Positions 1-16,200 of a stretch of DNA of 16,200 bases are shown piece by piece. Every line of letters starts with the position of its first letter. The first letter of the stretch is position 1. The notes under the pieces were generated by a model. That model made no database searches. It was not told the DNA's origin and saw only the letters and a list, made by a program, of their open reading frames with translations. Source of the stretch: Silvanigrellaceae bacterium. Lineage in GTDB: Bacteria; Bdellovibrionota_B; Oligoflexia; Silvanigrellales; Silvanigrellaceae. The stretch is taken from NCBI GenBank assembly GCA_049423385.1, contig JBMSQQ010000078.1, positions 1-16,200 of the forward strand, read 5' to 3'. A program made the translations under genes and the position numbers.

Positions 1-474
1 TCTTCCCAGGATGAACTGAACAAGTCGATGGGATTCGATGTGGGCGCCGAGCGCGATTTCAAGCTCACCGACGGTATCATGCTCTCCAGCAAGAGCTGGT
101 TTGGCTGGAGCAAGTCAACTTCCAATCTGAGCAAGAAAAAGAAAGAGACTACCGACATGGAACTCAGCTCAGCTTACGGTGTTGAAGTTGCCGCATCTTC
201 GTGGGCAACGTTGCGCGCAGGAGTTGCCGCTTCCATTTATGGAAATACAAAGGAAACTGCAACAGAGTATAATGATGCAAATCAAGCGGGAGCATCTGCT
301 GCAAATTCGAAAACCTCGACTTTTGTATTGCGCGGCATTTCCGCACCAAGAATGGGCGTAGGCTTCAAGTTCGGCAACTACACCATCGACGCATCTCTTG
401 CTCAAGATGGCACAGGCGACCTTGGCTTCTCCGACAAAGTTCTTGGAAAGGTTGAAGTCACCGGACAATTCTAA
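1..474 (+). CDS. Outer-membrane beta-barrel/porin-like protein, C-terminal part (5' truncated by the window edge)
   Basis: Frame 1 is open from base 1 (SSQDELNKSMGF...). Alternating amphipathic strands (YGVEVAASSWATLRAGV, MGVGFKFGNYTIDASL) and the C-terminus GKVEVTGQF ending in Phe fit a BAM beta-signal. Followed by a strong terminator. Confidence 0.75.
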   Translation, partial: SSQDELNKSMGFDVGAERDFKLTDGIMLSSKSWFGWSKSTSNLSKKKKETTDMELSSAYGVEVAASSWATLRAGVAASIYGNTKETATEYNDANQAGASAANSKTSTFVLRGISAPRMGVGFKFGNYTIDASLAQDGTGDLGFSDKVLGKVEVTGQF

Positions 475-513
475 TAGTCTTGTTTTCGATTCGCTGCACA
501 GGATGTGCGGTGT

Positions 514-545
514 GGCAGCACTCTGAAAGGAGTGCTGCTTTTTTT
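514..545 (+). terminator. Rho-independent terminator
   Basis: GCAGCACTC (515-523), T-GAAA-G loop, GAGTGCTGC (530-538), then T7 (539-545), about 40 nt after the stop at 474. Confidence 0.9.
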
Positions 546-606
546 GTGAGCTGTTTTGTGAGTTGAGCTGAAGAGAGCATCTGCATCTGATTGTGGGAGT
601 GTTGTC

Positions 607-1170
607 ATGAAATCCTGGTTTTTGCTGCTGCCTTTCGTCTTGTTAGCATGTCAGCCAAAAGGCACTTCAACTCTCGACAGTCAAAAGAAGTCATTGGAAG
701 ACGCGGCAGTGCTCGAATCAATTGGCAAACGCGTGTCTGCGCTGAAGTTGGAAGGCGGTATGCTGTCATGCTCAGGCATGGACAAAAAGATGAATCTTGT
801 CAGAACCCGTGCCGTCTTTTCCCCCGGAAAAATCGAATCACTGACCATTGCCTCATACGCTGACAAAACCAATCCTTCGAATGTGCTCAATGACTTGAGC
901 CCCGATCTCAAAAAACACGAACTTTTTGAGAAAGAGCTGACAAGTCGTGCGTTGAGAATGGAAATCGACCTTGAAGGAAAGAGGTTCAATGTTGAAGTCA
1001 TCGCAGCCGTCAACGGAGAGCCCCATAAAATTTATGATCTCGACTTCCAGGCCCAATCCGATGGCGAAGGTGGCAAGATTCTGTCGGGATTTTTGTCTTA
1101 CAAGGACATTTCGCTGAGTTTGGACCTCTCGGAGGTCTTGGTTGGTTGTGCGCTGCTTCCCAAGCCGTAA
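607..1170 (+). CDS. Hypothetical lipoprotein, 187 aa
   Basis: MKSWFLLLPFVLLAC: basic N-terminus, hydrophobic core and lipobox LLAC. GGGAG Shine-Dalgarno at 595-599. Confidence 0.8.
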   Translation: MKSWFLLLPFVLLACQPKGTSTLDSQKKSLEDAAVLESIGKRVSALKLEGGMLSCSGMDKKMNLVRTRAVFSPGKIESLTIASYADKTNPSNVLNDLSPDLKKHELFEKELTSRALRMEIDLEGKRFNVEVIAAVNGEPHKIYDLDFQAQSDGEGGKILSGFLSYKDISLSLDLSEVLVGCALLPKP

Positions 1171-1191
1171 GGCGCCGGCTATTCTATTTGA

Positions 1192-1968
1192 ATGTTGATC
1201 AATCTTCTTAAAAATTCGGATTGGGCATTTCTCCTCGACTTTGTTTCACCTTCGTTCTTCAAGGTGATTCCGCCGATGGAGTTGATTGCCAATGCAACCG
1301 CGCTCGCAAAGCGCACCCGTGATCCCCAACTCTACACCACGGCTGTTTCCGACATGCGGCGCTGCCTGACGGACGTGATTGCAGGAATGAACCTGGTTGA
1401 AGGCTCCATGAGCCACCGGGGTGCAGTACCAATATCTGCCGTTTGCGATTTTTCGAACTGTGATTCTGAATTGAAGCGACAGCTCGCGGATCATATCGTG
1501 GAAATCTACTTTGCTCAGATCCTGTCGGGAAAAACTGTTTTGCTCGATGTCCGCTTGAGCCGGTTCGCCCTGGAGGATTCGAATTTGTATTGGAGTCCGG
1601 CACCCTTGTTGGGTGTGTTTTCGGAAAAATTCCAGCAAGCCATGGCAGACTTGTACCGCGGTTACTATGGCGGCGATCCTGAATTGATGAAAAACGCCTT
1701 GAAGGACATTGGTCTTGATTGGGCCTACGATGTTTTCATTGCGCATTTTGGTGAAGGCGATCAAACCGAAGTTCGGTTTTCGCTCGCTCACTTTGTCCGG
1801 ACCTTTCATGATGTGTTTGTCCGCTGCAAGGCGCAGGGAAAATCGCTTGGTGGCGAGTTCGTCCAGCTCGGTGTCCTGTTGGGGCTCATGTATGAGAGTC
1901 TTGAAAGCCTTGGCCAGCCTGTGAATGTGAGGGCGGCCTTTCTCAGGGTGCAGGCTTCCTGCGGATAG
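1192..1968 (+). CDS. Hypothetical protein, 258 aa, resembling a degenerate ABC1/AarF/UbiB kinase C-lobe
   Basis: ATG start 21 nt after the lipoprotein stop. The segment LADHIVEIYFAQILSGKTVLLDVRLSRF...FQQAMADLYRGYYGGDPELMKNALKDIG follows the ABC1 C-lobe pattern without its catalytic motifs. CDS is secure; the family call is by eye. Confidence 0.65.
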   Translation: MLINLLKNSDWAFLLDFVSPSFFKVIPPMELIANATALAKRTRDPQLYTTAVSDMRRCLTDVIAGMNLVEGSMSHRGAVPISAVCDFSNCDSELKRQLADHIVEIYFAQILSGKTVLLDVRLSRFALEDSNLYWSPAPLLGVFSEKFQQAMADLYRGYYGGDPELMKNALKDIGLDWAYDVFIAHFGEGDQTEVRFSLAHFVRTFHDVFVRCKAQGKSLGGEFVQLGVLLGLMYESLESLGQPVNVRAAFLRVQASCG

Positions 1969-1998
1969 ATTTTTCTTGGATCTGCTGTTTAAAAAATT

Positions 1999-2892
1999 TC
2001 AGGGCTGTTCCGACGGGTAAAGAGTCTCGAGTCTTTGAAAAAAGTCATGGGTCTTTGCTGACGTGGTGTCTTCCGCGTCTAAACCTTCGTTCTGCAGGAA
2101 GGAACCAATGAGTTCTGCAGCCTCGCTCACATCTTCGCTTGAAACATCTTTCAACTCTATTTCAAGCTCATAGCGTTTGGGTGCGTCTTGGCCCAAAAGA
2201 TCGGAGTCACGTCCCAGTTGAAGCTTGAATGTTTGACGTGCAAAACTCTCAAACGGTATTTGCCATCGCTCCTTGAGAACCACGGCAGCGGGCACAAGTG
2301 GAGCTTGAAGTTTTGCGGTTGCGGCGTCGAATGACTCCAATTTTGGCCATTTCTGATTTTGCCAGGATGCTTGGATTTGCCAGAAATCATCCAAGCTGAA
2401 ATGTCCTTGTCCTGCCCTGTTTTGAAGAAACAGCAAGGACTGGTCGCAGCGCTGTTTTGTGGCACTGGTGATTTGGAGTTTTGAGTTGGCCGACGACCTT
2501 TGGGTCGAGTTCCAGGTGTAACCACCCGCTGCGAAGGACTGCAGAAAATCGATCCATGATTTCTGAACAACAACCTCGTCTGATCGCTGTTGAATGCGAA
2601 GTTTGCCGCGAGGTTCAATGTGGTGAATTAGAAAGGCGCCCGATCGGAAAATGTCGAAGTAGTGGTCGATTCGTTTTGATGCTGAGCTCTTCTTTTGCCA
2701 ACGCCGCAAAAGCCTGTTGAAACCATCCTCGTTCAGGCCAAGGTGAAGCTCGATTTCAGTTTTTTGCGTTATTGAATCTTTTTTATCTTCATCCGCCAGG
2801 GCAGGGTGAAATGCCAGGCCAGCAAAAAGCAGTGTCATGCTGTTGAGCATCGAGGTCCATCGGAAATGAACTTTGCGCAAGCAATGACTCAC
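1999..2892 (-). CDS. CYTH/triphosphate tunnel metalloenzyme-like protein with N-terminal signal peptide
   Basis: Motifs in CYTH order: EIELH (ExExK-like), DHYFD, LRIQQR, K, KERW, YELEIELK. N-terminal LLFAGLAFHPALA-D signal peptide. GTG at 2892 has GAGGG upstream; TTG at 2895 or a later ATG are alternative starts. Confidence 0.7.
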   Translation of the reverse strand: MSHCLRKVHFRWTSMLNSMTLLFAGLAFHPALADEDKKDSITQKTEIELHLGLNEDGFNRLLRRWQKKSSASKRIDHYFDIFRSGAFLIHHIEPRGKLRIQQRSDEVVVQKSWIDFLQSFAAGGYTWNSTQRSSANSKLQITSATKQRCDQSLLFLQNRAGQGHFSLDDFWQIQASWQNQKWPKLESFDAATAKLQAPLVPAAVVLKERWQIPFESFARQTFKLQLGRDSDLLGQDAPKRYELEIELKDVSSEDVSEAAELIGSFLQNEGLDAEDTTSAKTHDFFQRLETLYPSEQP

Positions 2893-2934
2893 CAAATCCC
2901 TCTTTCAAGCTCGAATCGATGAAGAGAGCCTATA

Positions 2935-3480
2935 TCAACGCTGGGGCGAGGTCAGTCTGCAAATATGACGCTTTGGTGAGTATTCCAGCTTGAGCAGCCA
3001 TTCCTTGGCGGCCTCTCCCCCCGCATATCCAGAGAGACGACCCGACTTTGCAACTACCCTGTGACAAGGGATGACGATGCAGAGGGGGTTCATTTTGTTT
3101 GCCGTACCGACAGCCCGCGCGGCTCCGGGATTGTTCAACATCTCCGCCTGCCTCGAATAGCTGAAGGTGGAGCCATAGGGGATTTGCATCAGGGAATTCC
3201 AGGCAGCTTTTTGAAATTCACTCCCTTGAAGCGAGGTTGGAAGTGAGAATTGCTTGCGCAGACCCAAGAAATATTCGTTCAGCTGCTTCTGGGTTTCAGT
3301 CAGGATGGCATTTGAGTTTTGCAGAACTTCACAGTCCCGCGGAATGATACGGGCAAGCACTGATTCGAAGTTTTGACCAAAGGCGACCATCCAAAGAAAA
3401 TTCTGATCCGCAAGCAGTTGCAAATCACCCACAGGACTCGGGAATAATGCTCGCCAGAATTGAGGTCTGTTCGAGGTCAC
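2935..3480 (-). CDS. ogt: Methylated-DNA--[protein]-cysteine S-methyltransferase
   Basis: SPVGDL, QLNEYFLGLRKQF, GSEFQKAAW, IPYGSTFSY, ARAVGTAN, active site IPCHRVV, GYAGG..K.WLL.LE. GTG at 3480 forms a GTGA overlap with the upstream stop; GTG at 3492 is an alternative. Confidence 0.95.
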   Translation of the reverse strand: MTSNRPQFWRALFPSPVGDLQLLADQNFLWMVAFGQNFESVLARIIPRDCEVLQNSNAILTETQKQLNEYFLGLRKQFSLPTSLQGSEFQKAAWNSLMQIPYGSTFSYSRQAEMLNNPGAARAVGTANKMNPLCIVIPCHRVVAKSGRLSGYAGGEAAKEWLLKLEYSPKRHICRLTSPQR

Positions 3481-4220
3481 AGTCGTTTGCACTTGCGAAG
3501 ATTCAGCCCCATTTCATACTTGAGGTCGAGTCCATCGACGGCAAATGAAATTGTGGCATTCTCGCGCAGCTTGTTCAGTCGCACGAAGATGTCCGAATGA
3601 TAATTGAACATGCGCGAGCGCTCGCGATTGCAAAAGCGTTTGTGCGGAGTACCGGGGCGTTCATCCTCGGGGACCCGGGCAACCGGTTGAGGCATGATCA
3701 GCAAGGGTTCATTGAAGATTTGGTTTGCGGGAAAAACCGCCGAGGCCGATGCCATGTTCAAATTCAAATCTCCGGGATTGCTTTTACCGTTGGGTTGGCG
3801 TCTGGCAAAATTGCTCATGAAATCGAGACGTGCCTGTATGCCCTGTGATTTGACGATTCCATAAGTGAGTGTTTGGTTTATTTCCTCGATGCGCTTTCCT
3901 TGCTCCACCTCAATCGGAAGAACAATCTGGCAGGGGCTGATGCTGACATTCGACTTTCGGGCATTGCGATACTCTTCGCCCAAGGCAGTGAAAACGAACG
4001 AAACCATGTCTCCGTTTGTGATGACGAACGCATTCTGGTTGGGGTCGCTCGAGCTGCCAAACCGACAGCCAATTCCTTTGGACGCCAACATCTCTGGATG
4101 CCAGATGGTTGATTGTGCGAGTGCAACTGGCACATGAATGGTGCACGCGATCCACAGGAGCGCAGCAGGTTTGCTGAGAAGAGACCGGTAGATGGGTTTC
4201 GCTCTGAATTTAAGACTCAT
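3477..4220 (-). CDS. Secreted DUF4360-like protein
   Basis: ATG at 4220 with GGAGAG upstream, signal peptide ending VALA-Q. Pattern GIGC..GS, GD.VSFVF, CQIVLPIEV.QG, YG, a third Cys and terminal DGLD...LNLRKC matches DUF4360 as recalled. Confidence 0.65.
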   Translation of the reverse strand: MSLKFRAKPIYRSLLSKPAALLWIACTIHVPVALAQSTIWHPEMLASKGIGCRFGSSSDPNQNAFVITNGDMVSFVFTALGEEYRNARKSNVSISPCQIVLPIEVEQGKRIEEINQTLTYGIVKSQGIQARLDFMSNFARRQPNGKSNPGDLNLNMASASAVFPANQIFNEPLLIMPQPVARVPEDERPGTPHKRFCNRERSRMFNYHSDIFVRLNKLRENATISFAVDGLDLKYEMGLNLRKCKRL

Positions 4221-4385
4221 TTGTGCTCTCCGGTCGTTGGGCTCGGCCAATCACAGATACAATTGGCCAGCTAGCCAGTATTCAAAAATCCAGAAGAATG
4301 CAAGAAAAAACGATAGAATCCCGAGAGTCTGCTGCAGCATGGTCTGCAAGGGAGGCAAAACACCGTTTTCGTTGGTGCGGATGGC

Positions 4386-4412
4386 TCAAGAATTAAGGGA
4401 AACCACCGAAAA
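4386..4412 (+). promoter_or_regulatory. Sigma28 (FliA)-like promoter of the M48 peptidase gene
   Basis: TCAA (4386-4389)-N15-ACCGAAAA (4405-4412), upstream of GGAGG and the ATG at 4436. Confidence 0.6.
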
Positions 4413-4435
4413 GCTTGGTTTCGGAGGTTGGAACC

Positions 4436-5710
4436 ATGGCAAAAGATGTTGTTCAAAGGGCTGATTTTATTTCGGTTTCTTCGACGATGTCAGTGGTTTT
4501 CCTTGCCTCTGTTTTGATTCTCACATCGTCCTGCAAGCCAGCAGGGGAAAATCATTCCGGAGTTCAACACGGCGTCGGCAACACAAGAGTTTCCCAGCAG
4601 GATTTTTTACCTTGCAAAGAAATTCCAGCATCGCCGGGCTACAGCGAAACCGTCCGCTATCTCAACGATTTGAAGAATGCCATCGCACGCGCGAATCCCA
4701 GAACATTCGAGGGAGACCTCGCACCGGAAAATATTTGTATTGCGCTTGATACGTCCGATCGTGGAACGGGGGGAGGAGCGTTTGGCGACAGTGGACGCAT
4801 CTTGATTGAGCGCATCTCGGTAAAGACGGCAGAGAGTGATGCTCAATTGGGAGCAATACTTTGTCATGAGCTTGCGCACGTTTCGATGAACCACATGCGA
4901 ACAACCAAGAGTTCGCGAAATGGCGAATCATTGAATTTCACGCATGGCATTGGGCCTGATCGTTATTTTCAACAACTCCAACAATACCCCAGTTACAGAA
5001 GCGAAAAGCAGCAGCTTGATTCGCTCAACCGTAGACTTGCCGAGGTCGATCGCGAATATGCAACAACGCAAGCACAATTGAATCAACTGGCGGAAGCGGT
5101 ATTTACGAAAGACGTCATTGAGTCGGCCAAAAAAAGTGAAGCTGGAGCCAAGGCTGCCATTGAATATCTTTCCAGGTGCTCAACAGAAGCTTGTCAAAGA
5201 CTCAAGTCAGCGAACGACAAAATCAGTTCTCTGGGAGTTGAAAAAAACGAACTTCACCACAACAAAATTCCAGTTCAGGAGTATAGGGTCTATCAGGTTG
5301 CAGGAGCTCTATTGCCGCCCGATGTCATGTTGACCTGGTTGGAACGCGAGGCCGACGAGGTGGGGCTCGAACTGTGCGTGCGTGCAGGTTTCGACACCCG
5401 GAAGCTCCTGTCACATCGGGAAAGCCGTATTTTGGAATCTGGCTCGCAAAGGTACAACGGTTGTCGGATTGCCATTCAAAATGCGCTTTCCAATTTGCCG
5501 GCTGCAAAGGATCCTTACGGACGTGTGGTCGAGATACCCATTTCGGATGCCCAATTTCCTGGTCCGCATCCTGAAGAATGCTGGCGATTGTTCAACATTG
5601 AGCGCGAGCTTCTGTTGCACGCCAGAGACTTTCAACCCTTTAAAAAGAACCTTGCGACGGTTGTGCCCGGAGGGCTGGAGCGTGCAAAGAGTGAGTTGCA
5701 GGGTAAATGA
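4436..5710 (+). CDS. M48-family zinc metallopeptidase, probable lipoprotein, with helical insertion
   Basis: GAFGDSGRILI, SDAQLGAILCHELAH (HExxH, 4865-4879), EREADEVGLELCVRAGFD (third ligand) and HP....R motif. Hydrophobic segment ending LTSSC. GGAGG at 4423-4427 supports ATG 4436. Confidence 0.88.
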   Translation: MAKDVVQRADFISVSSTMSVVFLASVLILTSSCKPAGENHSGVQHGVGNTRVSQQDFLPCKEIPASPGYSETVRYLNDLKNAIARANPRTFEGDLAPENICIALDTSDRGTGGGAFGDSGRILIERISVKTAESDAQLGAILCHELAHVSMNHMRTTKSSRNGESLNFTHGIGPDRYFQQLQQYPSYRSEKQQLDSLNRRLAEVDREYATTQAQLNQLAEAVFTKDVIESAKKSEAGAKAAIEYLSRCSTEACQRLKSANDKISSLGVEKNELHHNKIPVQEYRVYQVAGALLPPDVMLTWLEREADEVGLELCVRAGFDTRKLLSHRESRILESGSQRYNGCRIAIQNALSNLPAAKDPYGRVVEIPISDAQFPGPHPEECWRLFNIERELLLHARDFQPFKKNLATVVPGGLERAKSELQGK

Positions 5711-5720
5711 AATTCGATTT

Positions 5721-6896
5721 TCAGCAGGCATCGGCCAAAGTTTTCATTTCCATGATGTGAGCTTGAGCATTTGTATGTTCGGGATTCAATTTCAGGCACT
5801 CTTGAAATGCGGAGATGGCTTCGATGTTGCGGCCGTTTTTCCTGTTGGCCAAGCCGAGATTGTAATAGACGCTTGATCTCAAGTTGTTATCCTTCAAATG
5901 TATAAGCGCCGCTTTGTAAAGCTTCAAGGCATCTTCGAATCTGTTCTGGTTCAGTGCATGAATGCCTGAGTTGTTGAGGAAGGACGCTATCTCATCTTCG
6001 CTGAGTGGTTCCGAGAATATTTTGATCGACTGTTCTATTTCTTCTTCGCTCAGAGCGCATTGTGAAAGACTTTCGCGGGGATCAATTGCTGTGGGATGCA
6101 CGGCGAGCGCTGCCATGTATTTTCCCTTGGCCTCTTGCTGCTTTCCCTGGTGCATCAGCACGTCGCCCATCATCGTCAAGCGATCGGGATTGTGTGGGCA
6201 GATTTTGTTCGCGGCATCCAGGATGCGCAGGGCAGTGTCCTTTTCACCCATCTTCAGCTCTGCTCGTGCCAAGAGGTTCATGGCACGAACGTTGTGAGGT
6301 TCGAGTTGCACGATGCGCAAAGCGGTGTCGCGTGCATCTGCATATTTTCCCTGTCGGAAGCAGTAGTTTCCATATTCAAGTTTTACGATGAGATCGTGCG
6401 GATAAGCGGAGTAGGCTTCCTCGATGGCCTTGTCAAAATCACGTGCCACACCCTCACTCCGAATCATACGAAGATTGTGAACAAACGATTGGCTTGCCGA
6501 ACGGTTGTCGTCTTCTTTTTTGATTTCAAGAATCCTGAGTCCGAGGTTGCTCAATGCCGATGCCAGCTGGAGAGCCTTGCGCAATCCGCAGTCGGAAACC
6601 AATGACAAGACAGAGACAGTGAGTTCGGGAGCCAGGACAATCCGTTTGGTGTTCGCGGCAACTTCGTGTCGAACCAGGCGCTGGTGAAAGAGATTGATTT
6701 GCGAGGGCTCAAAGTTTCTCAGGTTGTGTACGAACATGAGTGGCTTGCTGTTGCCAATCAGCGACATGCACTCTGCCGGAGAAGTTGCAGGAATCACAAT
6801 AAAGCCCGCACTTTCGGAAGACTGCTTTAGTTTCGTCATGTCCTGCGAAACACTCAAAAGCACAATCGACTGTTTTCCAATTGCCGGGTTTTGCAT
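5721..6896 (-). CDS. Tetratricopeptide-repeat protein with N-terminal pseudo-receiver domain
   Basis: ATG at 6896 with AAGGAG upstream. Several TPRs (YGNYCFRQGKYADA, MGDVLMHQGKQQEA, YYNLGLANRKNGRNIEAISAFQECLKLNP). N-terminus has REC-like spacing (AGFIVIPATSPAECMSLIGNSKPLMFVHNL). Confidence 0.82.
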   Translation of the reverse strand: MQNPAIGKQSIVLLSVSQDMTKLKQSSESAGFIVIPATSPAECMSLIGNSKPLMFVHNLRNFEPSQINLFHQRLVRHEVAANTKRIVLAPELTVSVLSLVSDCGLRKALQLASALSNLGLRILEIKKEDDNRSASQSFVHNLRMIRSEGVARDFDKAIEEAYSAYPHDLIVKLEYGNYCFRQGKYADARDTALRIVQLEPHNVRAMNLLARAELKMGEKDTALRILDAANKICPHNPDRLTMMGDVLMHQGKQQEAKGKYMAALAVHPTAIDPRESLSQCALSEEEIEQSIKIFSEPLSEDEIASFLNNSGIHALNQNRFEDALKLYKAALIHLKDNNLRSSVYYNLGLANRKNGRNIEAISAFQECLKLNPEHTNAQAHIMEMKTLADAC

Positions 6897-6917
6897 TCTC
6901 GCGGTCTCCTTTAATGG

Positions 6918-6944
6918 TTTTCGGCGGTTTGTCCGCGTAATTGA
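6918..6944 (-). promoter_or_regulatory. Sigma28 (FliA)-like promoter of the pseudo-receiver/TPR gene
   Basis: Minus strand TCAA (6944-6941)-N15-GCCGAAAA (6925-6918), just upstream of the Shine-Dalgarno. Confidence 0.6.
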
Positions 6945-7041
6945 TGGTGTTTTTCGGATTCGTGAATAATCCAATGGTTTCGGTGTTTTGTTGGATAGTC
7001 TCGGGGCTCGCAAAAGCAATTGCAGGAAATTTCGGGAGAAA

Positions 7042-7059
7042 ATCGAATTTTAATTCGAT
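7042..7059. promoter_or_regulatory. Perfect inverted repeat, candidate operator in a divergent intergenic region
   Basis: ATCGAATT-TT-AATTCGAT between the divergent starts at 6896 (-) and 7136 (+). Confidence 0.45.
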
Positions 7060-7086
7060 CCGCCTTTTTGGTTGATGTGTTGTCGT

Positions 7087-7113
7087 TCAGTTAAAGTGTG
7101 AAAATGCCGATAT
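7087..7113 (+). promoter_or_regulatory. Sigma28 (FliA)-like promoter of the protease-like lipoprotein gene
   Basis: TCAG (7087-7090)-N15-GCCGATAT (7106-7113); the -10 box matches GCCGATAA at 7 of 8 positions and lies 22 nt before the ATG at 7136. Confidence 0.62.
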
Positions 7114-7135
7114 CCCAGCAAGGCTGCGGGGGATT

Positions 7136-8641
7136 ATGCGGAACTTTGGCCACCTTTATTTTCTGTTTATTTTGATTGGCTGCGGAGCAACCAGCGCCGC
7201 GAGGAAAAGTGCGCCATGTTCAGCAAAGTCTTTAAACTCATCCTCAGGTTCCGGTGCTTCGCCCCTGAACCTGGTGCAGTTTTCAGCTGAAGAAGAAAAA
7301 CGACTGGGGTTGGGTTACCTGGACATCACCACAGACGTTGGCACCGGGCCTCAAGGTAGGCGATGCACGATGAGCGTTGCTCCCATTCCTGGACAAGCCG
7401 ATTTTGTGAGAGTGACAACTGCCGCACACTGCGGTTGGCCTGCAGAATCCGATGAATTTGCGAAATCGAAATACTCACTCCACATCTACTACAATGGGGG
7501 ATATTTCCCTGCTGTGGCGCAAATGAAGGGGCAAAATGACTGGCATGTGTTTGCCAAGAAGGTGTCACCTTATGTAGGCGTTTTGCCCGTGGAATTGACG
7601 AGAAAGTTCGTGCAGGCATCGACTGACGTCAACAAGACGAACTGTGTCAATTTGTCCCAGAACATCAGAACGACCACCGATCCCTCGTTCGACATCCTGT
7701 GTCTTTCTGATGGTGAGGAAAGACCTCTCGTTGCAAAAATCGAGGTGGATTCAAAATACCGCGAGATCCTCGACAGGATTCTCGAGGTGGTGTCAAACCG
7801 AAAAAAGTCGATTCTGGACAATTTGCCACCGCGGGAAAAATTGATTTTCTCCACCGATGTGCGCACACCGTATGAAAGAGTGCCGGGATTCCTTCAAGAC
7901 CTGGGCTTTCAGATGAATCCGTTTTTTTGTGCTGCTCCCGTCGCAGAATTACCTCCGGGACGCTCCGGTCTTCCGATGAGTCAAGCACTCTGCGGAGTCC
8001 GGGACGCGATGATTGCAATGTTCAAGGCAGATCTTCCGCAACTGTGGCCTGCAGTTCAGGTTGTGGTGGACAAACCCTTTGCATCAAATGAAGAAATGAG
8101 GACATTCCACCGCGACAATATCGCCTGCACCTTCAAGTCGCTGGATGAAATTGATCCTGCAAACAGCAACTTTCTGCGCACCAATTGCGATGAAGACATG
8201 ATCGGTTGGTATATTTGGAAGGAATGGGTGAGGAACGGGCTCACGAATCTGGCGACGTTGCAGGTGAACGACAAATCGAAGGTTGGCTTTACCCCTGAAA
8301 CCTTTTTTTCCTTGTTCACCAACAGTGTTGGAAGCCGGGAAGCTGCCGAGTCAAACGATACCTCCAAAGCCAGGCCGAGGCTTTTTTCCATCAGCCCCGT
8401 CAATGGTTCTTTCACGCTGGACAATGCGATGGCTTTTCTTTTGAATCCTGTGCAATCGGACATCTGGGTCAGCAAAAAGGACAGCGGTTCACTGTTTTCC
8501 ATTTTTGGAGTGATTCCGGTCGGAGTTCTTTCCAGCTACAACGGCGAACCCACCTCGGGCGGCGCGAGTATTTTGCCCCTTCCGGTCGTCAATGACGGTG
8601 AAGAGAGCAAGACTCCACTGACGGGCTGCTCGTCTGGATGA
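7136..8641 (+). CDS. Lipoprotein, trypsin-like (clan PA) serine protease with large internal insertion, 501 aa
   Basis: Lipobox LIGC. RRCT...VTTAAHC His motif (7418-7432) and KKDSGSLF...PVGVLS Ser motif (DSGS at 8480-8491). Confidence 0.72.
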   Translation: MRNFGHLYFLFILIGCGATSAARKSAPCSAKSLNSSSGSGASPLNLVQFSAEEEKRLGLGYLDITTDVGTGPQGRRCTMSVAPIPGQADFVRVTTAAHCGWPAESDEFAKSKYSLHIYYNGGYFPAVAQMKGQNDWHVFAKKVSPYVGVLPVELTRKFVQASTDVNKTNCVNLSQNIRTTTDPSFDILCLSDGEERPLVAKIEVDSKYREILDRILEVVSNRKKSILDNLPPREKLIFSTDVRTPYERVPGFLQDLGFQMNPFFCAAPVAELPPGRSGLPMSQALCGVRDAMIAMFKADLPQLWPAVQVVVDKPFASNEEMRTFHRDNIACTFKSLDEIDPANSNFLRTNCDEDMIGWYIWKEWVRNGLTNLATLQVNDKSKVGFTPETFFSLFTNSVGSREAAESNDTSKARPRLFSISPVNGSFTLDNAMAFLLNPVQSDIWVSKKDSGSLFSIFGVIPVGVLSSYNGEPTSGGASILPLPVVNDGEESKTPLTGCSSG

Positions 8642-8741
8642 GAGAAGCGGCTCTCGTTTGTGAACTTCGTCTTTTCCAGCAAACACCCTCGCGGCCTGGA
8701 GAGGGCGAAAAACGAGATTGAAGTTCGGTAATTTTGTTTGC

Positions 8742-10520
8742 CTAATCGATGGGGATGATGTCTGACACCTTCACTTTCACGTCTTCTTTCATTTCTGCTG
8801 CCAGAGTATCCAACTTGATGTATCCGACTCCGAACTCATTGTTTGAAAAATCAAGTCCGCTGAAGACAAGTTCACCTTCGCTGCTCTTTGCAAGACTGAA
8901 GATCTCGAATTTGAATTTTATTGTCTTGTCGTTCGTGGAGGTGCCATCAATCCATTTTTTGAGCGAGTAGTTTGAGTTCTTTGTTTGCAGATAGAAGAGT
9001 TCAGTTCCAATTTTCCAAATCTTTTTCACCTGGACGTCACTCGGGAAAGGGACTGGAGTCAGCACGCCGGTGGCGGACAGTCGCACAATTGGAGTGCTGT
9101 TTTCCGAGCCTCGGGTGGTGGCCATGTTCCTTGCCTGCCAAATCGCTTCTTGGGTGCTCGTGTCGGCAGTGGCTGCTGCGCACGAAGCAGTGAAACTTTG
9201 GGTGCCTGAGTTTGCCGAGCAAATTGTCTCGTCGTCGCTATTGACGATGCTTCCGCCGGCGCCTCCGGATGTATATTCACAGACGATCTTGCCCGGGTTG
9301 GCATAACCAAAGTTTTGCCATGCGCTGCCCGTCGAATTGATGAACAAAAAGTCACCATTTTCTTCGGGGATGATGACACCCTGGTAGCCCAAGCTTTGTA
9401 TTCCGGTGCCGACGTTCACCGTTTTGCAGGACTCTTTCCATTTGTCCCAGTTTCCTTGTGAAGAGGTCCAGGTATAGCCATTCATTTTGCCCTTGGTGAC
9501 AACTTCCGAGACCTGCGAAAGCAATCGGTTCTCGTCGTTGGGATCACCGGCAGTGGGATCGAATTTCAGGAGGTCGTTGTTCATGCCGATGGCTGTTGGT
9601 CCTGTTGAACCATTGGAAGGTTTCGGGCCAGCGTACAGGACACGATCATTGGCGTCGTTGTTGAGCGGCAAGAACAGGATGGGACCAAATTGGCCTTCGG
9701 CGATTTGCTGAACGCCGCCCGTTGGTTCCACATACCGGAAATAGCTTGCTGCAGTGCCTCCTTGAGGTTGCCCGACGTAGTACAGGCCTCCCCGGGGTGT
9801 TGCGAAGAACTTGGTGACGTAGATGTTTGAATTCACCATGACTTTTGAGCTGCCAGTGGAAGGATCAATTCTGACCAGTTCCGGACCACTTGCGCCCGAT
9901 GTTTTGGAGTAGACCCTCGCATAGATGCGACCCTGGCCGTCGAATTGCAGTGTCGGTTCGGCCCCTTGAACGCCCCAGTACTGAGGTTGAAAGTACTTGT
10001 CCTTCAATCCCACAATGCAGCTTATTCCCGATGGGACAGCGTTGCTTGAAGTCAATTCTGCCATGCTGCCGCTTGCCTTGAACAATTGGCAATCACCCGT
10101 CTTGTCTGCAGAGTAGAGTGGATTTGGAAAGAAGAGATACACTTCGCCTGTTGGAGACTTGTAAATTTCAGGCGGTGAGGTTTGGGCCGAGATGTAGTTT
10201 TTTGTGGGTTCGTCTGTGCTCCCGACGACGTCCTCGAATTTTTTCTCAGCGGTCACCTTGGCGATTGATTTTTTTTCTTGAGATGTTGGTGATGGCGAGT
10301 CTGCGTAAAAACCTCCCGCATCTTCAAGCAGCAGATTGGACTGGGAGCCTCCCATTTTTGCAAGTCCCACCGCGCCGCGAAGATCGATTTGGATCTTGCT
10401 GGAATCCATTGCAGAGCCCGTGTTTCCAGTTCCACCATCGCTTTTTCCGGAAGATTTCTTCCCACAGGAGAGTGTTGCAAATGCGATGAACCACAACGGG
10501 GAAAGAACCCAGAACTGCAT
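8742..10520 (-). CDS. Large lipoprotein, probably beta-propeller-like, 592 aa
   Basis: ATG at 10520 with GGAGGT upstream. Lipobox TLSC followed by a G/S/K linker. Repeated blade-like units (IYKSPTGEVYL, LQFDGQGRIYA, FFATPRGGLYY, LAKSSEGELVF). Confidence 0.78.
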   Translation of the reverse strand: MQFWVLSPLWFIAFATLSCGKKSSGKSDGGTGNTGSAMDSSKIQIDLRGAVGLAKMGGSQSNLLLEDAGGFYADSPSPTSQEKKSIAKVTAEKKFEDVVGSTDEPTKNYISAQTSPPEIYKSPTGEVYLFFPNPLYSADKTGDCQLFKASGSMAELTSSNAVPSGISCIVGLKDKYFQPQYWGVQGAEPTLQFDGQGRIYARVYSKTSGASGPELVRIDPSTGSSKVMVNSNIYVTKFFATPRGGLYYVGQPQGGTAASYFRYVEPTGGVQQIAEGQFGPILFLPLNNDANDRVLYAGPKPSNGSTGPTAIGMNNDLLKFDPTAGDPNDENRLLSQVSEVVTKGKMNGYTWTSSQGNWDKWKESCKTVNVGTGIQSLGYQGVIIPEENGDFLFINSTGSAWQNFGYANPGKIVCEYTSGGAGGSIVNSDDETICSANSGTQSFTASCAAATADTSTQEAIWQARNMATTRGSENSTPIVRLSATGVLTPVPFPSDVQVKKIWKIGTELFYLQTKNSNYSLKKWIDGTSTNDKTIKFKFEIFSLAKSSEGELVFSGLDFSNNEFGVGYIKLDTLAAEMKEDVKVKVSDIIPID

Positions 10521-10547
10521 AAACACCTCCAACCTGAGCACGGGAGA

Positions 10548-10574
10548 GGATCGGAAGTGTCGAAGGAAACTTTA
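10548..10574 (-). promoter_or_regulatory. Sigma28 (FliA)-like promoter of the large lipoprotein gene
   Basis: Minus strand TAAAGTTT (10574-10567)-N11-TCCGATCC (10555-10548): perfect extended -35 box and canonical spacing. Confidence 0.65.
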
Positions 10575-10639
10575 AGAACTATCGGTCTGGTTGTGTCAAT
10601 GGTTAATTATCTATTTTATTACAATGACTTGATTGAGAT

Positions 10640-12103
10640 TCACCGCTTCAAATAACAACCACCGGGACTACCAATCACGCTCCCGTCTTTGTAGATCAAC
10701 TCGCCGCGCAGGAAGGTTTGTTTCACTTGCGCCGTGAGTTCCATTCCCGTGAAGGGTGAATAGCCTTGTGCAGAGGGTGAGTCTTTGGGATCAATCGTCC
10801 AGGTCTTGTTGGGGTCGACGAGAACAACATCGGCATCGAAACCAAGCTTGATGTTGCCCTTGGTGGAAAGACCATAACGTTCGGCAGGAGCGCTGCACAC
10901 GAGCTCGGCCATGCGGTTGAGGCTCAAGCCGCGCTTGCGACCTTCTGTGAGCAGTCCACACAGCAAATATTCAGTGCCGCCAAATCCACTCTTGGCCATG
11001 AACACGTCGTTGGGATTTTGCTTGTCGGTTTTGAGTTCTTCCGAGCAGCAGGCGTGGTCGGAGCAGATCCAGTCGATGTGACCGTTCTTCACTGCTTCCC
11101 ACAAGTATTCGACATCTTCGCGTGGGCGAATCGGTGGATTCACTTTGGCATAAATGCCGTTGGGAGATTCGGTGTCGAGCAACAGGTGGCCAATGGTCAC
11201 TTCGCGACGGAAATTGATGTTGGGAAAGACGACCGACATCTTGAGAGCCGCATCCACCGCTTTGCGCGAGGTGAGGTGAAGAAGGTTGATGTTCACACAG
11301 TCTGTTTCGTTGGCAAGATACGAGGCGATGAAGATGGCCAAGCCTTCGGAGTGAGGTGGCCGCGACGCACTATAGGCCGGCAAGCCCGAGAGCTTGCCTT
11401 CGTTCATCACCATTTTTGTATAGGCGGTCATGATTTCGGCTGTTTCGCAATGCAGGCTCAGCGACAGCGCATTGCGTTTGTCGGGACGAGCATCCGAGAG
11501 ATTTTTGAGTCCACGCATGACGGCTTCGAAGTGGGCAATGTCGTAGCGCTCGTCCTGGCCAATCATCAGGAATTCGTGTTGTTTGTGCGAACAACCATGC
11601 AGGCCGTGGCTGCCATAGAACATGAAGATCTTGAACGACGAGACACCAAAGCGTTCCAGCAGAAGCGGCATTTCGTCGATATGCGAGGCCGACATTGGCG
11701 CCACGTGATAAGCGTAGTCGACGTGGTAGTTGCCCTCGGAAAGTGAAAGCACTTCGGGCATGAAGTCGGCGTAGGGGCCGCCCTTGTTCAAATAATATTG
11801 TCCCGTGCGAATATAATTGAGGCTGCTCGTCACGCCACCCATCGCTGCGGCGCGGCTTTCGTTGCGCGCGTCTTTGTCGAGGGGTGCATAAATACCCGTG
11901 TGCATGTGGGCATCCACGAGCCCAGGGAAGGCGAGAAGGCCACGTGCGTCCGTCACATTTTTTGCGAGAGTGGCGTCGATTTCGGATTCGAGTGCAACAA
12001 AGCGTCCATCGCGGATCGCAATGTCGAGTTGTTCCGGAGCGGGTTGGCCCGGGCGGACAACCAGCGCGCCCTTGATGAGGTGATCATATTGAAAAGTTGT
12101 CAT
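10640..12103 (-). CDS. Cyclic amidohydrolase (allantoinase/dihydropyrimidinase/dihydroorotase family), 487 aa
   Basis: PGLVDAHMH, AAMGGVT, SFKIFMFY (carboxylated Lys position), LHCE, LHLTS, KVNPPIR, SDHA, G.I..G.DAD.V.VD. ATG at 12103 forms an ATGA overlap with the upstream stop. Confidence 0.92.
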   Translation of the reverse strand: MTTFQYDHLIKGALVVRPGQPAPEQLDIAIRDGRFVALESEIDATLAKNVTDARGLLAFPGLVDAHMHTGIYAPLDKDARNESRAAAMGGVTSSLNYIRTGQYYLNKGGPYADFMPEVLSLSEGNYHVDYAYHVAPMSASHIDEMPLLLERFGVSSFKIFMFYGSHGLHGCSHKQHEFLMIGQDERYDIAHFEAVMRGLKNLSDARPDKRNALSLSLHCETAEIMTAYTKMVMNEGKLSGLPAYSASRPPHSEGLAIFIASYLANETDCVNINLLHLTSRKAVDAALKMSVVFPNINFRREVTIGHLLLDTESPNGIYAKVNPPIRPREDVEYLWEAVKNGHIDWICSDHACCSEELKTDKQNPNDVFMAKSGFGGTEYLLCGLLTEGRKRGLSLNRMAELVCSAPAERYGLSTKGNIKLGFDADVVLVDPNKTWTIDPKDSPSAQGYSPFTGMELTAQVKQTFLRGELIYKDGSVIGSPGGCYLKR

Positions 12104-13326
12104 GCCTGTGTTCTCCCGCTGCCGGTGGATGATGAAGTTCCGCATCCGATGATGTTGTCTGTTTTCAATTTTTCGATTTCTGATTGTGAGTATCCGAGTG
12201 AGAGAAGAATCTCTGCGCTGTGTTCGCCGATAGAAGGCGGTTGGTGTGCGATTCCAAGCGTCTGGCCATCCCATTCGAGCGGTAAAGCCGGGAGGCCCAC
12301 AGACGCGTTCTTGATGTTCACATTCAACAAACGACCCGGCTGTTGAAGTTGAGGATCGTTGAAAAGATCTTCGGGTCTTGCCACAGCCGCGAATGGAATG
12401 TTGTGTGTTTCGCATCTTGAGGCAATGGCATCGCGGTCATGTTCTGCGAGCATTTTTTCCACTGCCGGCAGAAACCAGGATTTTTCCGCAATGCGGCCAT
12501 TGTTGGTCGCCAGGCGCGCATCGGCAAGCCATTCCGGTTGGCCAAAGGCTTCGCAAAAGCGTTGCCAGTGACGATCGCTGATGATGCCAATGAAAATTGG
12601 CAAGCCATCTTTCGATTGAAATATTTGGTAAATCGACCATGCGCTTTGGCGCTCGGGCATGGGTGGAATGGGACCATCCGATTGTGCAGCATAGGCCATG
12701 TGTTGGCCCATGAGAAACGCGGTCGTTTCAAACAGCGATGAACGAACGAGTTTTCCGCTGCCTGTGACGTGACGTTCGAAAAGTGCAGCGAGAATGCCCA
12801 TGGCACCAAACATGCCACCCGTGATGTCGACCACCGAAGTTCCGGCCCGCAGCGGTTGGTTGCGAGGACCGGTCATAAAGGCGAGGCCGCCCATCATCTG
12901 CACAACTTCATCCATGGCATGGCGTTGTTCATAGGGGCCAGAGAGGAATCCCTTGAGCGAGCAATAAACGATGCGGGGATTAATTTCCTTCAATGTAGAA
13001 TAAGACAGCCCTAGCCTGTCGGCTGTTCCCGGACCAAAGTTTTCGATGAACACGTCCGATTGCTGGGCGAGTTTGCGGATGAGGGCAAGTCCTTGTTCGC
13101 TTTTAAGGTCAACCGCCAAGCTGCGTTTGTTGCGGTTGTAGAAGGGAAAATAGCCCATCCCGAAACCCTTGAGGTTGCGCGTGGGATCGCCATCAAGAGG
13201 TTCAACGTGAATTACATCTGCACCCATGTCGGCGAGCACAAGGCTCGCACACGGGCCCATCACGGCGTGGGTGAGGTCAATCACCTTGATTCCGGAAAGA
13301 GGCTTTGGAGCTGTGGAATTATTCAA
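12100..13326 (-). CDS. CaiB/BaiF class III CoA-transferase
   Basis: PLSGIKVIDLT, GP.A...LADMGADVI.VE, NRNKRSLAVDLK, DVFIENF.PG, catalytic-position Asp in VVDITGG, PP.IGEHS.EIL. TTG at 13326 has AAGGAGG 5 nt upstream; GTG at 13341 is an alternative. Confidence 0.95.
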   Translation of the reverse strand: MNNSTAPKPLSGIKVIDLTHAVMGPCASLVLADMGADVIHVEPLDGDPTRNLKGFGMGYFPFYNRNKRSLAVDLKSEQGLALIRKLAQQSDVFIENFGPGTADRLGLSYSTLKEINPRIVYCSLKGFLSGPYEQRHAMDEVVQMMGGLAFMTGPRNQPLRAGTSVVDITGGMFGAMGILAALFERHVTGSGKLVRSSLFETTAFLMGQHMAYAAQSDGPIPPMPERQSAWSIYQIFQSKDGLPIFIGIISDRHWQRFCEAFGQPEWLADARLATNNGRIAEKSWFLPAVEKMLAEHDRDAIASRCETHNIPFAAVARPEDLFNDPQLQQPGRLLNVNIKNASVGLPALPLEWDGQTLGIAHQPPSIGEHSAEILLSLGYSQSEIEKLKTDNIIGCGTSSSTGSGRTQA

Positions 13327-13840
13327 GCGAGCCTCCTTCACGCAAAAATGGAACCAATCCTCCGGCAGAAAGGATCTTCAGCATCACCGGTGGAAGTGGC
13401 GTGCATTGATACGTGATTTTTTGCGTTTGGTTGTAAACCCGTCCAGCCTGCAAATCGAAGTTGAGAACATCACCTTGCTGGATATTGTGGTCGGGAATTT
13501 CGATCACCGGCAAACCCACATTGACTGCGTTGCGATAAAAAATGCGGGCAAATGATTTTGCAATCACCGCACCAACACCTGCAGCCTTCAAAGCCAGAGG
13601 AGCTTGTTCGCGCGAAGAACCGCAGCCAAAGTGCGCACCAGCAACAATCAGGTCTCCAGCTTTCGCGCGTGTGCGAAAATCCGGATCGAGATCCTCCAGA
13701 ACGTGCGCAGCAAGTTCCGACAGGTCGAGAGTCTTGGTGTATTTTCCGGGGATGATGCGATCGGTGTCGATGGTGTCGCCATAGACGTGCGCGCGGCCGG
13801 TGTTTTCCCTTGTGCCATTGGTTGTATTGCCGTTGATCAT
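13319..13840 (-). CDS. leuD: LeuD/HacB/DmdB-family hydro-lyase small subunit (short, type 2)
   Basis: GDTIDTDRIIPGKY, AGAHFGCGSSREQA, AKSFARIFYRNAVNVGLP, IL.AGGLV. ATGA overlap with the large-subunit stop. The symbol denotes family; a role in leucine synthesis is doubtful. Confidence 0.92.
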   Translation of the reverse strand: MINGNTTNGTRENTGRAHVYGDTIDTDRIIPGKYTKTLDLSELAAHVLEDLDPDFRTRAKAGDLIVAGAHFGCGSSREQAPLALKAAGVGAVIAKSFARIFYRNAVNVGLPVIEIPDHNIQQGDVLNFDLQAGRVYNQTQKITYQCTPLPPVMLKILSAGGLVPFLREGGSLE

Positions 13841-15051
13841 GCGAGTGGCTCCACAATCGCTCCGGCGAGAGCGGCGCTGGCCACGGCTGCAGGTGAGGCC
13901 AAGAAAACTTGTGCATTGCGGTTGCCCATGCGGCCGGCGAAGTTGCGGTTGCCGCTGGAAATCACCACGTCGTTGTTGCCGGGAACGCCCATGTGTGTGC
14001 CCACGCAGGGTCCACAGCCTGTGGCCAGCAGGGTGGCACCAGCTTCAATGAGTGTCGCCAGGGTGCCATCGCGGGTGGCTTGCAGCAGCGTCTGTCGCGA
14101 TGCCGGCGAAATGTAGAAACGCACGCCGGGTGCAATTTTCTTTCCGTTCAGAATTCGGGCTGCAACCTGCAAATCCTCAATTCGGGCGTTGGTGCACGTA
14201 CCCAAAAAGGCGTAGCTGATTTTGGTGCCGGCGGCTTCCAGGAGCGGGCGCGCATTTGCAGGAGAACCTGGAAATGCAATTTGTGGCTCCAGCGCTGAAA
14301 CATCAATCTCGATACGCTTCGCATATTTCGCATTCGCATCGGCAGAGACGGTGTTGGATGCTTCGACGAACCCCACCTTGCCACCCAACTCGGCGACCAT
14401 GTTTGCCAGTGTGATGCGCTCGGACAATGGCAATGCCTCGACGTATGACCCGGCAAATTCGATGGCGTGATAATTGGCATCCTGCATGCCCCACTGTGCC
14501 AGCAAATAAAGGATGACGTCTTTGGCGTAGACACCGTCGCGCGGTGTGCCGCGAAGTTCAATGCGCATGGAATGTGGAACTTTGATCCACGTCGAACCGG
14601 TCTTCCAAATCGCCGCAGCATCAGTCGAGCCAATCCCTGCAGCGAAAGCCCCCCAGGCGCCATAGGTTGTGGTGTGCGAATCTGCACCCATGACAACAGA
14701 GCCTGTGGGCGCGAGGCCGTGTTCAAGCACCACGTGATGAATGATTCCTTCGCCACTCTCGAACAGTCTGCAGCCATGTTGTTTGGCAAAGTTGCGCATC
14801 AGCGAGTGCAAATTGGCGATGCGTTCGTTGGGTGCAGGAGCAGCGTGATCGATGACAAGCACCACGCGTTCGGGAGTGGCAAGACGTGTTCCGCCCATGT
14901 CTTCAAAAGCCTTGATGGCCAATGGAGCCGTGGTGTCGCTGGCCGTGCACAGGTCGACGGGGCATACGACAATTTCGCCTGCCACAACCGTGCGTCCGAC
15001 TTTCGCCGAGAGAACTTTTTCAGCGATGGTTTGCCGATGCGACGAGCTCAT
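13837..15051 (-). CDS. leuC: LeuC/HacA/DmdA-family [4Fe-4S] hydro-lyase large subunit (short, type 2), 404 aa
   Basis: TIAEKVL, DH, GIIH, GADSHT, GIGSTD, three cluster cysteines (GTCTNAR, GCGPCVG), NRNFAGRMG, LASPA. ATGA overlap with the lyase stop. The symbol denotes family only. Confidence 0.94.
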   Translation of the reverse strand: MSSSHRQTIAEKVLSAKVGRTVVAGEIVVCPVDLCTASDTTAPLAIKAFEDMGGTRLATPERVVLVIDHAAPAPNERIANLHSLMRNFAKQHGCRLFESGEGIIHHVVLEHGLAPTGSVVMGADSHTTTYGAWGAFAAGIGSTDAAAIWKTGSTWIKVPHSMRIELRGTPRDGVYAKDVILYLLAQWGMQDANYHAIEFAGSYVEALPLSERITLANMVAELGGKVGFVEASNTVSADANAKYAKRIEIDVSALEPQIAFPGSPANARPLLEAAGTKISYAFLGTCTNARIEDLQVAARILNGKKIAPGVRFYISPASRQTLLQATRDGTLATLIEAGATLLATGCGPCVGTHMGVPGNNDVVISSGNRNFAGRMGNRNAQVFLASPAAVASAALAGAIVEPLA

Positions 15052-15950
15052 CCGCGTGCCTTGCCGGGGAGTTCTCGCCCAAGAAATTCAGAGAGCTCTT
15101 TTCTTATCTGAACAGTTTTTTCGACTGAATAACCGGTGGCAAAACCAAGGTCATGCAACAGCGATGCAACATCTTCGGTGGCAATGTTGCCGGTGGCACC
15201 TGGAATAAAAGGGCAGCCACCGAGTCCACCGAACGCCGTGTCGAAATGCCGAACGCCAAGCTCCAGCGCGGTGTGCAGATTCAGCATGGCCCGACCAAAT
15301 GTGTCATGCAGGTGAAGAACCAGCGGCCGTTCACCTGTCATCGACAAACATTCGCCGACGATTTCGCTGACCAGATGCGGATGCGCCATGCCGGTTGAGT
15401 CGGCGAGGCTGAAAGTGTCTGGACTGAGTTCAACCAATTTCGCGAAAAGGCCAATCACTTGTGTCGTTGGAATGCGGCCTTCGTAACCGCAGCCGAATGC
15501 GCATTGCAATCCGGCACGGACCTTGATTCCTGCAGCGCGCGCGAGACTGGTCATTTGTTCAAGCTCAGCGAATGCTTCGGCCTGTGTGCGTTTCGTGTTG
15601 CGCAGCGAATGTGTCTCGCTGGCCGACATCGAGATGTCGATGGCATCCACACCTGCCGCTATGGCACGTTCAACCCCTTTGGTGTTGAGGGCCAGTGCGC
15701 TGAATTTGACCTCAGAAAAAGAGTTGTGTGATTTGCGGAATGCCAACATGCCAGCGCAGACGTCCTCGGCATCGGCCATCTGGGGGACGATTTTGTTGTT
15801 CACGAAAGATGTGAGCTGGATTTCTTTCGCCCCTGCGGCCACCGCAGCTTGAATCCAACGGAGTTTTTCATGGGTTGGAATGAACTTGCTTTCACCCTGA
15901 AACCCATCACGAGGACCCACCTCAATAAAAACAACTTTATCAACATTCAT
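15048..15950 (-). CDS. Hydroxymethylglutaryl-CoA lyase-family (DRE-TIM) enzyme, 300 aa
   Basis: EVGPRDGFQ, SFV....VPQMAD, SASETHS.RN, AFGCGYEG, LADSTG, LHLHDTFG, GGLGGCPFIPGATGNIATED. ATG at 15950 gives the typical family length. Confidence 0.95.
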   Translation of the reverse strand: MNVDKVVFIEVGPRDGFQGESKFIPTHEKLRWIQAAVAAGAKEIQLTSFVNNKIVPQMADAEDVCAGMLAFRKSHNSFSEVKFSALALNTKGVERAIAAGVDAIDISMSASETHSLRNTKRTQAEAFAELEQMTSLARAAGIKVRAGLQCAFGCGYEGRIPTTQVIGLFAKLVELSPDTFSLADSTGMAHPHLVSEIVGECLSMTGERPLVLHLHDTFGRAMLNLHTALELGVRHFDTAFGGLGGCPFIPGATGNIATEDVASLLHDLGFATGYSVEKTVQIRKELSEFLGRELPGKARG

Positions 15951-16200
15951 AAGACCAAGTTGTCCTTCGGTACGACCCGGGGCCGGTGGTTCAAGGGGGC
16001 GATTTTCGGCTGACAAGGGAGGGTCTAAACCACATTTAACCATAGGCAATCAAGGAGTGACGGCTTTGGTGATGCTGGCTAAAGATAAAACAATGCAATA
16101 ATTCGTTTTTTCTTGTGAATTTCTTCTGTCGGGGCTGCACCTGAGCTCGCGCTCCGCTACCCCTCGCACTGACCCTGGGCATTCCCAAGACACGACAATC

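Follow-up and report, generated by a model that had tools for sequence, protein, structure and literature searches.

In the nicotinate fermentation of Eubacterium barkeri, dimethylmaleate hydratase (DmdAB), an iron–sulfur enzyme of the LeuCD type, acts on a 2,3-disubstituted maleate and is followed by retro-aldol cleavage through 2,3-dimethylmalate lyase (Dml), a member of the PrpB/ICL family. Chloroflexus aurantiacus pairs a class III CoA-transferase, succinyl-CoA:(R)-citramalate CoA-transferase, with an (R)-citramalyl-CoA lyase of the HMG-CoA lyase family, which splits a 3-hydroxy-3-methyl dicarboxylyl-CoA into acyl-CoA and pyruvate, and a Blastobacter sp. degrades cyclic imides with an imidase and a half-amidase, after which maleate is converted to D-malate. 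The characterized bacterial imidase BpIH is reported to be a metal-independent protein of the PuuE/polysaccharide-deacetylase type (PMC11424739) and thus has a fold other than that of the amidohydrolase described below.

Here, we analyse a window of 16,200 nucleotides, which is a whole contig, with a five-gene operon whose proposed logic resembles these systems in parts. As judged by family, it would share with DmdAB–Dml the order of hydration and retro-aldol cleavage, and its small hydratase subunit passes the NCBI ‘LeuD/DmdB family’ model; however, cleavage in the window would proceed through a CoA ester and an HMG-CoA lyase-family enzyme, ring opening would fall to an enzyme of the allantoinase/hydantoinase type, and genes for the B12 mutase, methylitaconate isomerase and enamidase are absent. 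As the window holds neither an ICL-family lyase nor a B12-enzyme gene, we rejected its assignment to the DmdAB–Dml branch; lyases of the ICL/PrpB type, the family of Dml, are confined to CoA-independent variants of the operon in other organisms. The transferase and lyase families are those of the Chloroflexus pair, whereas that pair works in an autotrophic cycle and is not known to have a hydratase or an amidohydrolase as partner. Ring opening, ammonia loss and maleate hydration are common to the Blastobacter route and the logic proposed here, but the window has no half-amidase gene and CoA-dependent cleavage is not known as part of the Blastobacter pathway. Our literature search found no publication describing the five-gene operon.

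An operon of five overlapping genes

Positions 10640–15950 hold five co-directional minus-strand genes, of which consecutive ones overlap. In order of transcription these encode an HMG-CoA-lyase-family (DRE-TIM) lyase (15048–15950, 300 amino acids), a LeuC-like large subunit of an Fe–S hydro-lyase of the archaeal IPMI/homoaconitase type (13837–15051, 404 amino acids), a LeuD/DmdB-family small subunit with the recognition loop YTKT (13319–13840, 173 amino acids), a class III CoA-transferase (12100–13326, about 408 amino acids from a TTG at 13326) and a cyclic amidohydrolase whose subfamily is highly conserved and unnamed (10640–12103, 487 amino acids). The junction letters read ATGA on the minus strand exactly at 15048–15051, where the LeuC start meets the lyase stop, at 13837–13840 between LeuD and LeuC, and at 12100–12103 between amidohydrolase and CoA-transferase; the amidohydrolase is translationally coupled to the CoA-transferase. 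At the remaining junction, the CoA-transferase start overlaps the LeuD stop in TTGAATAA at 13319–13326, and as AAGGAGG lies 6 nt ahead of the TTG, translation probably begins there, with an overlap of 8 nt; starting instead from a GTG at 13341 would give 413 amino acids. The open reading frame listing, the junction letters and the profile matches agree with the preliminary description, which had reported five overlapping genes of these families joined by three ATGA and one 8-nt overlap, and the listing has, as also claimed there, neither leuA nor leuB in the unit.

The lyase ATG at 15950 agrees with the N-termini of its homologues, and a longer start at TTG 16049 is unlikely. Because the window is the entire contig, the sequence ahead of the lyase gene breaks off after a putative leader or promoter region on the minus strand (15951–16200), which is A+T-rich and lacks open reading frames, and in which a simple promoter scan returned no match.

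Lyase, hydro-lyase and CoA-transferase families

The lyase matches PF00682 with 125.6 bits, exceeds the cut-off of the HMG-CoA lyase subfamily model NF004283 (284 against 246 bits) and reaches 206.9 bits with the solved HMG-CoA lyase 1ydo, with EVGPRDG, LHxHDT and GGLGGCP aligned. With its RDG, HxH and GGCP motifs intact, it can be assigned to the HMG-CoA lyase subfamily of DRE-TIM metallolyases.

Both LeuCD subunits pass subfamily models, NF001614 (aconitase/IPMI large subunit; 489.9 bits, cut-off 385) and TIGR02086 (479.2, cut-off 410.15) for the large one and TIGR02087 (199.8, cut-off 108.95) for the small one, which predicts an Fe–S hydro-lyase of the IPMI–homoaconitase family. They stay under the equivalog cut-offs for LeuC (TIGR02083, 397.1 against 610.65), HacA (402 against 550), LeuD (TIGR02084, 189.1 against 245.85) and HacB (198 against 230). 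The translation contains the stretches CTN and GCGPC, whose cysteines we take to be the Fe–S cluster ligands. When aligned with solved chains, the LeuD loop YTKT lines up with YLRT in homoaconitase 2pkp and with YLVY in the IPM/citramalate isomerase 3vba, and it is unchanged in all nine window-type loci where it can be read; its basic residue presumably takes part in substrate recognition, as in the homoaconitase literature. The small subunit is just as close to the methanogen homoaconitase HacAB (154 bits with 2pkp), and the two loops have a basic third residue and a threonine in fourth place in common, but the window pair scores below the HacA and HacB cut-offs, its context is catabolic and its genome has no homocitrate synthase.

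A 3-isopropylmalate isomerase proper was considered and rejected on the low equivalog scores, the loop (YTKT, not YLVY) and the genome, which at 90.6% completeness gave no match to LeuA_dimer, so that leuA was not found. The preliminary description had left room for this LeuCD being the sole isopropylmalate isomerase of the genome; with no LeuA_dimer match and only two HMGL-family genes in the genome, which are the two lyase paralogues and both lie in LeuCD clusters, a role in leucine synthesis is highly unlikely.

The CoA-transferase matches PF02515 (CoA_transf_3) over positions 1–366 of 366 with 373 bits and falls below the cut-offs of all seven NCBIfam specificity models, including formyl-CoA, succinate–glutarate, succinyl-CoA:mesaconate and CaiB.

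An unnamed amidohydrolase subfamily

The amidohydrolase has an Amidohydro_1/3 domain and its top NCBIfam match is allantoinase, with 214–215 bits against cut-offs of 357.85 and 631. The models for ErtD (191.7 bits, cut-off 650), D-hydantoinase/dihydropyrimidinase (180.3, cut-off 393.25) and dihydroorotase (pyrC_multi, 177.1, cut-off 279.05) also match; as every equivalog cut-off is missed, we rejected allantoinase AllB, dihydropyrimidinase, dihydroorotase and ErtD as its identity.

In an alignment of 23 amidohydrolase sequences, H66, H68, K158, H218, H276 and D349 are invariant, and the same positions align with allantoinase and hydantoinase chains. We take these to be the binuclear metal ligands (HxH, carbamylated lysine, two histidines and aspartate), a set by which the enzyme is placed in the binuclear cyclic amidohydrolase group of allantoinase, hydantoinase and dihydroorotase. 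The AlphaFold model (pLDDT 90.8) is predicted to adopt the TIM-barrel plus beta-sandwich fold of allantoinase and hydantoinase, with allantoinase 8hfd as the best Foldseek match (E 2.3e-44, TMq 0.84) and D-hydantoinase 1k1d at TMq 0.82. Fold (TM 0.82–0.84) and ligands are thus common to allantoinase, D-hydantoinase/dihydropyrimidinase and dihydroorotase, and with D-hydantoinase it also has a Lys-x-Phe-Met-x-Tyr motif in common (FKIFMFY opposite FKVFMAY of 1nfg), whereas solved members of this group are only 25–28% identical to it and its gene context differs.

Identity across phyla is 62–68%, with a mean column identity of 69% over Bacteroidota, Pseudomonadota, Actinomycetota and Acidobacteriota, and the best 120 clusters (64–93% identity) carry generic names only. 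These values point to a single orthologous, unnamed subfamily within the allantoinase/hydantoinase group.

Modular gene neighbourhoods

We tallied the partners within 8 kb of the amidohydrolase at 98 loci with orthologues at 55% identity or more, of which 37 are well flanked (5 kb or more on the upstream side and 3 kb or more on the downstream side); six more loci at 25–30% identity were omitted as distant paralogues. The LeuCD pair is near the amidohydrolase in 43 of the 98, and all four partners (LeuC, LeuD, CoA-transferase and HMGL lyase) are present in 15, or 11 of the well-flanked 37. The five-gene arrangement is beyond chance, and the combination that the preliminary description had drawn from a single stretch recurs elsewhere.

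At about 27 loci, a CoA-independent set (a flavoprotein and/or a PrpB-like lyase, with or without LeuCD) replaces transferase and lyase; LeuCD, PrpB/ICL-like lyase and flavoprotein occur together in 10 of the 98 and partial versions in 17 more. The tally suggests two alternative C–C lyase solutions after the same amidohydrolase–hydratase core, and as the flavoprotein is near-constant in the CoA-independent variant and absent from the window, the two may start from different oxidation states. Three LeuCD lineages (window type, C4/bacterial type and ‘B’ type) with 30–39% mutual identity accompany the amidohydrolase. Neighbourhood types are mixed among one another in its tree, where at least four changes on well-supported branches are needed for the window type; by this topology, the partner modules were exchanged repeatedly. 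Of 61 related genomes, 7 carry the amidohydrolase.

At 40 of the 98 loci (11 of the 37 well flanked), no partner family lies within 8 kb. A GlcD-like FAD_binding_4 oxidase precedes the amidohydrolase at 9 to 10 marine loci, and at seven loci the amidohydrolase faces a gene of the Asp/Arg-hydroxylase family; the hydratase–lyase route is therefore not its only context. Metagenome contigs from open water often carry the family, as do sites next to TonB receptors, and a neighbour of the red-chlorophyll-catabolite-reductase family occurs once in the 98. In most complete operons there is no amidase that could cleave an imide's second N-acyl bond. Amidase-type genes (CN_hydrolase and isochorismatase families) do occur beside some related loci and on another contig of the same genome, C4, where a paralogous four-gene set without amidohydrolase forms a cluster with an aldehyde dehydrogenase, a CN-hydrolase, an isochorismatase-type amidase, a decarboxylase-like protein and a cupin.

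Proposed pathway and alternatives

Taken together, the five genes probably form one catabolic operon, an accessory trait gained by acquisition, for ring opening, hydration, CoA transfer and C–C cleavage; we infer all chemical steps and their order from the enzyme families. The binuclear-metal cyclic amidohydrolase would open a small cyclic imide or lactam carrying a dicarboxylate skeleton, and loss of the nitrogen, whether spontaneous, by the same enzyme or by an amidase encoded elsewhere, would leave a substituted maleate. The LeuCD-type iron–sulfur enzyme would hydrate this to an alkyl- or carboxyalkyl-malate, the class III CoA-transferase would load CoA onto one of its carboxyls, and the HMG-CoA-lyase-family enzyme would split the 3-hydroxy-3-substituted acyl-CoA into acyl-CoA and a 2-oxo acid. 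The modular partner pattern supports this skeleton, in which a ring is opened, a substituted malate formed by hydration and a C–C bond cleaved. What is most likely is that a small nitrogen ring is opened and the branched acid broken down to central metabolites in an aquatic host, by a route found in many bacteria.

The most likely substrate class, proposed with low confidence, would be 2,3-disubstituted maleimides and among these foremost hematinic acid, which bears a carboxyethyl group and would yield pyruvate and glutaryl-CoA; the homoaconitase-like LeuD loop slightly favours such a carboxyalkyl-maleimide. The preliminary description had outlined the same succession of amidohydrolase, LeuCD hydration, CoA activation and HMGL cleavage, which the comparative loci support; this support does not extend to its imide ring, its tetrapyrrole source, for which the only direct hint is the red-chlorophyll-catabolite-reductase-family neighbour at one locus in 98, or its view that lability explains the missing amidase. 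Doubtful, if conceivable, is the wider idea that the amidohydrolase is a maleimide hydrolase and the operons a bacterial sink for the monopyrrole fragments of light- or peroxide-oxidized chlorophyll, heme and bilins (hematinic acid, methyl-ethyl-maleimide and methyl-vinyl-maleimide). Opening the ring would then detoxify a thiol-reactive imide, and either LeuCD, CoA-transferase and HMGL lyase or LeuCD, flavoprotein and PrpB-like lyase would convert each fragment to pyruvate and glutaryl-, butyryl- or related acyl-CoA, or free acids; reduction of the vinyl side chain could fall to the flavoprotein, and the C4 cluster would trim pyrrolinones with formyl or acetamide groups so that they feed the same route.

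Other rings are improbable. An oxindole-type lactam from oxidized auxin (2-oxindole-3-acetate or dioxindole-3-acetate) would open to (aminophenyl)succinate or (aminophenyl)malate, to be desaturated or hydrated and cleaved, for example to isatinate and acetyl-CoA. This chemistry agrees with the flavoprotein–LeuCD–lyase order of the CoA-independent variant and, as the nitrogen stays on the substituent, requires no amidase. The cyclase family includes isatin hydrolase, and at locus L105 a cyclase-family and a thiolase-like gene adjoin the amidohydrolase, but this is one locus in 98. Were the lactam hydroxylated, there would be no need for LeuCD, which is nevertheless constant in the window-type operon; the LeuD loop has a lysine where, to judge from the alignment, an aryl group would want a hydrophobic pocket, and auxin is less obvious in open water and beside TonB receptors. 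The published iad enzymes belong to other families, namely acyl-CoA synthetase, thiolase and alcohol dehydrogenase (PMC12633357). We think it quite unlikely, too, that the ring is a six-membered imide or otherwise tricarboxylate-derived, such as the glutarimide carboxylate proposed for isonicotinate/citrazinate catabolism, with an aconitase/isocitrate-lyase-like route downstream. Many CoA-independent operons do contain TctC tricarboxylate-receptor genes, the better NCBIfam matches of their flavoprotein include tricarballylate dehydrogenase TcuA (110–150 bits, below the 369 cut-off), their lyase is PrpB-like (284–287 bits, below 354), and hydantoinase-type enzymes accept glutarimides (PMC11424739). 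The combination of CoA-transferase and HMGL-type lyase seen in the window is, however, not the one by which citrate or isocitrate is cleaved, and no molybdenum hydroxylase genes of the pyridine carboxylate type were seen beside the loci. We also know of no natural source of glutarimide-carboxylate-type imides, which counts against such a ring.

That the amidohydrolase is an ordinary nitrogen-salvage allantoinase, dihydroorotase or hydantoinase riding along with a citraconate/maleate route is highly unlikely. On paper, the other four genes suffice to convert citraconate to pyruvate plus acetyl-CoA, through hydration to (R)-citramalate (or D-malate from maleate), CoA transfer and cleavage, the Chloroflexus pair and LeuCD-type maleate/citraconate hydratases are analogues, and C4 has its four-gene set without the enzyme. 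Against this, the amidohydrolase misses all equivalog cut-offs, is coupled to the transferase and keeps company with LeuCD across three LeuCD lineages, two lyase types and several phyla, and further genes of purine or pyrimidine breakdown are absent nearby. We give hardly any credence to a reading as leftovers of amino-acid metabolism, in which LeuCD would serve the synthesis of leucine and HMG-CoA lyase its breakdown. Named after the NCBI subfamily models, the proteins would indeed be of the 3-isopropylmalate dehydratase family and a hydroxymethylglutaryl-CoA lyase, but LeuC and LeuD both stay under their equivalog cut-offs, the genome has no LeuA_dimer match and no HMGL-family gene outside its two LeuCD clusters, and the complete set persists as a conserved accessory cluster in 7 of the 61 relatives.

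A coupled operon with a weakly matched amidohydrolase

Contig C78, which the window covers entirely (16.2 kb), belongs to a genome bin of 3.47 Mb in 183 contigs with a completeness of 90.6%. On its minus strand, at 10640–15950, we found five genes encoding an HMGL-like lyase (300 aa; NF004283, 284 bits, cut-off 246), a LeuC-like large subunit (404 aa; NF001614, 489.9 bits, cut-off 385), a 'LeuD/DmdB family' small subunit (173 aa; TIGR02087, 199.8 bits, cut-off 108.95), a class III CoA-transferase (PF02515, 373 bits) and a 487-aa amidohydrolase whose NCBIfam matches all lie well below their cut-offs, the best being allantoinase (214–215 bits), ErtD (192), dihydropyrimidinase (180) and dihydroorotase (177). 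The junction letters agree exactly with the overlaps of the preliminary description: ATGA start/stop overlaps at 15048–15051, 13837–13840 and 12100–12103, and TTGAATAA at 13319–13326, where AAGGAGG stands 6 nt ahead of a TTG start, with a GTG at 13341 as the alternative. Simple scans of the window gave numbers close to those in shuffled sequences, both for promoters (4 versus 2.8) and for terminators (9 versus 7.5). The DNA sequencing runs that contain half or more of the words belong to two studies with the labels marine and freshwater metagenome, and no RNA runs were among those listed.

A protein search with the amidohydrolase, which scored the 8000 candidates that share the most words with it, returned at least 6718 matches at E ≤ 1e-30. 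The best 120 clusters of matches (64–93% identity, 481–538 aa) are named only 'dihydroorotase family protein', 'allantoinase' or 'hydantoinase', and the ESM Atlas gave generic names only. Across 23 aligned members from several phyla, mean column identity is 69%, and HxH, Lys158, His218, His276 and Asp349 are invariant in all 23. For the AlphaFold model, which is of high confidence (pLDDT 90.8, pTM 0.91), the nearest solved fold is E. coli allantoinase (27% identity, TM 0.84), followed by D-hydantoinases/dihydropyrimidinases (25%, TM about 0.82); FKIFMFY of the window's protein stands opposite FKVFMAY of D-hydantoinase 1nfg, whereas allantoinases are without the Tyr. Cyclic imides are known substrates of hydantoinase-type enzymes such as mammalian imidase. 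According to the available part of one report, a glutarimide is turned over by an engineered D-hydantoinase, and the characterised bacterial imidase BpIH, which we considered as a counterpart, is a PuuE-type protein, in contrast to the allantoinase/hydantoinase-like fold of the window's enzyme (PMC11424739). Two loci, L040:5626–9000 and L049:1651–5100, carry the amidohydrolase in two tandem copies each.

Two sets of partners recur beside the amidohydrolase

We surveyed 18 genome loci and 80 metagenome loci whose amidohydrolase is 55–98% identical to the window's, leaving out six at 25–30%, and mapped 27 reference families, taken from Pfam-annotated neighbours, within 8 kb of the amidohydrolase by tblastn. 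A LeuCD pair in any combination is present in 43 of the 98 loci. The set of the window (LeuCD, CoA-transferase and HMGL lyase; CoA-dependent) accompanies the amidohydrolase in 15, so that the co-occurrence of all five families proposed in the preliminary description is found elsewhere. A second, CoA-independent set, in which LeuCD is combined with a PrpB/ICL-like lyase and a FAD_binding_2 flavoprotein, is complete in 10/98 and partial in 17/98, and 40/98 have no partner family within 8 kb, many of these being short contigs. Of the 37 well-flanked loci (≥5 kb on the upstream and ≥3 kb on the downstream side), the window's set is present in 11, the full second set in 6, other combinations in 9 and no partner family in 11. 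A GntR regulator and a branched-chain-type ABC transporter usually stand ahead of the second set, often also a TctC receptor. Its PrpB-like lyase scores 284–287 bits against a cut-off of 354, and the closest families to its flavoprotein are flavocytochrome-c fumarate reductases, ketosteroid dehydrogenases, tricarballylate dehydrogenase and vinylphenol reductase, below the cut-off for all four.

On a tree of 96 amidohydrolases, from which three loci with <440 aligned residues were omitted, the neighbourhood labels that we assigned are clustered yet interleaved: the window's type requires at least 4 changes on well-supported branches, and 23 changes in all versus 56 in shuffles. Because of these neighbourhood sets and their interleaving, we infer that one orthologous, putative ring-opener has repeatedly acquired a LeuCD-type hydratase as partner, together with one or the other of two types of C–C lyase. 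This recurrence is the strongest support for the pathway first suggested for the operon, in which ring opening would be followed by hydration to a substituted malate, CoA activation and C–C cleavage. DmdAB and Dml are the hydratase and lyase of nicotinate fermentation, and the amidohydrolase-linked operons parallel their hydratase-then-lyase logic.

Other contexts also occur. In 9 to 10 loci on open-water metagenome contigs (L033:7393–10458, L034, L036, L037, L039, L041, L043, L045, L047 and L050) the amidohydrolase lies directly behind a GlcD-like FAD_binding_4 oxidase; it has an alpha/beta hydrolase to one side and a TonB receptor, MFS carrier and short-chain dehydrogenase (SDR) to the other, and LeuCD is not nearby. 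In seven loci it faces an Asp/Arg-hydroxylase-family gene, often close to CN_hydrolase, aldehyde dehydrogenase, DUF3598, DUF4437 cupin or DUF1838 genes, and in actinomycete loci the place of these neighbours is taken by MmgE/PrpD and Asp/Glu-racemase-family genes. Small glyoxalase/VOC-family genes lie in or near several CoA-dependent operons (L010:3677–4084, L016, L031, L072 and L079); the L010 protein (135 aa, Glyoxalase_4 match) is of the same size and family as methylmalonyl-CoA epimerases, and an epimerisation next to the thioester would fit.

A paralogous module and the LeuCD partners

The same genome holds a second module of CoA-transferase, HMGL lyase, LeuC and LeuD on contig C4 (L030:3365–15142). 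The gene order there is CN_hydrolase, aldehyde dehydrogenase, DUF3598_N, an arylmalonate-decarboxylase/Asp-Glu-racemase-like (Amdase-like) protein, an isochorismatase-family hydrolase, class III CoA-transferase, HMGL lyase, bacterial-type LeuC, LeuD, a DUF4437 cupin and an MFS carrier, with DUF1838 on the opposite strand. Its core proteins are 30–36% identical to the window's. Its accessory families adjoin the amidohydrolase in other organisms as well, and related compounds are therefore the probable substrates of both clusters. Isochorismatase and nitrilase superfamilies include amide hydrolases, for example maleamate amidase NicF and omega-amidases, and the isochorismatase-family and CN_hydrolase proteins of C4 are thus candidate amidases; the lack of an amidase remarked on for the operon may not extend to the genome.

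The view that the operon has no leucine role is borne out: canonical leuA was sought in the 90.6%-complete genome and LeuA_dimer found no match, an absence that is not proven because 9% is unassembled. HMGL-family genes number just two in the genome, one being the window's lyase and the other its C4 paralogue; together with the missing leuA match, this led us to reject a leucine biosynthesis or HMG-CoA reading. Besides the window's, there are two aconitase-family genes, an 884-aa open frame on C138 and the LeuC on C4, and both LeuC and LeuD of the window score below the equivalog cut-offs for LeuC/LeuD and HacA/HacB. The overall picture is one of catabolic hydratases. Second Iso_dh genes lie on contig C42.

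The LeuCD partners of the amidohydrolase fall into three lineages with 30–39% identity between them: the archaeal type of the window (11 of the 15 loci with the window's set), a bacterial type resembling the C4 paralogue (the other 4) and the type of the second set. A small-subunit loop is a specificity determinant in IPMI and homoaconitase, as given in the available part of PMC7308503. In HMMER alignments to solved chains, this loop of the window's LeuD, YTKT, stands opposite YLRT of 2pkp, the homoaconitase subunit from M. jannaschii, and YLVY of 3vba, a subunit of IPM/citramalate isomerase. In YLRT, it is the Arg that binds homoaconitate at its distal carboxylate. YTKT is identical in 9/9 window-type loci with a readable loop, and the second-set LeuD has Y-M-K at that position.

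Candidate substrates

Because of the basic loop residue and the TctC receptors, a carboxyalkyl substituent on the substrate is mildly favoured. Hematinic acid, on which the preliminary description had speculated, would be in line with this. Ring-opened, it is 3-methyl-cis-homoaconitate, whose hydration and cleavage would yield pyruvate and glutaryl-CoA, or glutarate in place of the latter in the CoA-independent variant. A red-chlorophyll-catabolite-reductase-family gene (79 bits versus a cut-off of 24.9) does occur at L080:3426–15158, where CN_hydrolase, aldehyde dehydrogenase, an Asp/Arg-hydroxylase-family gene, DUF3598_N and a DUF4437 cupin also surround the amidohydrolase; at 1/98 loci it is too rare to serve as a clue to the substrate.

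Oxidised auxin lactams are a rival substrate class. Neighbours of an auxin-like kind (one cyclase-family gene and one thiolase-like gene) are likewise confined to 1/98 loci, too rare to be informative, and the published iad auxin-degradation enzymes belong to other families as far as the available part of their description goes (PMC12633357). Another rival substrate is a six-membered tricarboxylate imide. As for described pathways, the enzymes of the itaconate type (Ict/Ich/Ccl) come from other families in the available part of PMC13491972, and the homarine operon is unrelated, its products being N-methylglutamate and glutamate and its paper naming no amidohydrolase, dehydratase or lyase.

If the proposed route is true, a single unnamed amidohydrolase family, with members in thousands that among the best matches listed bear no annotation beyond 'dihydroorotase family protein' or 'allantoinase', would mark a widespread, previously unassigned route by which a small nitrogen heterocycle is broken down. 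Its modular design, the same ring-opener and hydratase type with a CoA-dependent or CoA-independent lyase, provides a testable frame for the substrate search. Tetrapyrrole-derived maleimides as substrates would explain the fate of carbon and nitrogen from degraded chlorophyll and heme in water and soil; even without that link, misleading annotations would be corrected, the genes being neither leucine-synthesis nor purine/pyrimidine genes.

Distribution and flanking genes

A full-text literature search, with subscription journals mostly outside it and an older biochemical report possible, returned no description of this gene set; its parts are known families and the pathway logic has known cousins. 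The amidohydrolase is present in 7 of 61 related genomes, the window's own included (6/13 in the genus, 1/20 in the rest of the family and 0/28 in other families of the class), and, judging by this patchy presence, is an accessory trait. In a related genus, the copy at L120 (G019:C100:17445–18890; 61% identity) has one in-frame TAA, which may point to a pseudogene or to an error in the assembly.

Downstream of the operon by 100 nt, a 599-aa ORF without family match (8742–10541, minus strand) has a lipoprotein-like N-terminus (…ATLSCGKK…); it was not found beside the operon in loci L006–L029. A 501-aa ORF at 7136–8641 (plus strand), without Pfam or NCBIfam match, has at least 4 near-full-length paralogues at 25–31% identity on C30, C47, C7 and C17, and several shorter C-terminal matches in the genome. 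Further away are an M48-peptidase-like gene adjoining a TPR lipoprotein gene (4415–7019), a fragment at 1–474 (plus strand) that weakly matches a PopA-family porin-like protein (47.8 bits versus a cut-off of 150) and an Ogt methyltransferase gene (2935–3492, minus strand), which in the relative L009 is also downstream of the operon.
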